Shown: in pieces, positions 1-64,000 of the stretch
How the letters are laid out: the number at the start of each line of letters is the position of its first letter
How positions within the stretch are numbered: the stretch's first letter is position 1
IMG/VR virus record: IMGVR_UViG_3300011113_000238
Location: 20,111 to 84,110 of that record
Reading direction: 5' to 3' (one strand)
DNA length: 64,000 nt
Source of the DNA: a virus
Program-made: the position numbers and the translations under genes
The notes under the pieces: generated by a model
Told to the model about the DNA's origin: nothing
The model's database searches: none
Seen by the model: the letters and a program-made list of their open reading frames with translations, nothing else

Positions 1-2
1 GA

Positions 3-299
3 GATGATATTGAAGTTGGATTCCATAGAGGTGCGTTCGGATATAGCGAAAGTGGTAACTTTCAGTTTGTACCTATCGTAGTGGACGAACTAACTGCTGC
101 GGAAGACCTGCAAATGGACGTAGAAGCGTACTATGCAATCGGTGATAAGTTCTTCATCGGTGCAGAAGGTCCGGGTTATTCAGCACTGGAAGCTGGTAGT
201 TCTACGCAAGCACCTGATGGTATTAGCGGCCCTGCTATGCAAGTCATATCGGACATATATCGCATGGACATGAAAACATACTACGACGCAAGTAGATAA
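3..299 (+). CDS. neck/tail-completion protein (HK97 gp10-like), 5'-truncated by the window
   Basis: Frame is open from the window edge; LEAGSSTQAPDG resembles the LExGxSxQAPxG motif; lies just before the tail terminator. Confidence 0.7.
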   Translation, partial: DDIEVGFHRGAFGYSESGNFQFVPIVVDELTAAEDLQMDVEAYYAIGDKFFIGAEGPGYSALEAGSSTQAPDGISGPAMQVISDIYRMDMKTYYDASR

Positions 300-310
300 T
301 AAAGGAAAGT

Positions 311-715
311 ATGTCAATCGTTCTAATTAAGAAAGCACTGCAGAAACATCTGGATACTATGCCTTCGTTGGCTACTGCCTATTCGTCGGCTAGCTTTACT
401 CCCGTTCAAGGTATTCCCTATCAGAGAGTGCAGCTTATCCCAAGACAACCTGAGAATCCCACGTTCGGTGATTCTTATTACAGAGAAGTTGGATCATTCC
501 AAATCTTCCTAGCTTATCCTAGTAATAAAGGTGAATCGCAAGTGCTCGAAAGAGCAGAGTTAGTTCAAAAGCATTTCGCTAGAGGAACTACATTAACAGA
601 AGGTGCAATCGAGGTTAATATCCTCAGAACACCTCAGATTGCAGGCAGTACTATCGCAGGTGATAGAGTCATAGTGCCGGTGATTATTCAGTATTCTGCT
701 GGAGTTATGGTATAA
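311..715 (+). CDS. tail terminator protein
   Basis: 134 aa with GSFQIFLAYPSNKG and HFARGTTL motifs; typical position before the tail tube gene. Confidence 0.75.
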   Translation: MSIVLIKKALQKHLDTMPSLATAYSSASFTPVQGIPYQRVQLIPRQPENPTFGDSYYREVGSFQIFLAYPSNKGESQVLERAELVQKHFARGTTLTEGAIEVNILRTPQIAGSTIAGDRVIVPVIIQYSAGVMV

Positions 716-719
716 TTAC

Positions 720-800
720 AGAATAGGATAGGGGGCACCCGACAAGACACTTCCTAGAGTGTCTTCCTAGTTCTTTCATCTAGGCATTATTTACTAGGAA
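720..800 (+). promoter_or_regulatory. structured 5' leader able to sequester the endonuclease RBS
   Basis: Hairpin AAGACAC/GTGTCTT (744-765) with loop TTCCTAG complementary to CTAGGAA (794-800) just upstream of ATG 805. Confidence 0.55.
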
Positions 801-804
801 TAAT

Positions 805-1611
805 ATGAACACAATGATTAAATTTAACACCAGATTTGAAGCTGGTAAGTACTTGAGAAATCATTCTCTTAAGCACCACATTTACATGTTAATGGACGGT
901 GACACACCAATATACGTAGGTGTATCTAATAACTGGAAGCGTGTATACGAGCATTTCAATATTCACGCAAAGCGTGTAAATGTTTTACTTCGTCGTAAAA
1001 TGCGTAAGATGTTGCGAGAGGGTAGAGAAGTTACCATCTGTATAGTTGGGCACTTCCACTCCAGAATAGAATTAGAGCACGGTGAGCGAAGCCTCATTAT
1101 GTTATACGGAAAGAAAATTGATAGACTTGGTGTACTCTGTAATTTATCAGACGGTGGTGAAGGTACGCGATTACCTAGAACACAGAAACAAAAAGACGCT
1201 GTAAGTGCTGCTAACAAAGGTAGGGTCAAATCTGCCGAAACTCGAAAACGTATATCAGAAGCTCAGAAGTTAAGTTATGAACAAGGGAGAAAACCTTCGT
1301 TCTTGGGTAAGAAGCACACTGAAGAATCTAAGCGTTTGTTGTCTGAATCCCAAAAAGGCGAAAAGAGTAAATATTTCAACGTCACTGGTGAGGCTCATTT
1401 CAACTACGGTAAGCGCAGAACCGACGAGCAGAAAAGAAATATAGCGGCTGGGCAAGACCCAGAGAAACTGCAGTGGGATGCAGAACGTAAAGAGCAATTG
1501 AGAGAGTACTGGGATTCGCAGCCAGTTTTAACTTGTCCTCACTGCGGTAAACAGTCTTCTTTCAAAGCGGCAATGGTTCGACACCACTTTGATAGTTGTA
1601 AATCAAAATAA
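805..1611 (+). CDS. free-standing GIY-YIG homing endonuclease with NUMOD3 repeats and C-terminal Zn finger
   Basis: HIY...IYVGVS...R...E...LCNLSDGGEG core; GRVKSAETRKRISEA and GKKHTEESKRLLSES repeats; CPHC...HFDSC. Confidence 0.85.
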   Translation: MNTMIKFNTRFEAGKYLRNHSLKHHIYMLMDGDTPIYVGVSNNWKRVYEHFNIHAKRVNVLLRRKMRKMLREGREVTICIVGHFHSRIELEHGERSLIMLYGKKIDRLGVLCNLSDGGEGTRLPRTQKQKDAVSAANKGRVKSAETRKRISEAQKLSYEQGRKPSFLGKKHTEESKRLLSESQKGEKSKYFNVTGEAHFNYGKRRTDEQKRNIAAGQDPEKLQWDAERKEQLREYWDSQPVLTCPHCGKQSSFKAAMVRHHFDSCKSK

Positions 1612-1639
1612 TTTTACAAATTGAATAGGAATAAATAAA

Positions 1640-2854
1640 ATGGCAATTTCAAAAAATATCAGCAAGGTAGTAGCTATCAAAAAAGAAGGTGCCTACGGTG
1701 TCCTTGCTGGTGCTACAGGCGCTCGATTGCTTCGTCGCGTAACTTCTAATTTTAACTTGGTCAAGTCCACGTATTCCAGCGATGAAGTGCGCCAAGACTA
1801 TCAAATGGCTGATTTCCGGCACGGTGTACGTAGCGCCGAAGGTTCGTTGAATGGTGAGTTTTCTCCCGGTTCTTACTCCGATCTGTTTGCTGCAGCTCTC
1901 GCTAAAGCATTCGTAGCTGGTGTAGCTATCACTGGTGCTGCAATTACTATTGCTGCCTCTGGTCTGCAGTATACACTGACTCGTGGTGCAGGTTCTTACC
2001 TGACTGACGGTTTCAAGGTTGGTGATGTTACTCGCATTACTGTCGCTACCGGTCTGAACGCTGACTGCTTGAATAAGAACTTGCTGATTACTGCACTGAC
2101 TGCTACTGTAGCTACTGTGTCTGTTCTGAACGGTTCTACCATGACTCCTGCTGCCGGTACTGCTGTATCGTTTAGTGTTGCTGGTAAGAAAACATTCGTT
2201 CCTCAAACTGGTCATACATCTGATTCCTTCACTGTTGAAGAGTTCTATGCTGACATTGCTCAGTCCGAAGTGTTCACAGGTTGCAAGGTTAACAGCATTG
2301 GTGTGAGTATCCCTGCTACTGGTATGGCGACCCTAGACTTCGGTTTTATGGGCAAAGACCTCACCCAGACAGGTACTAGTCAGTACTTCACATCTCCTAC
2401 CGCTCAAGGTACTTCTGGTGTGTTTGCTGGTGTGAATGGTGTGGTTGTGTTTAACGGTTTGCCCGTTGCAGTGATCACTGACGCTTCCATCAATATCGAC
2501 CGTGGTATCGCAAATACTACCGTGTTGGGTTCTAACAGCATCGCTGAGAGTATCGACGGTAAAGCAATGGTTGATGGTTCTGTGAGTTTGTACTTCACTG
2601 ATGCGTCCGTCAAGAATGCATTCAAGGATGAGACCGAAGTGTCTCTCGTGTTTGCAATGAGCACCACTAATGCTGCAAACGCTGAGTTCGTGAGCATCAG
2701 CATTCCTCGTGCTAAGTTGAACAGTGCTGATAAGTCCGAATCTGATGCAGGTATCACCATGTCCTGCGATTTCCAAGCTCTGCTGGCAATTAATGGCGGT
2801 ACTGGTACTGCTTCTGAGTTCACTACCATCGTGATTCAAGACTCCTTGGCTTAA
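1640..2854 (+). CDS. major tail tube protein
   Basis: 404 aa, Ala/Thr/Gly-rich, SDEVRQDYQMADFRHG motif, biased codon usage, followed by a terminator and chaperone genes. Confidence 0.85.
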   Translation: MAISKNISKVVAIKKEGAYGVLAGATGARLLRRVTSNFNLVKSTYSSDEVRQDYQMADFRHGVRSAEGSLNGEFSPGSYSDLFAAALAKAFVAGVAITGAAITIAASGLQYTLTRGAGSYLTDGFKVGDVTRITVATGLNADCLNKNLLITALTATVATVSVLNGSTMTPAAGTAVSFSVAGKKTFVPQTGHTSDSFTVEEFYADIAQSEVFTGCKVNSIGVSIPATGMATLDFGFMGKDLTQTGTSQYFTSPTAQGTSGVFAGVNGVVVFNGLPVAVITDASINIDRGIANTTVLGSNSIAESIDGKAMVDGSVSLYFTDASVKNAFKDETEVSLVFAMSTTNAANAEFVSISIPRAKLNSADKSESDAGITMSCDFQALLAINGGTGTASEFTTIVIQDSLA

Positions 2855-2870
2855 TCTAACTTAAGTTGAC

Positions 2871-2905
2871 CCCCGTAGCCGAAAGGTTGCGGGGTTTTCT
2901 TGTTT
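2871..2905 (+). terminator. intrinsic terminator
   Basis: CCCCGTAGCC-GAAA-GGTTGCGGGG followed by a T-rich tract. Confidence 0.85.
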
Positions 2906-2947
2906 GCGCTATCTTATCTTGACAAAGCGGAAATCCTTCGGCTTTCC

Positions 2948-2976
2948 TTGACAACAAAGATTATACATGATAAAAT
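2948..2976 (+). promoter_or_regulatory. sigma70-type promoter
   Basis: TTGACA-17 nt-TAAAAT with extended TG. Confidence 0.7.
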
Positions 2977-3035
2977 GAGTATCTACTTTGATGAATTCAA
3001 GGAGCTAGCATTACTAACAACCCGAAAGGAACCTC

Positions 3036-3446
3036 ATGTCATTTGATATTGTAAAACAAGATTTCTCCAAGTCCGCTGAAGCTGGACATACCTTTGAACT
3101 GGTGCTGCCCACTGGTGAACCCTCCGGTGCAAAGCTGACTATCCTCGGTGATCTGTCCCCTACTGTTAAAGCATACAGCCGCCGCAAGTTCACCGAGTTT
3201 CAACAGAAGCAACTCATGGCTCGTCGCAAAGGTAAAGACGTGGATGATATGTCCCTGCAAGAAGCTGAAGAACTGGCAGTTGAATCCGCATTGATTCGTT
3301 TGGTCGGTTGGGAAGGTATTACCGAAGAAGGTAAACCCGTTGCATTTACCAAGGAGAAAGCTGAAGCTGTACTGACTGCTCACGCATGGATTCGTGAAGC
3401 TATCGTGCAGGAGGCGAGTGACGTAACTAACTTTCGACCCAAATGA
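3036..3446 (+). CDS. tail assembly chaperone (gpG-like)
   Basis: Between tail tube and tape measure; LVGWEGI...WIREAI motif. Confidence 0.85.
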   Translation: MSFDIVKQDFSKSAEAGHTFELVLPTGEPSGAKLTILGDLSPTVKAYSRRKFTEFQQKQLMARRKGKDVDDMSLQEAEELAVESALIRLVGWEGITEEGKPVAFTKEKAEAVLTAHAWIREAIVQEASDVTNFRPK

Positions 3447-3807
3447 TTTAGAGGAAGCTCTTGCTTATTTAAAGCAGGAGTTTAGATTAGGATCAGGTGC
3501 AAGTTCAAATAAAGCTAAACTAGAAAGTGTCTGGAGACAAACTGGTCACAGACCAAAAGAACTAGATGAACTAGTTGAAATGCCGGAATCGCTCAGTCAT
3601 ATCTGGGCTGATTTCAGAGCACTGAACTCAAGTCGAACTAGCACTGGTTATTCAGCGGAACCTTTGAGCTACACTGAGATACTAAGCTACTGCATCACAA
3701 ACCAAGTTGAATTACAACCGTGGGAAATTGAAATCATTAAGTACTTCGACGCTACATTAATGAATCTTCATGCAGAAGAAGCTGCTAAAGCTAACAAGAA
3801 GAAATAA
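3427..3807 (+). CDS. tail assembly chaperone extension (gpT-like), probably made by +1 frameshift
   Basis: The +1 frame is open from 3427 and overlaps the upstream gene end; IWADF...PLSYTEI...LQPWEIEII motif; no good RBS at ATG 3580. Confidence 0.75.
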   Translation, partial: LTFDPNDLEEALAYLKQEFRLGSGASSNKAKLESVWRQTGHRPKELDELVEMPESLSHIWADFRALNSSRTSTGYSAEPLSYTEILSYCITNQVELQPWEIEIIKYFDATLMNLHAEEAAKANKKK

Positions 3808-3822
3808 CAACGATAAAAATTG

Positions 3823-3846
3823 GCCCTCGAAAGAGGGCTTCTTTTT
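3823..3846 (+). terminator. intrinsic terminator
   Basis: GCCCTC-GAAA-GAGGGC + TTCTTTTT. Confidence 0.7.
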
Positions 3847-3911
3847 AAGTGCGCATTGAATTAACTACGCGTATTTAAAAAGAATGGCTAGACACAACCA
3901 AAGAGGTTAAT

Positions 3912-6900
3912 ATGGAATTATCAGAACTAAAGTTTGCGGTTAATACCGCAGAACTAAAAGAAGCAGTTGACCTTCTAGGTAAGGTTCAACAACGTACATC
4001 TGAATTGGGTAAGGCACAAGTTACTCAAGAGAAAGCTGCCAAGAAAGCTGCTAAGAGTCAGACCGAAGTGGGTGATGCAGCGGAAGATACCGAAAAGAAA
4101 ATCTCCCCATTGGAGAAATTGCTTCAGAAACTTAATAACCAATATGGTGATCTGGTTAAAGGATTTACCAAAGGTGAAGCTGCAATCCTACAACAAGCTC
4201 GTAGTTATGGTGCAGCTGAGGATGCATTGCAACCCTTCATCGCTGAACTGGAAAAGATTAAGGAACTCACTAAAGACCCTTTCGATGCATCTGTAGGTGC
4301 AATCAGAAGCGTGAGTGCTGAATTCGACAGGCTCAATCAACGTGCAGAATTAGCTCAAAGAGGAATCTCACTGAGTACTAAGCAGTTGTCCGAGTATAGT
4401 AGAATCAGTGCAGAAGTAAAAGGTAAAGTGCTTGAATTGGGCATGGACCCAAAGAGCGCAGCAGGCGTCGAGAAGTTTAATCAGTTACTCGCTGAGAACC
4501 GCAATGAATATCTGAAGGTTGCTGCTGCAGCTAATGCATTGGAGCAAGCCGAATCACTGCGCAATAAGACCCTGAGAGACAATGAGCGTTTGCTTGCCGC
4601 TAACCTACAGGCTCAAGCTACAATGATGAACGACGCTGTGAAGTTATACCAAAATTCAGAAGCAGATAAAGCGAAAGCTCTTGCTAACAGAATGCGCATG
4701 GAAGCTACCGCTGGTGACAATGCTGTGCAGTTGTTCTATAAGAACGAACAGCAAAAGCAGAAAGCTCTTGAAGCACGGATGAAAGCTGAAGCTACCATGA
4801 TGGATAGTGCAGTAGTTAAATACTACACTATGCAAAGCAAGACTAATGGTAAAGCTGACGTGCAATCAGTCCGTGAACGCGAACAGGCCATTAAACGGTT
4901 GGCGGTTGAAGAGTCCAGAATGACTTCTGTATTGAATACTCTTAATCAAGTGCAAGATAAGAATGTAGAAGTATCTGAGAAAGCTGCTAGAAGTGTCGCT
5001 AACTACGAGCGCAACTTAGCTAAAGCTGGTATTACTGGTGAAGCGGCTGCTGCTAAACTCGATACGTACCGCAAGCAACAAAGTGCTATTCAAAAGATTG
5101 AAGAAGACCGTCAAGGTAAATTCCTGACTCGTGCTTTGCAACCTCAGATTGGTGACGTTGCTGTTTCGCTTGCTGCTGGTCAGAACCCCCTCACTGTGCT
5201 GTTGCAACAGGGTGATCAGATCAGAGGTTTGATTGCTCAAACTGGTGTGCAAGGTGAAGCTCTCCGTGCTGTAATGCGCAATGCATTTACTGATACAATC
5301 AAGAGTGTTAAAGATACTGCCGTGGCAATGAGTTCTGTGCTAGGTGGTGCGCTTATGACTTTGGGTAATAACGTACTCGGTTTAGTTACTGGTCCATTCA
5401 CGGCTTTCAAAGCCAGTATGGACGCAGGTGCTACAGCAAGTGGTTCTTTTAAAGATGCTATCGCAGCATTGAACGTGGCTTTTATTAAGTTAGTGGGTAA
5501 CCCAGTAGTTGCTGCACTTGTAGCAATTGCCGTTGGATTGACAACACTTGGTATTGCTGCGTTTCAAGTGTCCAAACAGGAAGATGCACTATCTAAGTCA
5601 CTTGCACTGACAGGTGGTTCAATGGGCCTGAATAAGGAATCCGCTATTGCTTACGCAAATTCTCTTAATGATATTGGGATCAGTACAAGTAAAGCCATTG
5701 ATGTAATACAAGCTATGGCTAAAGAGGGCGGTTTTCTTTCCAAGGAAATTTCTCTGGTTGCAACCACTGCTGTTAAGATGCAGAAGGATGCTGGTGTAGC
5801 CATTGAAGAGACTGTTAAGCATTTCGCTAAGTTGAAAGATAAACCTGTTGATGCATTGATTGAACTAGCCAAAGCGTCCGGTCTAATTTCGACTACTTCT
5901 ATTGAAGCTGTTATTGCTCTTGAGAAGCAAGGTGATAAAGCTGCGGCAGTTGCTCTAGCAATGAAAATTAGTGCGGATACGCAGATTGCTCAATCAAATA
6001 GAATCAAAACCGAACTTAGTTCGCTAGGTGAAGTGATGAATTGGTTCAGTAAGTCGTGGACTGGTATGTGGGACGCCATCAAGGGGACTCAGTACAGTAC
6101 ACCAATTAAAGAGCAGTTACAAGGTGATTTGATTAAGACGCAACAGGAGATAACCCGAGTTCAGGATAATTTGAAGTTACTCGAAAAGTTCGGAATAAAG
6201 GGTGATCCTAAATTATTGAATCAGCTAAATGCAACTGCTGACGCATTTAGTAAACAACTTCAGGATATAGACGCTAAATCTGCAGCGGAGAAGAAACTCA
6301 CTGAAGAGCAGTCTAAAGGAGCAGAGGTTCTCAAAGACAAGATGCGCTTTGAGAAGGAGTACAAAGAAAAGCAAGAGGCTTTGGATAAGGCTACGTACAC
6401 TCGTCAACAAGCGATTAACGCAGCAATTGAACAAGAAGCTAAACTGCGTAAAGCAGCAGGTGGTGCGCTGAGTGCATCTGAGGTTGCTACTATTTCTACA
6501 ACAGCAGGTCGGGAGTGGGATAAATCCAAGGCTTCTGAGAATAAGAAGGCTGAAAATAAAGCGCAGCGCGAATTGAACGAGTCTATTGAAAGATACAATG
6601 ATATTCTGAATAAGAGTTCAGGTTACAATAAAGAGTTCAATGATGCAATTTTGAGCTTGATGATTGCTCGTGATGCTGGTAAAAAAAGTCAAGAGCAGTA
6701 TAACGAAGCTGTTAATCACTTGGTGAAACAACAACCTTTCTATATTCAGCAAGAAAAAGAAGCAGCCGAAGTCGCTAAGAAACGAGCAGATAATCAGGAA
6801 TGGTTGAACTCAGTAATGGGTCGTAGCGAAGGTCTAACTAAGGATTACACTCAAGGCACTGAGCGACTGATGCAGATGCTTGGTTCTGGTGATATTGATG

Positions 6901-7994
6901 CTGTTCAATTCAGAGAAGCACTTGATGCTTTAAACAAATTGACTCCAGCGTACAAAGCCTATGAATCTGTGTTAGCTAACTACGGTAAAACTGTTGCTGA
7001 TTTGGAAGCACAACGCAAAGCTACTGCTGACGAATACAACATTGACTTTAAGACTGACGAAGAGAAGGCTGCGTTGCAATCTCTAAGCAAGTTCAAAAAG
7101 TCCCTTGCTGATTCTGATGCGGATTATGAAAAGGCTATAGCTGACGCTAAAAAGTTTGAAGGTTCACGAGAGTATCAAGGTATGATTGATGCTGCACAGG
7201 ATGTGGCAGATCGTCGTAAGATGATTGCTAAGGATGTGTACGACAGAGAGAAATACTTGCAGACTCAGACTTATCAAATGTACGCAGCTGGTTTCGATGC
7301 ACTGAAGAACTTATCCAAGAGTTTCGGTGAAGCTGTCGGTGATCAGTTTGTTAACTTTGCTAAGACAGGCAAGTCTTCCTTTGAAGATTTGACTAGCAGT
7401 TTTGGTAACATGGTCAAGAGTATGATCTATGATCTCATTAAACTGCAGATTCAGAAGCAAGTATCTGGTTTGTTGGATATGGGTATTAGTGCAGCTGTCG
7501 GTTACTTCAAAGGTAGTTCGACTACTGGCTCTAGTCAATATGCTCTGACCTCCGGTGGTTCTGGTTTGGCTAGTATGGGTGGTGGAACTGGTCTGATTGC
7601 TCAAGCTAACGGTGGTGCATGGAACAATGGTGTGCAAATGTATGCCAAGGGTGGTGTCTTTGATGGCCCTACAATGTTCGGACACTCCGGTGGACTAGGT
7701 GTACTTGGTGAAGCAGGCGCAGAGGCTGTAATGCCCCTTAAACGCGACGCAAACGGTTCTCTGGGTGTAGCTGTTACAGGTGGTAGTTCTTCCGGTTCTA
7801 ACGTGGAAGTTGTCATCAACAACTACGGCTCCGAGAAAGCAACAACTACTGAAACTACAGATAGTCGCGGTAACCGTAAAATCAATGTTACAATTGGCGA
7901 GATGATTTCTGGTGAAATCGCTAGAAGCGGTAGCGCGGTTCAGAAGAGCATGCAGAGTACATACGGTCAACGACCACAACTAATTAGACGATAA
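3912..7994 (+). CDS. tail tape measure protein
   Basis: 1360 aa helical; lambda-type QIGDVAVSLAAGQNPLTVLLQQGDQI and C-terminal GVLGEAGAEAVMPLKR motifs. Confidence 0.95.
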   Translation: MELSELKFAVNTAELKEAVDLLGKVQQRTSELGKAQVTQEKAAKKAAKSQTEVGDAAEDTEKKISPLEKLLQKLNNQYGDLVKGFTKGEAAILQQARSYGAAEDALQPFIAELEKIKELTKDPFDASVGAIRSVSAEFDRLNQRAELAQRGISLSTKQLSEYSRISAEVKGKVLELGMDPKSAAGVEKFNQLLAENRNEYLKVAAAANALEQAESLRNKTLRDNERLLAANLQAQATMMNDAVKLYQNSEADKAKALANRMRMEATAGDNAVQLFYKNEQQKQKALEARMKAEATMMDSAVVKYYTMQSKTNGKADVQSVREREQAIKRLAVEESRMTSVLNTLNQVQDKNVEVSEKAARSVANYERNLAKAGITGEAAAAKLDTYRKQQSAIQKIEEDRQGKFLTRALQPQIGDVAVSLAAGQNPLTVLLQQGDQIRGLIAQTGVQGEALRAVMRNAFTDTIKSVKDTAVAMSSVLGGALMTLGNNVLGLVTGPFTAFKASMDAGATASGSFKDAIAALNVAFIKLVGNPVVAALVAIAVGLTTLGIAAFQVSKQEDALSKSLALTGGSMGLNKESAIAYANSLNDIGISTSKAIDVIQAMAKEGGFLSKEISLVATTAVKMQKDAGVAIEETVKHFAKLKDKPVDALIELAKASGLISTTSIEAVIALEKQGDKAAAVALAMKISADTQIAQSNRIKTELSSLGEVMNWFSKSWTGMWDAIKGTQYSTPIKEQLQGDLIKTQQEITRVQDNLKLLEKFGIKGDPKLLNQLNATADAFSKQLQDIDAKSAAEKKLTEEQSKGAEVLKDKMRFEKEYKEKQEALDKATYTRQQAINAAIEQEAKLRKAAGGALSASEVATISTTAGREWDKSKASENKKAENKAQRELNESIERYNDILNKSSGYNKEFNDAILSLMIARDAGKKSQEQYNEAVNHLVKQQPFYIQQEKEAAEVAKKRADNQEWLNSVMGRSEGLTKDYTQGTERLMQMLGSGDIDAVQFREALDALNKLTPAYKAYESVLANYGKTVADLEAQRKATADEYNIDFKTDEEKAALQSLSKFKKSLADSDADYEKAIADAKKFEGSREYQGMIDAAQDVADRRKMIAKDVYDREKYLQTQTYQMYAAGFDALKNLSKSFGEAVGDQFVNFAKTGKSSFEDLTSSFGNMVKSMIYDLIKLQIQKQVSGLLDMGISAAVGYFKGSSTTGSSQYALTSGGSGLASMGGGTGLIAQANGGAWNNGVQMYAKGGVFDGPTMFGHSGGLGVLGEAGAEAVMPLKRDANGSLGVAVTGGSSSGSNVEVVINNYGSEKATTTETTDSRGNRKINVTIGEMISGEIARSGSAVQKSMQSTYGQRPQLIRR

Positions 7995-8003
7995 GGAGAA
8001 AGC

Positions 8004-8369
8004 ATGGCCTACGCTTACGTATGGCCTGCAACCCTACCGCAGTTCCCTGATACTAACTACACTGAAACAGGTGGGGTAAATGTCTTGAGAACTGCGACGG
8101 ATGCAGGACCAGCTAAACAAAGAAAGCGCGGTAATAAACCGCAAGTACTTCAGCTTACATTTACAATGAGTAATACCCAAGTTCCAATCTTTGAGGATTT
8201 CGTTAAGAATACTCTTCAAGGCGTGGCTAGATTTGGGTGGACTCATCCTCGTTTGCTGACAGTAGTTGAAGCACGGATCATTCCTCAGAGTGGTGGTGAT
8301 TTGTATACCCTGAGTTACATTTCACCCGTGAGGTATTCAGTGCAACTTCAAATGGAGATTCTACCGTGA
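8004..8369 (+). CDS. distal tail / minor tail protein
   Basis: WPATLPQ...LRTATDAGPAKQRKR...FGWTHP; directly after the tape measure. Confidence 0.75.
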   Translation: MAYAYVWPATLPQFPDTNYTETGGVNVLRTATDAGPAKQRKRGNKPQVLQLTFTMSNTQVPIFEDFVKNTLQGVARFGWTHPRLLTVVEARIIPQSGGDLYTLSYISPVRYSVQLQMEILP

Positions 8370-8887
8370 GCCGCTTAGGTACAATGTCACCTGCAGCGAT
8401 TCGGGCGGTATTCTCCCCTGAATCCGATAGTGATCTGTACATGCTGTTGACGATCTATGACCCTAGTAATCCAAGTAACGTGATTGCTAGGTTGTCAGAT
8501 GGTTATACTCAGCGCATCAGCGAAACAGATGATGATGTAGTCTACGGTGTAGTTAGCCGAGGTGAGAGCTTTGTGTTCTTACCTTTGAACATCTCTCTTC
8601 CTACTGAAAGTGATGATCAAGCACCTACCTGCAGTATTACAATCAGTGATGTGACTCGTTATATAATGCCGCTGATACGGCAGTTGAACGGTCCTCCAAG
8701 TATTAAACTTGAACTGGTGCTAAGTAGTACACCGAATGTTGTAGAAGCATCATTCAGTGAGTTCTACTTGACAGGAATCACGTATAATGCTGAATCAGTC
8801 TCTGGTAACCTTAGTATGATCAACTATGATCTGGAGGGGTTCCCGACACATTCATTTACACCATTTTTATTCCCCGGATTATTCTAA
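8366..8887 (+). CDS. minor tail protein (DUF1833-like)
   Basis: Position, plus FLPLNISLP...VLSSTPNVVE...FTPFLFPGLF. Confidence 0.75.
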   Translation: MSRLGTMSPAAIRAVFSPESDSDLYMLLTIYDPSNPSNVIARLSDGYTQRISETDDDVVYGVVSRGESFVFLPLNISLPTESDDQAPTCSITISDVTRYIMPLIRQLNGPPSIKLELVLSSTPNVVEASFSEFYLTGITYNAESVSGNLSMINYDLEGFPTHSFTPFLFPGLF

Positions 8888-8912
8888 ACAATCAACGTAT
8901 GAAAGAACCGAC

Positions 8913-11900
8913 ATGCAACTTGCAAAACAAACAAAAGAGCTAAATGTAGAGAAGTACGTCGGCATTAAGTACGAGGTAAACGGTCGTGATATGCAGTCCG
9001 TAGATTGCTATGGGCTTGTTTACCTGATCTACAAGAACGAACTGGGTATTACCCTACCCAGCTTTGCAGAAGATGGTATTGATGCTAATCGCACTCAAGA
9101 ACTAATCGCGCAATATAAAGAAGGTTGGGAACCTTCCGCTAATATCCAAGCTGGTGATGTGGTCATCTTCCGCATCCTCGGTATTGAAGCTCATATTGGC
9201 CTTGCTATTGACTCCGAGCGGTTCATCCATGCTCGTATTGGTTATAACTCCGCTATAGAGCGCTTTGATAGCTCCAAGTGGAAGACTCGGTTTGTTGGTA
9301 GTTATAAGTACAGTCCAAAGAATTCCGTAGTACTGAATGGTATCCCGCATCCGTTGCGTACTGAGCGCATTACTACATCTATTCCTGCAGGTACTAATGT
9401 ACTGCAGTTGCAAGACTGGGTACTGAAAGAATACAATATTGCAGAGAGCTATAAACCTCTGCTGAATATCTTTGTTAACGGTGTAAGAATTCCTGAAGAA
9501 ATGAAGGGTGTTACCGTACTCAAGGATACTGACGTAGTTGAATACCGAGTGGTCGCCCAAAACGATGGGGGTCTGCGCACTGTACTCAACTTGGCAGTAG
9601 CTGTAGCTGTAATTGCGGCTACTGGTCCCGGTGGTTTTGCAGCTACATGGGGAACTGCTGTTAATAGTGCATTAGGTTTTGCAGCAACAAGTGCTGCCGG
9701 TGGTGCTATTGTCAGTCTAGGTCTAACTGCAGTAGGTATGGCGCTTGTAGATGCTGTAGCTCCTGTACGTCAACCTCAAGGTTCATCTGGTTCTGCAAAT
9801 AACCCCGGATCAGCTGAGAGTCAACTGATTATTAATGGCGGCGCTAACCAAGCAACACCGTATGGTGCTATTCCTTTTGTACTGGGTCGTGTGCGATTGA
9901 CTCCACCATTGGGTGCCAATACATATAATCTGTTTAGTTCTGATGGTAAAGAATCCTACCTGCGTATGTTGCTCGTATGGGGTTATGGTCCGTTGTTCGT
10001 AGATGAAAGTACATTACAAATTGGTGAACTACCGATTAGTAACTACCAAGGTATCACACAAGAAACCTTGACTCGCATCTCCGAACCTACTGCGCAAGAA
10101 ATAGCTAACTTTGATGGCCTATATGGAACTGATATTACGCAGATTGCATCTGGTGTTGAACTAACGTGCGATGGTGTTGCTGGTAGTAATTCCGTTCCAG
10201 CTGGTCCGTGGTTGAACGCAGTTAGTACTGACGGTTCTGCTATGGATTTTACAGTAGCAATTCACTTCGGACAAGGTTGTCGCAGGATTAACTCACAAAC
10301 TGGTGATAGCTCTGCTGCACCTGTTACATTTGAGATTGAATACAAGTCGCAATCTGCGGTTACTTGGACAAATACAGGTACTCATATAGTTGGGACGTCT
10401 CCTGTCAAGGATGCATTTACATGGACTAAGAAGTTCACAACCAATAGTTCTGCAGAGAACGTGCAAGTTCGTATCCGTCGAATCACCGGTACTGGTACAG
10501 GTGCTCCTGTAGATAGCACCGCGCAGTATCTGTTTACTAGCACATTGGTTAACACCACGTTTAGTCGCAATACTAAACCTGCTATAGACCCGATTAACTG
10601 CAAGATTGCCAAGACTGCTTTTGAGATTAAAGCATCTGATCAGTTGAACGGTCAGATTGAAGGTATTAATGCAATCTGCTGGACATACGGTAAATCATGG
10701 AATGGTACAGCTTGGGTTGATGGTAACATCAATAACCCTGCTGCTCTGTTTAGACACGTTCTGGAGCATCCTGCGAACCCTCGTAGGGTTACTGATGCTG
10801 CTAACAAGATTAACCTCGTGCAGCTACAGGCATGGCATGAATACTGCACTGCTAAAGGTTTCACGTATAATTCAGTAGTAGGAGCACAACGCTCTGTTCT
10901 GGATATTCTCCGTGATATTTGTGCAGCGGGTAGAGCTAGCCCTGCAATGGTTGACGGTAAATGGACAGTCGTAATTGATGAAGTAAAACCCAACGTAGTG
11001 CAGCACTTTACACCGCATAACTCGTGGGGTTTTGAAGGTACTAAAGCCCTTCCTAGAATTCCAGATGGTCTGCGTGTTACTTTTGTAAACGAAGATAAGA
11101 ACTGGCAAGAGGATGAAACAATCGTATATGCGACTGCTAATTCCGCAAGCAACGCAGCGCTACTGGAAAGTATTTCAGTACCCGGTGTTACTAAACTAGA
11201 TCAAGCAATCGATCATGCTCGTTGGCACATGGCTCAAGCTAACCTTCGTCCAGAGCGTTACTCCCTGAACACTGATATTGAATACATTGTGTGCAATCGA
11301 GGTGACAGAGTTAAGGTGATGCATGATGTTCCAATGTGGGGACTTGGTTCTGGTCGCATTAAGAATAGGCTTAGTGCTACAACTTTTGAACTGACGGAAG
11401 AACTACCAATGCAAGCTGGTGTTTCCTACAGTATCCGAGTGCGTGGTAAATCCGGTGTAAGTACTGTCCGTCAAATCCGAAGCAAACCTGCGGACGGTTA
11501 TTATGACGAGATTACACTTACGGCATCAACTACCATTGCCGAAATCGACAATGACGATCTGTTTCTGTTTGGTGAAAATCAGCAGGAAGCGCAGGATTGC
11601 ATTGTGCTGTCAATTGAACCTCAAGATAATAAGACTGCAAGGTTGACTTTAGTTGACTACGGTGTGACTTCAAGTTATAATATCTTTAATGATTATCGGA
11701 ATTACACTAATAATATTGCATTTGAATCTCAGATTAGTATTGCACCTAAGTTGCTGATTCAGAGTTTTGCTGACAAGGTTCCTACAATCACGGGTATAAT
11801 CAGTGACGAGCGTGTGATGCAGAGGATTGCTGCTGGTGTATTTCAGTACAACATGCAAGTGTCATATACAAATGCGGCAGAGCTGCCTGCAAAGGTTGCT

Positions 11901-13847
11901 TTCGTGGAATTTCAGTGGGATTATGCCTCTGCTGTGGATGAATACGGTGCTCGGAGTAAGCAGGTCAAGTATAATTTAGGTTCTGTGTTAATCCCTGATG
12001 TAGATGAAGGTAGTACTTTTAAAGTACGGTGTCGATACGTGGGTGAGGATGGTAGAACTGGTAAATGGTCAACTTATGTCAATAACACAATCGTAGGTAA
12101 AACTAATCCACCAAGTCAGGTGCAAGGTTTTGCGGCGGTAGCTGACTTGAGTATTTCAAAGATTAAGCTAACTTGGGCAACAAACCCTGAACCTGATATT
12201 AAAGTGTATGAGGTGCGGACAGACTTCAACTGGGGGTCTACTGCGAATCTCGTATTCAAAGGTGATGCCACTACTTGTGTAGATACTCCTGCTGCTGCAG
12301 GTGCGTCCAAGACTTACTACATTAAAGCCTTGGATTACAGTGATAACTATAGTCTGGCGTATAGCACCGCATCATTCACTGCACAAGCACCTCGTAACGT
12401 TAGTAACGTGGGTTATATCTTTGCAGATACGTCATTAACTGCTGCTACAGTTACTATTAACTGGAACTTTGACAGTATGAGTACTTTTGGTGTTAAAGGG
12501 TATGAGGTAATATATGAAGGTATCACGCAGTTTGTCAGTGCTAGTTCTATTACGCTACCTGCAAATTGGATAGGTGAAAGAACATTCGTAATCAAGGTTG
12601 TTGATTTAATGGACAACAAGAGTACTGGGTATATGCTTCAAATACTGAAGCAGAAGCCTAACCCTTGTGGTAATTTTAGAGCACAAGTTATTGATAATAC
12701 AGTAATGTTCTATTGGAATCTACCTGATATTACTACACTACCAATTGATCACGTTCTTCTAAAGAAAGGTGCTACATGGGCAACCGCTGAAGTAATCGGA
12801 GAAAAGAAGGGTGCGTTTACAACTCAGAATGAAACTCAAGCCGGAACATATACTTATTGGATCGCTGCAGTAGATACTGACGATAATGAATCAGAACCCG
12901 TGTCGTTGACAACTGCTGTTGCCCAGCCACCGGACTTCGTGTTCTTTGCCAACTTCGTGAGTAATTTTAATGCTACCAAAGTTAATGCCGTGAAGGAATC
13001 TAATTCAAATCATTTGGTTCTACCTGTGAATACCTCCGAGACTTTCCAACAGCACTTCACGGATAACGCGTGGGGTACTCCACAAGATCAGGTTAATGCC
13101 GGTTATCCGATCTATATCCAACCAAATGAAGCAAGTGGTTACTACGAGGAAACGTTTGATTATGGTACTATCCTAGCTAGTAGCAAAGTTACTGTAGTTT
13201 ATCAAGGTACTATTGTTGCAGCGCCTGTAACGATTACTACAAGTATTTCAGTGTCAGCAAACGGGTCAACATGGCAAGTATACGATGGTGTCAGTGAAGT
13301 ATTCGCTACTTCATTCAGATATATCAAAGTAAAGTTACAAGTTAGTTCGGGAACTGATAAAGGATTATATAGCTTGGAATATCTGTCGGCAAAACTAGAC
13401 TCTAAAGTCATTAGCGATGCAGGTAGTATTGCGTGTAATTCATCTGATAGTTTAGGTACTATTGTGAACTTCAGCAAGGATTTTGCCGATGTGAGTAGTA
13501 TTGTAGTTTCGCCACAAGGTACTACTGCTATTATTCCTGTCTATGACTTCAAGGACGTTGTTGCTAGTGGTACGTATTCTGTTACATCCAATGTGTGCAC
13601 AGTCAACGTAACAGGTCATGAGTTGATTACAGGTCAGAATGTACGCATCGGTATCGCAAGTGGTACTGGAGTACTCGGTGTATATACGATTACTTCTCAC
13701 AGTGCTAATTCGTTTACAGTGAGTATGACGACACCTGACACATCAGGTAACTTGAGTATTTATCCTGAATCATTCAGAGTATATCTATTCAGTACACTAG
13801 GCGTTAGATTGACAGCTAACGCAAGTTGGTCAGTCGCAGGTTATTAA
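8913..13847 (+). CDS. NlpC/P60-fused central tail / host-specificity protein (gpJ-like, FN3 repeats)
   Basis: N-terminal DCYGLV...HIG...FIHA; gpJ-like core (PYGAIPFVLG, NNPAALF, RGDRVKV); start moved to ATG 8913. Confidence 0.85.
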   Translation: MQLAKQTKELNVEKYVGIKYEVNGRDMQSVDCYGLVYLIYKNELGITLPSFAEDGIDANRTQELIAQYKEGWEPSANIQAGDVVIFRILGIEAHIGLAIDSERFIHARIGYNSAIERFDSSKWKTRFVGSYKYSPKNSVVLNGIPHPLRTERITTSIPAGTNVLQLQDWVLKEYNIAESYKPLLNIFVNGVRIPEEMKGVTVLKDTDVVEYRVVAQNDGGLRTVLNLAVAVAVIAATGPGGFAATWGTAVNSALGFAATSAAGGAIVSLGLTAVGMALVDAVAPVRQPQGSSGSANNPGSAESQLIINGGANQATPYGAIPFVLGRVRLTPPLGANTYNLFSSDGKESYLRMLLVWGYGPLFVDESTLQIGELPISNYQGITQETLTRISEPTAQEIANFDGLYGTDITQIASGVELTCDGVAGSNSVPAGPWLNAVSTDGSAMDFTVAIHFGQGCRRINSQTGDSSAAPVTFEIEYKSQSAVTWTNTGTHIVGTSPVKDAFTWTKKFTTNSSAENVQVRIRRITGTGTGAPVDSTAQYLFTSTLVNTTFSRNTKPAIDPINCKIAKTAFEIKASDQLNGQIEGINAICWTYGKSWNGTAWVDGNINNPAALFRHVLEHPANPRRVTDAANKINLVQLQAWHEYCTAKGFTYNSVVGAQRSVLDILRDICAAGRASPAMVDGKWTVVIDEVKPNVVQHFTPHNSWGFEGTKALPRIPDGLRVTFVNEDKNWQEDETIVYATANSASNAALLESISVPGVTKLDQAIDHARWHMAQANLRPERYSLNTDIEYIVCNRGDRVKVMHDVPMWGLGSGRIKNRLSATTFELTEELPMQAGVSYSIRVRGKSGVSTVRQIRSKPADGYYDEITLTASTTIAEIDNDDLFLFGENQQEAQDCIVLSIEPQDNKTARLTLVDYGVTSSYNIFNDYRNYTNNIAFESQISIAPKLLIQSFADKVPTITGIISDERVMQRIAAGVFQYNMQVSYTNAAELPAKVAFVEFQWDYASAVDEYGARSKQVKYNLGSVLIPDVDEGSTFKVRCRYVGEDGRTGKWSTYVNNTIVGKTNPPSQVQGFAAVADLSISKIKLTWATNPEPDIKVYEVRTDFNWGSTANLVFKGDATTCVDTPAAAGASKTYYIKALDYSDNYSLAYSTASFTAQAPRNVSNVGYIFADTSLTAATVTINWNFDSMSTFGVKGYEVIYEGITQFVSASSITLPANWIGERTFVIKVVDLMDNKSTGYMLQILKQKPNPCGNFRAQVIDNTVMFYWNLPDITTLPIDHVLLKKGATWATAEVIGEKKGAFTTQNETQAGTYTYWIAAVDTDDNESEPVSLTTAVAQPPDFVFFANFVSNFNATKVNAVKESNSNHLVLPVNTSETFQQHFTDNAWGTPQDQVNAGYPIYIQPNEASGYYEETFDYGTILASSKVTVVYQGTIVAAPVTITTSISVSANGSTWQVYDGVSEVFATSFRYIKVKLQVSSGTDKGLYSLEYLSAKLDSKVISDAGSIACNSSDSLGTIVNFSKDFADVSSIVVSPQGTTAIIPVYDFKDVVASGTYSVTSNVCTVNVTGHELITGQNVRIGIASGTGVLGVYTITSHSANSFTVSMTTPDTSGNLSIYPESFRVYLFSTLGVRLTANASWSVAGY

Positions 13848-13852
13848 CAAAT

Positions 13853-13872
13853 AGGGAGCTTCGGCTCCCTTT
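13853..13872 (+). terminator. intrinsic terminator
   Basis: AGGGAGC-TTCG-GCTCCCT-TT. Confidence 0.65.
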
Positions 13873-13893
13873 CTATAATGAAAGGGTTTGCAA

Positions 13894-15870
13894 ATGGCAG
13901 ATCATAATAAACCAGTGCTAACTAGCACATATGCTAATTTTGTCAGTGAACTTGATGCTAGGTTTGACGATCTATCTCTTGGCCTAGACCCCGCTGTAAC
14001 GTCAGCTACGAACCTTCCAGTTAACGCAATCCGTTGGAACTCTGCGCTTGCCAAAGATCAGAAATGGAACGGTTCCTCGTGGGTTGATAAAAGTAGCTTC
14101 TACGTATTGGGTAGTGTAAGATTCAACAATGGAACAGTTGGTGCTCCCAGTATTACGTTTAGTGATGACACTACTACGGGCATCTTCAAACCTACTCCAA
14201 CTAGTATTGCGCTTACTACATCAGGCGTGGAAGCACTGCGGGCGACAAGTGGTAACATCGGAATTCCCGGTACATTGCAATTAAATAGTGCAGTCAGTAT
14301 TGATGCAAATAGTAGTGCGCTGACTATGCGTTATGCAGGTGGGGATCAACAATATGGTATTTCCATTAAAGCCGACGCTGACAACACGCAGGCCATTGGT
14401 TTTTTCAATGCCGCCAGTCAACCAGTTGGTCGGATCAGTCAGACTGCTACAAATATTCAAATTTTTGGTTTGAGTAATCTTAGCGTAGACAACGCAGTAT
14501 TCTCCAAAGACGGTTTCTTGACTACAAATTATGTAGTTAACGCACGAAACCCGATCTGGCGTTTTGGCGATTCGCAGTTGGTTGGTATTAGTTATTTCCA
14601 AGGTACTAGCGGTTATCAAAGTGCAGATAGCATTGGCATGCATTTCGGTGAGGCAAATGCAGCAGGTTCTAAGTTTTCGTTCACCAGTGATGGTCGATTA
14701 GTGACTACCAAGAATATCGTCAGTGGTATTGCTGCTCCTCATGATTCCGGTCAGAATATTACTGTGAATGGAACGGGGACTACAGCGAGTACCGCACCGT
14801 ATCTTACTGTAAACAGCAGAGGATTAGTTGCAGGTAATGGTTCGCAATTTACATCCGGTGGTCTATTATTTGCAAGCTATCGTGATGTAAGAACTACATC
14901 ATACATCGGTGGCATTACAATGCGCGTTAGAAACGTAAATGATGTAGTAACTGACCCTGTTCAGATGGAGTTCCGCATTGGACCTTCTTACGGTGATAGC
15001 TTTGCGAATGCCGGTGATGCTGCACTACCTGCTGCACCGATGACGTTGAGTGCCGGCGGTGTTCTGAATGTAAGTACTTCCATTACAACGCCTTACATGC
15101 AAGGCGTAGCAGCGCAGAGTAACGGTTTAAAAGTAAGCGATCCTGAAGAAACCCCCGGATTAAATCGAGAATTAGCTCATATTACACCTCAATCAGTTGT
15201 TAGGAACATACGTGCTGATTTCGCACAGAGTACTGCAACAGGTACAGGTGGAAGATACGCTGGTGTAATGACTTTCAGTCCATATGACGGTAAAACTGCA
15301 TCCGCGGGTGGTCCAAGTTACCAACTTGCATTCGGCAGTAGTCAAAACAACGGTGGTTCTCCGCAACTGCGCATTCGCAACGGTATTGACACTACATGGA
15401 ACTCTTGGGTTGATGTAATGACACCTGCTGGTGCTATTGTTCACTTTGCAAGGGCCAGTGCTCCTTCTGGTTATTTGAAGGCCAATGGTGCAGCTGTGTC
15501 AAGAACAGCCTATCATGCGCTATTTGATATTATTGGTACAACATTCGGTGCGGGAGATGGGAGTACCACGTTTAACTTACCTGATTTGAGGGCGCAGTTT
15601 ATTCGTGGATGGGATGATGGATTGGGAGTAGACAGCTTCCGCATATTCGGTAGTTTCCAATCAGGTTCTGTTGAGAGTCACACTCACGCACCACCTGCAG
15701 GTTTGACTGGTCCTTGGCTGAGTAATGCATTCAGTGGTGATGGTCAAATTGATAGCAGTAATGTAACTGGTCCTGGTGAACGAAATGGAGTGTTAGGTAA
15801 CACTCAGGCTTACGGTGGTGATGAAACTAGACCTCGTAACATCGCATTGCTGGCTTGCATTAAATATTAA
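13894..15870 (+). CDS. tail fibre with C-terminal tail-collar domain
   Basis: PAGAIVHFA...GYLKANGAAVSRTAY...FNLPDLRAQFIRGWD...ETRPRNIALLACIKY. Confidence 0.9.
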   Translation: MADHNKPVLTSTYANFVSELDARFDDLSLGLDPAVTSATNLPVNAIRWNSALAKDQKWNGSSWVDKSSFYVLGSVRFNNGTVGAPSITFSDDTTTGIFKPTPTSIALTTSGVEALRATSGNIGIPGTLQLNSAVSIDANSSALTMRYAGGDQQYGISIKADADNTQAIGFFNAASQPVGRISQTATNIQIFGLSNLSVDNAVFSKDGFLTTNYVVNARNPIWRFGDSQLVGISYFQGTSGYQSADSIGMHFGEANAAGSKFSFTSDGRLVTTKNIVSGIAAPHDSGQNITVNGTGTTASTAPYLTVNSRGLVAGNGSQFTSGGLLFASYRDVRTTSYIGGITMRVRNVNDVVTDPVQMEFRIGPSYGDSFANAGDAALPAAPMTLSAGGVLNVSTSITTPYMQGVAAQSNGLKVSDPEETPGLNRELAHITPQSVVRNIRADFAQSTATGTGGRYAGVMTFSPYDGKTASAGGPSYQLAFGSSQNNGGSPQLRIRNGIDTTWNSWVDVMTPAGAIVHFARASAPSGYLKANGAAVSRTAYHALFDIIGTTFGAGDGSTTFNLPDLRAQFIRGWDDGLGVDSFRIFGSFQSGSVESHTHAPPAGLTGPWLSNAFSGDGQIDSSNVTGPGERNGVLGNTQAYGGDETRPRNIALLACIKY

Positions 15871-15879
15871 GGAGAACAT

Positions 15880-16350
15880 ATGACAAAACAAGTCTCACAA
15901 CTTGATACCAACGGTTACTTCGTTGGGGTAACAACTGCAGATGAATCCCCGCTAGAGGAAGGGGTATTCCTTATTCCAGCTGGTACCGTTGATTCGATAC
16001 CCCCTTCAATACCGGAAGGTAAACTTGCACGGTGGAATGGTGAGTGGACTCTTGAGGATATTCCACAACCGGAACCTGAAGAACCACCTGTCGAACCAGA
16101 ACCGTTCAAACCAAAATCAGTGACAATGCGACAGGCTAGACTAGCTCTGCTTGAAGCTGGTTATTATTCTTCGGTTCAAACTGCTATCAATGCAATCGAA
16201 GACCCTATTATCCGACAAGCATCTCAGATTGAATGGGAGTACGCAGCTACCGTTGACAGGAATAGCTCGTTTACTCAAGGTATGGCGAATGCACTCGGTT
16301 TAACCGAGCAAGATATGGATAATCTATTCATGCTGGCATGGAGTAAGTAA
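15880..16350 (+). CDS. tail fibre assembly-like protein
   Basis: ADESPLEEGVFLIPAG and VTMRQARLALL...IEWEYA motifs; directly after the fibre gene. Confidence 0.7.
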   Translation: MTKQVSQLDTNGYFVGVTTADESPLEEGVFLIPAGTVDSIPPSIPEGKLARWNGEWTLEDIPQPEPEEPPVEPEPFKPKSVTMRQARLALLEAGYYSSVQTAINAIEDPIIRQASQIEWEYAATVDRNSSFTQGMANALGLTEQDMDNLFMLAWSK

Positions 16351-16713
16351 ATGCAAGAAGTTCTATTAGCTGCAATACTGGGGTTAGCTACCCTAGCTCT
16401 GTATCTGGTGATCTTCTTCTACCTGTATGTGCTCGTGATGGGTATATACAGGGTTCATCTCCAAGATAGACTGAAGGGATTTCTATTCGTTCTTTGCGTA
16501 CCTGCAGTAGTCGTAGGATTACTCTTTGATGTATTTGCAAATCTATTCATTGCTACGTTCGTTTTCTGGCAGTTACCAAGAGAATGGTTAGTGACCACTA
16601 GGTTAACTAAGATTAAATCCAATCCCCTAGAGCACTGGAAACGCAGGTATATCGCGCAATACGTCTGTGAGCACATACTGGACGTATTCGACCCGAACGG
16701 TGATCACTGCTAA
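16351..16713 (+). CDS. membrane protein
   Basis: Two hydrophobic segments; PREWLVTTRL...LDVFDPNGDHC. Confidence 0.65.
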   Translation: MQEVLLAAILGLATLALYLVIFFYLYVLVMGIYRVHLQDRLKGFLFVLCVPAVVVGLLFDVFANLFIATFVFWQLPREWLVTTRLTKIKSNPLEHWKRRYIAQYVCEHILDVFDPNGDHC

Positions 16714-16789
16714 TCGCGCTTAATTACTCTTTACTTAACAAGGAAGTAATGATATAATAAAGTACTGTCAATAATTTTACAATCAACAT

Positions 16790-16810
16790 AGCCCCGCAAG
16801 GGGCTTTCTT
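16790..16810 (+). terminator. intrinsic terminator
   Basis: AGCCCC-GCAA-GGGGCT-TTCTT. Confidence 0.7.
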
Positions 16811-16830
16811 CGTTTATAAGTGAGTGCAAT

Positions 16831-17157
16831 ATGGAGCTATCCCACCTTTACCTTTCGTTTTCACTGGACCTAATCCCTGTTGTACTCGCCATCGTTGCAC
16901 TGCAGAGATTGTACACAGTTACTGCTGTTAACACTACCCTTCAACTAGCTAGAGCAAGCTGTATTATGCTTGTACTGTGTCAGTTAACTTGGATTCATTC
17001 CTACTTGATGCACTTTCCGTTGATCAATTCCTTGGTGGATAACATCTGGTCATTGTTCAATAGTATTGTAATGCTGATGATCCTTAGTCTCGTCAGACAG
17101 CACAACACCAACACCGATGGTATTGGCTCGCATAGAGATGACTCCAATAGAGGATAG
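16831..17157 (+). CDS. membrane protein (about 3 TM), lysis region
   Basis: Hydrophobic segments; position. Confidence 0.55.
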   Translation: MELSHLYLSFSLDLIPVVLAIVALQRLYTVTAVNTTLQLARASCIMLVLCQLTWIHSYLMHFPLINSLVDNIWSLFNSIVMLMILSLVRQHNTNTDGIGSHRDDSNRG

Positions 17158-17158
17158 T

Positions 17159-17569
17159 ATGCAAACTTCATTCAATTTCAAAGTAGCCTACATGCTGGCA
17201 ATGAGCAAGATTGAAACTACAGCAATGTTGTGCATTGCATCGTGGTTAATGTCCGTGGGCTTCATTACAGGTGTGCATGACAAGAGCGTGGATTACGTAG
17301 CCATCTGGCAACTAGGTAGTAAGTACTTCTGGTGCTATACCTTCGCTATATACGCTCTGATTAAAACTCTGAGTATTTTCGGTAGTGTGGACTACCGGCT
17401 CGAACTAATTAATGCTGTGGTAGGATTATGGGGCTGGTTATACATTTGCCTGAGCTTTATGCTCTTTGACACGACTCCCATTTCTCCGCATGAATTGGTA
17501 TTTCTTCTTCCGGTAATAGCTGAATCTTGGTTGCTACTGTCCTACCAACAACGAGGTGAAAAAGGATAG
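17159..17569 (+). CDS. membrane protein (about 4 TM), lysis region
   Basis: GAGG RBS before ATG 17159; hydrophobic segments. Confidence 0.6.
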   Translation: MQTSFNFKVAYMLAMSKIETTAMLCIASWLMSVGFITGVHDKSVDYVAIWQLGSKYFWCYTFAIYALIKTLSIFGSVDYRLELINAVVGLWGWLYICLSFMLFDTTPISPHELVFLLPVIAESWLLLSYQQRGEKG

Positions 17570-17572
17570 CGC

Positions 17573-17926
17573 ATGAACTTGACAAACTTATCTGCTGTAG
17601 ATATTGCCCAAGCTACAACAATGATTGCTGCTGCGATTATAGCAGCTGTAGCCGTACTGCAGAAAGTACTGAAGGGCTTTAAAGACACGAACACTGAAAG
17701 TAGCATCATCTCACTGATGCATACTGAATTACAGCGGATGGCTACGCAGAATACTCTGCTAACAACCGAACTGAATAAACTACAGCTGGAAATTCTCAAG
17801 CTCAATAAAGAACTTGGTAATCTTTCGGATGAAAATCGCAGGTTGCATAATGAAGTCTCTTCCCTAGCAGCGGAAGTAGTAAGACTGCAGAATGTAATCG
17901 CACTAAACAACATACAAGTTGATTAA
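17573..17926 (+). CDS. 1-TM coiled-coil protein (holin/antiholin/spanin-like)
   Basis: N-terminal hydrophobic helix followed by a heptad coiled coil. Confidence 0.55.
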   Translation: MNLTNLSAVDIAQATTMIAAAIIAAVAVLQKVLKGFKDTNTESSIISLMHTELQRMATQNTLLTTELNKLQLEILKLNKELGNLSDENRRLHNEVSSLAAEVVRLQNVIALNNIQVD

Positions 17927-17943
17927 TCAACTAAGGAGGTAAT

Positions 17944-18435
17944 ATGCTACCTATTCTAGCAGGTATTCTCTCAAGTCTAATTGCAAATAATATGCCACGA
18001 GTAGCGCAAGCTGTCGTGGATAAAGGCTTGGATTATGTGGAGGATAAACTAGGCGTGAAACTTGAACCTGACATGACGCAGGAACAACTCCAAGCTGTGC
18101 GCGAAGCAGCCTTGAAGCATGAAGAATTCCAGATTGAGCAAAGCAACAAGAATACTGACAGTGCTCGTGTAATGAACACAGGTATTCAGACTTCGGAATT
18201 CGCAAGTACTCTGGCGAAGAACGCAGCTTATTTCATTGACTTTGCGATTGTAGCTGCAGCTATCTTTGTTACATGGTTAACATTCTTCAAAGCTATCCCC
18301 TTGGATAACAAAGAGATTGTCTACACTGCATTGGGTTCTCTCTGGACACTGACAGGTACTATCGTGAACTTCCACAGAGGTTCCAGCCGACAGTCCCAAG
18401 GTAAGGATGATGTTATTAGAAAGCTGAGTGAATGA
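17944..18435 (+). CDS. putative holin
   Basis: DSARVM...two TM...VNFHRGSSRQS pattern; stop overlaps the endolysin start. Confidence 0.6.
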   Translation: MLPILAGILSSLIANNMPRVAQAVVDKGLDYVEDKLGVKLEPDMTQEQLQAVREAALKHEEFQIEQSNKNTDSARVMNTGIQTSEFASTLAKNAAYFIDFAIVAAAIFVTWLTFFKAIPLDNKEIVYTALGSLWTLTGTIVNFHRGSSRQSQGKDDVIRKLSE

Positions 18436-18896
18436 AACCAATCGTGATGCTTAGTCCTAACTTCAGTTTACAGGAGTTTACAGCCTCTCAATCAGCGTTA
18501 CGCAGGGGTATATCCAACGAACCTTCTGCGGAGGCTCTACAGTGCCTCAGAGAGCTTGTAATCAACCTTCTGCAACCGCTGAGAGAGCGCATCGGTAAAC
18601 CTTTTACGATTACGAGTGGTTATCGCTCACTTGAACTGAATAAAGCAGTTGGTGGTAGCAAAACATCTCAGCATAACAATGGTCAAGCAGTTGACTTTGT
18701 TGTGGAGGGTTTGACTCCTTTTGAAGTGTGTCAGATTATTGCAACATCCGGTCTTGACTTTGATCAGTTGATATATGAGGGTACGTGGGTTCATGTATCG
18801 TATAATAAAGGTAAGAACCGCAGGCAGCTACTCACTGCAGTATTCAAGGATGGTCAACCGACGACTTATATTCAAGGCTTAGTTAATAAGCCATAA
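18432..18896 (+). CDS. endolysin, peptidase M15A
   Basis: LSPNFSLQEF, ITSGYRS, SQHNNGQAVD, WVHVS. Confidence 0.9.
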   Translation: MKPIVMLSPNFSLQEFTASQSALRRGISNEPSAEALQCLRELVINLLQPLRERIGKPFTITSGYRSLELNKAVGGSKTSQHNNGQAVDFVVEGLTPFEVCQIIATSGLDFDQLIYEGTWVHVSYNKGKNRRQLLTAVFKDGQPTTYIQGLVNKP

Positions 18897-18903
18897 ACGA
18901 ACG

Positions 18904-18955
18904 AAGCCCCTAGAAGGTAGCCATTGCTGGTTATCCTCTAGGGGCTTTTCTTTTA
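18904..18955. terminator. terminator between convergent late and replication arms
   Basis: AAGCCCCTAGA...TCTAGGGGCTT + TTCTTTT. Confidence 0.8.
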
Positions 18956-18956
18956 T

Positions 18957-19199
18957 TTAACTCAGGAATTCCTGAAGTTGAGCACTAGTCTTAGCTCCAG
19001 TAGCTCGTTTAATTTCAGTTCCGTTTTCTTCGAGTACCATTGTAGGTACACCTCGGATTCCGTAGTCCTTTGCCAACTGAGGGTCAGTGTCAATATCTAC
19101 AAAGACAAGGTTAGCTGACAATGCAGTAGCTGCGATTGCGGCTTTGAGAGGTTTGCAATTAACGCACCAAGTGGCGCTGAATACTTTTAGTTCTTTCAT
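18957..19199 (-). CDS. trxA: thioredoxin
   Basis: FSATWCVNCKPL; YGIRGVPTMV. Confidence 0.9.
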   Translation of the reverse strand: MKELKVFSATWCVNCKPLKAAIAATALSANLVFVDIDTDPQLAKDYGIRGVPTMVLEENGTEIKRATGAKTSAQLQEFLS

Positions 19200-19238
19200 T
19201 TAATTCCTTTATGAATAAGCCCCGAAGGGCTTTGTTAG

Positions 19239-21944
19239 TTACTGGCAAGCCTCACATTCAGAACCTTTACTGGCTTGTACACCAGCTTGAGTATGAACGT
19301 AATACAGCGCTAGTACGTTCGGATCAGCAAACGCTTCCTCGTGTACTTCTGCGATCCAAGCAGGGTCTTCATCAGCAGCAAAGAACAGGTTCAGTGACTG
19401 CCACTGGTCAACATACGTACTACGTGCGCTTGCCAACCGAAGAACCGCTTTCTGATTAATCTCAAAGGCCGTCTTGAATACTTCCTTCTCTTTATCCGTA
19501 AGCCAAGTCACATGCTGAACCGAACCTTGTGCGTTAGTAATCTCCTGAACGTGCTTACGAGTATACACTCCTTTGGACTTCATCAGTTCAAGTAGCACAG
19601 GATTCAATCTGTCAATTTCACCTGCAGCTGTCATCTGAGTATAACCCATAGCTGGATCAGGATTGATACCTTCTGATACAGAACCAATAAGCAACGATGT
19701 ACTCTTAGTCGGGGCAATAGCAATCAAGTGAGTATTACGCACTCCGTAACCTTTGCACCATTCAGGTTCACCTAGTTCTACGGCAGCATCTGCACTAGCT
19801 TGCTTCGCTTGTTTTGCAATATGCGCTTGGATCTCCTGACTGAGCATATGAGCATCAAATGATTCAAATGATAACCCTTTACTCATAAACAATGTATGCA
19901 CACCACACAGACCTAGACCAAGTGCTCTACTCTTCTCCGTGAACCGAACAGCCTTCTCAAGACCTCGGATACCTTTGGCACGTTCAATAAACTCACCAGC
20001 TACACAATCCAGAAACAATGTAGCCCAGTATACAGCGTCAGTATTCTTCCACTCGTCATATCGGAAAGCATTCATCGAAGAAAGAACGCATGTGTATGTG
20101 TGTTCAGCATCATTAAACAGCATAATTTCCGAGCACTGTCCTGTCAGAATACCATTGAAAACACCCATGTGTCGTTTTGGTTCGGTAAAGCAGTATGTAT
20201 CGTCGTAGCGTCCTTCATCTGTCACTGCTGTGACCTTTACGAACTGAGTACATTCGCGATTGGGACGATGATCTGAAATTTCAAGTCGATGAGGTTTAAA
20301 TCCTAATTCGCTCAAAGTACAAATTCCAGTTTGACCAATCAAGAGTCGATACGCCTTTTGAGTCCAGTATTCACCCATTTCACCAGAGCCATCATTCTTC
20401 GGTAGCAGCTTCCAACCTTCGTCTTTAGCCATTGTAACCTTAGATGACACACCCAATGTCTGTAGCATCATTTGTACTTCCTGCAGAAATACCTTATTTA
20501 TACTACCAACTTGAATACTCTGTGTTTTACCGTTTCTAGTGATTGTCCCATCGCCATCGCAAAGACCCGCAAACCACTCAAGTTTGGACTTGATTGTGTA
20601 ATCTCCACTAGGTACTGTAAACTTTTTAGCCAAGAGCTTACTTGTAGCAATCTCTCGATTCTCGGTTTCCTGCACATACCAGTTATGGAAGATACTCGTA
20701 TCAACAAATTCTTTAAGTTTACGCTTGTCATGATAGAAATAAATCTTTTGCTGCGCACCGTCTACAAAACCTTCGGCACTATACAGACCGTTCTCGTAAG
20801 CATGATCAAATACTTCCTTACCTTCGATAATCGGAAAATCACTTTTAATTAGCTTATCTCCAGCTTTCAGGTCAATAGCTCGTTTTTCAACTGTCCAACG
20901 ATTACCAGAAGTAGGATGACGCATTGCAACGTAGAACTTATGGTAAGGTGTGCATTCCAACTCAAACCCACTGTTAGTACTAACCTTAATCAGTTTTTGG
21001 TTTTCACCAGTCTTACGAACAACAACATTTGAAAACTCCTTACCATTCCACACATTCACCGCTTCGTTCTCAAGATCGGCAATTTGTTGGTAACCTTCAT
21101 CAGTCAAGATCAATGTTTCAGGAGCTACGCACAATTGCGAGTTGTTAATGAACAACCCCTTGTCTACGTACATTTGCGGACGTTTAGCGTTAGCCTTATC
21201 AACAAAGAAGAAGTAACCTTTACCTGTGATCATTTTCAACTTCATTGCCTTTTGGAAACGAGCGATAGCATCAGGGTCTTTGCGGTTAAGTCGATCAATG
21301 AATGTCTGTCTGATTGTCCAACCCAAATTCAGATCATCAGGTTCTGCGTTTGCATGATCTGCTAACTCAAAGAAGTCACCGTGCTCAATATCCAAGTAGC
21401 AAGCCCAAGCACCCCTACGAGCAGTACCTTGTGCGATGTTACGCATAGCATTTACATGCTCTTTGATAATCGGGAGTACACCGCTTGCTTTACCGCCTAC
21501 ACTGATACTAGAACCACGAGGGCGAATATTACTCAGGTCAGTAGCTGTACCAAAACCATATTTAGTTAACATCGCTACTTCGTGAAGGTTACTATAGAAA
21601 CCATCCACAGAATCATCCGCAATTGTACCTGAGCAAGATACAGGCATACCTCGGGTTGTACCCATGTTTGCGAATACTGGAGTACTAGGGGATACCCAAC
21701 CTTTCCATAAAAGCTCAAAGAACTTCGATTCAGCTTGTGCTTCAAACTTAGTACCTTTTAGATGTTTAGCTGCAGTACGTGCGATGCGTTCAAACTGACC
21801 TTTGACAGATCGACCGTGAACTTCGTATTCGTACTTCTCCTTAAACATCTGGAAACCTGCAGTTGTATACCAGTCAGGAACTAGACCTTGTTGTTGTAGT
21901 TGTTTGCGTTCTTCGCTTAGTTTGCGATAAATATTATCAGTCAT
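19239..21944 (-). CDS. nrdA: class I ribonucleotide reductase alpha subunit, intein-containing, no ATP cone
   Basis: SPSTPV, PVSC, LCSEI after splicing, CVLSS, IAPTKSTS, LYY, C-terminal CEAC; start moved to ATG 21944. Confidence 0.95.
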   Translation of the reverse strand: MTDNIYRKLSEERKQLQQQGLVPDWYTTAGFQMFKEKYEYEVHGRSVKGQFERIARTAAKHLKGTKFEAQAESKFFELLWKGWVSPSTPVFANMGTTRGMPVSCSGTIADDSVDGFYSNLHEVAMLTKYGFGTATDLSNIRPRGSSISVGGKASGVLPIIKEHVNAMRNIAQGTARRGAWACYLDIEHGDFFELADHANAEPDDLNLGWTIRQTFIDRLNRKDPDAIARFQKAMKLKMITGKGYFFFVDKANAKRPQMYVDKGLFINNSQLCVAPETLILTDEGYQQIADLENEAVNVWNGKEFSNVVVRKTGENQKLIKVSTNSGFELECTPYHKFYVAMRHPTSGNRWTVEKRAIDLKAGDKLIKSDFPIIEGKEVFDHAYENGLYSAEGFVDGAQQKIYFYHDKRKLKEFVDTSIFHNWYVQETENREIATSKLLAKKFTVPSGDYTIKSKLEWFAGLCDGDGTITRNGKTQSIQVGSINKVFLQEVQMMLQTLGVSSKVTMAKDEGWKLLPKNDGSGEMGEYWTQKAYRLLIGQTGICTLSELGFKPHRLEISDHRPNRECTQFVKVTAVTDEGRYDDTYCFTEPKRHMGVFNGILTGQCSEIMLFNDAEHTYTCVLSSMNAFRYDEWKNTDAVYWATLFLDCVAGEFIERAKGIRGLEKAVRFTEKSRALGLGLCGVHTLFMSKGLSFESFDAHMLSQEIQAHIAKQAKQASADAAVELGEPEWCKGYGVRNTHLIAIAPTKSTSLLIGSVSEGINPDPAMGYTQMTAAGEIDRLNPVLLELMKSKGVYTRKHVQEITNAQGSVQHVTWLTDKEKEVFKTAFEINQKAVLRLASARSTYVDQWQSLNLFFAADEDPAWIAEVHEEAFADPNVLALYYVHTQAGVQASKGSECEACQ
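20136..21131 (-). mobile_element. 332-aa intein with LAGLIDADG endonuclease in NrdA
   Basis: CVAPETLILTD...CTPYHKF...FAGLCDGDG...DTYCFTEPKRHMGVFNGILTGQ/C. Confidence 0.95.
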
Positions 21945-22926
21945 TCGTACCTTTCCATGTAAAACCTGTTTCGTCCCAGTTTCTGTTATATTGATTACCC
22001 ACGCCTGAGAAAAAGTCGTTAAACTGATAGTCGTTAATCCCTTTGTAAAACCAGTCAGCAATTGGATTGTATTTCACTTCGTACTCTTTTTCAAATCCCA
22101 ATTGCTTCAAGCATTCATTCACACGACTTTGCACAAAGTTCTCAAGTTGATGCGCAGTGATACCCTTGATTTCACCCTTCTCAAAGATCATCTGGATAAT
22201 CTGACATTCATGCTCATAAATCTTACGAGCAGTTTCACGCACCAATTGTTCTACCTTCGCCTTGCGTTGTGCAATTTGATCATCAGTATAACCTTCGCTC
22301 TTCAGCTTATTCATCTTGTGTTTGAACGCCCATGCTCCACCTGTTGAATGCAGATTTTCATCACGCACGGAGAAGTTGATTCCTCGGACAATGTTCAACA
22401 ACTTGTTCTTACCTTGACTTTGGAAGTGCTTCAGGAAACCAAAGTTGCTATAAAGAATAACACCTTCAACCAAACTAAATGATGCAAGTGAAACTAGGTC
22501 ATCCTCATGATCAATAATCTCACCAACATGCTCAACTCGACTCTTCAGTACTGCGTTATCCACATAGGACATGTAGAACTCAGGGGTATCAATGTGCAGT
22601 AGTTGGTTAATCTTATTGTAGAACGGGGCATGTACTGCTAGTTCAAACATGCTGAACACAGATGCCATACGATGAAACTCAGCACCATCAAACATATTCT
22701 TGAAGCGACCACCCCAGTATTCAGAACCTGCGTGAGTCTCGTAGATACTGAACAACTTGAGAGTAGTGATCACTGCATGTTTCTCAGCTTCCGTCATGTT
22801 GACCAGAATGTCTTGCACGTCTTTCTCTACTTTGATTTCATCAGGTAACCAAAATACCTTCAGTTGTTGATCAGCAAATTCAATCGGTTCTTTATTCTCT
22901 TCAATCGGTAATAGGTATTTTTCCAT
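21937..22926 (-). CDS. nrdB: class I ribonucleotide reductase beta subunit
   Basis: FWLPDEI, ELAVH...Y, VEGVILYSNF, RDENLH, DFF. Confidence 0.95.
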   Translation of the reverse strand: MEKYLLPIEENKEPIEFADQQLKVFWLPDEIKVEKDVQDILVNMTEAEKHAVITTLKLFSIYETHAGSEYWGGRFKNMFDGAEFHRMASVFSMFELAVHAPFYNKINQLLHIDTPEFYMSYVDNAVLKSRVEHVGEIIDHEDDLVSLASFSLVEGVILYSNFGFLKHFQSQGKNKLLNIVRGINFSVRDENLHSTGGAWAFKHKMNKLKSEGYTDDQIAQRKAKVEQLVRETARKIYEHECQIIQMIFEKGEIKGITAHQLENFVQSRVNECLKQLGFEKEYEVKYNPIADWFYKGINDYQFNDFFSGVGNQYNRNWDETGFTWKGTND

Positions 22927-22937
22927 CTTATCTTTCG

Positions 22938-23399
22938 TTATTTAGCCCATTGGGACTCGTCAATCACTGTGTACTTGTCTCTGCTTTCAAGATACTCCTG
23001 AGTATCCGTAGTTTCACTCCTTGAGCGGTACACATCTTCAAGGATTTTACTACCACTGTACTTATCAATCGCTTCTTTGCTGGCATAACCTGAGTTGATC
23101 CATTCAGAGTCTTGTCGGCTTTCACCAACCCAACGACTGCATGTTACGACTTCATTCAAGCGGTTGCGATGTTTGATTGCATCTTGACGTTGATACGGTA
23201 GGGAGGTATCCATGCCCAAACCGTATAGTGTTTTCTTGAAGTTAAACGGATCGTCAGTTTCAAAACTCGCAGTGTAATCAGGGATAGCTCGTGCAAGCTC
23301 TGATTCTGATACGATCACTTGAGCAATGATCATACTGCTTCTTTTCTCTTTGTGAGCCTGAAACCGAGATAGAGTTTCTTTTGATTTTTGTGCTTGCAT
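22938..23399 (-). CDS. hypothetical protein
   Basis: AAGGAG RBS, upstream extended -10. Confidence 0.7.
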   Translation of the reverse strand: MQAQKSKETLSRFQAHKEKRSSMIIAQVIVSESELARAIPDYTASFETDDPFNFKKTLYGLGMDTSLPYQRQDAIKHRNRLNEVVTCSRWVGESRQDSEWINSGYASKEAIDKYSGSKILEDVYRSRSETTDTQEYLESRDKYTVIDESQWAK

Positions 23400-23485
23400 A
23401 AGCTCCTTAATGGTAATTCATGGTGAGTAAGTATTATACCAGCAGAAGTACAGGAAGTAAAGATAACTTCTGCTGGTTCTTAGGT

Positions 23486-23683
23486 TCAGAGGTACTTGCG
23501 CTTTTCGATAACAGTTAAATTACCTTCTTCGTCAGTTGTCTCTGTGATGCTACTGGCAGTGTCCTCCTTGTATTTATTGTACATCTTAATCAATTGATTC
23601 ATAATCAGTACGTACATTACAACGATAAGTACAATTTGAGCAATAAGAATAAAGTTACCCATTAGTGCAGTGCTTTCTTCCAA
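23486..23683 (-). CDS. small membrane protein
   Basis: One TM segment; in operon. Confidence 0.55.
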   Translation of the reverse strand: MEESTALMGNFILIAQIVLIVVMYVLIMNQLIKMYNKYKEDTASSITETTDEEGNLTVIEKRKYL

Positions 23684-24258
23684 AGGTTTTCGTCGTAAGT
23701 TCCATTCGCAATATCTTCCTCAATTTGAGTCTGCAGTCTAAACATCAAGCTAGTGATAGCGCAAGCAAGGTGATAGCAGTTCGTACCTTTAGAATCATCC
23801 TTATCCAAGTCCAAGCGTTCACCTTTCTTAACTGCCATTATGTGACGTTGGGTAGCGTTGTAATAACGGAAGTCAGCATCTGGAACTAACCGCCAGTTCT
23901 CTTGACCGATTGGTTCATTGTAACGCACAGCACCTACTGTCAGAACCTTCACAACCTCTTCCAGAGCGTTTGTAGGTAGCAGAGCATACATTGGCTTACC
24001 TGAGTCGAACTTACGTCCTGTAGAGGGTTCTGGTGACTTTACGGAGGGTTCTTCTGGTGCGTATTGCCATACAGACTCTTCGTCTCTCTCGCACATGAGT
24101 TCTCCACTATCATCTACTAGCGGACTGCAATCGGGAGCGTGTAGCATTATACAATGCTTGCACTGGTTAGGGTCGCCAATTACGGAATCATCTCGTTTAA
24201 TGAAAATGATCTTGCGACCATTCAATTCATTGACATACAGACTCTTTACTTCACTCAT
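23662..24258 (-). CDS. dATP/dGTP diphosphohydrolase-domain (DUF5664-like) protein
   Basis: GRKFDSGKP...LEEVVKVLTVGAVRY...NW...RH...HLACA. Confidence 0.8.
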   Translation of the reverse strand: MSEVKSLYVNELNGRKIIFIKRDDSVIGDPNQCKHCIMLHAPDCSPLVDDSGELMCERDEESVWQYAPEEPSVKSPEPSTGRKFDSGKPMYALLPTNALEEVVKVLTVGAVRYNEPIGQENWRLVPDADFRYYNATQRHIMAVKKGERLDLDKDDSKGTNCYHLACAITSLMFRLQTQIEEDIANGTYDENLWKKALH

Positions 24259-24751
24259 TGTCACCCTCCTTAATAATCAAACCCAACGGTACAAAAGAAC
24301 TTACATCGTTACTGACGAAGTTACTCGGCTTACGCACCTTGTTGTTAATGTCCTTGAATACAACCAACTCGTAATTAGGATTCTGCTCATAAATAATACC
24401 TACGTCTTTATCAGCGTACATATTCAAAGTATCAATGCAAGTATCAACATCGCTTGTATTAACGAACTTCGTAAGGTTATTGGCAGCCGTAGCTTTCATT
24501 GCACCTAGAGTATCCATCTGAAGTGCATCCAGCATTTGACCAAGACCGGAAGCGGTAACCATAACATCCACGTAACCATCTAGTAGTCCTGTGTGGTTAC
24601 TTGCAAGTAGATCACGTTTAGTTTCGTTAAGTTCCTCCTGAATTAGTTCGATTTGCTCAAGCAAGGATTTCTTTGTTGGTACTCCGTCTTTACCTGCAAT
24701 GGTATTGAAGAGTTGACAATCCTTGATGAAGTCATTGGTTGTGTAGTTCAT
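24251..24751 (-). CDS. MazG-like NTP pyrophosphohydrolase
   Basis: LIQEELNET...LLDGYVDV...NLTK...KVRKP. Confidence 0.75.
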   Translation of the reverse strand: MNYTTNDFIKDCQLFNTIAGKDGVPTKKSLLEQIELIQEELNETKRDLLASNHTGLLDGYVDVMVTASGLGQMLDALQMDTLGAMKATAANNLTKFVNTSDVDTCIDTLNMYADKDVGIIYEQNPNYELVVFKDINNKVRKPSNFVSNDVSSFVPLGLIIKEGDNE

Positions 24752-24776
24752 ATTTACCTTTCTTTAATGTGAGGTG

Positions 24777-24977
24777 TTACTTACCTTTGAAAACTGCGTA
24801 GACTACTCGCGCCAACATAGCAGTAACTACTACTGAAATTAATTGCGGAAGCGTCATGTATTGCTGAATAAAAACCACTACAGACCAAACTGCAGCTACA
24901 ATCACAAGACATGTACAGAGAAACAATGGAAAACTGTCAATTAATACTGCCACTCGAAACGGATTATGTAGTTTCAC
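24777..24977 (-). CDS. small membrane protein
   Basis: Two TM segments. Confidence 0.55.
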   Translation of the reverse strand: MKLHNPFRVAVLIDSFPLFLCTCLVIVAAVWSVVVFIQQYMTLPQLISVVVTAMLARVVYAVFKGK

Positions 24978-25009
24978 TTTAACGCCTTTCTAATCTTAAA
25001 ACCTCTAAA

Positions 25010-25037
25010 CAATAAAACCCCTGCGGGTTACGCAGGG
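25010..25037 (-). terminator. intrinsic terminator
   Basis: CCCTGCG/CGCAGGG stem followed by TTTTATTGTTT on the minus strand. Confidence 0.65.
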
Positions 25038-25065
25038 ATTCTCTAATTATCTAACCTGAATTATA

Positions 25066-25131
25066 TCAGATTTTTGCAGTAGTCAGAAGACTCTTGCGTT
25101 TTTCTTTGCTGTTCAGCACTTGTCGCTTGCG
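25066..25131 (-). pseudogene. orphaned alternative 3' end of the exonuclease gene
   Basis: Encodes RKRQVLNSKEKRKSLLTTAKI*, matching the exonuclease C-terminus RGKVNKTSKEKRKCLLV*. Confidence 0.7.
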
Positions 25132-25145
25132 TTAAGCATTGTACC

Positions 25146-25940
25146 TTAAATTTTAAAGTATCCCAACTCTTTTACACGAGTTAGACAATTAAAATTAAGG
25201 AGTGCATTTTCAACTCTTTCAGGAAGTTTACATTGCAACTTTTCGTAAGCATCTTTGATATACATGTCTTTGAATTTAGCATAAATTTCCCATGCTTCAC
25301 TCTCAGATGAACAGCGTCCAATATGCTCCGATTGCCCAGTCACTGTACGTGTAACTTTCACAGCATAAAGATTACGTCCATGATCGTACTGCATTTTAGT
25401 TGCCAACTGGATAGCAATGTTTAATTCATAAGGTAGCAGACAGCACGTATTTTCCGAATAGAGATTGCCCTTTTGGTTAAGTAAATCGCTATCTAGACAA
25501 ACGACTTTGCCTTCTAAATTAGAATCTTGCATCTCTTGTTTAAACCATTTTGCAAACATCTGATAGTTATACCAAAGAGGGTCAACACTAGAACCCGCAT
25601 CACTATAGCACTTAACAGCTCTAGCGTGATCTTCACTATGATTAACACCGTAGCATCTTGATAACATACCGTGCCATTTAACATACTCTAGGGTTTTCTT
25701 GTTATTGACAGAGATAGGATAACCCTCTCCGTGAAAACCTTTACTACAGATAACTGGTCTATACGGGTTAGGAGGATTTCCATCTCGGATATTCACAGTT
25801 CTAGTCTTCACAACACAATCTGGCTCGTCCGTGTAGCTTATGAAAACACTGTCGCAATTATCGTACTTCACGATCTTAAAAGATTCTCCGTATGCTGTGT
25901 GATAAACACGATCAAAATCAGGTTTTAAACGAGCAGGCAT
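25146..25940 (-). CDS. putative homing endonuclease (HNH-like with AP2-like tail)
   Basis: EYVKWHGMLSRCY, WYNYQMFAKW, LDSDLL...YSENTCCLLPYELN; AT-rich. Confidence 0.75.
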   Translation of the reverse strand: MPARLKPDFDRVYHTAYGESFKIVKYDNCDSVFISYTDEPDCVVKTRTVNIRDGNPPNPYRPVICSKGFHGEGYPISVNNKKTLEYVKWHGMLSRCYGVNHSEDHARAVKCYSDAGSSVDPLWYNYQMFAKWFKQEMQDSNLEGKVVCLDSDLLNQKGNLYSENTCCLLPYELNIAIQLATKMQYDHGRNLYAVKVTRTVTGQSEHIGRCSSESEAWEIYAKFKDMYIKDAYEKLQCKLPERVENALLNFNCLTRVKELGYFKI

Positions 25941-26929
25941 TTACGTTTCTCTTTACTCGTTTTGTTGACTTTACCGCGATGTACGCTTCCACAACCAAGA
26001 CACACGTACTCGTCATAAGTTGAAGATGAAGTTACAACGGCACGACCTGTTGCTTCTAGATTGTCAGAGCCACAAGTCCTGCAGCGAGGTGTATTATCCT
26101 CAAAATACATTGCAGCGTTGAAGTCACTACCAGCTTTACCTGTTTGTTTCAGTTTGTTATAGACTTCTTCAAGCACGACCACATCCTGTTTGCAGTATTC
26201 AACCATAGTTGTCATAGCGTTGACATCACCTGATTGTACACCAACCCACAGTGAAATACCAGAGTGATCCATCTTTAGCGGAAGATTAAAGTAAGCAGCA
26301 ATACTCCCAAGTTTGTTACTAGGTAACCGCAAATTACGTTTGGCAAGTTCAAGTGTATCCAGCACCTTTACAACAGGTAGGGCTGGGAAATCCCAATACG
26401 CGCTACGGGCTTGTAAAACCTTGTGGTCATACCCCTTGGAATTATGACAAATTACAGCATCACTTTCACGGTAAAGTTGGCGCAATTTTTCTACGACTCG
26501 TGAATCATTCCCAGCTTCAACTTCCTCTTTGGTGAGGTGGATCGAATCTACAGTCTTTTCACCGAGATTCTTCCAAGATGCACAGAGAATAAAACCACCT
26601 TTTTTGACGATAGCTTCCTGACTGATGTTGATCTTGTGTCGTCCGAAAAATAGACCAATATCCCCAGCAACTTCCAGATCATAGAAAAGGATGCGTGGAC
26701 CTTGTTTTTTTGGTTTATCGAAGGCTACATCCTTGGGGTTGTACTGCAGCTCTGGTACTTCTGGACTACCCTCAACACAATCATCGAAATGCTCACGTAG
26801 AGCTGCCGCAGCAATATAGTTGTTCACCGTACTCTTACTTACATCCGCAATATGAGCAATTTTACGAGAGGACAATCCTAGTTCGGATAGTGCAAGGATT
26901 AGTTCAATGGTTTCTGGGTTAGTTTGCAA
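25925..26929 (-). CDS. DnaQ/RNase H-like 3'-5' exonuclease with N-terminal HTH and C-terminal Zn ribbon
   Basis: ILFYDLE, HNSKGYD, LDTL, EYCKQDV; CRTC...CLGC. Confidence 0.85.
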   Translation of the reverse strand: MQTNPETIELILALSELGLSSRKIAHIADVSKSTVNNYIAAAALREHFDDCVEGSPEVPELQYNPKDVAFDKPKKQGPRILFYDLEVAGDIGLFFGRHKINISQEAIVKKGGFILCASWKNLGEKTVDSIHLTKEEVEAGNDSRVVEKLRQLYRESDAVICHNSKGYDHKVLQARSAYWDFPALPVVKVLDTLELAKRNLRLPSNKLGSIAAYFNLPLKMDHSGISLWVGVQSGDVNAMTTMVEYCKQDVVVLEEVYNKLKQTGKAGSDFNAAMYFEDNTPRCRTCGSDNLEATGRAVVTSSSTYDEYVCLGCGSVHRGKVNKTSKEKRKCLLV

Positions 26930-26938
26930 TTTAGCTCC

Positions 26939-27442
26939 TTATTTCTGGGTTGATGCTGCAATAGCATTTCGTATTGTATCATAACCTAAGCTACGATCTA
27001 GGATTTTAGCTGAGAATAGTTTCAAGCGTTCAGTGCCGTTACTACCTGATGCACTACCTAGTTCCTTCAGGACAACACCTTGTTGTTGAGCGTTCAGTTT
27101 CTTGAAGTCCGTCTTTACTCGTTTAAGCCAGCCATCATGTCGGTAGCGAGTATCGGGCTTGCACTCCAAGAAATCAGCAGTGTTGCGGAGAGCATCTGAC
27201 AGCGTACCCTCGTACCACCACCCAAGGCACCGTTTCCACGCTCTTTCGATGATACCAATGAATGAATTAGCTTGTCGATGGAGTACTGCGCGGACTAGAT
27301 TCGTGTCATCGTGAGCATGATCAAGTACAGCATCCTTGGTTGTAATCTTAACCTTACTAATCGGACAGATATAATCTTGTTCTTTTAGTAGCTCATCTCG
27401 TACTCGCTTTTTATCTGCGGCGTTGTATAAATCAATTGTCAT
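26939..27442 (-). CDS. recombination endonuclease VII-like protein
   Basis: QDYICPI...VLDHAHDD...VRAVLHRQANSFIG; start moved to ATG 27442. Confidence 0.8.
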   Translation of the reverse strand: MTIDLYNAADKKRVRDELLKEQDYICPISKVKITTKDAVLDHAHDDTNLVRAVLHRQANSFIGIIERAWKRCLGWWYEGTLSDALRNTADFLECKPDTRYRHDGWLKRVKTDFKKLNAQQQGVVLKELGSASGSNGTERLKLFSAKILDRSLGYDTIRNAIAASTQK

Positions 27443-27617
27443 AGCCGCTGTAATTGTAGTTGTATCGCACATTCTCAAGCTCACCTCTAGCGTACAGAAG
27501 TTCATCACGAATATGCGCCATATCATTTTCAAGCTGCTCTACACTAGCTTCAGCTTTAATTGCCCTCTGCTGCCAGTATACCAGTTCAGCTTCGGTGTTA
27601 CCTGTTGGTTCTTTCAT
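27432..27617 (-). CDS. hypothetical protein
   Basis: AAGGAGG RBS, in operon. Confidence 0.6.
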   Translation of the reverse strand: MKEPTGNTEAELVYWQQRAIKAEASVEQLENDMAHIRDELLYARGELENVRYNYNYSGYDN

Positions 27618-27626
27618 AGCACCTCC

Positions 27627-28604
27627 TTATAAAGTTACATCGTATTTACTGCAGAACTTCTCAAAGTTCAGATCATCATTAACCTTTGATTTCATCCTGC
27701 AAGCCTTGAAGTACAAATCCAAAAGGTACTTGTAGTTTGCAGTAATCTCTGCACCGTTCCATGCTGTATATTTAAAATCATCCATTCCGTACCAAGTCAC
27801 GTACTGCTTGATTACAGCTTGCAATGCTTCGCGTTCGTTCTTGCAGTTCTTCAGGAGGTTATATGCACTCTTCTCACCGAAGCGAACTCCTGCAAGCTCA
27901 TACGGGCAATACCCATCGCTTCTGTCACCCATTGCGTGTTGCATGCAATACCAGATGAAACCTTCTCCCACTACTTTCTTCTTGTCACCTTCAATCCGAA
28001 GCTCACCAAAGTCAGGTACTGTAAAAGTATCAGTAGTAGTTCCTGTGTAATCCCAGAGCGCTAAACCTGAATAAGCTCGACTATCCTTTTCATAAGAGCC
28101 TAGGATCACGTTATAGCCTTTTTCAAGGTACTCGTAGCCTTTGTACACGATAGCATCATCAGGCTCCTCTCCGTGTGTTCTGATGGCTCCTAGCTTGTGC
28201 ATGTAATCCTTAGCAGCTTTTAACAGCAGAGGTTTAATCATATCATCTCGATTGGACTTATACCGAGTAGGTAACGGAAGGTCTGACCGGAAGTTACCAT
28301 CACCTGAGATATAAATCAAGGCTTCATCGGGAGAGTGAACTTCGTTCATCCACTTTAGTTTATTCTTGATGATCTTCTGTAGACTTGCTACATTTGCATT
28401 CTCTTGCAAGTCCTTGAAGGTGTAATCCTCAGCGACATAAGGGAACGCTTTCTTCTCTAGGAACTCCTTGAACTCCGTGCGGTTCTTCACGAGTTTCTTG
28501 CGGTTACTCCTAACGTGCGTTACCTCCACGCTTCGATCTTCGCAGACTGCAGCAGCGGAGAATGCTATCGTATCTGCATCAACGATTAATATTTTCTTAG
28601 GCAT
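27627..28604 (-). CDS. 5'-3' exonuclease (T7 gp6-like)
   Basis: IVDAD, NFR...YKSNR...KP, EPDD, EKD, GDRSDGY, GEKSA. Confidence 0.85.
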   Translation of the reverse strand: MPKKILIVDADTIAFSAAAVCEDRSVEVTHVRSNRKKLVKNRTEFKEFLEKKAFPYVAEDYTFKDLQENANVASLQKIIKNKLKWMNEVHSPDEALIYISGDGNFRSDLPLPTRYKSNRDDMIKPLLLKAAKDYMHKLGAIRTHGEEPDDAIVYKGYEYLEKGYNVILGSYEKDSRAYSGLALWDYTGTTTDTFTVPDFGELRIEGDKKKVVGEGFIWYCMQHAMGDRSDGYCPYELAGVRFGEKSAYNLLKNCKNEREALQAVIKQYVTWYGMDDFKYTAWNGAEITANYKYLLDLYFKACRMKSKVNDDLNFEKFCSKYDVTL

Positions 28605-28651
28605 GTTCCTCCTATAAACAAATAAGCCTCAGCTTTCGCTGAGGCCTTACG

Positions 28652-28864
28652 TTAGCTCTTAATGCTTACCTCAAACTTCAGGATTAGCAGCAATACCAGC
28701 ACTGCACACCATTCTTTAAATCCGTAGGTAACTGCTGATTCAAACAGGATGTTGGTCATTGCAATCACCAGTAAAGGTGTAATTGCTACTCCGATTACAA
28801 CAGAGAGTACAGCAAAGATACTTGGAAGTACTTTCATAATTCGATTGAACGTAATTTCCTTCAT
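28652..28864 (-). CDS. small membrane protein
   Basis: Two TM segments. Confidence 0.55.
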   Translation of the reverse strand: MKEITFNRIMKVLPSIFAVLSVVIGVAITPLLVIAMTNILFESAVTYGFKEWCAVLVLLLILKFEVSIKS

Positions 28865-28866
28865 TA

Positions 28867-29118
28867 TCAACCTTGTAGTTCTTCGATCAGGTCCAGCGTA
28901 TCCTGAGCTTTGCTTTCTACGTTACCCAGCTTGTCACGAGCCTTAGCTTTAGCCAGAGCAGCAACTGCAGAGAACTTCAGATCGGATTCATCGGCTTCTT
29001 CCTTCAAAGCCTTTGCGTCTTCTTCAAGCAGAGCAATCTCTGTGTAGATAGGTACGAGTTTGTCGAACAGTTCCTTGTTGGTCATAGGAGCGGAGGGAGT
29101 TGTATTTTCAGTAGTCAT
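28867..29118 (-). CDS. GapR/DsbA-like small DNA-binding protein
   Basis: EIALLEEDAKALKEEA...LAKAKA...LIEEL pattern. Confidence 0.5.
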   Translation of the reverse strand: MTTENTTPSAPMTNKELFDKLVPIYTEIALLEEDAKALKEEADESDLKFSAVAALAKAKARDKLGNVESKAQDTLDLIEELQG

Positions 29119-29166
29119 GTGTATTCCTTTATGTTAGTAGGTTAATTATGCGTGATTGAGTATGGG

Positions 29167-29520
29167 TTAACGCCACTCAATCTTTTGGACTGGTGTAGGA
29201 TTCACGAAGTCAAAACCTTCGTAAGTACTACCGTCAAAACTTTGGTAATAACCATCGAACTTTACATGAACGCTAACATCACCAGCTGTGAATATGTAGA
29301 CGCTCCAATATTCGCTACCCATGTCTTCACCACCGTAGTTATCTTCGTGCTTGAAGCTGATACCTGCAATGGACAGTTCATTGCGGAATTCTGTAATTTC
29401 GTCAGAATCCCACTGACTATAGCCGTCGCGCATTTCACTATTGAAGAAGTGGCGCTCAACGTCACGACCGGCAGCATTCAGCAAATCCGATACCTTGGAT
29501 TGCAACTCTTGTTTGTTCAT
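29167..29520 (-). CDS. conserved phage protein
   Basis: AAGGAG RBS; DNYGGEDMGSEYW...GYYQSFDG. Confidence 0.7.
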   Translation of the reverse strand: MNKQELQSKVSDLLNAAGRDVERHFFNSEMRDGYSQWDSDEITEFRNELSIAGISFKHEDNYGGEDMGSEYWSVYIFTAGDVSVHVKFDGYYQSFDGSTYEGFDFVNPTPVQKIEWR

Positions 29521-29588
29521 ATTTACTCCTTTTTTAAAGCAGCATTAAGCACTGCTCGAATTGGCGATATTGCCGACTAACCATCTGA

Positions 29589-30413
29589 TTATACACCAAG
29601 TAACTTTTGTTTTACTTGCTGAATCTTACTTTCGTTGTAATTCTGCACTAGCTCAGGATAATGGTCAATACTGTAATTGCGAAAATAACCACTGCACAGC
29701 GTAGTGCAAATCTTACCCAGTGCTTTTAAGTACGCTAACTTCATTGGGTAATCCCAGTTATTACGAACTAGAAAACGCTCTGTTGCAATTACATACGCTT
29801 CCTCCTGAATGCACTTTAGCTTGTCATCGTGCGATAGCAACAGCCACTTATCTTTCTCGCACCATGCGTTACCTTCTTGACGCAGAAGCTGAGTATACAG
29901 CGGTTTGTCGTAGTGCGCGTACAGCTCATGCAAATAGTCATGGTCATATACCTTACTCACAGCATCATCAAAGAACGCTTCTTTATTCTGCATCAGGTTA
30001 GGATTAGCTTGCGGGTATAACTTCATGGTCATCTCTGTGCGTTGCTGCAGTAGGCGTTCATCTTCGGGTGTGTACCAGTTGGTGAACTTCGCAAGGTGAT
30101 GGTGATACATTGCAATATGACGATCAAATTTCATGTCACGCCACAAGTGACTGCGCTTAATAATGCAAAGACCTCTAGGTTGTACCACATAAACCTTTTG
30201 CCCACCGATTTCTACGGTAGCATCTTCCTGAGTAAACCGAGAGAACTCTTCGTTATTTAGTAACCACGGATCGTGATATTCAATATTAACATTAGGTACT
30301 TCTTGGAATGTGCCGGCGTGGTTTGTGATTACGTCCCAGTCTGTGCTTTCTTTAATTTGCACGGACGGAAACCAGAAGTTTAGCGCTCGTGATCCGATTA
30401 GTAAATTCTTCAA
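29589..30413 (-). CDS. putative nucleotidyltransferase
   Basis: N-terminal LIGSRAL...DWDVI (GS...DxD motif); GGAGG RBS. Confidence 0.7.
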   Translation of the reverse strand: MKNLLIGSRALNFWFPSVQIKESTDWDVITNHAGTFQEVPNVNIEYHDPWLLNNEEFSRFTQEDATVEIGGQKVYVVQPRGLCIIKRSHLWRDMKFDRHIAMYHHHLAKFTNWYTPEDERLLQQRTEMTMKLYPQANPNLMQNKEAFFDDAVSKVYDHDYLHELYAHYDKPLYTQLLRQEGNAWCEKDKWLLLSHDDKLKCIQEEAYVIATERFLVRNNWDYPMKLAYLKALGKICTTLCSGYFRNYSIDHYPELVQNYNESKIQQVKQKLLGV

Positions 30414-30433
30414 AAGACCTCCTGTTAATTGAA

Positions 30434-31242
30434 GATGGTGAGGTGCCCTTACGTTTGCATTGAGAGCCTATTGCTGCAGTAAACCTGTTAGCTGCAACCC
30501 GCTATTTCAAACACCACGAGTCATATTGTCGAACCTGTTTCACTACAGGTACTCTTGCGCATTTTACGCGCATTCACCATCAAGTCTGCACACTATAGAT
30601 CAAACTGTTAGCGCTAACATAGTCCCTCATTCAAGATGCCTCTCGTTTGGTGCGGGCTTCGCTACAGTATGCAGACTTGATAGTTGATGGTGGTCATACC
30701 GTCCTGACCGTGGGTACCCTGAAGGGCACCGAGGATTTGAACCTCTATTTACGCCACTGCACCATCAAGTATGAACCCTCTGCATTCCTATTCGTAAACT
30801 TGCGCTTTAGGCCGTTCCATCTTTCGGATCGTGAGTTCATACTTGATAGTAGCACCTTACGGGTGCTATTCGCCGAGCGTCATATCCAGAAGAACCCCGC
30901 AGCGGAAGGCCGTTTAATACTTGAATTATACCATCATCAAAGCACCGATGGGACTTGAACCCACATACTTTTCGCGCTCTACCTTATCTATAGTTGATAG
31001 AGAACAACTGGTCGCACCGCTTAACCTCACGATGCTTTGATGATAGAAATTATACCATAAGTAGTTGCACTAGGTTAGCAGAGACACAACTCTTTTAAAG
31101 AAACTTATTTATCCAACAGTTACCCATTGCTTTTGTTCCTTGGCTTTTGCCTTCAGCGCTCCGATGTTTAACGCCAGTTTCCCAGCCGCTGCACTTATTA
31201 GTACCTACCAGCGGAATTGTACCTAATGCAACTACTTATGGT
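30434..31242 (-). ncRNA. array of six stem-closed structured RNA cassettes
   Basis: Inverted-repeat arms of 8-23 bp; all mismatches in the four long stems are G-U on the minus strand; no credible ORF. Confidence 0.75.
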
Positions 31243-31314
31243 GCGAGTGGAGAGATTCAAACTCCCGACCGATGGTATAGAAGACCACAGCTCTGTTCCC
31301 TGAGCTACACTCGC
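31239..31314 (-). tRNA. tRNA-Arg(UCU)
   Basis: 76-nt cloverleaf GCGAGTG...GTGGT-CTTCTAT-ACCAT...CACTCGC-A-CCA; T-loop TTTGAAT. Confidence 0.9.
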
Positions 31315-31402
31315 CAATGCTGGTTACGTAATCCAGCGTTGCTATTTAGGTTGCAACCGTAAGACCTTCTAGCTTAGGAGTACTAGAGTTCTAGATTATA
31401 CA

Positions 31403-32074
31403 TCAGAATGGTGCGTCAAGGTCTTCTTCATCAACAGGAGGCTTCGCCTTAGCTGCAGTTTTAGCTGGAGTAGCCTTCTTAGGTGCTTCCTTGGTTTCTT
31501 CCTTAGCCGCACCCTTCAGATACTTTGCGTACTTGTCAGACACGTCAACCTCTTCGCGCTCTTCCTTGACGTATTCAATCAAGTCCAGCACTACGACTTC
31601 ACCGAGGCTCAACTGCATGCTACCGTTGGTGCGCTCCCACTGCTCAATACCCAGAACACCCTTGCTACCGTTAGCAATCAGCTTGGTGTGCGTAATATCC
31701 TTGAGAGTGCCACCCACTACTTCATAGGCTTTTGGCTCATGCTGTGGTAGGATCGGACGACCTGTCTTACCCATTTCGCTGGATTTACGGAAGGTCAACA
31801 CCCACACGTTCTTCCCAGCGTCATCAGGGGCAGGGCACTTGTAGATACCTTCAAACTCTGCAGCTTTTACTTTCTTGATGCTTGGTTTGGCGTCAACCTT
31901 GGTGCACCATGCTTCAAATTCATCCACCCAGTCTTCGTCTGTTACGACGACACTGGCTTTGAATTCATCAGGCTTAGGGTCGGTGCCGGGTTTTTGAAAA
32001 GCTTTTACAGGTTTATCAATCTGGACGTAAACCAGAGTACCTTCAACTTCTTTAAATTGTTCGTTTTGTGCCAT
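31403..32074 (-). CDS. single-stranded DNA-binding protein (T7 gp2.5-like)
   Basis: LIANGSKG...VLDLIEY; acidic tail ending in F. Confidence 0.75.
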   Translation of the reverse strand: MAQNEQFKEVEGTLVYVQIDKPVKAFQKPGTDPKPDEFKASVVVTDEDWVDEFEAWCTKVDAKPSIKKVKAAEFEGIYKCPAPDDAGKNVWVLTFRKSSEMGKTGRPILPQHEPKAYEVVGGTLKDITHTKLIANGSKGVLGIEQWERTNGSMQLSLGEVVVLDLIEYVKEEREEVDVSDKYAKYLKGAAKEETKEAPKKATPAKTAAKAKPPVDEEDLDAPF

Positions 32075-32188
32075 GTTAGTGTTCCTTCTCGTGTTATGTT
32101 AGTAAGTTTTGGTAGTGTTGAGCAGTCTACCAACTGCATGAATCAATAGCTTGATCTGCTAAGTGAAACTGAATTATAGCACAGAAAC

Positions 32189-32608
32189 TTAAGCAGTTTC
32201 AAACTTTTTCTTCAGTTCCAAGTATTTTTGATACTCAGGATCGTTTTGGCGTTGCAACTCTTGTTGTTCTGCTAGCAGACTCTGAAAGATTTCTTCTGCA
32301 ACTAGCATCAAGTGCTGCGAGGTAAACCTACCACGTTGATTAGCGTACTTGCTGTACTTGAATAGAACTTTAGATACAGTTTTCAGTGTGATTTCCGGTT
32401 CTACTTTTCGCTTAGTCTTGATGCGGTAAGAATGGTGGTTGGAAGGAAAGTTGAGTTCACGGTTGTCATTTTCCCACATAGCCCAGACTTTATACACCAC
32501 AGGGGAAGTCCCTGCGTATTCTTCAATCTTAGTAACAACCCCTGTATCCCCAACCTTACCGTCTGGACTGCTTTCTTCGACGATATCACCTACTTCGTAA
32601 TTTGGCAT
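32189..32608 (-). CDS. hypothetical protein
   Basis: AAGGA RBS. Confidence 0.65.
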   Translation of the reverse strand: MPNYEVGDIVEESSPDGKVGDTGVVTKIEEYAGTSPVVYKVWAMWENDNRELNFPSNHHSYRIKTKRKVEPEITLKTVSKVLFKYSKYANQRGRFTSQHLMLVAEEIFQSLLAEQQELQRQNDPEYQKYLELKKKFETA

Positions 32609-32665
32609 ATTATCCTTTCTGTATGCGGCAGCATTGGGAAGCTGCCTTTCGTTTGTAAGAAGACT

Positions 32666-34870
32666 CTATTGTAGCACAGGTTGAGGGACTTTTGCAGGAA
32701 CTAGCAATTTTTCTGCTTCATTCACGTAGTATTCAAAATCAATGTCACCATCAAAGTCCAGCATGTTGTTGCATGTCTTGATGTTCCACGCTGTATCAAT
32801 CCCTAACCTGCGGAAATCCTCAGAACCTTCCAGTGGTTTCATAATCTTGACTAGCTTACCACCGCTCTTACTAGGATAGTACCGGCAGATTCGCTGCTGT
32901 TCAACATCATGAGTGCTTCCATCTTCGTTAGTGTACTCCAAAACCAGCTTTGAACTACGATCAACCTTAGTTCTGAGCATGAAATCCATAATGTCAATCT
33001 TGGAGTGCTCTTCAATGAACTGTCGAATGTCCTTACCATGCACCATAGCAGCCTCTACAGCCTTCTGTACGACTAGAGCGGACTGATTCTGATGCCACCC
33101 TAGCTTCTCGTACTGATAAGCTCCCTTGCGCTTAACATCACCGTTCGTATAAACAGCGTAGTAATTATTTACGTCGCGGATGTACATCTTACTGTAATCG
33201 ACAAACTCAAGGTCAAGTCCTACATCCTTTTGCCATTGATTGCAGACTGCGTTGTATTGATCTTCCGTTTCACGCAGCATGGCGACTGTCAGACCGTCCG
33301 TATTCAACTGAACTAATCTCAGACCTTCAATCTGCAGAAGTCTATCGGCCAGCATGAGCAAGGACAACTGACCATTCAGTGTAATCTGCATAGTGAACTT
33401 AGGATCATAAAACACGGAATACTTGTCGTTGCTCTTACCATACGTACCATTGAGTGCAAGTTTCAACATTGCATTCTCGGCTGATTTCTTATCGTAGGAT
33501 TTACGTTGTAAGTACATATCCTTGTAAATATCGCAGAACGTATCCCCAAGGTGCTCAGGGTAGATTCGATTTGCAATAGCAATGTTGGGGTACATTGAAC
33601 TTACATCTGCATCGCGCACCATATATCGCTTAGTTTCACTAACCACTTTATCCGACAGACTGGCATGTACACCACCTACACCGAAGTCAATCCTGTAACC
33701 ATCCACCAGTACATTCAAAGTAGTAGCCTGACGATGCATTCCCCAGTAGGATTTCTTAGGTACTCGCATCTTCTTCTGTTTCTTGGTGAAGTCCGGTTGA
33801 CCGTCAGCATCCAATGGATACTGCATCACATGATTACCTTCTGCGTCAAACAGATATTCTGTAGCCTTGAGTTCTTCAGTTTCGATCCAACCAAGAGGAT
33901 ACTGCTTCATGAATTCTGCAATGTCTTCCTCAGTGGGTTTAGTCTTGAACCGCTGCTTCTTAACTTCCATTTCAGCGTATTGAGCAACTGAACCAAGATC
34001 ATGTTCTTCAATATCGGAGAACACACCTTTTGTTTCAGTTAGTAATTGCTTACCAAACCATTCGTAGATAGCTTGAAACTCAGGTCGAGAGAAGGAATAG
34101 TAATTGAATAAGCAATCCTTGACTACAATCTTAGGTCGATGTGTCTGGTTCATCTGTCGCTTGCCGTTGCGGTGAGAGTACAGCTTTACACCGGCTTTCT
34201 CAAGTTCCATCTGAAAGTATTCCGCGCCGATCTTTGTATCATCAGCGTTAGTAAAGTCACGACCAAGTTTAATACTCAACTTATCTCGGAAGTCAATCTG
34301 AGATTCTGATACGAAGTAAAACTGCCGTGTGCATTCTACATCATGCTCGTTGTACTGTTTAATCTTGTCGATGTGTTCTGCAGTAAGCTCCTGATGAATA
34401 TCGTAAGGTAAATCCTCGATATTGTTCATACGCATATTGAATTCGATCATCTTAAGGCCAGTAGAACGAGCCTTGTTATTAAAGTGCCAGATGCGGTAAA
34501 GGTCAACTTGTTTGACGTACTCATCAGCAGTCTTTACGGTGTTGCCGAAACCATCCTTGAAAGAATCAATCTGATCCTGAGCCATGCGGAAAACCCTACG
34601 AGCAATCTTCTTACCATCTGTAGGTAACTTACCACGTAGCTTCAGAATCTCGTGCATGATGGGGTAGTCGAAACCCTTGGAGTTGAACCCGACCATGCGG
34701 AAGTCGTTATCGTGCAAGTAGTCCATGCAGGCGAAAATACGGTCGATCTGATTCATTCGGAAAGAGCACTCAAAGGTCTGTTTGAATTTACCGTCTGCTC
34801 GGACAATGCTGAATGTAAATGCATCCTTGAATGTCTCAATGTCGTAGATAAAATCCCTTGTGTAATCCAT
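32666..34870 (-). CDS. DNA polymerase, family B
   Basis: Exo YDIE, GFNSKGFD, YNEHD; pol DVSSMYP, KLALNGTYG, NTDG. Confidence 0.92.
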   Translation of the reverse strand: MDYTRDFIYDIETFKDAFTFSIVRADGKFKQTFECSFRMNQIDRIFACMDYLHDNDFRMVGFNSKGFDYPIMHEILKLRGKLPTDGKKIARRVFRMAQDQIDSFKDGFGNTVKTADEYVKQVDLYRIWHFNNKARSTGLKMIEFNMRMNNIEDLPYDIHQELTAEHIDKIKQYNEHDVECTRQFYFVSESQIDFRDKLSIKLGRDFTNADDTKIGAEYFQMELEKAGVKLYSHRNGKRQMNQTHRPKIVVKDCLFNYYSFSRPEFQAIYEWFGKQLLTETKGVFSDIEEHDLGSVAQYAEMEVKKQRFKTKPTEEDIAEFMKQYPLGWIETEELKATEYLFDAEGNHVMQYPLDADGQPDFTKKQKKMRVPKKSYWGMHRQATTLNVLVDGYRIDFGVGGVHASLSDKVVSETKRYMVRDADVSSMYPNIAIANRIYPEHLGDTFCDIYKDMYLQRKSYDKKSAENAMLKLALNGTYGKSNDKYSVFYDPKFTMQITLNGQLSLLMLADRLLQIEGLRLVQLNTDGLTVAMLRETEDQYNAVCNQWQKDVGLDLEFVDYSKMYIRDVNNYYAVYTNGDVKRKGAYQYEKLGWHQNQSALVVQKAVEAAMVHGKDIRQFIEEHSKIDIMDFMLRTKVDRSSKLVLEYTNEDGSTHDVEQQRICRYYPSKSGGKLVKIMKPLEGSEDFRRLGIDTAWNIKTCNNMLDFDGDIDFEYYVNEAEKLLVPAKVPQPVLQ

Positions 34871-34969
34871 GCGTTCTCCAAAAGTAAAAGTCCAGAAGTA
34901 CTAGAGTATAGCACATTCTGGACTGTTGTTCATAGAACCTGCAAAATTCTGGGCAGGTATTGTTGAAGG

Positions 34970-35881
34970 TTACGTTCCATGTCGCTCAGTGTAACCAGCA
35001 CCTTGTTCGTTCACCTTCTTGATGAGTGCATCTCGACACTCTATGGCCATCCTGAGAGCTTCATCGTCGCCGTATTTTACACAAGAAAATCCCCGTACAG
35101 TTTTGACGCGATTAACACCAACTGCCACAGTGTATCTTCTAATCAGAGTACCACGTTGGTTAAACCCTTCGTAATACGAAATCATACTATGACCGGTTGT
35201 ATTATTTTTGTTTTTACTTCTATTTCTCCCATTCAACTCAGGTATCACTACTCTTAAATTCTCAATTCTATTGTCATTGCGAATTCCATTAATGTGATCA
35301 ATCCACAAACCTTCTGGTATTTTACCATAATTAAAGAACCACACTAACCGATGTACTTTGTAATGATTACCGAAACCGTGGATTTTCCAATATCCATCAG
35401 AAATGTCAAGTGAACCAGCTACATCTCCTTTTTGAACTTTTGAACCATGTGATGTTTTACCTTTCCATCTGAGACAACTCGGACTAGTTTCATCGTATTC
35501 CAGATAAAGTTTTAACTTGTTGCAATATTTTTCAGGAAGGTCTGTTAAGTCCTCTCGTAGTTTCAGATTGGTTAATTTAGCATTTGTACAATCTCCGTCT
35601 TCAAAAACTAAACTATAACCATCAGGTATCGTACCGTTATGTAGCATCCATATAATCTTCGGAATACTGTACGCGCTTTTCTGATAATTGAGAACAAGAA
35701 ATCCATCATAACTTATTCCACCTGCTTGTCCATTATTTCTTCTGGGCACTAATTTACCACCGTTACCTACTCTCATGTGCTTCCAGCGTAAACAGGTTAG
35801 AGACGTTTCATCGTAAACGAATAATCCATGAATATCTAACTGGTCTAGTTTGTCGTGCGCTTTTCTGATGCGTTCTAACAT
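34970..35881 (-). CDS. HNH homing endonuclease with duplicated module and AP2-like tail
   Basis: VHRLVW...IDHINGIRNDNRIENLR; YDETSxxCLRWK occurs twice. Confidence 0.9.
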   Translation of the reverse strand: MLERIRKAHDKLDQLDIHGLFVYDETSLTCLRWKHMRVGNGGKLVPRRNNGQAGGISYDGFLVLNYQKSAYSIPKIIWMLHNGTIPDGYSLVFEDGDCTNAKLTNLKLREDLTDLPEKYCNKLKLYLEYDETSPSCLRWKGKTSHGSKVQKGDVAGSLDISDGYWKIHGFGNHYKVHRLVWFFNYGKIPEGLWIDHINGIRNDNRIENLRVVIPELNGRNRSKNKNNTTGHSMISYYEGFNQRGTLIRRYTVAVGVNRVKTVRGFSCVKYGDDEALRMAIECRDALIKKVNEQGAGYTERHGT

Positions 35882-35936
35882 ATTACTCCATTGTTGTAGT
35901 TAAGTAATCTTTATTTTACCACAACAACAGAGTAAT
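35882..35936 (-). promoter_or_regulatory. 19-bp RBS-sequestering hairpin with internal extended -10
   Basis: Minus strand ATTACTCTGTTGTTGTGGT pairs with ACTACAACAATGGAGTAAT; TGGTAAAAT at the 5' arm/loop junction. Confidence 0.7.
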
Positions 35937-35951
35937 TTCAATAGCTAATTA

Positions 35952-37700
35952 TCAGTTCGGACTGTTTTCGTCAAGCCATGTATCAAGATCGTGCAAAGTA
36001 TGTGTCTGCGAGTCATAGTAAATTTTACCGGCTGGACCTGTTTCGGACATTAACCGATTTTTACTCAGATAGATACTTGTGGAATTGCGTTCCACTAAAT
36101 CTTCTGCCAACTTATTCCGAACTAACAAAATGTTAGCACTCGCTGACTTCATGACCGACGATGAACCCATAATATCGCTCTCGCTAATCATACCACCTGA
36201 CGATTGATCTTTCTGACCAGATTGACCCTTTCGCACATGGTTGATCAAGAAGAAGGTGCAATTGTGACTCTTAATCATAGATTTAATCCATTTCATAGCA
36301 ACGGCCTGTTCATCAATGGTCAATCCGTCAATTCCAATATCTGTCCAAGGGTCTACTACGATTAACCGCACACCTGATGAAATCACCATCTGTTCAACCA
36401 CTGCTTGAAATTGCTCGAAAGATGAATCACGATCCTCTACAAGCATAAACCGAGGACTACCATCTTCGCGTTCAAATAGTTCTTTCCCAGATGCCTTGAT
36501 TTTCTCAGATTGTAGAAACTTAACCTTATCTTCCGAATTAAGTTTAGCCAGTTTCTGCTGAACGTGCCGACTAAGTAGCACTTCACCATACTGTGATGCA
36601 TTCAATTCAAGCGAAACAACACCCACGGTGTATGGTGAATTGAAAATCCAGTGATAAATCATCTCGTTTACCAAACTTGTCTTACCGCCACCCGTAACCC
36701 CACTGCATGTATAAGCGTGACCCAGCGTCAACCCTCCACCCAGCATATCATTCAGTTTACCAAATACAGGCGGTAAAGTAATCTTTTCCTGCGAAGACTG
36801 ATCAAGCATCTTTTGGTAAATATCAGTTGACGCTAATACACCGGCAGGTACGTATGCTTTGGCACTGTAAAAGTCACTAATAAACTGACGGTCTTTACCT
36901 TTCTGCAACATATCATTGGGGTCTTTCATCGACCAGTTGGCAATGAACACTTTACCCTTTGGTAGTGCATTCACAGCTTTTTCCATTGCTTCCATACCGG
37001 GTTCATCTGCATCGTATCCAAGTACAATCTTGGAATACTTGTCAAACCATGCATAGTTTTTTGCAATTTGCTTTGCACTACCTGTTTCTCCTACGGTTGG
37101 AGAAACCACAACTGGTTCAAAGTCCCAATTTTTTGTCTTATAGTAATCTTTGAGCATTTGATAGGCAGCGAGAGCGTCATGTTCCCCACCTACGATCAGA
37201 CATACCTTAGCATCTTGCTTGTATTTGAACTGCCCGAACATGTCACAACTTACACCAGTGCGACCTATTGAACCACCAAATTGCTTAGGGTGTACTCGCG
37301 GTTTCCAACCTGTCAATTCACCTTGCTCTGTGCAAGGGTAGTAAACGGCACTAACTTCTTCATCGTCATCATACTCTACACGTACACCAAATGTCTGATA
37401 AACGTCATCACGAATGCCGCGATAACCATTACCTTTACTAGTAGTGCGAGATTTCAATTCAGCAGTTTGCTCAGTAGTGACTATTTCTTTCAGTTTCTCA
37501 TTTTTTTCCATATGATCCTTTGTTTGGTGTTTAATGCTTACTTTAATCTTTGACGGTTTAGACGGGTTGTTCAACCGGTATTCTTCACTAGGTACTGTAA
37601 AATTACAGGACCAACAGAAGCTACTCCCATCACTATAGATCGCTTTCGCGTCACTACTCCCGCATTCATCGCAGGATGTATGTTTAATAAAATTTGCCAC
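35952..37700 (-). CDS. DNA primase-helicase (T7 gp4-like)
   Basis: CDECGSSDA...FCWSC, GGEHDALA, YDADEPG, KDPND, GVTGGGKT, VVDP, NHVRK, KNR; GTG start after AAGGAG. Confidence 0.93.
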   Translation of the reverse strand: MANFIKHTSCDECGSSDAKAIYSDGSSFCWSCNFTVPSEEYRLNNPSKPSKIKVSIKHQTKDHMEKNEKLKEIVTTEQTAELKSRTTSKGNGYRGIRDDVYQTFGVRVEYDDDEEVSAVYYPCTEQGELTGWKPRVHPKQFGGSIGRTGVSCDMFGQFKYKQDAKVCLIVGGEHDALAAYQMLKDYYKTKNWDFEPVVVSPTVGETGSAKQIAKNYAWFDKYSKIVLGYDADEPGMEAMEKAVNALPKGKVFIANWSMKDPNDMLQKGKDRQFISDFYSAKAYVPAGVLASTDIYQKMLDQSSQEKITLPPVFGKLNDMLGGGLTLGHAYTCSGVTGGGKTSLVNEMIYHWIFNSPYTVGVVSLELNASQYGEVLLSRHVQQKLAKLNSEDKVKFLQSEKIKASGKELFEREDGSPRFMLVEDRDSSFEQFQAVVEQMVISSGVRLIVVDPWTDIGIDGLTIDEQAVAMKWIKSMIKSHNCTFFLINHVRKGQSGQKDQSSGGMISESDIMGSSSVMKSASANILLVRNKLAEDLVERNSTSIYLSKNRLMSETGPAGKIYYDSQTHTLHDLDTWLDENSPN

Positions 37701-37710
37701 TGTTCTCCTT

Positions 37711-38571
37711 TTAAAGATCAATCATATCACGAATACCTCTTAACTCGCTCTCAACTTTTTTCACTTCAGAAATAAGTTCTAACTTTTGAGCTTCTTTAAT
37801 CTTTTGCTGTTTGTCACGGAACGCAAGTGCATCTAATAATGAATCAGCATGGTCAGAGTCCCCGAAGAACTTTGACCACTCCTTGTCGTGAAGTCTACCT
37901 CTCGCTACCCAACCATCAGAAAGTCTATGCACACCCGTAATGCCTATGCAATTTCTACCTTCCGCATTTTTATCGTCCCTCAAGAATGTGTTCTGACTTT
38001 GAGTTACGGCTATTAAATTACTAGGCTTATTGTTAGATGGATTTGAATCTATGTGGTTTACAACTAAGTCCGCACTCAGATTTCTTTGGTTGTATAGAAC
38101 CCAAACAACTCTATGACATTGATTTTGCACTTTCAATACTCGAACAGTATAATAACCTCTATCGTTTACCCCTCCTGCGTTTTTATGCGGAACAGCTTTT
38201 ATTGAACTACCTTTATCAAAATCTTTCCATTTTAGACCGCTAGGTGATTCGTCTGAAATATACCAAAACTTATTACAGTAGTCAAACGTCAACTCTGAAT
38301 GAGTCTTAGTGTAATTTTTTTGTATATTTAGTAATTTACTTTTATCTGGACACTCTGACAATAATTTGCATTCTATTTGAATTGCCTCGAACTTAGTCAA
38401 CGCGCTTTTAATAATATTCACCTTAAAATTACAAGACTCTAATCTTTTAAGTAGTCTTTCACTTCTGCTCTTTTTAAATAGGTAAGGTCTTTTTTCATTT
38501 CCATGTCCTATGTAGAATACGCCATCAGAATCTTCATATGAATAAACGCAGAATCGTCTATCTTCTTCCAT
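37711..38571 (-). CDS. homing endonuclease: GIY-YIG-like N-terminus plus HNH
   Basis: CVYSY...FYIGHG...R...E...LLN; CHRVVW...VNHIDSNPSNNKPSNL. Confidence 0.8.
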   Translation of the reverse strand: MEEDRRFCVYSYEDSDGVFYIGHGNEKRPYLFKKSRSERLLKRLESCNFKVNIIKSALTKFEAIQIECKLLSECPDKSKLLNIQKNYTKTHSELTFDYCNKFWYISDESPSGLKWKDFDKGSSIKAVPHKNAGGVNDRGYYTVRVLKVQNQCHRVVWVLYNQRNLSADLVVNHIDSNPSNNKPSNLIAVTQSQNTFLRDDKNAEGRNCIGITGVHRLSDGWVARGRLHDKEWSKFFGDSDHADSLLDALAFRDKQQKIKEAQKLELISEVKKVESELRGIRDMIDL

Positions 38572-38581
38572 GTATTGCTCC

Positions 38582-39181
38582 TTAGATATTAATTACTTCA
38601 ATATGCTGACGGTACAACTTAACTAGATTAATATTACTATCTTCCATGATTTCATAATCAGGGAATTTCTTAATGATCTTGACGATGTACGGATCATCCA
38701 ATTTATACCGCTTGTCAATCAAGAGAACTTTAGCAGCTTCTGCTACTGCAAATTCATATGAAGGCTCCACACGAGTACCGTCATATTCAATCTTGCAGAT
38801 ACTAACAGGAAAGCGATCTATTGTTCTACCAACTGTAGTACCCTGCATCAGCATCAATTGAAAATCCAGAAACATATACCGGAAGTCAACGACCAATTCA
38901 AGGTTATTATCACGAGCATATTCCCCGCGATTCTCACCTTTCTTTACTTCTTTAATCTTTACGCCGATCATCTTAAACAGATTCTGCACCTGCTCTAGTT
39001 TAACATCAGTGATGTAGCAGTCAATGTCTTTTGCTGGTTTACCGAAGTACCAATCTCGCGGAGCGCCACCAGCTACAACTGCAGTGGGGCAGAGAACCCA
39101 AAGGTTACTCAGCATGCGCTTTGCAGCAATAATCTGCCACATGATGATTAGTTTATAGAATACACTCTTGATGAATTTCAT
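38582..39181 (-). CDS. poly(A) polymerase/CCA-enzyme-like nucleotidyltransferase (head domain)
   Basis: VVAGGAPRDW...AKDIDCY. Confidence 0.8.
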   Translation of the reverse strand: MKFIKSVFYKLIIMWQIIAAKRMLSNLWVLCPTAVVAGGAPRDWYFGKPAKDIDCYITDVKLEQVQNLFKMIGVKIKEVKKGENRGEYARDNNLELVVDFRYMFLDFQLMLMQGTTVGRTIDRFPVSICKIEYDGTRVEPSYEFAVAEAAKVLLIDKRYKLDDPYIVKIIKKFPDYEIMEDSNINLVKLYRQHIEVINI

Positions 39182-39305
39182 ATATTCTCCTTAGTATTTA
39201 CCGAACTTAAACACGCGATAACGCTTACCCATAACCTGCAGGTACAACCCACCGTACTTAAAGTACATAGGATTCTGCCATACAAATAACTTTGGTTGCT
39301 TCATA

Positions 39306-39500
39306 TTAAAACCCCCGATAATGGTAGCGACTACTACGATAAGTCTGCTTGGTTATTCGATAAGCGTTAACAAAAGCATTCTTGACGGATTTATACAGAA
39401 CTACCATAAACACCAAAGGTAGCAACGAAATATCCAAGTAATATTGCGCAAAGTGCAGCAGGATTTTAACCTTAATTTTAACTTCAGTGAAATAGCTCAT
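39306..39500 (-). CDS. small membrane protein
   Basis: AAGGAG RBS, hydrophobic segment. Confidence 0.55.
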   Translation of the reverse strand: MSYFTEVKIKVKILLHFAQYYLDISLLPLVFMVVLYKSVKNAFVNAYRITKQTYRSSRYHYRGF

Positions 39501-39601
39501 GTAACTCCTTTGGAAGCGGCAGCTTTAAGAAGCTACCTTTGTTTGTTGATGCTGCAATTGTAGCATAGCACCATCCCCGATGGGGCTGGTTTACACAGAT
39601 A

Positions 39602-39940
39602 TTACAGCAAGTCCTGCTTATTTTTACCAATAATTGCAGCAGCAGTAACCACCGCACGGTTAGGTTCGATGCCTGACACGACAATCTTCTCTTCGTAAGT
39701 CTCAGAGTCATAAGATACAGCATCCCACCCACCACCCGCACCAGGAATTAAAGCAAGATTTAGCTGCACTTGCAACTGCCTGTTATCCGCATCGTCTTTC
39801 AATGGATTCCAGAAGCACAAGAAGTCCCCGTATTCATCCTGAAGGCGCATACCCTTGGTTGTATCTAGCGCCCAACCACCTACACGCATATTTACAGATG
39901 CAGCCGCTAACTCAAGTAAATCTCTGTCGGTGTAAGTCAT
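39602..39940 (-). CDS. hypothetical protein
   Basis: TDRDLLELAA...WNPLKDDAD phage motif. Confidence 0.7.
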   Translation of the reverse strand: MTYTDRDLLELAAASVNMRVGGWALDTTKGMRLQDEYGDFLCFWNPLKDDADNRQLQVQLNLALIPGAGGGWDAVSYDSETYEEKIVVSGIEPNRAVVTAAAIIGKNKQDLL

Positions 39941-40245
39941 AGTACTTCCACGGATTTTAACTTACCTGTTTCACCATCAAAGGTAACGCGAGTGTTGCAA
40001 TTATCACCAATGTCGAAGCACCATGCGAATGATTCACTGAACTCATCAACAGTGCTAAATCTAGCAAAGCGAACGCGATCTGGTTTAGGCTCTGGCTTGA
40101 TGCGGTATTGATAGTGAACGACCCAACAAGGCTCATTAACTGTTGACCAACGATCAGCATCGTGGACCCTGCATTCAATAACTGACCCATCTGCCCAAGC
40201 CTTAATCAGCTCTGCGTGTTTGTGCGGTTTATTCTGTTTACTCAT
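39937..40245 (-). CDS. hypothetical protein (paralog of 55541-55873)
   Basis: KPHKHAELIKAWADG...YRIKPE. Confidence 0.7.
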   Translation of the reverse strand: MSKQNKPHKHAELIKAWADGSVIECRVHDADRWSTVNEPCWVVHYQYRIKPEPKPDRVRFARFSTVDEFSESFAWCFDIGDNCNTRVTFDGETGKLKSVEVL

Positions 40246-40433
40246 TTTAGTTCCTTTCCTTGTTTGTCATGAACGCGAATCTTACCAGTTTTTGTAACGT
40301 AAACCTGAAGGGTTTCTTTAGGTGTTGTAATTTGTACAACAACCCAACCTTTCTTCTCGTCGGAAGCACATCGGGTAACCTCCGCTGCTCCGAACTCGAA
40401 ACCAAAGCATGTTTCTTTGTAGTGAGTACTCAT
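40242..40433 (-). CDS. hypothetical protein
   Basis: Translationally coupled small ORF. Confidence 0.65.
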   Translation of the reverse strand: MSTHYKETCFGFEFGAAEVTRCASDEKKGWVVVQITTPKETLQVYVTKTGKIRVHDKQGKELK

Positions 40434-40699
40434 TTGATGACTTCCTTTTGCAAAGATAAATGACTCAGCTCTCTTGAGAATTCAACGGAAGTAGAATCGT
40501 CCTCACCAATAACCTGAGCACCATCTATTACGGCACCATACGGGACTTTACCTTGCACCATGTGCTGTCGGGTATCGCACGGTAAGTGCCTGTCAGCAAC
40601 AATCATGGCGTTAGCTGCAGGCCAGAATAAAGCAGGAACGACTCGTTGCCATTTCATGATGCCGCAAATATCGTATTCAATTTTAGATGCGTCGTTCAT
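40430..40699 (-). CDS. hypothetical protein
   Basis: Translationally coupled small ORF. Confidence 0.6.
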   Translation of the reverse strand: MNDASKIEYDICGIMKWQRVVPALFWPAANAMIVADRHLPCDTRQHMVQGKVPYGAVIDGAQVIGEDDSTSVEFSRELSHLSLQKEVIK

Positions 40700-40917
40700 T
40701 TTACACCTTTCATCATTCGGTTAACCGCACTGCGAATGGCAGGCCATTCTTTTGGATCAACCCTGATTGTACCACAGTCCGAATGCGTCTGAGTGATTTC
40801 GATGAATTCACCACCGCCTTCATCTACGATTTTAACCTCGGTAGCCATCTCGGAGTACAGAGGTTTGTCTTCTGGTACTACGGTCATAGCTGTGCATCGT
40901 TGTGTATATTTGGTCAT
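40696..40917 (-). CDS. hypothetical protein
   Basis: RBS, coupled; IVDEGGGEFIEI. Confidence 0.65.
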   Translation of the reverse strand: MTKYTQRCTAMTVVPEDKPLYSEMATEVKIVDEGGGEFIEITQTHSDCGTIRVDPKEWPAIRSAVNRMMKGVK

Positions 40918-40925
40918 ATATCCCC

Positions 40926-41078
40926 TTAACGCTTACTAGGGTCGTGCAAAACCTGAAGCAGCATATTGATGCTTGCAATGACCTGTTGCTGATGTTGAAG
41001 CGGCAGTTGATCCCACGAGCGAGTATCACCCGCTTTAGCTGCGATTGCTTGCCAGTACGCTACTACGCTAAATTCCAT
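40926..41078 (-). CDS. hypothetical protein (50 aa, not in the ORF track)
   Basis: AAGGAG RBS; MEFSVVAYWQ...PSKR*. Confidence 0.6.
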   Translation of the reverse strand: MEFSVVAYWQAIAAKAGDTRSWDQLPLQHQQQVIASINMLLQVLHDPSKR

Positions 41079-41257
41079 AATTATCTCCTTAAATTAAAAC
41101 ACAAGCGAATCAATCTCACCTTGCTGCACTAGCTGCTGCTCAAGGTTAAACCGATGTTCGTACAGTTCATTTAATTCGTTCTGCATGCTACGGATTGTAT
41201 CACGCATTTCTTCAATGTCACGCTGCACGAACTCTAGTTGTTGCTTAAGTTGCATGT

Positions 41258-41533
41258 TTACTCCACGTATTCGTACATTTCATTGAAAGATTCAGCATCT
41301 AGGACTTCAAAATCACCGTTACTGTGCTTGATGATGTAATAACCTAGATAGACCCTGCGGGAGCGACCGCCCACGTCTATACTCCAGTAAGATATAGTCT
41401 TTGTCGGAGGATGTGTAGTAGTAGCTACGGTTCGCATAGAGGGCCACCGCGCCTCAATTGTCAGCTTTTTATCCCATGAACCATCCCATTGCATGGCTTC
41501 AACGATAACAGGTTTCTTTATGTACAGGCTCAT
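41258..41533 (-). CDS. hypothetical protein (PGDYG-like)
   Basis: YIKKPVIVEAMQW...YIIK...FNEMYE. Confidence 0.7.
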   Translation of the reverse strand: MSLYIKKPVIVEAMQWDGSWDKKLTIEARWPSMRTVATTTHPPTKTISYWSIDVGGRSRRVYLGYYIIKHSNGDFEVLDAESFNEMYEYVE

Positions 41534-41535
41534 AA

Positions 41536-41724
41536 TTACTCCTTGCTCAGACTTTTAACCCACAGTGAACAAACATTCTTCAGTACACCAATGGGCGTAG
41601 GTTTACCCCACGACTTCTGGCACTCTTCCCAAATCCAAGTTGTACCAGAGGGTAGCACCTCCGCTACACCTGAGCTATAGAACTTGCAGTTATTGCACTG
41701 AGGTTTCTGCTTTACTTCTTGCAC
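41536..41724 (-). CDS. small Cys-rich protein
   Basis: CNNC...C...C. Confidence 0.55.
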   Translation of the reverse strand: MQEVKQKPQCNNCKFYSSGVAEVLPSGTTWIWEECQKSWGKPTPIGVLKNVCSLWVKSLSKE

Positions 41725-41726
41725 GA

Positions 41727-42155
41727 TTACCCCTTAGACGGTGCGGTAGGCTTACGCTTCCAGTGCGTGGCCCACGTAATCGCGTAATCAGTACTCTCGT
41801 CGCACCATGCGTAGTCACGATCCATTGCATTAAACGGATGACCCCAGTAAGCAACAGCAAGAGAACCGTCAGGATGACCGAGAAGGATACTGTCTGCTCC
41901 TTTTGGAGCTGTTTTGATAGGTTGCCAGTCGCTTGATTGCACCTGTTGTTTCAACCGAATTATCTCAATGTTTAGCGCAGCAATCTCATTGTTCATTGCA
42001 CGTTGAGATTCTTTCATTGCAACCCAAAGTGGGTGCTCTTCATTACACCCTGCAGAAGCACCGAGTACACAATGCACTTCAATACAGTTGTCAACATGCG
42101 CGTTAATCAACTGCTGTAGTTTTGCTGTATGGTTATTTTGCATCAGGTACTCCAT
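41727..42155 (-). CDS. DUF551-like protein
   Basis: WQPIKTAPK...ATHW. Confidence 0.65.
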   Translation of the reverse strand: MEYLMQNNHTAKLQQLINAHVDNCIEVHCVLGASAGCNEEHPLWVAMKESQRAMNNEIAALNIEIIRLKQQVQSSDWQPIKTAPKGADSILLGHPDGSLAVAYWGHPFNAMDRDYAWCDESTDYAITWATHWKRKPTAPSKG

Positions 42156-42447
42156 GTTTAGCTAGCAGCATTGCAAGTTGGTGCTTTTCGTTTTCTTCGG
42201 TAAGTTTAGCACGACGATTTTCTGCATTAATCCGAGTTTGCATCTCTTCATCTGTCTCTGGAACGAGTACAGTGATTGCATAGTAGTAACCATCGTCGTA
42301 TTGCTCTAGGGTGTACTCAATCCTAGCGGCAGGTCCGTACTGCTCAATGAGATTTGCAAGATGCAATGAAAGCTCAAGTAGTGTCATGTCATCTATGTAA
42401 AACTGACCCTGTTCCTTATAGAAGGACTTACGTTCATGTACTGTCAT
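42133..42447 (-). CDS. hypothetical protein
   Basis: AAGGAG RBS before ATG 42447; PETDEEMQTR. Confidence 0.65.
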   Translation of the reverse strand: MTVHERKSFYKEQGQFYIDDMTLLELSLHLANLIEQYGPAARIEYTLEQYDDGYYYAITVLVPETDEEMQTRINAENRRAKLTEENEKHQLAMLLAKHGVPDAK

Positions 42448-42844
42448 ATCAAGCTCCTTTGAGATGCGGCAGCATCGAGAAAGCTGCCTTTTGTTGAGAA
42501 GCCATAAGTGTATCACAGGTTTCTGCGTCTTACAAACAATTTATACACCCTATGATTTGTGTTGCAGCTTTACAACAAATCCGTTGTATTTAGCACTAAA
42601 AGTTGTAACAGTTTGGTTTTGTAAGGTTTTGCAAGAAAAGTAGCGTAAAATAAATACCTTGGTATTACTGACGATGCTACTGAAGTTCATCCAAGGTTGC
42701 AACACGAGGTGTCCGCAGGGTACTTAAGTTACAACCTGCGTTAATGCTCGGTTAGCTGAGTGCTACCGCAGAGTGACAAGGGATTAAGTAGTAAACAAGA
42801 TAAATACATAACTGAAGGTTAACTGCAGTATAGCTTAGGTTAGT

Positions 42845-42880
42845 ACTGAAGTTACAACTGAAGTTACAACTGAAGTTACA
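42845..42880. repeat. three perfect ACTGAAGTTACA direct repeats in the divergent intergenic gap
   Basis: Tandem 12-mers, with degenerate copies nearby. Confidence 0.85.
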
Positions 42881-43036
42881 GTGCAGGTTGTCGTCGCCAA
42901 AGGCGGTTGCAATCTGCGTAGGTACTTCAACTAACCTTCAGTTACAACCTAAGTTGCATAAATACAACGAAAGTAATTGTGCAAACTTTCAAGTTGTGTG
43001 CTACACTTCAACCTTCTCATTTAAAAGGAGTTCCTT

Positions 43037-43648
43037 ATGACAGCTAAATCAGTACCTATGCAATACGAAGACAAGTTCCATGCTCTTGCACGAGCAGTTG
43101 AAGTTACGGAAGAAGAGATGCAAATCGCTAAGTTCTTCTGGTACGCTGGGTTGCGCCATGCATTCCAACGAGGTACATCCTCTCCTGCTCTGCTGGAGAA
43201 ACCTACTTCCGCGTTTGATATGAAGTTCGGTGCATCTGCCGCTTTGCCGAGTAACAAGCCTGCACCTTTCTTTAATCTCCCCAAAGAAAAGCGTGAACGA
43301 GCAGATAGTCAGTTTACTTTTGTTGACAAAACATATGAACCTCATACAATGGGTTTCTTTGAACATGCTGGTCAGCAATACACGGATGATCGAACTCTCA
43401 CACCCTACGAAGCCAAGATGCTGCAGTTGACATTGGCAGCTGTTCTCTCTGATGTACAGGAAGGAATTAAAGGTTTGCAAACCTACATCAATTTCATCTG
43501 GAAGGATTGCGACCCAGCGGATAAGCGCACAGAAGAAACCTTCAAGGAAATGAACAAGATGAAGGATATTGTGCGCAAGAGCAAGAAGCATGTTGCAACC
43601 TTGAATAATGCACAGCGTAAACTGAAGAAGATTGCTAAAGGCACGTAA
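43037..43648 (+). CDS. hypothetical protein
   Basis: AAGGAG RBS, upstream TGCTACACT -10. Confidence 0.7.
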   Translation: MTAKSVPMQYEDKFHALARAVEVTEEEMQIAKFFWYAGLRHAFQRGTSSPALLEKPTSAFDMKFGASAALPSNKPAPFFNLPKEKRERADSQFTFVDKTYEPHTMGFFEHAGQQYTDDRTLTPYEAKMLQLTLAAVLSDVQEGIKGLQTYINFIWKDCDPADKRTEETFKEMNKMKDIVRKSKKHVATLNNAQRKLKKIAKGT

Positions 43649-43795
43649 GTGCCTGATAAGGCTAATGGTACTTGAAGTAGCAAGGAAAGCTCCTAGAATG
43701 CATTAGAATCGCCCACAGGAGCTTTTCAGAGGGTTACCCAAGGCAGCATAGCCTGAATATAAACAAACGCTCTACGGGGCTTTAAAGGATTCGAT

Positions 43796-44416
43796 ATGAC
43801 AACATGGTTTACGAGCGATCACCACCATCACCACAGGCGCATTACTGAATTCACAGCGCGATGTCAATTCACCGATCCTGACAATCACAGCGAATGGTTG
43901 ATCGACCTCTGGAATTCTCAGGTACAGCGCGGAGATACAGTATGGCATCTTGGAGACTTTAGCTTTAGTTCTCGCTTTGAGGATTGGGCTAATGTTCTGC
44001 GCAAGTTGAACGGGAATATTAACCTGATCAAAGGTAACCATGATGACATGAAGATTATGAAATCCGCGCAATTGTCAGGGTTGATCAACAACTGCTGGGA
44101 CTACAAGGAAATCAAGCTGGATAGCACGAATGTTGTGCTGTTTCACTTTCCGATTGAGTCGTGGAATAAGCAGGGTTACGGTAGTATTCACCTTTTCGGT
44201 CACACGCACGGTTCACTCCCTGATTCCGGTGGTAAGCGATTGGATGTAGGATTGGACAACGCATGGAATATTTTTGGTGAGCACAAGTTCTTTTCGGAAG
44301 AATTCGTGCTAGAATACATGCAAGATCGAAGCGTTAAAGTCTCCGATCACCACAAAGACCATACAGCAACGGCTAGCTTTCTCAATGCTGGCGCATCTCA
44401 AAAGGAGTTAACATGA
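43796..44416 (+). CDS. metallophosphoesterase
   Basis: FTSDHH, HLGD, KGNHD, FHFP, GHTHG. Confidence 0.9.
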   Translation: MTTWFTSDHHHHHRRITEFTARCQFTDPDNHSEWLIDLWNSQVQRGDTVWHLGDFSFSSRFEDWANVLRKLNGNINLIKGNHDDMKIMKSAQLSGLINNCWDYKEIKLDSTNVVLFHFPIESWNKQGYGSIHLFGHTHGSLPDSGGKRLDVGLDNAWNIFGEHKFFSEEFVLEYMQDRSVKVSDHHKDHTATASFLNAGASQKELT

Positions 44417-44937
44417 AACGCAGCGAAATTCACCCTGATTTATTGGTTGAACTGAAGAAAACCGAAGAGAAGTACAAGAAAGTTACAGCGTTTGCTGATA
44501 AACTTCCGTTATTCTCTAAGAACATTGTTCGGGACGAGCTGACAGGTGAGTCTTACTCGCGGTTAACCTCTTGGTATAAAACCCTCAACCTTCAGTGGGG
44601 TGTCAACTGGGAGGTTAATGTGGAGTTGACAAATCGCGACACTCCTTTGAAAAAGGATGAAATCGGCTTGGTTGCCGTCTACATTAACTGCTACAGTATG
44701 TTCCCTGATGACTGCTACGCCACTGCTTATCGTACTTTACACAGTGCTGATATTAAATCTTTCTATGTGGATTGGATGAACAGCACTTTCTACTTCAAAC
44801 CATCGCAAGTTGAAGCTGGTCTGGAAGTATTGCATGATTGGTACTTGAAAATTACCAGTCAAATCAAAGAAATTCAGCAAGCTAAACGCAAAGCTGAATT
44901 GCAGGCTGAACTTGCTAAACTTGAGGGTGCTGAGTGA
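44413..44937 (+). CDS. hypothetical protein
   Basis: RBS, coupled. Confidence 0.7.
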   Translation: MKRSEIHPDLLVELKKTEEKYKKVTAFADKLPLFSKNIVRDELTGESYSRLTSWYKTLNLQWGVNWEVNVELTNRDTPLKKDEIGLVAVYINCYSMFPDDCYATAYRTLHSADIKSFYVDWMNSTFYFKPSQVEAGLEVLHDWYLKITSQIKEIQQAKRKAELQAELAKLEGAE

Positions 44938-45203
44938 ATATGAAATTTCTACAGTGGTTCTATAATCCGTTCAAACCGCATATCTGCCGATTGTCAACAG
45001 GTGAGTACGCTGTACGTAAACTTACGCTTACTGGGATGTACTATCTCTCGGCAGTATTTGATATTGATAACCGAAAATGGTGGGCCGTTAAATCTAATGT
45101 TCTTTGGTATTGCGCGATGCAATCCAAGGAGGAAGTCGAATCAAGACTGCGTGAGTATAACAAAAGTCAAATTAAAGTTAAATTCAGCGAAAGGGTATTA
45201 TGA
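44934..45203 (+). CDS. hypothetical protein (tandem paralog 1)
   Basis: FYNPFKPHI...EYAVR. Confidence 0.65.
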   Translation: MNMKFLQWFYNPFKPHICRLSTGEYAVRKLTLTGMYYLSAVFDIDNRKWWAVKSNVLWYCAMQSKEEVESRLREYNKSQIKVKFSERVL

Positions 45204-45457
45204 AATTCTTCAAACGATTCTACAATCCGTTCAAACCACACATTGTTCAGTTCAGTAACGATGAATACGCAATCCGACGTTGGGCATTAGGCTGGGAGTA
45301 CCTTGATACCGATATTAGGGGTTCTTATGCTGGTTATTGGTGGGGTGGCGAGTTCCGAGCACTAAAATACTGCTCATTTACTAAGCTGGACAGCGCCAAG
45401 GCTCATCTGGAGAATTACCTGAAGCCTAAAGTTGCATTTGCACGGAGGGTTGAGTAA
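45200..45457 (+). CDS. hypothetical protein (tandem paralog 2)
   Basis: FYNPFKPHI...EYAIR. Confidence 0.65.
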   Translation: MKFFKRFYNPFKPHIVQFSNDEYAIRRWALGWEYLDTDIRGSYAGYWWGGEFRALKYCSFTKLDSAKAHLENYLKPKVAFARRVE

Positions 45458-45606
45458 TGCTAGCTAAATGGACAGAACTACTACCGCTATTTATGCTAAG
45501 ATATCTAGCTAAGAAATACTGCGAAAGAACGTTGTATTATTACGAAGGTAAAGTGCCGAGGGTTGTAGCTATTGCTCGACCCGATGTGCTGATTAAGATT
45601 GATTAA
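45457..45606 (+). CDS. hypothetical protein (49 aa, not in the ORF track)
   Basis: TAATG coupling, GGAGG RBS. Confidence 0.5.
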   Translation: MLAKWTELLPLFMLRYLAKKYCERTLYYYEGKVPRVVAIARPDVLIKID

Positions 45607-45617
45607 CGAAAGGAATT

Positions 45618-46271
45618 ATGAAAGAGGTATTAGAAAACTTAATACAAACTTCAAGAACTAAGCACGAAGCATATATAAAATACGCAATTTATCTGGGCTA
45701 CACATTTGATTTTAATACTGGTGAGGTTGTATATCCTTCTGGCAAAAGGAAGAAACCTCAGCTTTACAAAAGTCAGAGATACCCCTCTATAACCTTTAAT
45801 AAAAGGTATGGGAAAGAAAACACCATCGGAAGCAAAGTTATCTCTTTTATGATACATAAGTTTGCTGCGTATATTTTATATGGTACAGATGCTTTAGATG
45901 TTGCAGTTAACGTCAGACACTTGAACGGAAATGTTTTAGATTTATCAAAAGACAATATAGCTCTTGGTACGAGCCAACAAAACCAGTTTGACAAGTCGCA
46001 AGAAGTTAGATCAAATGCCGCAATAAAGGCAAGGGCATCCCAAGGTACTCGCCCTGTTACATCTGTAATTAAAGATGAGCAAGTACTTTTTATTCTTGCT
46101 GAATATTTCAAGAAGAAAGGTTCTAATGCGAGAGCGCCAATTGGGACAGTCAAAGAACTATCAGTAAAATATGGAGTAAGTCGCGGAAGTATCCAAGCAA
46201 TCTGTATTGGAAGAAGTTTTAAAGATATTTATCAACAATTTATAAACAAGAAGGATTTACATAATGACTGA
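45618..46271 (+). CDS. HNH homing endonuclease-like protein
   Basis: IHKFAA...VRHLNGNVLD...NIALGTSQQN plus C-terminal HTH; AT-rich; directly upstream of thyX. Confidence 0.75.
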   Translation: MKEVLENLIQTSRTKHEAYIKYAIYLGYTFDFNTGEVVYPSGKRKKPQLYKSQRYPSITFNKRYGKENTIGSKVISFMIHKFAAYILYGTDALDVAVNVRHLNGNVLDLSKDNIALGTSQQNQFDKSQEVRSNAAIKARASQGTRPVTSVIKDEQVLFILAEYFKKKGSNARAPIGTVKELSVKYGVSRGSIQAICIGRSFKDIYQQFINKKDLHND

Positions 46272-46929
46272 CTACACAAAAGCTAAACTGATCGGTTGCA
46301 CACAACCTGTTGGAGACATCAGTTCGACCTTGAGCGATGTTAAAGAATTGATTGCTTTTGCAGCACGAGTTTCTAATCCAAGCAATCAGAATAATACGGC
46401 TACAACCGATAAGCTGCTGCAGTATCTGCTAAAGCATAAACATTTTTCACCCTTTGAAATGTGTTCAGCAACTATCGAAATTGAAACTACTCGTGATATT
46501 GCACGACAGTTATTGCGTCATCGCAGCTTCAGTTTCCAAGAGTTTAGCCAGCGATATGCTGACCCTACGAGTGACCTAGCATTCGTTATTCGCGAAGCTA
46601 GAATGCAAGATACTAAGAATCGCCAGAATAGTTTAACTACAGATGACCAAGAGTTGAAGGAATGGTGGGAATCTAATCAACAACAGCATATCCAAAATAC
46701 TCAATGGTTGTATTCAGAAGCTGTGCGTCGTGGTATAGCAAAGGAACAAGCTCGGTGCATTCTTCCTGAAGGTAACACAATGTCCCGACTGTACGTAAAC
46801 GGTACAATCCGTTCTTACATTCATTATCTTGAGGTACGAATGGACGTTAGTACTCAACTTGAGCACCGTGTGCTTGCTTTAGAAGTAGCTCGTGCAATTA
46901 ACGCAGTCTTTAATACAGGATACGTATAA
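46264..46929 (+). CDS. thyX: flavin-dependent thymidylate synthase
   Basis: HFSPFE, RQLLRHRSFSFQEFSQRY, TQLEHR. Confidence 0.95.
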   Translation: MTDYTKAKLIGCTQPVGDISSTLSDVKELIAFAARVSNPSNQNNTATTDKLLQYLLKHKHFSPFEMCSATIEIETTRDIARQLLRHRSFSFQEFSQRYADPTSDLAFVIREARMQDTKNRQNSLTTDDQELKEWWESNQQQHIQNTQWLYSEAVRRGIAKEQARCILPEGNTMSRLYVNGTIRSYIHYLEVRMDVSTQLEHRVLALEVARAINAVFNTGYV

Positions 46930-47246
46930 TGTCCAACAAAGCAAAACCGCAGGTAGTCCTGAACAGTGAACTGATCCGTAAAATCAGCAGTATTACTGAC
47001 TATCATATCTACGAAGTAGAGGACGTATTGAACGGCTTCACACGAGCCGTATCAGCGTATCTTGAGGAAGGTAAGGAGATTCGGATGGAGCATCTGTTCG
47101 GTATCTCTCCTAAGTTGCTAGCGCCTCGTGAGTACGTGCATCCAAGTACGAAGGAACTGACGAAAACTGAAGGTAGTGCTGGTCTGAGCATTCGACCGAG
47201 TGCTAGCCTGAAAGCAAAACTGCAGGGTCTGTTAGGAAAAACTTAA
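46929..47246 (+). CDS. HU/IHF-like DNA-binding protein
   Basis: NSELIRKIS...LEEGKEIR...FG...PR...HP...RPSASLK. Confidence 0.7.
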   Translation: MSNKAKPQVVLNSELIRKISSITDYHIYEVEDVLNGFTRAVSAYLEEGKEIRMEHLFGISPKLLAPREYVHPSTKELTKTEGSAGLSIRPSASLKAKLQGLLGKT

Positions 47247-47319
47247 AATAATTAGCCTTGAGTGCAGCGTGGATTGATTTCTATGCTACACTCAAGGCTT
47301 CTTTCATTTGGAGGTAAAT

Positions 47320-47799
47320 ATGAGTAATGAACTGATGGTACTGATTGATGATTATGCAGAATGGAGCGCTCAAAGCTATTGGGAAGATGACCAAGGAGGC
47401 TTTAGAGACGCTGAGATTGCTCGTGCAAATAAGGAAGAAGCGCGTAAAGCTGTGGTGGATGCGGTTGCTGAATTGCAAGCAGAAAACGAGCGCAACGAGA
47501 AGTCAGCAAAGCACTTCCATGATCTATTTCACAGTACTGCCGATGAAAACACTATCATGCAAGCCGAGAATGAGCGGCTGAAGCGTGAACTGGAAATCAG
47601 CAAGATGGATGTTAAGGAATGGCACTCACAAGCTGACACCCTCGCAGCACCCAAGGTACTGGTACCGCTGACACAAGTGCAGGTTGTTGAAGGTTTCTGT
47701 AATACACCTCACCAAGTGCAATACATCGCCGTGTTTGACGCTGGGGTGCGCTTTGCGGAAGCAACTCACGGAATCCACGCAAAGGGAGGCCAGCAATGA
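47320..47799 (+). CDS. hypothetical coiled-coil protein
   Basis: GGAGG RBS. Confidence 0.7.
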   Translation: MSNELMVLIDDYAEWSAQSYWEDDQGGFRDAEIARANKEEARKAVVDAVAELQAENERNEKSAKHFHDLFHSTADENTIMQAENERLKRELEISKMDVKEWHSQADTLAAPKVLVPLTQVQVVEGFCNTPHQVQYIAVFDAGVRFAEATHGIHAKGGQQ

Positions 47800-48002
47800 A
47801 GATGCCTGATCCTATTGAATTTGTGACATGGGGCCATTCAGCAGAACAAATGAAGCAGTACGGGCGCGACTTGCTGGAGGCTGCTGCGATCACTGCATGG
47901 AATCACTACATGGATGCCTGCAAGAAAGCGGCAATAAATCCATCGACCAAGGAGCAGTTTCTGGCTGCTAGTGCAATCCAAAAACTGAAGGAAAAGTTAT
48001 GA
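47796..48002 (+). CDS. hypothetical protein
   Basis: Coupled, GGAGG RBS. Confidence 0.6.
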   Translation: MKMPDPIEFVTWGHSAEQMKQYGRDLLEAAAITAWNHYMDACKKAAINPSTKEQFLAASAIQKLKEKL

Positions 48003-48271
48003 ACACTAAAACACTATTACCTTGCCCTTTCTGCGGAGCACAACCAAGTGAACCAGTAACTCATGGTGGCGGTGACGAGCGTTGTGGGTATAACTTTACC
48101 GTAAACATTGGGTGCAAGTGCGGAGTCGCCATGTTACAAAACTCCCGCAGCGATAAAAACGGATGGTGTAACGATAAAGGCGAGGCAAAAACTGCTGTGA
48201 TTGACGCATGGAACAACCGCAATGGAGCTGCACTTTCTATTGTACAATCAGTCATCAACAAAGGAGAATAA
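47999..48271 (+). CDS. Lar-like restriction alleviation protein
   Basis: LLPCPFCG...CKCG...AWNNR. Confidence 0.7.
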   Translation: MNTKTLLPCPFCGAQPSEPVTHGGGDERCGYNFTVNIGCKCGVAMLQNSRSDKNGWCNDKGEAKTAVIDAWNNRNGAALSIVQSVINKGE

Positions 48272-48272
48272 C

Positions 48273-48449
48273 ATGCATCTTAACTTGCGAAAAGTTAGCG
48301 ATTTTGCTAACTGCTCAATCGAACACGATAACACAAATATTGACTTGGGTTTCATTGACAATACTGAAGCCAAGCAACTTCTGGAGGAATTCCAAGAGGC
48401 TGTTGCAACTTTGGAATGGTTTGTAGCATGTACTGATAAAGGAGAATAA
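48273..48449 (+). CDS. hypothetical protein
   Basis: AAGGAG RBS. Confidence 0.6.
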   Translation: MHLNLRKVSDFANCSIEHDNTNIDLGFIDNTEAKQLLEEFQEAVATLEWFVACTDKGE

Positions 48450-48450
48450 A

Positions 48451-48810
48451 GTGACTAAATATGCATACAGTTTAGACGAAGAACGCTACTACGGTTCGTT
48501 TGACTCAATTGAATCAGCATTGCTTGACGCTAGAGAAGATGCGGAAGAGGGCGCTTGTGTTGTTTGGGTCGGTGAGATTGTAGCAGCATCTGAGTTGCTT
48601 AAAAAGCGCGCACCTTGGCGAGTTGCTGATTCAATAATCGAAGAGGCTGATGAATTTCTTGTTGAAGAAATCGGATGGGACGATCAAGTAATTGAACTAA
48701 CTGGAAAGCAACTTAATGAACTTGGAGAACTGATTACTAATTGGTTGTGCGATAATGCTAGCTTCAATGCACATGCTATAATCAACGCCAAAGAATATCC
48801 AGTCGAATAA
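48451..48810 (+). CDS. hypothetical acidic protein
   Basis: AAGGAG RBS. Confidence 0.7.
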   Translation: MTKYAYSLDEERYYGSFDSIESALLDAREDAEEGACVVWVGEIVAASELLKKRAPWRVADSIIEEADEFLVEEIGWDDQVIELTGKQLNELGELITNWLCDNASFNAHAIINAKEYPVE

Positions 48811-48821
48811 AGGAGAATGAA

Positions 48822-49340
48822 ATGCCGATAACTCACGAACCATCTTCGGATAAACCTTGGTTACCTTCTGGTAAAATCCAAATGAGTATGCTGGATTTAC
48901 CCACCGTAACTCTTCACGCTAATCTGCACCCTTGCATTCGAGGGTTAGCACTGCATCTTATGACGAATGCAAGCCCTTATTGCAATATCGGTTTCTTCTT
49001 CAAAAGCCTTGGAGATGCTGAGGTTGATTATCTGTTGGATCGCTACAACACTCATGAAGAAGAACACCCCGAGTTTGAACCAGAGCATAATTTTCAAGCT
49101 ACAAAAGAGCTAACATTGCTTGTGTATCTGCTTGGTCGTGCTGAAGGTGAAACCGATCTTACGCCGGAGTTCATCCGAGAGGCGCTACCTATGCTTGGTA
49201 CGCTACTAAAAGTAGAGCATTACGCAAGAAAGCACGGAAGTCAAGTCAATCGAATGAACTACAGCTTGACGACTTGTGATAGAATTATCGTTAATTCAGC
49301 AACTGCTGCAGAAATGCAGGAGTACTTCAAGAACTTTTGA
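48822..49340 (+). CDS. hypothetical protein
   Basis: AAGGAG RBS. Confidence 0.7.
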   Translation: MPITHEPSSDKPWLPSGKIQMSMLDLPTVTLHANLHPCIRGLALHLMTNASPYCNIGFFFKSLGDAEVDYLLDRYNTHEEEHPEFEPEHNFQATKELTLLVYLLGRAEGETDLTPEFIREALPMLGTLLKVEHYARKHGSQVNRMNYSLTTCDRIIVNSATAAEMQEYFKNF

Positions 49341-49350
49341 TAGGAGTTAT

Positions 49351-49515
49351 ATGTCAGATATTGAAACTTCAGTACTTACTGAGCGCGAAAACTGCGCACG
49401 AATCTGCGAAACACTTGAATGGACACTTGAGGTCAGCGAGTGGATCAACCTCAGTAAGAAACAAATCTCAGAGCGCATTGCAACTGATCTTGCTAATGCT
49501 ATTCGTAACCAATGA
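49351..49515 (+). CDS. hypothetical protein
   Basis: AGGAG RBS; ERENCARICE. Confidence 0.6.
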   Translation: MSDIETSVLTERENCARICETLEWTLEVSEWINLSKKQISERIATDLANAIRNQ

Positions 49516-49523
49516 GGAGTTAT

Positions 49524-49817
49524 ATGGAAACCGAAAACACTGCACAAAAGAAGCCTCACGGAGCTAAGGTTGAAATAGACTGGAAAGCTATAGCAGAGAT
49601 GCAAGCTAAGCTAGTGAAAGAGAAGTTCGGATATGATTTCAGTAATGCTATTCTCAATATTTCAGATGGAACAGTATGTCGAGAATCATACATCTGGTGG
49701 AAGTGCGAAGATGGCCTCGAATCAGTAAATGCTGGTGAGCATTGGAGTAACATCCGTGAGTTCCCTGAGTTGTACTCCTTCCGTAAACCTCGCTACACCG
49801 TAACTTACTTGGACTAA
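49524..49817 (+). CDS. hypothetical protein
   Basis: AGGAG RBS. Confidence 0.6.
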   Translation: METENTAQKKPHGAKVEIDWKAIAEMQAKLVKEKFGYDFSNAILNISDGTVCRESYIWWKCEDGLESVNAGEHWSNIREFPELYSFRKPRYTVTYLD

Positions 49818-50013
49818 GCCTTGAAAAAACGAACTAAACAAACCAAGCATAAAGAAACTTCAAATAACCTCGCAGCGTGGAGCGATAGTGATATACAATC
49901 AGTTCACGCAGAGGATGAATACGAAGCTGTAGCTGAAGTACTTGAACAACGAGGGTACGGATATAACTGCAGCAGTCCTTATCAAGCTAATCAAGATACA
50001 ACATGGAGTTCAT

Positions 50014-50235
50014 ATGAGTAATAAAACAGACAAAACAGGTGGTTATGCATTCCCTAAAGCTCACAATAATTATTATGCGCAGGATTTGGGTATGACCATG
50101 AGACAGTATTTCGTAGGACAACTCATCAAAGGTGCTTGTAACGGCAACGGAGGTTTGCCTGATGCATCATATATGAAATTGATTGCAGAACGAGCATATG
50201 AAATGGCTGATATTATGTTGAAGGTAGGTGAATAA
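50014..50235 (+). CDS. hypothetical protein
   Basis: TGGYAFP...GMTMRQYF...AYEMADIML phage motif. Confidence 0.7.
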   Translation: MSNKTDKTGGYAFPKAHNNYYAQDLGMTMRQYFVGQLIKGACNGNGGLPDASYMKLIAERAYEMADIMLKVGE

Positions 50236-50539
50236 TGAATAATTTCCGCATCTTTCGTGATATTGCTTCACCATCTTTATTTGCTGTGAATCGCGTGGAC
50301 TCCGAAGGTAACCGAGTGCAACTCATGAAGGATAAACTCAGCTTTGAGGACGCGCAGGATTTGCTTGATGCACTCGATGATGCATCTGACAAAGAAATCC
50401 TGAGTTAGTTCGTAAAAGTTCAAATTTTGTGATAGACTACAAGTCAGCGTCACAGAAAGCCAGCCCAATCAGGATGGTGCTTTACAATGATGACTCTTTA
50501 TTCTTCTCACCGTCAACACAACCAACCGGAGTAAGTAAC

Positions 50540-51103
50540 ATGCACTACACAACCCTCAAACAACTGCGCGATGCTGACGCATGCGTCGAAGGCTATAACA
50601 AGCTGGTACGATACCTTGAAGGTGAGCCGTTTACACAAGCAGACGAGAAACGAAACACCCATATCCGCTTTGCGCACACCGACCCCATCAGCCTCAAGAC
50701 AATCCTTGATTCAAACGGGCTTGATGATGCTCTCTGGTCATTGCGAGTATGTGAGCAAACGCCACAGATGATTAAAAGTTCTCGGTTGTTTGCAGTTTGG
50801 TGCGTTAAGCAGGTTCAGCATTTGATGACGGATAAACGATCAATGAAAGCTCTTGAAGTCGCAGAGCGTCACGTGCATGGGCTTGCTACAGATGAAGAGT
50901 TGACCACTGCTCGGGCTGCTGCTCGGGTCGCTGCTGGGGTCGCTACTGGGGCCGCTACTTGGGCTGCTGCTTGGGCTGCTGCTTGGGCTGCTGCTCGGGC
51001 TGCTGCTCGGGCTGCTGCTCGGGCCGCTGATCGGGCTGCTGCTGGGGCCGCTGATCGGGCTGCCCAAAAAGCCAAATTCATTGAAATGTTTTGCGGAGAA
51101 TAA
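50540..51103 (+). CDS. phage protein with Ala-rich 12-bp repeat
   Basis: TTLKQLR...ILDSNGLDDALW...; GCTCGGGCTGCT-type repeats at about 50909-51064. Confidence 0.75.
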   Translation: MHYTTLKQLRDADACVEGYNKLVRYLEGEPFTQADEKRNTHIRFAHTDPISLKTILDSNGLDDALWSLRVCEQTPQMIKSSRLFAVWCVKQVQHLMTDKRSMKALEVAERHVHGLATDEELTTARAAARVAAGVATGAATWAAAWAAAWAAARAAARAAARAADRAAAGAADRAAQKAKFIEMFCGE

Positions 51104-51105
51104 AT

Positions 51106-51471
51106 ATGAAACTCACCAATGAAACTAAAGCTGATGTTTTCTTTAAAGCTGCAATGGAAGAACTTGATTTGAATTACAGTGAATACGGGAATAACGACTA
51201 CAAAGTGCAACAAACACGCCCTGTTACAACATCCAACCACGGTAGCAGCCCATACATTTGTGATTGCCTTTGGAATGTAACAAGTGAAGAGTTTCCGTAT
51301 GAATACGCGGATGATATTGAAGTTCAACTGAGAAATGAAATGAACGCTTTTGGTATGCCTGAAAAAGAGTTTCATGTGTGGGATCATATCCCTGCGGAAC
51401 AACGCCAAGAAGCACGGTGGTTTTTTCTGATGCTTATGGTGGAATATTTGGATGATGCTGATAATATCTGA
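51106..51471 (+). CDS. hypothetical protein
   Basis: GGAG RBS. Confidence 0.65.
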   Translation: MKLTNETKADVFFKAAMEELDLNYSEYGNNDYKVQQTRPVTTSNHGSSPYICDCLWNVTSEEFPYEYADDIEVQLRNEMNAFGMPEKEFHVWDHIPAEQRQEARWFFLMLMVEYLDDADNI

Positions 51472-51687
51472 TACAATGCGAGCAATAATTAACTGACCCA
51501 ACCAACAAAGAAAGCGACAAATGAAGAACTATCTGAATGACTTCTCCGAACCTACCTTTATCAGCACCAAGCAGATCAAGTTCCAAAAAGGGAGCAATGC
51601 TGCAAGCGCAGAGCACGGTAAACCCAAGGGTAAGGAAAAGAAGAAAGATTATAGTCAAGAACGCAAGCAAAAGCGCGGGGAGTAAAT

Positions 51688-52068
51688 ATGACACTCACTG
51701 AAAAACTCAAGCTAAAAACTACTATCCAACTTTTTGGTGGCACCGCTGTTAATCTTGGTTATAAGTTCGCCAAGAGCGGAAAACATGAAATGTCGCCGAA
51801 TATGCTTCTGGAATTGGAAGACGCGATGGTACCTTTAGTTTTGCACTATAATGAACTGCTGCAGTCACGCGACGACTACCAGAAAGCTGCTGATTCTCTG
51901 GCTGCTGAGAATAAAATGCTGCGAGAATCAAAAAGTAAACCCGCGATCAAAATTGCAGAAGTTATTGATGGTTTCTGCAAGCAACCTCATAATACTCAGT
52001 ACGTCAAAGTATTTGAATCAGGTGTTCGCTTTGCGGAGAAATATCACGGAACAGGAGGTAATGAATGA
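51688..52068 (+). CDS. hypothetical protein
   Basis: C-terminus similar to that of 47320-47799. Confidence 0.65.
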   Translation: MTLTEKLKLKTTIQLFGGTAVNLGYKFAKSGKHEMSPNMLLELEDAMVPLVLHYNELLQSRDDYQKAADSLAAENKMLRESKSKPAIKIAEVIDGFCKQPHNTQYVKVFESGVRFAEKYHGTGGNE

Positions 52069-52247
52069 CACTAAGTTTGAACAAAAATGCAGGCAAAGGA
52101 GATCGTCGCAGAGCTACGCAAAACGACGAGGCTTACCGCAGTAATTACGATAGCATCTTCGGTAAGAAAATCAAGGGTGAACATCATGTAGTTACGGAGG
52201 GTGAGACTACGCCCGATGCAACTGATAAAGAGCAAGATAAAACATAA
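52065..52247 (+). CDS. hypothetical protein
   Basis: AGKGDRRR...YRSNYDSIFGK phage motif. Confidence 0.6.
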   Translation: MTLSLNKNAGKGDRRRATQNDEAYRSNYDSIFGKKIKGEHHVVTEGETTPDATDKEQDKT

Positions 52248-52319
52248 ATATTTAGCCTAGAGTGGTTGCGGATGAATGTCTGTGATACACTCTAGGCTTC
52301 TTTCATTTGGAGATAACTC

Positions 52320-52577
52320 ATGCAACAAGAAATTCAAAGTCTTTACGAAATTACAGGCGACATTAATGACTTTAATACACTGTTAGTTCCTCGTAGTATT
52401 TTTGACAAAACCTCTAAAGACGCACACCGATATAATGTTTTGCGCAACCCAAAGTATCAACTTCACGAAGATGACCCCTCTGTGGCCGACTCGTACTTTA
52501 CAGTGTATTTTGACGAAGAACTTGACAACCAAGTTGATGCTCTTGATACTCGCTACAGCTCAATTAAAAACGCATAA
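52320..52577 (+). CDS. hypothetical protein
   Basis: GGAG RBS; KDAHRYNVLR. Confidence 0.65.
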   Translation: MQQEIQSLYEITGDINDFNTLLVPRSIFDKTSKDAHRYNVLRNPKYQLHEDDPSVADSYFTVYFDEELDNQVDALDTRYSSIKNA

Positions 52578-52590
52578 CTAAGGAGCAACT

Positions 52591-52941
52591 ATGAAAACCA
52601 AAGATACAACTTTGTCTGATCTGTTTATGCAAACAGCATTGTCTCTCCACCGTAGCAGCGCGGAATCAATGGAGTGCGTGTGTCGGTTCTTGCGGAATAA
52701 TCCACAGGCTTATCGAGGTTTTGTTGAAGCTTTTAAACCTGATAAGATGTCTGTCGTTGATCGCTGGTTTGATAAATACAGAGGAGACAGCTGTAAAGTT
52801 CCCAAGAAAGAACTACAAGCTATTAAAGCGCACCGGATTACAGCTGTGCTTTTTATGCACGAACTTGCGAAAGATTTTGAGCATCAAGCTATGTTGCAAG
52901 AAAACTACGAAAAATTTAAAGAGAATTTGGGAAAGTCCTGA
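52591..52941 (+). CDS. hypothetical protein
   Basis: AAGGAG RBS. Confidence 0.65.
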   Translation: MKTKDTTLSDLFMQTALSLHRSSAESMECVCRFLRNNPQAYRGFVEAFKPDKMSVVDRWFDKYRGDSCKVPKKELQAIKAHRITAVLFMHELAKDFEHQAMLQENYEKFKENLGKS

Positions 52942-52987
52942 AATTTAGGTTAGAATTTAGTCATCGCAATAAAGATAAGGAATCAAA

Positions 52988-53371
52988 ATGAACATCAGTA
53001 ACCTCTCCAATGAAACATTGACTCGTTTGGCGGCACTTGCACTTGAAAGTAATCCTGTAGCTGTTGCGAGTATTCTTCTGGATGCAATCAACGAACCTAA
53101 ATGCGAACAGGGTTTTACATTCGATCAAGTTACAGAACGCGCTGCTATCTTGTTTAAAATTTGTCAGCAGATGAGGGTTGGTGAACGAGTTTCAGCAATT
53201 AAAACGCTCCGACAGGTTAGTGGGTTGAGTCTTAGAGAATCTAAAGATGCAGTCTGCATGGCTGTTGGCGTGGATACATTCGATGCAGAAAACATCACAC
53301 CTGCGAATAAATACTGGTATCATGCGATTGAGACGTATAATCGCAGCCTTGAAACAATCATGAGCATTTAA
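52988..53371 (+). CDS. protein with ribosomal L7/L12 C-terminal-like motif
   Basis: RVSAIKTLRQVSGLSLRESKDAV. Confidence 0.55.
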   Translation: MNISNLSNETLTRLAALALESNPVAVASILLDAINEPKCEQGFTFDQVTERAAILFKICQQMRVGERVSAIKTLRQVSGLSLRESKDAVCMAVGVDTFDAENITPANKYWYHAIETYNRSLETIMSI

Positions 53372-53385
53372 CGAAAGAAACCAAA

Positions 53386-53619
53386 ATGAAAATGCAAGTA
53401 ACAACCCCCGCACCAACCTTCAAACCAGTAACCGTAGAACTCACGTTTGAATCCTTGGAAGAACTACTGGCAATGCGCACAGCATTGCATAATAGTACTA
53501 CTCTCGGTATTCTTGAAGAATTAGATAATCAATCAATTAAGTACAACGAGAATTCCATGCGAAGGACAATTACAGATCATTACAATTTCTTCAACGAACT
53601 ATATCAACTGCATAAATAA
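53386..53619 (+). CDS. hypothetical protein
   Basis: FKPVTVELTFESLEE. Confidence 0.6.
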   Translation: MKMQVTTPAPTFKPVTVELTFESLEELLAMRTALHNSTTLGILEELDNQSIKYNENSMRRTITDHYNFFNELYQLHK

Positions 53620-53631
53620 CCAAGTCACCTC

Positions 53632-54123
53632 ATGTTCAAAGTACTATTAGCTCTCGTTCTACTCGCTGCACCGCTAGGTCAGCACCAAGGTAAACCCGAA
53701 AGTGCCCCTTCAGTTACAGCAGAGCAGTGCAACGCCGCTAACATCTTCTTTGAAGCACGAGGTGAATCCTTGCATGCTATGCAGGCTGTAGCAGAAGTTG
53801 TAAATAACCGCACTAAAGCTAAGGGTTATCCTGCAAGTGCTTGCTCCGTTATCTTCCAGAGGAAGCAATTCAGCTGGACGCATCAGAGGGACTTCTGGGT
53901 TATACAGAAGGTTCTACAAGGGGATTTGAGCGGTTTTAATCTGCAGGATAGGCAAGCATACCAGATGGCTATTACAGCCGCTTCTAGGGTTGCTACAGGG
54001 GTTGAGAGGGTGCTTCCTGAAGGTACTTTGTGGTATCATACGAAGGAAGTCAACCCACGCTGGACTAAGGGTTTACGCAAGGTAAAAATAATTCAAAGTC
54101 ATGTGTTTTACGTAAAAAAATAA
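53632..54123 (+). CDS. SleB-like cell wall hydrolase (Hydrolase_2)
   Basis: Signal peptide; NIFFEARGE...AVAEVVNNR...VIFQRKQFSW...HVFY. Confidence 0.85.
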   Translation: MFKVLLALVLLAAPLGQHQGKPESAPSVTAEQCNAANIFFEARGESLHAMQAVAEVVNNRTKAKGYPASACSVIFQRKQFSWTHQRDFWVIQKVLQGDLSGFNLQDRQAYQMAITAASRVATGVERVLPEGTLWYHTKEVNPRWTKGLRKVKIIQSHVFYVKK

Positions 54124-54193
54124 GAGACACGCTGGGAATTTGTCAAAACTGGTGTAGAATTGATTCATCGAAACAAACAAAAGAGGTAACAAT

Positions 54194-55159
54194 ATGCAAA
54201 TAGCAGTAACATCAGCAGTAAATACTAAGTACGAATTCGTTAAGGGTGATGTACTTAAGTTTGATGGGTTTGAACTTAAACGCATACGCTCTTTGTGTGA
54301 CATACCTGACGTCTGCACTAAGGGTGATTTAGGTGGATACATCCAGAGCGAGAAAAATCTCAGTACTTCTGGTAACTCTTGGGTTTATGGTAATGCTCGG
54401 GTTTATGGTAATGCTCGGGTTTATGGTGACGCTCAGGTTTATGGTGACGCTCAGGTTTATGGTGACGCTCAGGTTTCTGGTGACGCTTGGGTTTATGGTG
54501 ACGCTTGGGTTTATGGTGACGCTTGGGTTTATGGTAATGCTCAGGTTTATGGTAATGCTTGGGTTTCTGGTGACGCATGGGTTTCTGGTGACGCTCGGGT
54601 TTATGGTAATGCTCGGGTTTATGGTGACGCTCAGGTTTCTGGTGACGCTCAGGTTTATGGTGACGCTCGGGCTTATGGTAATGCTTGGGTTTCTGGTGAC
54701 GCATGGGTTTCTGGTGACGCTCGGGTTTATGGTGACGCTTGGGTTTCTGGTGACGCATGGGTTTCTGGTGACGCTCAGGTTTATGGTGACGCTCGGGTTT
54801 ATGGTAATGCTCGGGTTTATGGTAATGCTCAGGTTTATGGTGACACTCAAGTTTCTGGTGACGCTCGGGTTTATGGTAATGCTCGGGTTTATGGTAATGC
54901 TTGGGTTTCTGGTGACGCTCGGGTTTCTGAAATCGGTTTTATCTTTTGGGCTTCAAACGTGGGCACTGAGAATGGAACGTTAACGGTGTACCTTACAAAA
55001 GATAAAACATTAGAAGTGACTCGTGGTTGTTTTCTAGGTTCGGTCGAGGAATTCCTAGCAGCATCTAGGAAGAAACATGACGATCGCATTCATAATGAAT
55101 ACTGCCTGCTGATTCAAGTTGCTCGTAGTCGAATCGAACATGCACTTAAAGAAATTTAA
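54194..55159 (+). CDS. hexapeptide-repeat (left-handed beta-helix-like) protein
   Basis: GDLGGYIQSEKNLS, then 31 hexapeptides, then VTRGCFLGSVEEF. Confidence 0.85.
   Translation: MQIAVTSAVNTKYEFVKGDVLKFDGFELKRIRSLCDIPDVCTKGDLGGYIQSEKNLSTSGNSWVYGNARVYGNARVYGDAQVYGDAQVYGDAQVSGDAWVYGDAWVYGDAWVYGNAQVYGNAWVSGDAWVSGDARVYGNARVYGDAQVSGDAQVYGDARAYGNAWVSGDAWVSGDARVYGDAWVSGDAWVSGDAQVYGDARVYGNARVYGNAQVYGDTQVSGDARVYGNARVYGNAWVSGDARVSEIGFIFWASNVGTENGTLTVYLTKDKTLEVTRGCFLGSVEEFLAASRKKHDDRIHNEYCLLIQVARSRIEHALKEI
54371..54928 (+). repeat. 31 x 18-bp tandem repeat
   Basis: Units such as GGTGACGCTCGGGTTTAT and GGTAATGCTTGGGTTTCT. Confidence 0.95.
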
Positions 55160-55540
55160 CAGGTATCTTAATTTTAAGGAGTAACTTATGGATATTATTT
55201 CAATGCAAACAGCAGTTCAAATCTCAGGCGCTATCCTTGGTTGGATTGGTATGGACGTGATCGGAGCAGGTGCGTTTCGGTTGAGAATTCCGTACTCATT
55301 TAACATTGCTATGGCTTTCGTTGGTGCTACAGTAGCTACGTTGGTGTACAATGCAAGCTAAACTAAAGAACGCTGTACAAGCATTGTGCGTTGCTGCTTT
55401 TGTTTTTGCATCTTTCGCGGGTTTCTACCAAGCGGGTAAGATTGACGGCGCTAAAGTTGCTGTAAATAATTGCAAATAATTCATGAACCTGCCTAAACCT
55501 GTGCTAGAATTCACTCATCAACAAAACGAAAGGTAACCAA

Positions 55541-55873
55541 ATGACAACCGAAAAGAAACCTCATAAACATGCTGATATTCTCCGCGCTATTGCGGATGGA
55601 GATGTTGTGCAGTTCAGCGAGTACAATGACGACACATGGGTTGATCGGCAGGATGATTCCAATGCTCCTGACCCAATTACGCATGATTTTTACGAATGGC
55701 GAATCAAACCAGAGGTGAAACCTGATATTGTGCGATATGCTATTATGCAAGTTACTGATTTTGGTAGTGGTATTGCTTGCTCAGGGCGTTACAACTCAGA
55801 TGATGAGCAAGTCAACATGAAACTTGCATTCGACTATGAAACAGGTAAACTAAAATCAGCGGAGGTAATCTAA
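55541..55873 (+). CDS. hypothetical protein (paralog of 39937-40245)
   Basis: KPHKHADILRAIADG...WRIKPE...FDYETGKLKSAEV. Confidence 0.7.
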   Translation: MTTEKKPHKHADILRAIADGDVVQFSEYNDDTWVDRQDDSNAPDPITHDFYEWRIKPEVKPDIVRYAIMQVTDFGSGIACSGRYNSDDEQVNMKLAFDYETGKLKSAEVI

Positions 55874-55875
55874 TC

Positions 55876-56103
55876 ATGCAAACTATCACTGTACTCATCG
55901 TTATCGCTACGTTTCTACTGCTGTACTTTCTCCCTGCTGGTATTGCGTATTGCCGTAACCATAGGAACTTTGCAGCTATCCTTGGGTTGAATGCTCTAGG
56001 TGGTTGGACTGGTCTTGGTTGGTTGGTAGCGTTTGTTTGGGCGCTTACTGCTAATGTGAAGGTTGTTTCAAATAATTCCGAGAGGTTTTCGGAAAGTTCC
56101 TAA
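55876..56103 (+). CDS. imm: superinfection immunity protein (T4 Imm-like)
   Basis: YFLPAGIAYCRNH...LNALGGWTGLGWLVAFVWA. Confidence 0.85.
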   Translation: MQTITVLIVIATFLLLYFLPAGIAYCRNHRNFAAILGLNALGGWTGLGWLVAFVWALTANVKVVSNNSERFSESS

Positions 56104-56182
56104 ATCTTGGTGTATACTTCAAGTCAGCGTCAAGGATGTTGACGCTTCTCAGTCATCGTCAACTACTAATCAAAGGTTCAAC

Positions 56183-56617
56183 ATGAAAGTCCAAGCAAGC
56201 TACACAGGTGTTACCTCTCATTCTTCCGGCATCATTGAACAAAATGATTGCACTGTGCGCAGTCTAGCTAACGCTACAGGTATGGATTACGCAGATGCTC
56301 ACGCTCTGCTGAAGAAGCACGGACGTAAGGATCGTCGTGGTGCTAAGTATCGTACATTCGTCAATGCTTATGCTGAAGCTGGTTTTGAGGTAGTCTCTGT
56401 GCATGGTACCACTCGTTCAGCTAAGGTTGCCGAGCGCATTGCTGAAGTTGAAGCAAGTAAAGGGATTACGCTGAAGAATATCATGCTGAAGTTGCAACAT
56501 GGTGTGTACATCATAAATACGACAGGTCATGCACTGGCTGTAGTTCACGGTAAGGTGATTGATACCTTTAGTAGCCCCGCAGGTAAGAGTGTGGTGATGG
56601 TTTTTAAGAAGAAATAA
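56183..56617 (+). CDS. conserved phage protein (possible cysteine-peptidase-like fold)
   Basis: DCTVRSLA...GHALAVVHGKVID. Confidence 0.6.
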   Translation: MKVQASYTGVTSHSSGIIEQNDCTVRSLANATGMDYADAHALLKKHGRKDRRGAKYRTFVNAYAEAGFEVVSVHGTTRSAKVAERIAEVEASKGITLKNIMLKLQHGVYIINTTGHALAVVHGKVIDTFSSPAGKSVVMVFKKK

Positions 56618-56689
56618 TTTTAGAGCAATCTCGGAAATCTTCAGAAATTCTGCTACAATAGCATCATCTTAACCAAACAGGAACATAAA

Positions 56690-57121
56690 ATGACAACTAC
56701 ACAAGTTACAGTTATTGAAACTCTCTTTCCTTACACCAACGAAATGTTGCAATCGCATCTTATTAGTGGTAAGCGAACAGAAGGTCTTGACCTTAACTAT
56801 GTATCTCGCGCATGTGCTAAAGGTATTCGTTGCGCTGATGGTTTTACCGTTTCACTGCAGGCAAGTCAGTACCATTATTGCTATCCTCGTGAAATTGATT
56901 GTGACGAATACTACGAGATCGAAATTGGATTCCCTTCTGAAGCGGAAGAACTCTGGATGGAATACGCAGAGAACAAAGATGAGCCCACTGATACTGTTTA
57001 TGGTTATGTTCCGGTTGAGCTTGTTCTTGAAGTTCTGAATAAGCATGGTGGTGTGGTTGTTTCTGAAATTAGCAATGGTACTTCTGAAAGCAGCACCAAC
57101 GGTGTCGGCGCTTTTGAATAA
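56690..57121 (+). CDS. hypothetical protein
   Basis: CADGFTVSLQAS...HYCYPR...VYGYVPV...KHGG. Confidence 0.7.
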   Translation: MTTTQVTVIETLFPYTNEMLQSHLISGKRTEGLDLNYVSRACAKGIRCADGFTVSLQASQYHYCYPREIDCDEYYEIEIGFPSEAEELWMEYAENKDEPTDTVYGYVPVELVLEVLNKHGGVVVSEISNGTSESSTNGVGAFE

Positions 57122-57194
57122 TTTTAGAGCAACTTCTGAAATAACTCAAAATCTGCAGTATAATCAAGTTCTAATTAATTCATAGGAATCCAAA

Positions 57195-58112
57195 ATGACC
57201 TTCCGTAAATCCTTGATCTTCTCTCGCAATATTGACAACACAGCTTTGAGCAAAGAGCGCATTGAGCAGTTGGCACCTGCAGTATTCAGCGCAAGTAAGG
57301 CAGAGCATTTGACTGATCGCTACGTCAGCTTGCATACATCCGATCTGATTCCAGTAATGCGTGATTACGGCTATGTTCCTGTTCAGGCTGCACAACGTGC
57401 GTCACGTAAACCTAAAAATTCTCAGGTAATTTCAGGAATTTCTCAAAAATCCTCGGAAGGTTCTGGATATGCTGTGGAATCTTTCAACGCTCATCTGCTG
57501 AGTTTTGCTTGTACTTCTACGCTCAATCAGGACTTGCGACCTGAGATTATCCTGTACAATTCGCACGATGGTAGTTCCTCCGTTCAACTGTACGCTGGTT
57601 GCTATCGTTTCATTTGCAGCAACGGTATCGTAGCTGGTGAAGGTTTCAATCAGCGCATGCTGCACAGCAAGTCAGGCTTGCAAGGCTTTGAGGAAATGCT
57701 CAAGAATACCGTAGAGAGCTTACCCGAAGTTCAAGCGCGTATTCAGCGCCTGAAGCAAGTGCAGTTGGATGCCGAGCAGCAATACTTGCTTGCAACCAAA
57801 GGAGTGAGCACTCGTTGGGATTTGTTGCCGGTTAGTCAAGAGTACAAGGAGTTCACAGGTACATTTGCTGATAGTCGCACAGTGCAAAACGCGCTACGCA
57901 GTATTCGTTACGAGGATATGCAGAATGATGCCTTTACAGTGTTTAATCGCATCCAAGAGGCTGTAATCCGTGGTAACGCATACGTGCAGAGCTTTACTAA
58001 GGTTAATCCGTATGGAGCACCGCGCAAGGCTCGTGCGGTGGGTTCAGCTAAGGAAAGTATTCGGATTAATACTGAATTGTGGAATGCTGCGGAGGAAGTT
58101 GCTTTCGGTTAG
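57195..58112 (+). CDS. DUF932-family protein
   Basis: LYNSHDGSSS...YRFICSNG...VFNRIQE. Confidence 0.85.
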   Translation: MTFRKSLIFSRNIDNTALSKERIEQLAPAVFSASKAEHLTDRYVSLHTSDLIPVMRDYGYVPVQAAQRASRKPKNSQVISGISQKSSEGSGYAVESFNAHLLSFACTSTLNQDLRPEIILYNSHDGSSSVQLYAGCYRFICSNGIVAGEGFNQRMLHSKSGLQGFEEMLKNTVESLPEVQARIQRLKQVQLDAEQQYLLATKGVSTRWDLLPVSQEYKEFTGTFADSRTVQNALRSIRYEDMQNDAFTVFNRIQEAVIRGNAYVQSFTKVNPYGAPRKARAVGSAKESIRINTELWNAAEEVAFG

Positions 58113-58120
58113 GTAGGATA

Positions 58121-58157
58121 GGGCTGAGGTCGAAAGCCCTTGGCTCTTTTTCTTTTT
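58121..58157 (+). terminator. intrinsic terminator
   Basis: GGGCTGAGG...CCTTGGCTC + TTTTTCTTTTT. Confidence 0.7.
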
Positions 58158-58457
58158 GGTTGCTGAAGATTAAAAACCCATAGTGAAAGTTGATTAAAAA
58201 ACCCTTTGGCTATCTGAGAATGCAGAAGTGCGGTATAATGCAGGTTGATCTGGTGGTGTAGAGGTGGTGATAATGAGTGAATGGTCGGGAAATAGCAGAA
58301 TTCCATAGCGTGAAACGGCTTTCCGGTGGATGGAATAGAGAATGCGGATTTTCCATAGTGCAATAAATCATCAGCAAGGCACCTATGTGGGTCATGGCGC
58401 GATTTTATATACCCCAAGCCACCACCGTATCAGAAAAAGTTATCCCGTCTGTGATCG

Positions 58458-58510
58458 AAGTTATGCACAGAATTGACTCTTATATAAGACTGATAACGTG
58501 TGGATAACTT
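58458..58510. promoter_or_regulatory. inverted DnaA-box pair around a TCTTATATAAGA palindrome
   Basis: TTATGCACA at 58461-58469 and TGTGGATAA at 58499-58507. Confidence 0.6.
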
Positions 58511-58795
58511 TATTAACCCTTCAATTGCGTCAGGTATTGATTTATGATAGTAGGAATGACTCAAGGATTAACCCCTCGATTGACTAGGGTATTATTTTAT
58601 GCTATTTGCGCAAGCGTATACGCGCGCTTTCTATGTCAGCAAGGAAAGCAGAGAAGCACTGTATAAATAAACATTAGGGTTTGTCCTATGCGAGAAAATG
58701 CAAAATAATTCGTTTGTTGTAACGGAACAACACATTTAGGACTTATAATCTCTACATACCAAGCGATAATGCAAGGTAACAACCGAAAGCAAACC

Positions 58796-59029
58796 ATGTA
58801 CGATACAGAAGTTAAAGTTTGGAGCAACTACGGCAACACTCCGATCACAAAGCGCGGACAATCCTATTGTGATGAATTAGTATCGACTACTATCCAATGC
58901 GCAACACCTGAAGAAGCCCGCAAAGCTGCGCAGGAAATGGTGCGGAATACTGCGCACGGATACAGTGGCTGGTTTCACATGCCAGCGCATCCCAATCAAA
59001 ATATGCGCGGTGGCTTTGTGCATAAATAA
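58796..59029 (+). CDS. hypothetical protein
   Basis: Upstream TATAAT; ORF. Confidence 0.55.
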   Translation: MYDTEVKVWSNYGNTPITKRGQSYCDELVSTTIQCATPEEARKAAQEMVRNTAHGYSGWFHMPAHPNQNMRGGFVHK

Positions 59030-59108
59030 ATAATCGAATTATCCCCTAGGGTACAAATTCTAGGGTGTATAATCAAGGCTTAATCAATCACTTCCTACGG
59101 ACTTCAAT

Positions 59109-59342
59109 ATGACAATCGTAAATCTCGCGGTTTATAACGCACTCCGCGCTATTGGTTACAGCCCCGAAAAAAATAAAGCGTTTCAGGAAGCATGGGACGC
59201 AACCAACGCCCGTTATATTGCCAGCACTAAATGGGCAATTGCCGAAACATTCAAGCGCCGACACGAATCCAAGGCAGTTAGAAATGCTTGCCGTGAAAAT
59301 ATCGCTTTCTATCGCAAGTGCCAAAAACTAGGTAAGATTTAA
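59109..59342 (+). CDS. hypothetical protein
   Basis: Upstream TATAAT; ORF. Confidence 0.55.
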   Translation: MTIVNLAVYNALRAIGYSPEKNKAFQEAWDATNARYIASTKWAIAETFKRRHESKAVRNACRENIAFYRKCQKLGKI

Positions 59343-59405
59343 ACAACCCAACACGCACCGCCAAAGCATAGGCACCAACCCTTTAAAGATAACCGAGCAT
59401 CCACA

Positions 59406-60113
59406 ATGAGCACTTCACAACGTAACTCTGTAGCAGTAGCATTCAACCGCACAAGCAGCAACGCAAAAACCGGCCCAATACCCGTAACTACTACCGGCCA
59501 ACAATCATGCCCCGAAGTATGCCCGCTCAAGGGCTCAGGATGCTATGCCGAAACCGGCCCGATTAGCTGGCATTGGAAGAAGGTAACAAACGGCATCAAG
59601 GGTGTTAGTTATGATGCTATGCTCGATGAAGTCAGCCGCTTACCGAAGGGTCAATTGTGGCGACATAATGCAGCGGGTGACCTCATCCATAACAATGAAA
59701 CAATCGACGGTGCAGCACTGATTGACCTAGTGAGGGCCAACAAGAAAAGCAAGGCTAAAGGGTTTACTTATACACATCACGACATGACCGGCGCGTCAAA
59801 CCGCGAATACGTGCAATATGCAAACGATAACGGGTTTACCGTTAATCTCAGCGCTAATAGCATCGAGCATGCCGACGAACTGAAAGCCCTTAATATCGGC
59901 CCAGTCGTAACCATCATGCCGATTGATTGCGACAAAGTAACCCAGACACCTGCAGGGAATACTATCGTGCAATGCCCCGCTACATACTCGGATATTACTT
60001 GTGCTCAATGCGGTATCTGTCAGGTGGCTACACGTAAAGCAATTATAGGTTTTCCCGTGCACGGAGCACGGAAAGCAAGTGCACATAAGGTATTCATGAT
60101 GCAGAAGGGGTAA
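59406..60113 (+). CDS. Cys-rich conserved phage protein (gp88-like)
   Basis: SNAKTG...CPEVCPL...GCYA...WRHNAAGD...YTH...CPA...CAQCGIC...FPVHG. Confidence 0.7.
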   Translation: MSTSQRNSVAVAFNRTSSNAKTGPIPVTTTGQQSCPEVCPLKGSGCYAETGPISWHWKKVTNGIKGVSYDAMLDEVSRLPKGQLWRHNAAGDLIHNNETIDGAALIDLVRANKKSKAKGFTYTHHDMTGASNREYVQYANDNGFTVNLSANSIEHADELKALNIGPVVTIMPIDCDKVTQTPAGNTIVQCPATYSDITCAQCGICQVATRKAIIGFPVHGARKASAHKVFMMQKG

Positions 60114-60302
60114 GCACATGAAGCCCTTACTGTTAGTCCTATTCGCTCCGCTTATGTTTTATGCGGTTATTTATGGCATCTGTTTTGCGCTTATGCTTTG
60201 TAGCTTTGTTGCGAGTAAGAGCCGCCGATGGTATCAGCGCTTTAAGGTACGGACTACCGCCCAAGGTATCGCCCAGTAACCCCAAGGTATAACAGCAGTA
60301 TC

Positions 60303-60330
60303 AGCCCTCGATTAACCCCGAGGGCTTTTG
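60303..60330 (+). terminator. intrinsic terminator
   Basis: AGCCCTCG...CGAGGGCT-TTTG. Confidence 0.7.
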
Positions 60331-61251
60331 TGTTTGTAGCGCTGGGTTTAGTGCTGGGTTACCATGTGTTAATACTTCGGTTTATGCGAATGATACAACG
60401 TGAATGCTTCGGTATTGTCGTAGTATAGCGGTAAGTGATTATGTGCTTTATCGTGCATAATCCATGCGGTTTAATGCACATTAACATCGTTTTGGTTAAC
60501 AATCAAAAATGGCCTATGGTACAGCGCAGAAAATAAACACGCGCAACTCATAGTATAAACACCCATTACCCTACCCGCTACACCAGCAGGTCAACCCCCG
60601 CTATACACCCATTACACCCAGCTACAAGGCCAGATACAGCCCCAGATCAACGCCCGATCCACCACCCAGACCAACGAAGGAGACACCGAAGAGAGCTAAC
60701 GAAGGCAATGAACAGCGCTATAACATGCGATCGTACCGCGAGTGATGACCCATGAATGACCGGATGGAATAACCCCTAGTGATATTTTAGGATTGTATCG
60801 GGAGTAGCAACGGGGGTGGGTGGGTCTATCAAGCAACCCAGCCAATCTGCTATCAATTTTGAGTGCAACACCCGATCTACTTGCGTTAAATCAAAATTAT
60901 CCGATCAATGCAGCATCAAATAAACTATCAATTAAAAGCACTCATAGAAAACAGCAATTGCAAGTCAGTTGCATTAGTTAAACAAATATCTGTTGCTTTT
61001 GCACAACACTAAGTGCACTAAGATATTTTCCGCATATAAAAGCGCACAATTAAGCCCAATTGAAGCTCCCGATTTTACAAAAATAAGTAACTTTCGCACA
61101 ATGAAGGGTCAACGAAGGTACTGAATGAAGGTTGCACCGAAGGATATTTGACCTGAAGCTGGTATGTGCCCGTTACTACAGCAATGTCTGCAATCTCAGT
61201 CCTTATAATAGCTAGTGACTGCCATTACGGACATTGCAACATAAGTACAGA

Positions 61252-61288
61252 CGAAAGAAAAGACCCGAGAGCTTTCGCCCAAGGGTCT
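61252..61288 (-). terminator. intrinsic terminator
   Basis: AGACCC/GGGTCT stem followed by TTTCTTT on the minus strand. Confidence 0.6.
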
Positions 61289-61306
61289 AGTTAGTTAACT
61301 TAAATT

Positions 61307-62113
61307 TTACTTAGGTTGCTTAGGCTTCCCAGCCTTTCTTGCTTTAGGTACTTCCTCAACCGGAGCTAGAACAGGAAAGTCAGGAACCTTGTTACTCAGG
61401 ATACTCCATTCGTCCTCTTCCTCCGAGGTAACTTCCGGTGATACTTCAGCTTCATCCTCGGAGTTTAGGATACTGTACTTATGCTCCAACCTGCGATTGA
61501 TCTCCGAAGCATCAAGCCACAATTCCAACCCGTTAATGCACTGCTGGATCTCTTCCTCAGTCAAGAAGTGCTTGTATGTATCTCTGAACAGCTTCTCGCA
61601 TACTTCATCCGTGTGCTTTACGTGCGAACGAATATCGGCAGCTTTACCTACCGATCCGTAACTGACGTAGTGACAGAGCATAGTAGCGTAAGGCGACACC
61701 TGAACAGAATCGCAGTTCAGTGCAAGCATACTACCTGCTGAGTGACACCATCCTTCAATGCAAGCGATACTGATAGCTTCTGTACTGTCTTTAGCAGCTA
61801 GGAGTGCAGTAAGACCTTGCAGATCACCACCGGGTGTATTGATCATAAATCGAATTACATCACCCTCACCGAGAGAACCGATAGCTTGCACCACTTGCCG
61901 GTAGTACTGAGGTTCCTGCACAGGTTCGTCAATAGGAACTGTAAGGCATGTACTTACTTGCTGAGATGTAAAGTACCCCAGTTGCTTACTACCGAACATC
62001 TTACCGTCTTCTTCATCGGAGTTAGCTTTGAACTTGCTCATATTAGGAGTACTCCGACCATGCTGTACGGTAGTGCATTGATATTTACTTGCTGGATATT
62101 TTACTTTGGTCAT
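61307..62113 (-). CDS. ClpP-like protease
   Basis: INTPGGD...CHSAGS...TMLCH...ELWL. Confidence 0.85.
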   Translation of the reverse strand: MTKVKYPASKYQCTTVQHGRSTPNMSKFKANSDEEDGKMFGSKQLGYFTSQQVSTCLTVPIDEPVQEPQYYRQVVQAIGSLGEGDVIRFMINTPGGDLQGLTALLAAKDSTEAISIACIEGWCHSAGSMLALNCDSVQVSPYATMLCHYVSYGSVGKAADIRSHVKHTDEVCEKLFRDTYKHFLTEEEIQQCINGLELWLDASEINRRLEHKYSILNSEDEAEVSPEVTSEEEDEWSILSNKVPDFPVLAPVEEVPKARKAGKPKQPK

Positions 62114-62122
62114 GTTTCTCCT

Positions 62123-62884
62123 TTAGTTCATGTATGCTGTTAGGACTGTCTTAACAAAATCACTTCGTTGTACATCATCAATCGTAAAGCTATGGTGAGC
62201 AATATCCCTGAATCTACTTTCATACGTGCCATCAACGTCCTTGATAAAGAATCGCTGCAGTACATCACTCAATCCGTTACGACCGGCTTCATTACTGTAG
62301 CGCTGCGTAGGATCACCCAAGATTACAACCTTGCTATTAATCCCGATACGCTCCAAGATCAGCTTCATAATCAGCGGAGGTAGCTCTTGACATTCATCCA
62401 CAAGCAACAGTGTGTTATCCAATGTACTACCAAGCAGGTAGTTAGGAATCTTGAAGTGCAACCTGTGTTCAAGGTCTGTTTCAACTTTACCTTTATTGAG
62501 TAGCTTAGTCAGGAGTAACTTGCTGCTGGCGAAGTGCGGTTCGATCTTCTCGGACAAGGAGTTAGGCAGGAAACCAACCTTATCTGCACCTACTTCTACT
62601 GGTGTGCGAACTACTGTAATATTCAGCGAAGGATCACGCAGGTACATCTGAACAAACGTATGCAGAACTGTCAGTGATTTTCCGGTACCGGCTGGGGCCG
62701 AGCACACAACCATGTCATTAGCGATAATCTTATTTGCGAATTCCTGCTGTGATTCAGTAAGCTGGAACTGCTTGTAACCCATATAGTCATTAAATTTACT
62801 TACTTTGGCTTCAGTCATCCGAGGATTGAAGTCCTGTTGTACTCGCTCTTTATTGGAACGGACTTGACGTTTGGGTTGTTTCAT
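62123..62884 (-). CDS. phoH: PhoH-like ATPase
   Basis: APAGTGKS, VGFLP, LVDECQ, ERIG...LGDPTQ, DVQRS. Confidence 0.9.
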   Translation of the reverse strand: MKQPKRQVRSNKERVQQDFNPRMTEAKVSKFNDYMGYKQFQLTESQQEFANKIIANDMVVCSAPAGTGKSLTVLHTFVQMYLRDPSLNITVVRTPVEVGADKVGFLPNSLSEKIEPHFASSKLLLTKLLNKGKVETDLEHRLHFKIPNYLLGSTLDNTLLLVDECQELPPLIMKLILERIGINSKVVILGDPTQRYSNEAGRNGLSDVLQRFFIKDVDGTYESRFRDIAHHSFTIDDVQRSDFVKTVLTAYMN

Positions 62885-62955
62885 AATTCTCCTATCTTGT
62901 TAACTACAGAGTAGCTACCTATAACCTAAGTAGCTACCTTCCTTATCTGACCGGT

Positions 62956-63228
62956 TTAAACCTTCTTGGGACGTCCTTTGGTTGCTGTAGGTACTTGCCC
63001 TTCAGTTGAACCTTCAGGAGCTGCTACAGGCTGTTCTAGTGCTTTTACAGCTTGTTCCTTTTCTAGTACCATAGTGCATGTAAAGAACGATCCGAAACTG
63101 GTAGGGAAATGAGCGTTACTTACGAAGTCAAAGCGGTAACCTTCTGAGAACAACTTCTGAACTGCTTCGCTGTATTCAGCTAGGTTGTAGGATTGAACTT
63201 GTACTGTATCTGGTTTATTCTCTTGCAT
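62956..63228 (-). CDS. hypothetical protein
   Basis: AAGGA RBS, upstream TGCTATAAT. Confidence 0.65.
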   Translation of the reverse strand: MQENKPDTVQVQSYNLAEYSEAVQKLFSEGYRFDFVSNAHFPTSFGSFFTCTMVLEKEQAVKALEQPVAAPEGSTEGQVPTATKGRPKKV

Positions 63229-63345
63229 AGGTTCCTTTCAGGATGTTGAACATAAGTGTATTATAGCACAGATTGAGCACCTAATCAAGACGATCGTGTA
63301 TTTCTTTCTATCTGCACATAGCACTCGTTACCTGATGTAATGCAC

Positions 63346-63374
63346 TTGACTTCACTGTCAGATCGTGCTATAAT
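63346..63374 (+). promoter_or_regulatory. strong sigma70-type promoter
   Basis: TTGACT-17 nt-TATAAT with extended TG. Confidence 0.75.
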
Positions 63375-63376
63375 TT

Positions 63377-63800
63377 GAGTACAGGTAAAGATAAGTCCAG
63401 CGCATTGATGTAGTTCAGTGCTTTACAGGTGGTTCATAACTCTCCACTGACTTCCGCGAAAACCAACTCCCGCTGTGATAGCTTTGAGTCAATGGTTAGC
63501 AATCTAGGAGTGCTAATTCTCCAATAGCCCTGACGTAACAGTTTCTTCGGTAACCTCTGCATGACAGGATTGTGCATAGACCCTTAGATCGGTGAAGCGT
63601 TAAAAGGTACAGCTTTAATAAGTAGCTTAACAGCACCATTAGAGCAGTATTGAATTCACCGTAAGCGAACACATCTATCATCTCCTTGTCTCAACACAGC
63701 AAGGTCATAGAGTACGCCGTACTGCTGCTTTCGGTTGTAGCATAGAAGCACATAGCTTTGTTGACGCTGCACCCTAAAAGCAGTATTACGTCTGTACTTT
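63377..63800 (+). ncRNA. candidate ~420-nt structured ncRNA
   Basis: ORF-free stretch after a strong promoter; complementary ends; many internal hairpins. Confidence 0.4.
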
Positions 63801-64000
63801 ACGTTTAACTTAGATTAATGCAGGTTGTTATGGCAGCTACTAGAGTTATGAGGTTATTAATACTTAAAACTAAGACATTAACTAATACTTAAGTTAAACT
63901 GAAGTTATTACTAAGGATGTACTTAAGGTATTACCTTATGGTTCATTGTATGTTTACTTTACGTAGTACGGTTTACTATACGTTGTAACATAAGTTATTA

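What the first reader, a model, noticed from the sequence alone, without database searches (positions are those of the whole stretch)
30434..31242. Tandem array of six stem-closed ncRNA cassettes between tRNA-Arg and a nucleotidyltransferase gene
Seen: this stretch has no credible ORF and is tiled by inverted-repeat pairs. A 30434-41/30574-81 (8 bp); B 30576-98/30662-84 (23 bp); C 30684-92/30760-68 (9 bp); D 30761-78/30833-50 (18 bp); E 30931-47/31030-46 (17 bp); F 31054-75/31221-42 (22 bp). The four long stems have 8 non-WC positions, all C-A on the + strand and therefore G-U on the minus strand, the tRNA's strand. That pattern points to selection on an RNA helix. The long stems share a base motif (B and D: CUAUCAAGU...ACUUGAUGGU; E: CUAUCA...UGAUGG; F: CCAUAAGU...ACUUAUGG), but each encloses an unrelated insert of about 55-145 nt, a conserved-handle plus variable-cargo design. 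Inference: a polycistronic precursor is cut, perhaps by RNase III, into stable small RNAs that could act as decoys or sponges for anticodon nucleases, toxin-antitoxin or other defence proteins, or as guides. I do not recognise it as a named RNA family.
Basis: partly seen in the sequence, partly recalled or inferred. Interest (0 to 1): 0.88.

Follow-up and report, generated by a model that had tools for sequence, protein, structure and literature searches.

The report
Phage array of handle-closed structured RNAs
An 84-kb freshwater phage carries, behind its only tRNA gene, an 800-base row of folded non-coding RNAs (long hairpins and tRNA look-alikes) that share a short closing "handle"; the units come and go between strains, match no catalogued RNA family, and have no known function.

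Summary
All six inverted-repeat pairs are at the stated coordinates. The four long stems have 73 Watson-Crick pairs and 8 G-U pairs on the minus strand, and no A-C mismatch. No ORF with any family match lies there.

It is a minus-strand RNA array: tRNA-Arg(UCU), long hairpin F, tRNA-like E, hairpin D locked to a permuted tRNA mimic C, then hairpin B locked to closed domain A. It ends 10 nt before the ribosome-binding site of a DUF7275/DUF7277 gene, which is not a proven nucleotidyltransferase.

The layout tRNA-Arg, structured gap, DUF7275 recurs in 50 of 82 related loci. The 9-bp handle CUAUCAAGU/ACUUGAUGG recurs with fully co-varying inner stems in eight unrelated viral contigs. Those contigs lack DUF7275 and any Ro60-like gene. 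Metagenome contigs of near relatives lack single units or carry other cargo behind the same handle.

Rfam 15 matches only the tRNA. The YrlA/Y-RNA tests fail on the Ro60 gene and the binding motif, and pass only on the topology of C.

Best reading: a polycistronic tRNA-operon array cut by host tRNA- and dsRNA-processing RNases into stable tRNA-mimic and hairpin RNAs. Transcription, processing and function are not shown.

This scan has noted comparable phage handle-RNA arrays on other DNA, mostly beside Ro60-like genes.

The parts
31239..31314 (-). tRNA-Arg(UCU) with encoded CCA. Its 3' ACCA forms the first four bases of the 5' arm of unit F.
   Evidence: ARAGORN; Rfam RF00005 at 60.3 bits; sequence read. 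One metagenome contig of a near relative skips 31242-31315.
31054..31242 (-). Unit F: a 22-bp stem (handle ACCAUAAGU/ACUUAUGGU) closing a 145-nt branched interior.
   Evidence: I2; MFE -70.2, z -6.93. The same outer 9 bp with a different inner stem and cargo follow tRNA-Arg directly in L096 and L097. A relative's contig skips 31043-31237.
31049..31057 (-). Extended -10-like TGGTATAAT at the 3' end of F. It sits 2 nt upstream of E's 5' arm.
   Evidence: 11 TGNTATAAT sites in the window against 3.06 expected (0 of 100 shuffles reach 11). Function as a promoter is inferred.
30931..31046 (-). Unit E: a tRNA-like RNA. It has a 7-bp acceptor AGCAUCG/CGGUGCU, a D arm with GG, a T arm GUGGG-UUCAAGU-CCCAU, an 8-nt 'anticodon' loop and a 27-nt extra region. 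The acceptor is extended by 10 more bp (handle CUAUCAUCAA/UUGAUGAUGG). There is no CCA.
   Evidence: ARAGORN calls it 'tRNA-Pyl(cta)', 99 nt, with an unpaired extra arm. Rfam tRNA gives only 16.3 bits against a cut-off of 29. MFE -42.6, z -4.73. It is flanked by the 11-bp direct repeat AATTATACCAT (D6). Contigs of relatives skip it: 30925-31048 in X3, and 30873-31047 in X3 and X4.
30925..30933 (-). Second TGGTATAAT, at the 3' end of E.
30851..30930 (-). Spacer. It holds a weak terminator-like hairpin (30895-30907) and a small hairpin AGCACC-CGUAA-GGUGCU (30851-30867), 1 nt before D's handle.
   Evidence: terminator-like site; the spacer as a whole folds no better than shuffles (z +0.46). A small hairpin sits at this place in 6 of the 11 handle units I read by eye, mostly with a GAAAGA-type loop.
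30761..30850 (-). Unit D: an 18-bp stem (handle CUAUCAAGU/ACUUGAUGG) closing a 54-nt cargo.
   Evidence: I3; MFE -31.8, z -5.41. It is a member of the 10-row handle-hairpin alignment. Model R1 scores it 62.9 bits.
30684..30768 (-). Unit C: a permuted tRNA mimic. The order is closing stem UUGAUGGU/ACCAUCAA, T arm GAGG-UUCAAAU-CCUC, a 7-bp loop-closed acceptor-like hairpin GGUGCCC-UUCA-GGGUACC, and a D-like hairpin with GG. Its 5' strand overlaps D's 3' arm.
   Evidence: The MFE is a four-way cloverleaf, -34.0 kcal/mol, z -3.37. Repeat pair I4. Sequence read.
30576..30684 (-). Unit B: a 23-bp stem (the same handle) closing a 63-nt cargo.
   Evidence: I1; MFE -45.0, z -6.06. Model R1 scores it 62.0 bits. 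A relative's contig skips 30434-30685, which is A plus B.
30434..30581 (-). Unit A: a domain closed by GAUGGUGA/UCACCAUC. It begins GGUGAAUGCGC, as do the domains that follow the handle hairpin in L093, L083 and L310. Its 5' strand overlaps B's 3' arm.
   Evidence: I14; MFE -46.1, z -2.30; for the look-alike openings.
30411..30423 (-). AGGAGG (30418-30423) and the TTG start codon (30411-30413) of the downstream gene, 10 nt after unit A.
   Evidence: Sequence read; ORF list.
29589..30413 (-). DUF7275/DUF7277 gene (274 aa). It is the conserved downstream neighbour of the array in this phage clade.
   Evidence: Pfam 6.7e-56 and 1.5e-07. 603 relatives at E <= 0.001 among 785 candidates. G7, S8, D25 and D27 are invariant in 27 sequences. 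No solved relative by sequence.

Best explanation
The stretch is a minus-strand, non-coding RNA array embedded in the phage's single-tRNA operon. It is built from two kinds of module.

(1) Long hairpins (F, D, B; 18-23 bp), whose outermost 9 bp are a conserved handle and whose inner stem and interior (cargo) are free to vary.
(2) tRNA-shaped or otherwise closed domains: E in normal tRNA order, C in permuted T / acceptor-hairpin / D order, and A.

The handle's 3' arm (ACUU-GAUGG) runs into the 5' strand of the next domain's acceptor-like stem (GAUGGUG/CACCAUC), so hairpin and domain are physically interlocked.

I propose that the array is transcribed with tRNA-Arg, and also from the -10-like sites in the 3' ends of F and E. 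Host tRNA-processing enzymes (RNase P, RNase Z or E) would cut at the tRNA-like modules, and RNase III would cut at the long helices. The pieces would persist as stable small RNAs whose paired ends protect them. Their most likely job is to occupy host proteins that recognise tRNA or double-stranded RNA, such as defence nucleases or processing and repair enzymes.

Shown: RNA-level structure on the minus strand, conservation, modularity and tRNA mimicry. Inferred: co-transcription, the cutting enzymes, stability, and every statement about function.
For: Strand and structure. There are 8 G-U and 0 A-C among 82 stem positions. Minus-strand MFEs are 7-15 kcal/mol better than plus-strand MFEs. Unit z-scores run from -2.3 to -6.9.

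Conservation of layout. ARAGORN finds tRNA-Arg(tct) upstream on the gene's strand in 50 of 82 upstream regions of DUF7275 homologues (80 IMG/VR loci, the window and phage DC31). Of 37 distinct gaps folded, 30 hold a contiguous helix of 14 bp or more that closes 30 nt or more, against 2 of 74 mononucleotide shuffles.

Covariation.
- F-type units in L096 and L097 keep ACCAUAAGU/ACUUAUGGU, but all 10-12 inner pairs differ from the window's and still pair.
- Among 231 IMG/VR matches to CTATCAAGT-N35-125-ACTTGATGG, the number of extra contiguous pairs is 0-4 in 224 matches and 8-12 in 7, with none at 5-7.
- On the 10-row alignment, 9 pairs are invariant and 8 pairs change on both sides. 98.7% of cells pair, against 83.1% in shuffles (0 of 500 as high) and 29-42% when slid.

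tRNA mimicry. E has a full acceptor, D arm and T arm. C folds into T arm, 7-bp acceptor-like hairpin and D hairpin. In L242 the same handle hairpin runs into a tRNA-like RNA that scores 40 bits on the Rfam tRNA model, with 57 nt in place of the anticodon arm.

Modularity in nature. Contigs from three studies skip E, F, A+B or the tRNA. Their likeness to the window breaks at the inner edge of the handles: 30588, 30841, 30760, 30943 and 31034.

Setting. A strong sigma-70-like promoter lies upstream at 32202-32173, and no strong terminator lies inside the array.

Precedent. M. smegmatis YrlA is cut by RNase P and receives CCA (PMC4201824, passages read).
Against: - There is no direct evidence of transcription, ends or stability. 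The one true metatranscriptome laid (X18) covers array and ORFs alike and consists of contigs.
- The rows of the covariation alignment were chosen because their stems extend, so their pairedness is partly built in. The independent support is the empty 5-7 class among the 231 matches.
- A and C have short closing stems that compete with the much stronger B and D hairpins, so they may not form as drawn.
- None of E, C or A carries CCA, and E's acceptor is buried in a 17-bp helix. Both features are poor for RNase P.
- No partner protein was identified. DUF7275 is absent from all eight other records that hold the handle, of which five are at least 94% complete.
- The function is a guess.
Confidence: 0.5

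Rival explanations
1. It is a cis-acting leader or switch for the DUF7275 gene. The three-way competition between CUAUCAAGU, ACUUGAUGGUG and CACCAUCAA sets whether the segment just upstream of the ribosome-binding site is free, and so controls translation or read-through.
For: Unit A ends 10 nt before AGGAGG, and no strong terminator intervenes. The stems are mutually exclusive. In 19 distinct variants from 25 related loci, a conserved 117-133-nt stem-closed RNA ends 10-11 nt before the DUF7275 start in most, and 88-107 nt before it in the rest.
Against: The same handle hairpin occurs in eight viral records without DUF7275, five of them at least 94% complete, and beside other genes (integrase, RecT, a DUF2514 lysis-region gene). 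Near relatives lose A+B, E or F singly. An 800-nt, six-unit leader containing a tRNA is far more than a switch needs. The CACCAUC segment has no complementarity to the SD.
Confidence: 0.14
2. The units are Y-RNA/YrlA-type RNAs that work with a Ro60 (Rsr) ring protein supplied by the host, and the handle is the Ro60-binding stem.
For: C has the YrlA order of arms: T, then a loop-closed acceptor-like stem, then D, closed by a terminal helix (features from PMC4201824). Y RNAs come in tandem and are cut from one precursor (same paper). This scan has noted many phage handle-RNA arrays beside Ro60-like genes. Those are unchecked leads.
Against: The complete 84-kb genome has no TROVE or DUF2828 match, and neither do five other records at least 94% complete that hold the handle. 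No GNCGAAN0-1G lies in 30434-31242 on either strand. No Rfam Y-RNA or YrlA family matches even at E <= 10. The host is unknown.
Confidence: 0.12
3. It is one large ornate RNA of the GOLLD/ROOL kind, a single folded particle encoded next to phage tRNAs, and not an array of separate RNAs.
For: It is about 800 nt, next to a tRNA, in a freshwater phage, and holds tRNA-like inserts. GOLLD and ROOL are phage RNAs 'often near tRNA islands', and GOLLD can carry tRNAs in a linker (bioRxiv 10.1101/2024.12.08.627333, passages read).
Against: Neither family matches in Rfam at the gathering score or at E <= 10. Units are individually missing in near-identical strains, which a single obligate fold should not tolerate. 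Internal promoter-like sites exist. The closest relatives share no alignable sequence beyond the tRNA.
Confidence: 0.08
4. It is a DNA-level feature: miniature inverted-repeat mobile elements or recombination or replication repeats stacked in one gap, or decaying tRNA genes with no RNA function.
For: The units have terminal inverted repeats with a shared end sequence. E is flanked by an 11-bp direct repeat and is lost precisely between its two copies in one relative. Unit-sized gains and losses occur. The genome is rich in homing endonuclease genes.
Against: All 8 non-WC stem positions are G-U on one strand, as are 19 of 22 transition-type ones in the other handle hairpins and 43 of 43 in the 121-nt family. 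DNA cruciforms and transposase ends would not care about strand. The handle occurs nowhere else in the 84-kb genome. The interiors of the units are unrelated to one another. The inner stems co-vary perfectly.
Confidence: 0.06

Closest known systems
YrlA / bacterial and mycobacteriophage Y RNAs with Ro60 (Rsr) (Chen et al. 2014, PMC4201824; passages read)
   Same: These are modular small RNAs with a stem formed by the two ends plus a tRNA-like module. The tRNA arms are in permuted order (T, loop-closed acceptor-like stem, D), as in unit C. Several RNAs lie in tandem and are cut from one precursor. They also occur in phages.
   Different: Here there is no Ro60/TROVE or DUF2828 gene in the complete genome, no GNCGAAN0-1G motif and no Rfam match. 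The handle sequence is different. Most units (F, D, B, A) have no tRNA-like interior. The handle interlocks with the next unit's stem.
GOLLD and ROOL large ornate phage RNAs (bioRxiv 10.1101/2024.12.08.627333; passages read)
   Same: They are phage or prophage non-coding RNAs of unknown function, 580 to more than 800 nt, encoded next to tRNA genes. GOLLD sometimes has tRNAs inside it.
   Different: There is no Rfam match. This stretch is a string of separately dispensable units, not one conserved fold.
Stable RNAs C and D of the phage T4 tRNA gene cluster (recalled; from no call. My search found no paper on them)
   Same: They are small stable RNAs of unknown function, co-transcribed with phage tRNAs and matured by tRNA-processing enzymes.
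   Different: T4 has two fixed RNAs. It has no shared handle, no variable cargo and no strain-to-strain turnover of units, as far as I recall.
tRNA punctuation and tRNA-like processing signals: mitochondrial transcripts, plant t-elements, MHV68 tRNA-miRNA (TMER) genes (recalled; from no call)
   Same: tRNA-shaped modules alternate with hairpin RNAs in one transcript and direct RNase P or RNase Z to release the neighbours.
   Different: Those are eukaryotic or organellar systems. Here the hairpin and the tRNA-like stem overlap by 5-7 nt, which none of those systems shows as far as I recall.
Correia-type miniature inverted-repeat elements of Neisseria (recalled; from no call)
   Same: They are 100-150-bp units with terminal inverted repeats. 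Promoter-like -10 boxes sit in the repeat ends, and RNase III cuts the transcribed hairpin.
   Different: Correia copies share their interior and are scattered over the genome. Here the interiors are unrelated, all units sit in one gap, and the mismatches are strand-specific G-U.

Membership tests
tRNA (Rfam RF00005) | Score at or above the curated gathering score (29 bits) on the tRNA covariance model | tested here: not met
   E scores 16.3 bits (E 3.3). C, A, B, D and F get no tRNA match at E <= 10. Only tRNA-Arg passes, at 60.3 bits.
tRNA (decoding) | A 5-bp anticodon stem with a 7-nt loop, U33 and purine 37 | tested here: not met
   ARAGORN's model of E needs a U-U mismatch in the stem, puts U at position 37 and leaves a roughly 30-nt arm unpaired. 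The MFE fold instead gives a 5-bp stem with an 8-nt loop.
YrlA / Y RNA | Encoded within about 4 kb of a Ro60 (TROVE) gene on the same strand | tested here: not met
   No TROVE (PF05731) or DUF2828 (PF11443) match in the complete 84,110-bp record. The TROVE control genomes matched.
YrlA / Y RNA | GNCGAAN0-1G motif near the 5' end (presumed Rsr contact) | tested here: not met
   None of the 24 and 20 window matches to the two forms of the motif lies in 30434-31242.
YrlA / Y RNA | tRNA-like domain with arms in the order T, acceptor-like stem-loop, D | tested here: met
   Unit C only: its MFE shows T arm, 7-bp hairpin and D-like hairpin inside a closing stem.
YrlA / Y RNA | Match to an Rfam Y-RNA or YrlA model | tested here: not met
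   cmscan of 30350-31450 at E <= 10 lists 9 matches, none to a Y-RNA family.
GOLLD / ROOL | Match to the Rfam covariance models | tested here: not met
   No match at the gathering score over the window or at E <= 10 over the array. None in 30 related or handle-bearing loci.
Miniature inverted-repeat transposable element | Many copies with a shared interior at dispersed sites, flanked by target-site duplications | tested here: not met
   The handle occurs only in this gap of the genome. The interiors share no repeat. Only E has a flanking direct repeat.
Type III toxin-antitoxin RNA (ToxI-like) or CRISPR array | Tandem direct repeats of one sequence at a fixed period | tested here: not met
   The direct-repeat families found are 8-32 nt, have 2-3 copies and show irregular spacing.
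Handle-hairpin family defined here (model R1) | A 9-bp CUAUCAAGU/ACUUGAUGG helix with a U-G at pair 2, continued by 8 or more further pairs of free sequence | tested here: met
   B scores 62.0 bits and D 62.9 bits. There are 10 further sense-strand members in eight other viral contigs: 8 training rows plus L201 3302-3385 and L043 7444-7543. E, F and 21 loci of DUF7275 relatives do not match.

The most novel reading that the evidence does not exclude
This would be a Ro60-independent 'handle and cargo' RNA system of phages. A sequence-fixed 9-bp handle that strand-exchanges with a tRNA-like acceptor stem would serve as a universal docking or processing site. Recombination at the handles would swap cargos between phages, giving each strain its own repertoire of tRNA-mimic and hairpin decoys against host tRNA-targeting or dsRNA-sensing defences. 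In effect it would be a cassette array for RNAs.
Probability: 0.2. Interest if true: 0.85.

Novelty: new variant of a known kind. Interest (0 to 1): 0.62.

Why it matters
Phage tRNA regions are known to hide abundant RNAs of unknown function, such as the T4 stable RNAs, GOLLD, ROOL and phage Y RNAs.

This case adds a clean, testable example in a small, complete genome with a single true tRNA. It has a defined handle that is conserved across unrelated phages, interiors that are exchanged between natural strains, and two kinds of tRNA mimic without any Ro60-like partner.

If the RNAs are made and are stable, the array gives a compact system for two questions: what tRNA-shaped phage RNAs bind in the host, and whether they counter tRNA-directed defences. 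If it is only a processed leader, it still documents an uncatalogued, co-varying RNA family.

Tried and rejected
Named RNA families. Rfam found only tRNAs: at the gathering score on the window, at E <= 10 on the array, on 20 related loci, and on 10 handle-bearing or candidate loci.

Guide or antisense role. blastn-short of the array against the rest of the 84-kb genome gave nothing better than a 13-nt match, which is the TGGTATAAT repeat (E 0.94).

Sequence homology of the units. blastn with word size 7 against all loci then held aligned only tRNA-Arg. The phage collection gave 3 records, all matching the tRNA alone.

Closer relatives.
- The search for related loci with the single protein found none in IMG/VR.
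- In the metagenome collection it found only relatives of 48-55% identity.

Bacterial genomes. CTATCAAGT-N43-73-ACTTGATGGTG gave 29 matches. None has more than 3 extra pairs, so all are chance.

F handle elsewhere. The scan gave 11 loci. Only L363, which is the contig of L097, is a true unit. L359 is an unrelated perfect palindrome.

A shared neighbouring protein for the handle hairpins. All-against-all blastp of ORFs within 5 kb of eight loci and of the window found no family common to them.

Annotation of the DUF7275 protein.
- A PDB sequence profile search gave nothing below E 0.9.
- The Atlas returned only DUF7275 clusters.
- hhalign against the window's other NTase-like ORF gave probability 0.2.

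Expression. The runs found are Logan contigs. The one true metatranscriptome (X18, marine, share 0.10) has contigs on both ORFs and array, so nothing about transcription, ends or habitat can be drawn from it.

E as an amber-suppressor tRNA. I rejected this because of the 8-nt loop or mismatched stem, U37, 16 bits on the tRNA model, and the missing CCA.

IHF site, K-turn, hammerhead and RNase P P4 likenesses of the handle or the GAAAGA hairpin. I considered these by eye and dropped them, because the consensus positions do not fit.

Literature. Five searches found no description of this handle or array.
Full report
WHAT IS THERE

The window is bases 20111-84110 of an 84,110-bp IMG/VR virus record with direct terminal repeats, rated 100% complete.

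All genes around the finding run on the minus strand. From upstream to downstream they are:
- tRNA-Arg(UCU) at 31239-31314;
- the 809-nt stretch in question;
- AGGAGG and a TTG start at 30413;
- a 274-aa DUF7275/DUF7277 protein.

The whole genome has no other tRNA by ARAGORN except the odd 'tRNA-Pyl' call on unit E.

THE OBSERVATION

All six inverted-repeat pairs are found at the stated places.

The minus strand of 30420-31320 folds to -325.5 kcal/mol, against -265.9 +/- 9.8 for shuffles (z -6.08). Every long stem appears in that fold. Unit by unit, z runs from -2.3 (A) to -6.9 (F), and the minus strand beats the plus strand by 7-15 kcal/mol for B, D and E.

On the four long stems I count 73 Watson-Crick pairs, 8 G-U pairs in the minus sense, no A-C and one other mismatch. 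If transitions hit either arm at random, half of them should give A-C on this strand.

No minus-strand ORF of 40 aa or more exists here. The three plus-strand ORFs have no family match.

ANATOMY

Read as RNA, the array contains the following.

- F is a 22-bp stem whose first four bases are the tRNA's own ACCA.
- E is a tRNA-shaped RNA with a regular 7-bp acceptor, a D arm and a T arm (T loop UUCAAGU). Its centre is irregular, it has no CCA, and its acceptor helix runs on for ten more pairs.
- A spacer follows, with a weak terminator-like hairpin.
- D and B are 18- and 23-bp stems that begin CUAUCAAGU and end ACUUGAUGG.
- Behind each of them lies a domain closed by GAUGGUG.../...CACCAUC: C behind D, and A behind B.

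C folds into a four-way junction. Its arms, in order, are a T arm (GAGG-UUCAAAU-CCUC), a 7-bp loop-closed acceptor-like hairpin, and a D-like hairpin with GG. That is a tRNA in permuted order.

The 3' arm of each hairpin overlaps the 5' strand of the following domain by 5-7 nt. The two therefore compete or form a strand-exchanged junction. I could not decide which.

TGGTATAAT sits at the 3' ends of F and E. The window holds 11 TGNTATAAT sites against 3.06 expected, so these may be internal promoters.

RELATIVES OF THE PHAGE

The DUF7275 protein has 603 relatives at E <= 0.001 among 785 candidates. It matches 728 phage records by tblastn. The best are Limnohabitans phage DC31 (53%) and the Naomviridae roseophages DSS3_PM1 and DSS3_VP1 (42%).

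I read 82 upstream regions (80 IMG/VR loci, the window and DC31). ARAGORN finds tRNA-Arg(tct) on the gene's strand within 2.5 kb upstream of the gene in 50 of them, with gaps of 17-1612 nt between the tRNA and the gene.

Of 37 distinct gaps folded, 30 contain a contiguous helix of 14 bp or more that closes at least 30 nt, against 2 of 74 mononucleotide shuffles.

The two closest loci available (L096 and L097, 61% protein identity) carry, fused to the tRNA's ACCA, a 112-nt unit. It has the same outer nine pairs as F and entirely different, still perfectly paired, inner stems. L097's interior contains a T arm.

More distant relatives carry other stem-closed RNAs. A 117-133-nt family occurs in 19 distinct variants from 25 loci. 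It has a conserved core and a co-varying variable hairpin, and usually ends 10-11 nt before the start codon. Other units reuse its outer stem with different interiors.

By sequence, only the tRNA of the window aligns to any of these loci. Rfam sees only tRNAs in 20 of them.

THE HANDLE OUTSIDE THIS PHAGE CLADE

Three IMG/VR scans for CTATCAAGT-N(35-125)-ACTTGATGG gave 231 matches. I counted the further contiguous pairs inside the handle. The counts are 0-4 in 224 matches, none at 5-7, and 8-12 in 7 matches (L043, L093, L201, L238, L240, L242, L310). An eighth, L083, has one mismatch. Chance predicts about 0.1 matches with 8 or more extra pairs.

The ten hairpins (two from the window) align in register at both ends. 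On 17 pairs, 9 never vary (including a fixed U-G at pair 2) and 8 change on both sides. 98.7% of cells pair, against 83.1% in shuffles (0 of 500 as high) and 29-42% when the partner is slid. The rows were picked for extended pairing, which inflates the paired share. The gap in the distribution is the unbiased evidence.

Their transition-type non-WC positions are 19 G-U against 3 A-C.

A covariance model built from them (R1) finds the training rows and two further units (L201 3302-3385 and L043 7444-7543). It finds nothing in 21 loci of DUF7275 relatives, and it does not find E or F.

These contigs are unrelated phages. The contexts are an integrase (L043), a RecT gene (L083) and a lysis-region DUF2514 gene (L093). 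No protein family is shared between them and the window within 5 kb.

All eight of their full records lack DUF7275, and five of them are at least 94% complete; those five also lack TROVE and DUF2828.

In most of them the hairpin is followed by GGUG..., closed further on by ...CACCAUC(AA). In L242 that domain scores 40 bits as a tRNA, with 57 nt in place of the anticodon arm. Several of them (L242, L201, L043) have two or three such units in tandem, like the window.

The same pattern followed by TG is absent, apart from 29 chance matches, from one genome each of 185,579 prokaryote species.

VARIATION BETWEEN STRAINS

I laid Logan contigs of four runs from four studies on 29600-32000 at 85% likeness or more. 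They show joints that remove whole units:
- 30873-31047, replaced by ACTTG (two studies), which removes E and part of the spacer;
- 30925-31048, lying exactly between the two copies of the 11-bp direct repeat, which removes E;
- 30434-30685, which removes A and B;
- 31043-31237, which removes F;
- 31242-31315, which removes the tRNA.

Loose ends, where a contig continues with unlike sequence, lie at 30588, 30841, 30760, 30943, 31034 and 31245. These are the inner edges of handles or unit borders. So in nature the handles stay while the interiors are exchanged or lost.

These are short metagenome contigs, and most joints rest on a single contig.

WHAT IT IS NOT

- It is not a catalogued RNA. 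Rfam 15 finds only tRNA-Arg at the gathering score, and nothing credible at E <= 10.
- It is not a YrlA/Y RNA by the published criteria (PMC4201824). No Ro60-like gene is present, the GNCGAAN0-1G motif is absent, and no model matches. Only the arm order of C fits.
- It is not GOLLD or ROOL (no match).
- It is not a ToxI-like or CRISPR array (no periodic direct repeat).
- It is not a dispersed MITE (the handle occurs only in this gap).
- It is not a set of guides against the phage's own genes.
- E is not a credible suppressor tRNA.

MECHANISM

What is shown: selection on minus-strand RNA helices, a sequence-fixed handle shared by unrelated phages, tRNA mimicry in two topologies, interlocking of hairpin and domain, and unit-wise turnover.

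What I infer is as follows. The array is transcribed with the tRNA, and possibly from internal -10 sites. Host RNase P and RNase Z or E recognise the tRNA-like modules, and RNase III recognises the 18-23-bp helices. The products are stable because their ends are paired. They act by occupying host proteins that read tRNA shape or dsRNA.

YrlA gives a precedent for RNase P cleavage of, and CCA addition to, a tRNA mimic. The phage has a second, weakly PolyA_pol-head-like gene at 38582-39181 (E 0.005, below the cut-off), although its only tRNA already encodes CCA. This would make sense if CCA-less mimics were substrates. That link is speculation.

The rivals, in order of my odds, are:
- a leader or switch of the DUF7275 gene (0.14);
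- Y-type RNAs that use a host Ro60 (0.12);
- one large ornate RNA (0.08);
- DNA-level repeats or dead tRNA genes (0.06).

NOVELTY

My five literature searches and Rfam give no description of this handle or of an array like it. The supplementary motif lists of PMC10690425 could not be opened.

The general kind is known: tRNA-mimicking and other stable RNAs in phage tRNA regions, and Y RNAs in tandem. Earlier notes of this same scan describe comparable 'handle RNA' arrays in other phages, mostly beside Ro60-like genes and with a different handle. I used those notes as leads. I tested their Ro60 idea here, and the result was negative.

I therefore class this as a new variant of a known kind. It is interesting mainly for three things: the Ro60-independent, sequence-fixed handle; its interlock with a tRNA-like stem; and the natural exchange of cargo.

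TOOLS THAT WERE CLOSED

This left the closest relatives and the fold of the DUF7275 protein unexamined.

Noticed in passing
L101, L103, L113-L115, L121, L122, L126, L129-L133, L140, L141, L150, L151, L153, L168 and L001 (e.g. L001 3870-3990): A 117-133-nt RNA closed by the 21-bp stem GGUUAUAGUUCAGUAUAUUUC/GGAAUAUACUGAACUAUAACU. It has a conserved core and a co-varying variable hairpin, and usually ends 10-11 nt before the DUF7275 start codon. There are 19 distinct variants, and no Rfam match in the members scanned.
   Followed up: partly
L105 2844-2942, L146 3030-3128, L150 2949-3046, L151 2870-2973: tRNA-like genes of 98-104 nt lie directly after tRNA-Arg. They score 44-50 bits on the tRNA model and end in CCA. 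Their 'anticodon' stem co-varies (CCUCU/AGAGG against CCGAC/GUCGG) but encloses about 22 nt in place of a 7-nt loop.
   Followed up: partly
L083, L093, L201, L310 (domains after the handle hairpin) and window 30434-30581: These share the opening GGUGAAUGCGCAG..UGAUGCGC, and show co-varying GUGAU/AUCAC against CUGAU/AUCAG segments. This suggests a second conserved RNA domain, closed by GGUG/CACC.
   Followed up: partly
L043, L093, L201, L242, L310 (1 nt upstream of the handle): A 5-bp hairpin with a GAAAGA or GAAGGR hexaloop and co-varying stems, preceded by G(G)ACA. In the window its place is taken by AGCACC-CGUAA-GGUGCU (30851-30867).
   Followed up: no
L002 1280-4906 and L003 1265-4891 (Naomviridae DSS3_PM1 and DSS3_VP1): The DUF7275 homologue lies three genes downstream of a metallophosphoesterase and an RNA ligase 2. 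This hints at a link to RNA end repair.
   Followed up: no
window 38582-39181 (-): A second nucleotidyltransferase-like ORF. It matches PHROG 'nucleotidyltransferase' families and matches the Pfam PolyA_pol head weakly (E 0.005, below the cut-off), although the phage's only tRNA encodes its own CCA.
   Followed up: no
window 19239-22061 (-): The ribonucleotide reductase large subunit is interrupted by an intein with a LAGLIDADG domain.
   Followed up: no
window 25146-25940, 34970-35881, 37711-38571 (-): Three free-standing HNH endonuclease genes lie between the replication genes.
   Followed up: no
window 23662-24264 (-): A protein with the N-terminal domain of dATP/dGTP diphosphohydrolase (PF18909, 1.1e-20). 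This may be a sign of modified DNA bases. The nearest named relatives of the DUF7275 gene include the dU-containing Naomviridae.
   Followed up: no
L359 15-130: A perfect palindrome of about 116 bp (54-bp arms) in an unrelated viral contig. It was picked up by chance by the F-handle pattern.
   Followed up: no
window 30427 (loose end in run X3): In one related strain the sequence on the gene side of the array's ribosome-binding region is different: another start region follows the array.
   Followed up: no
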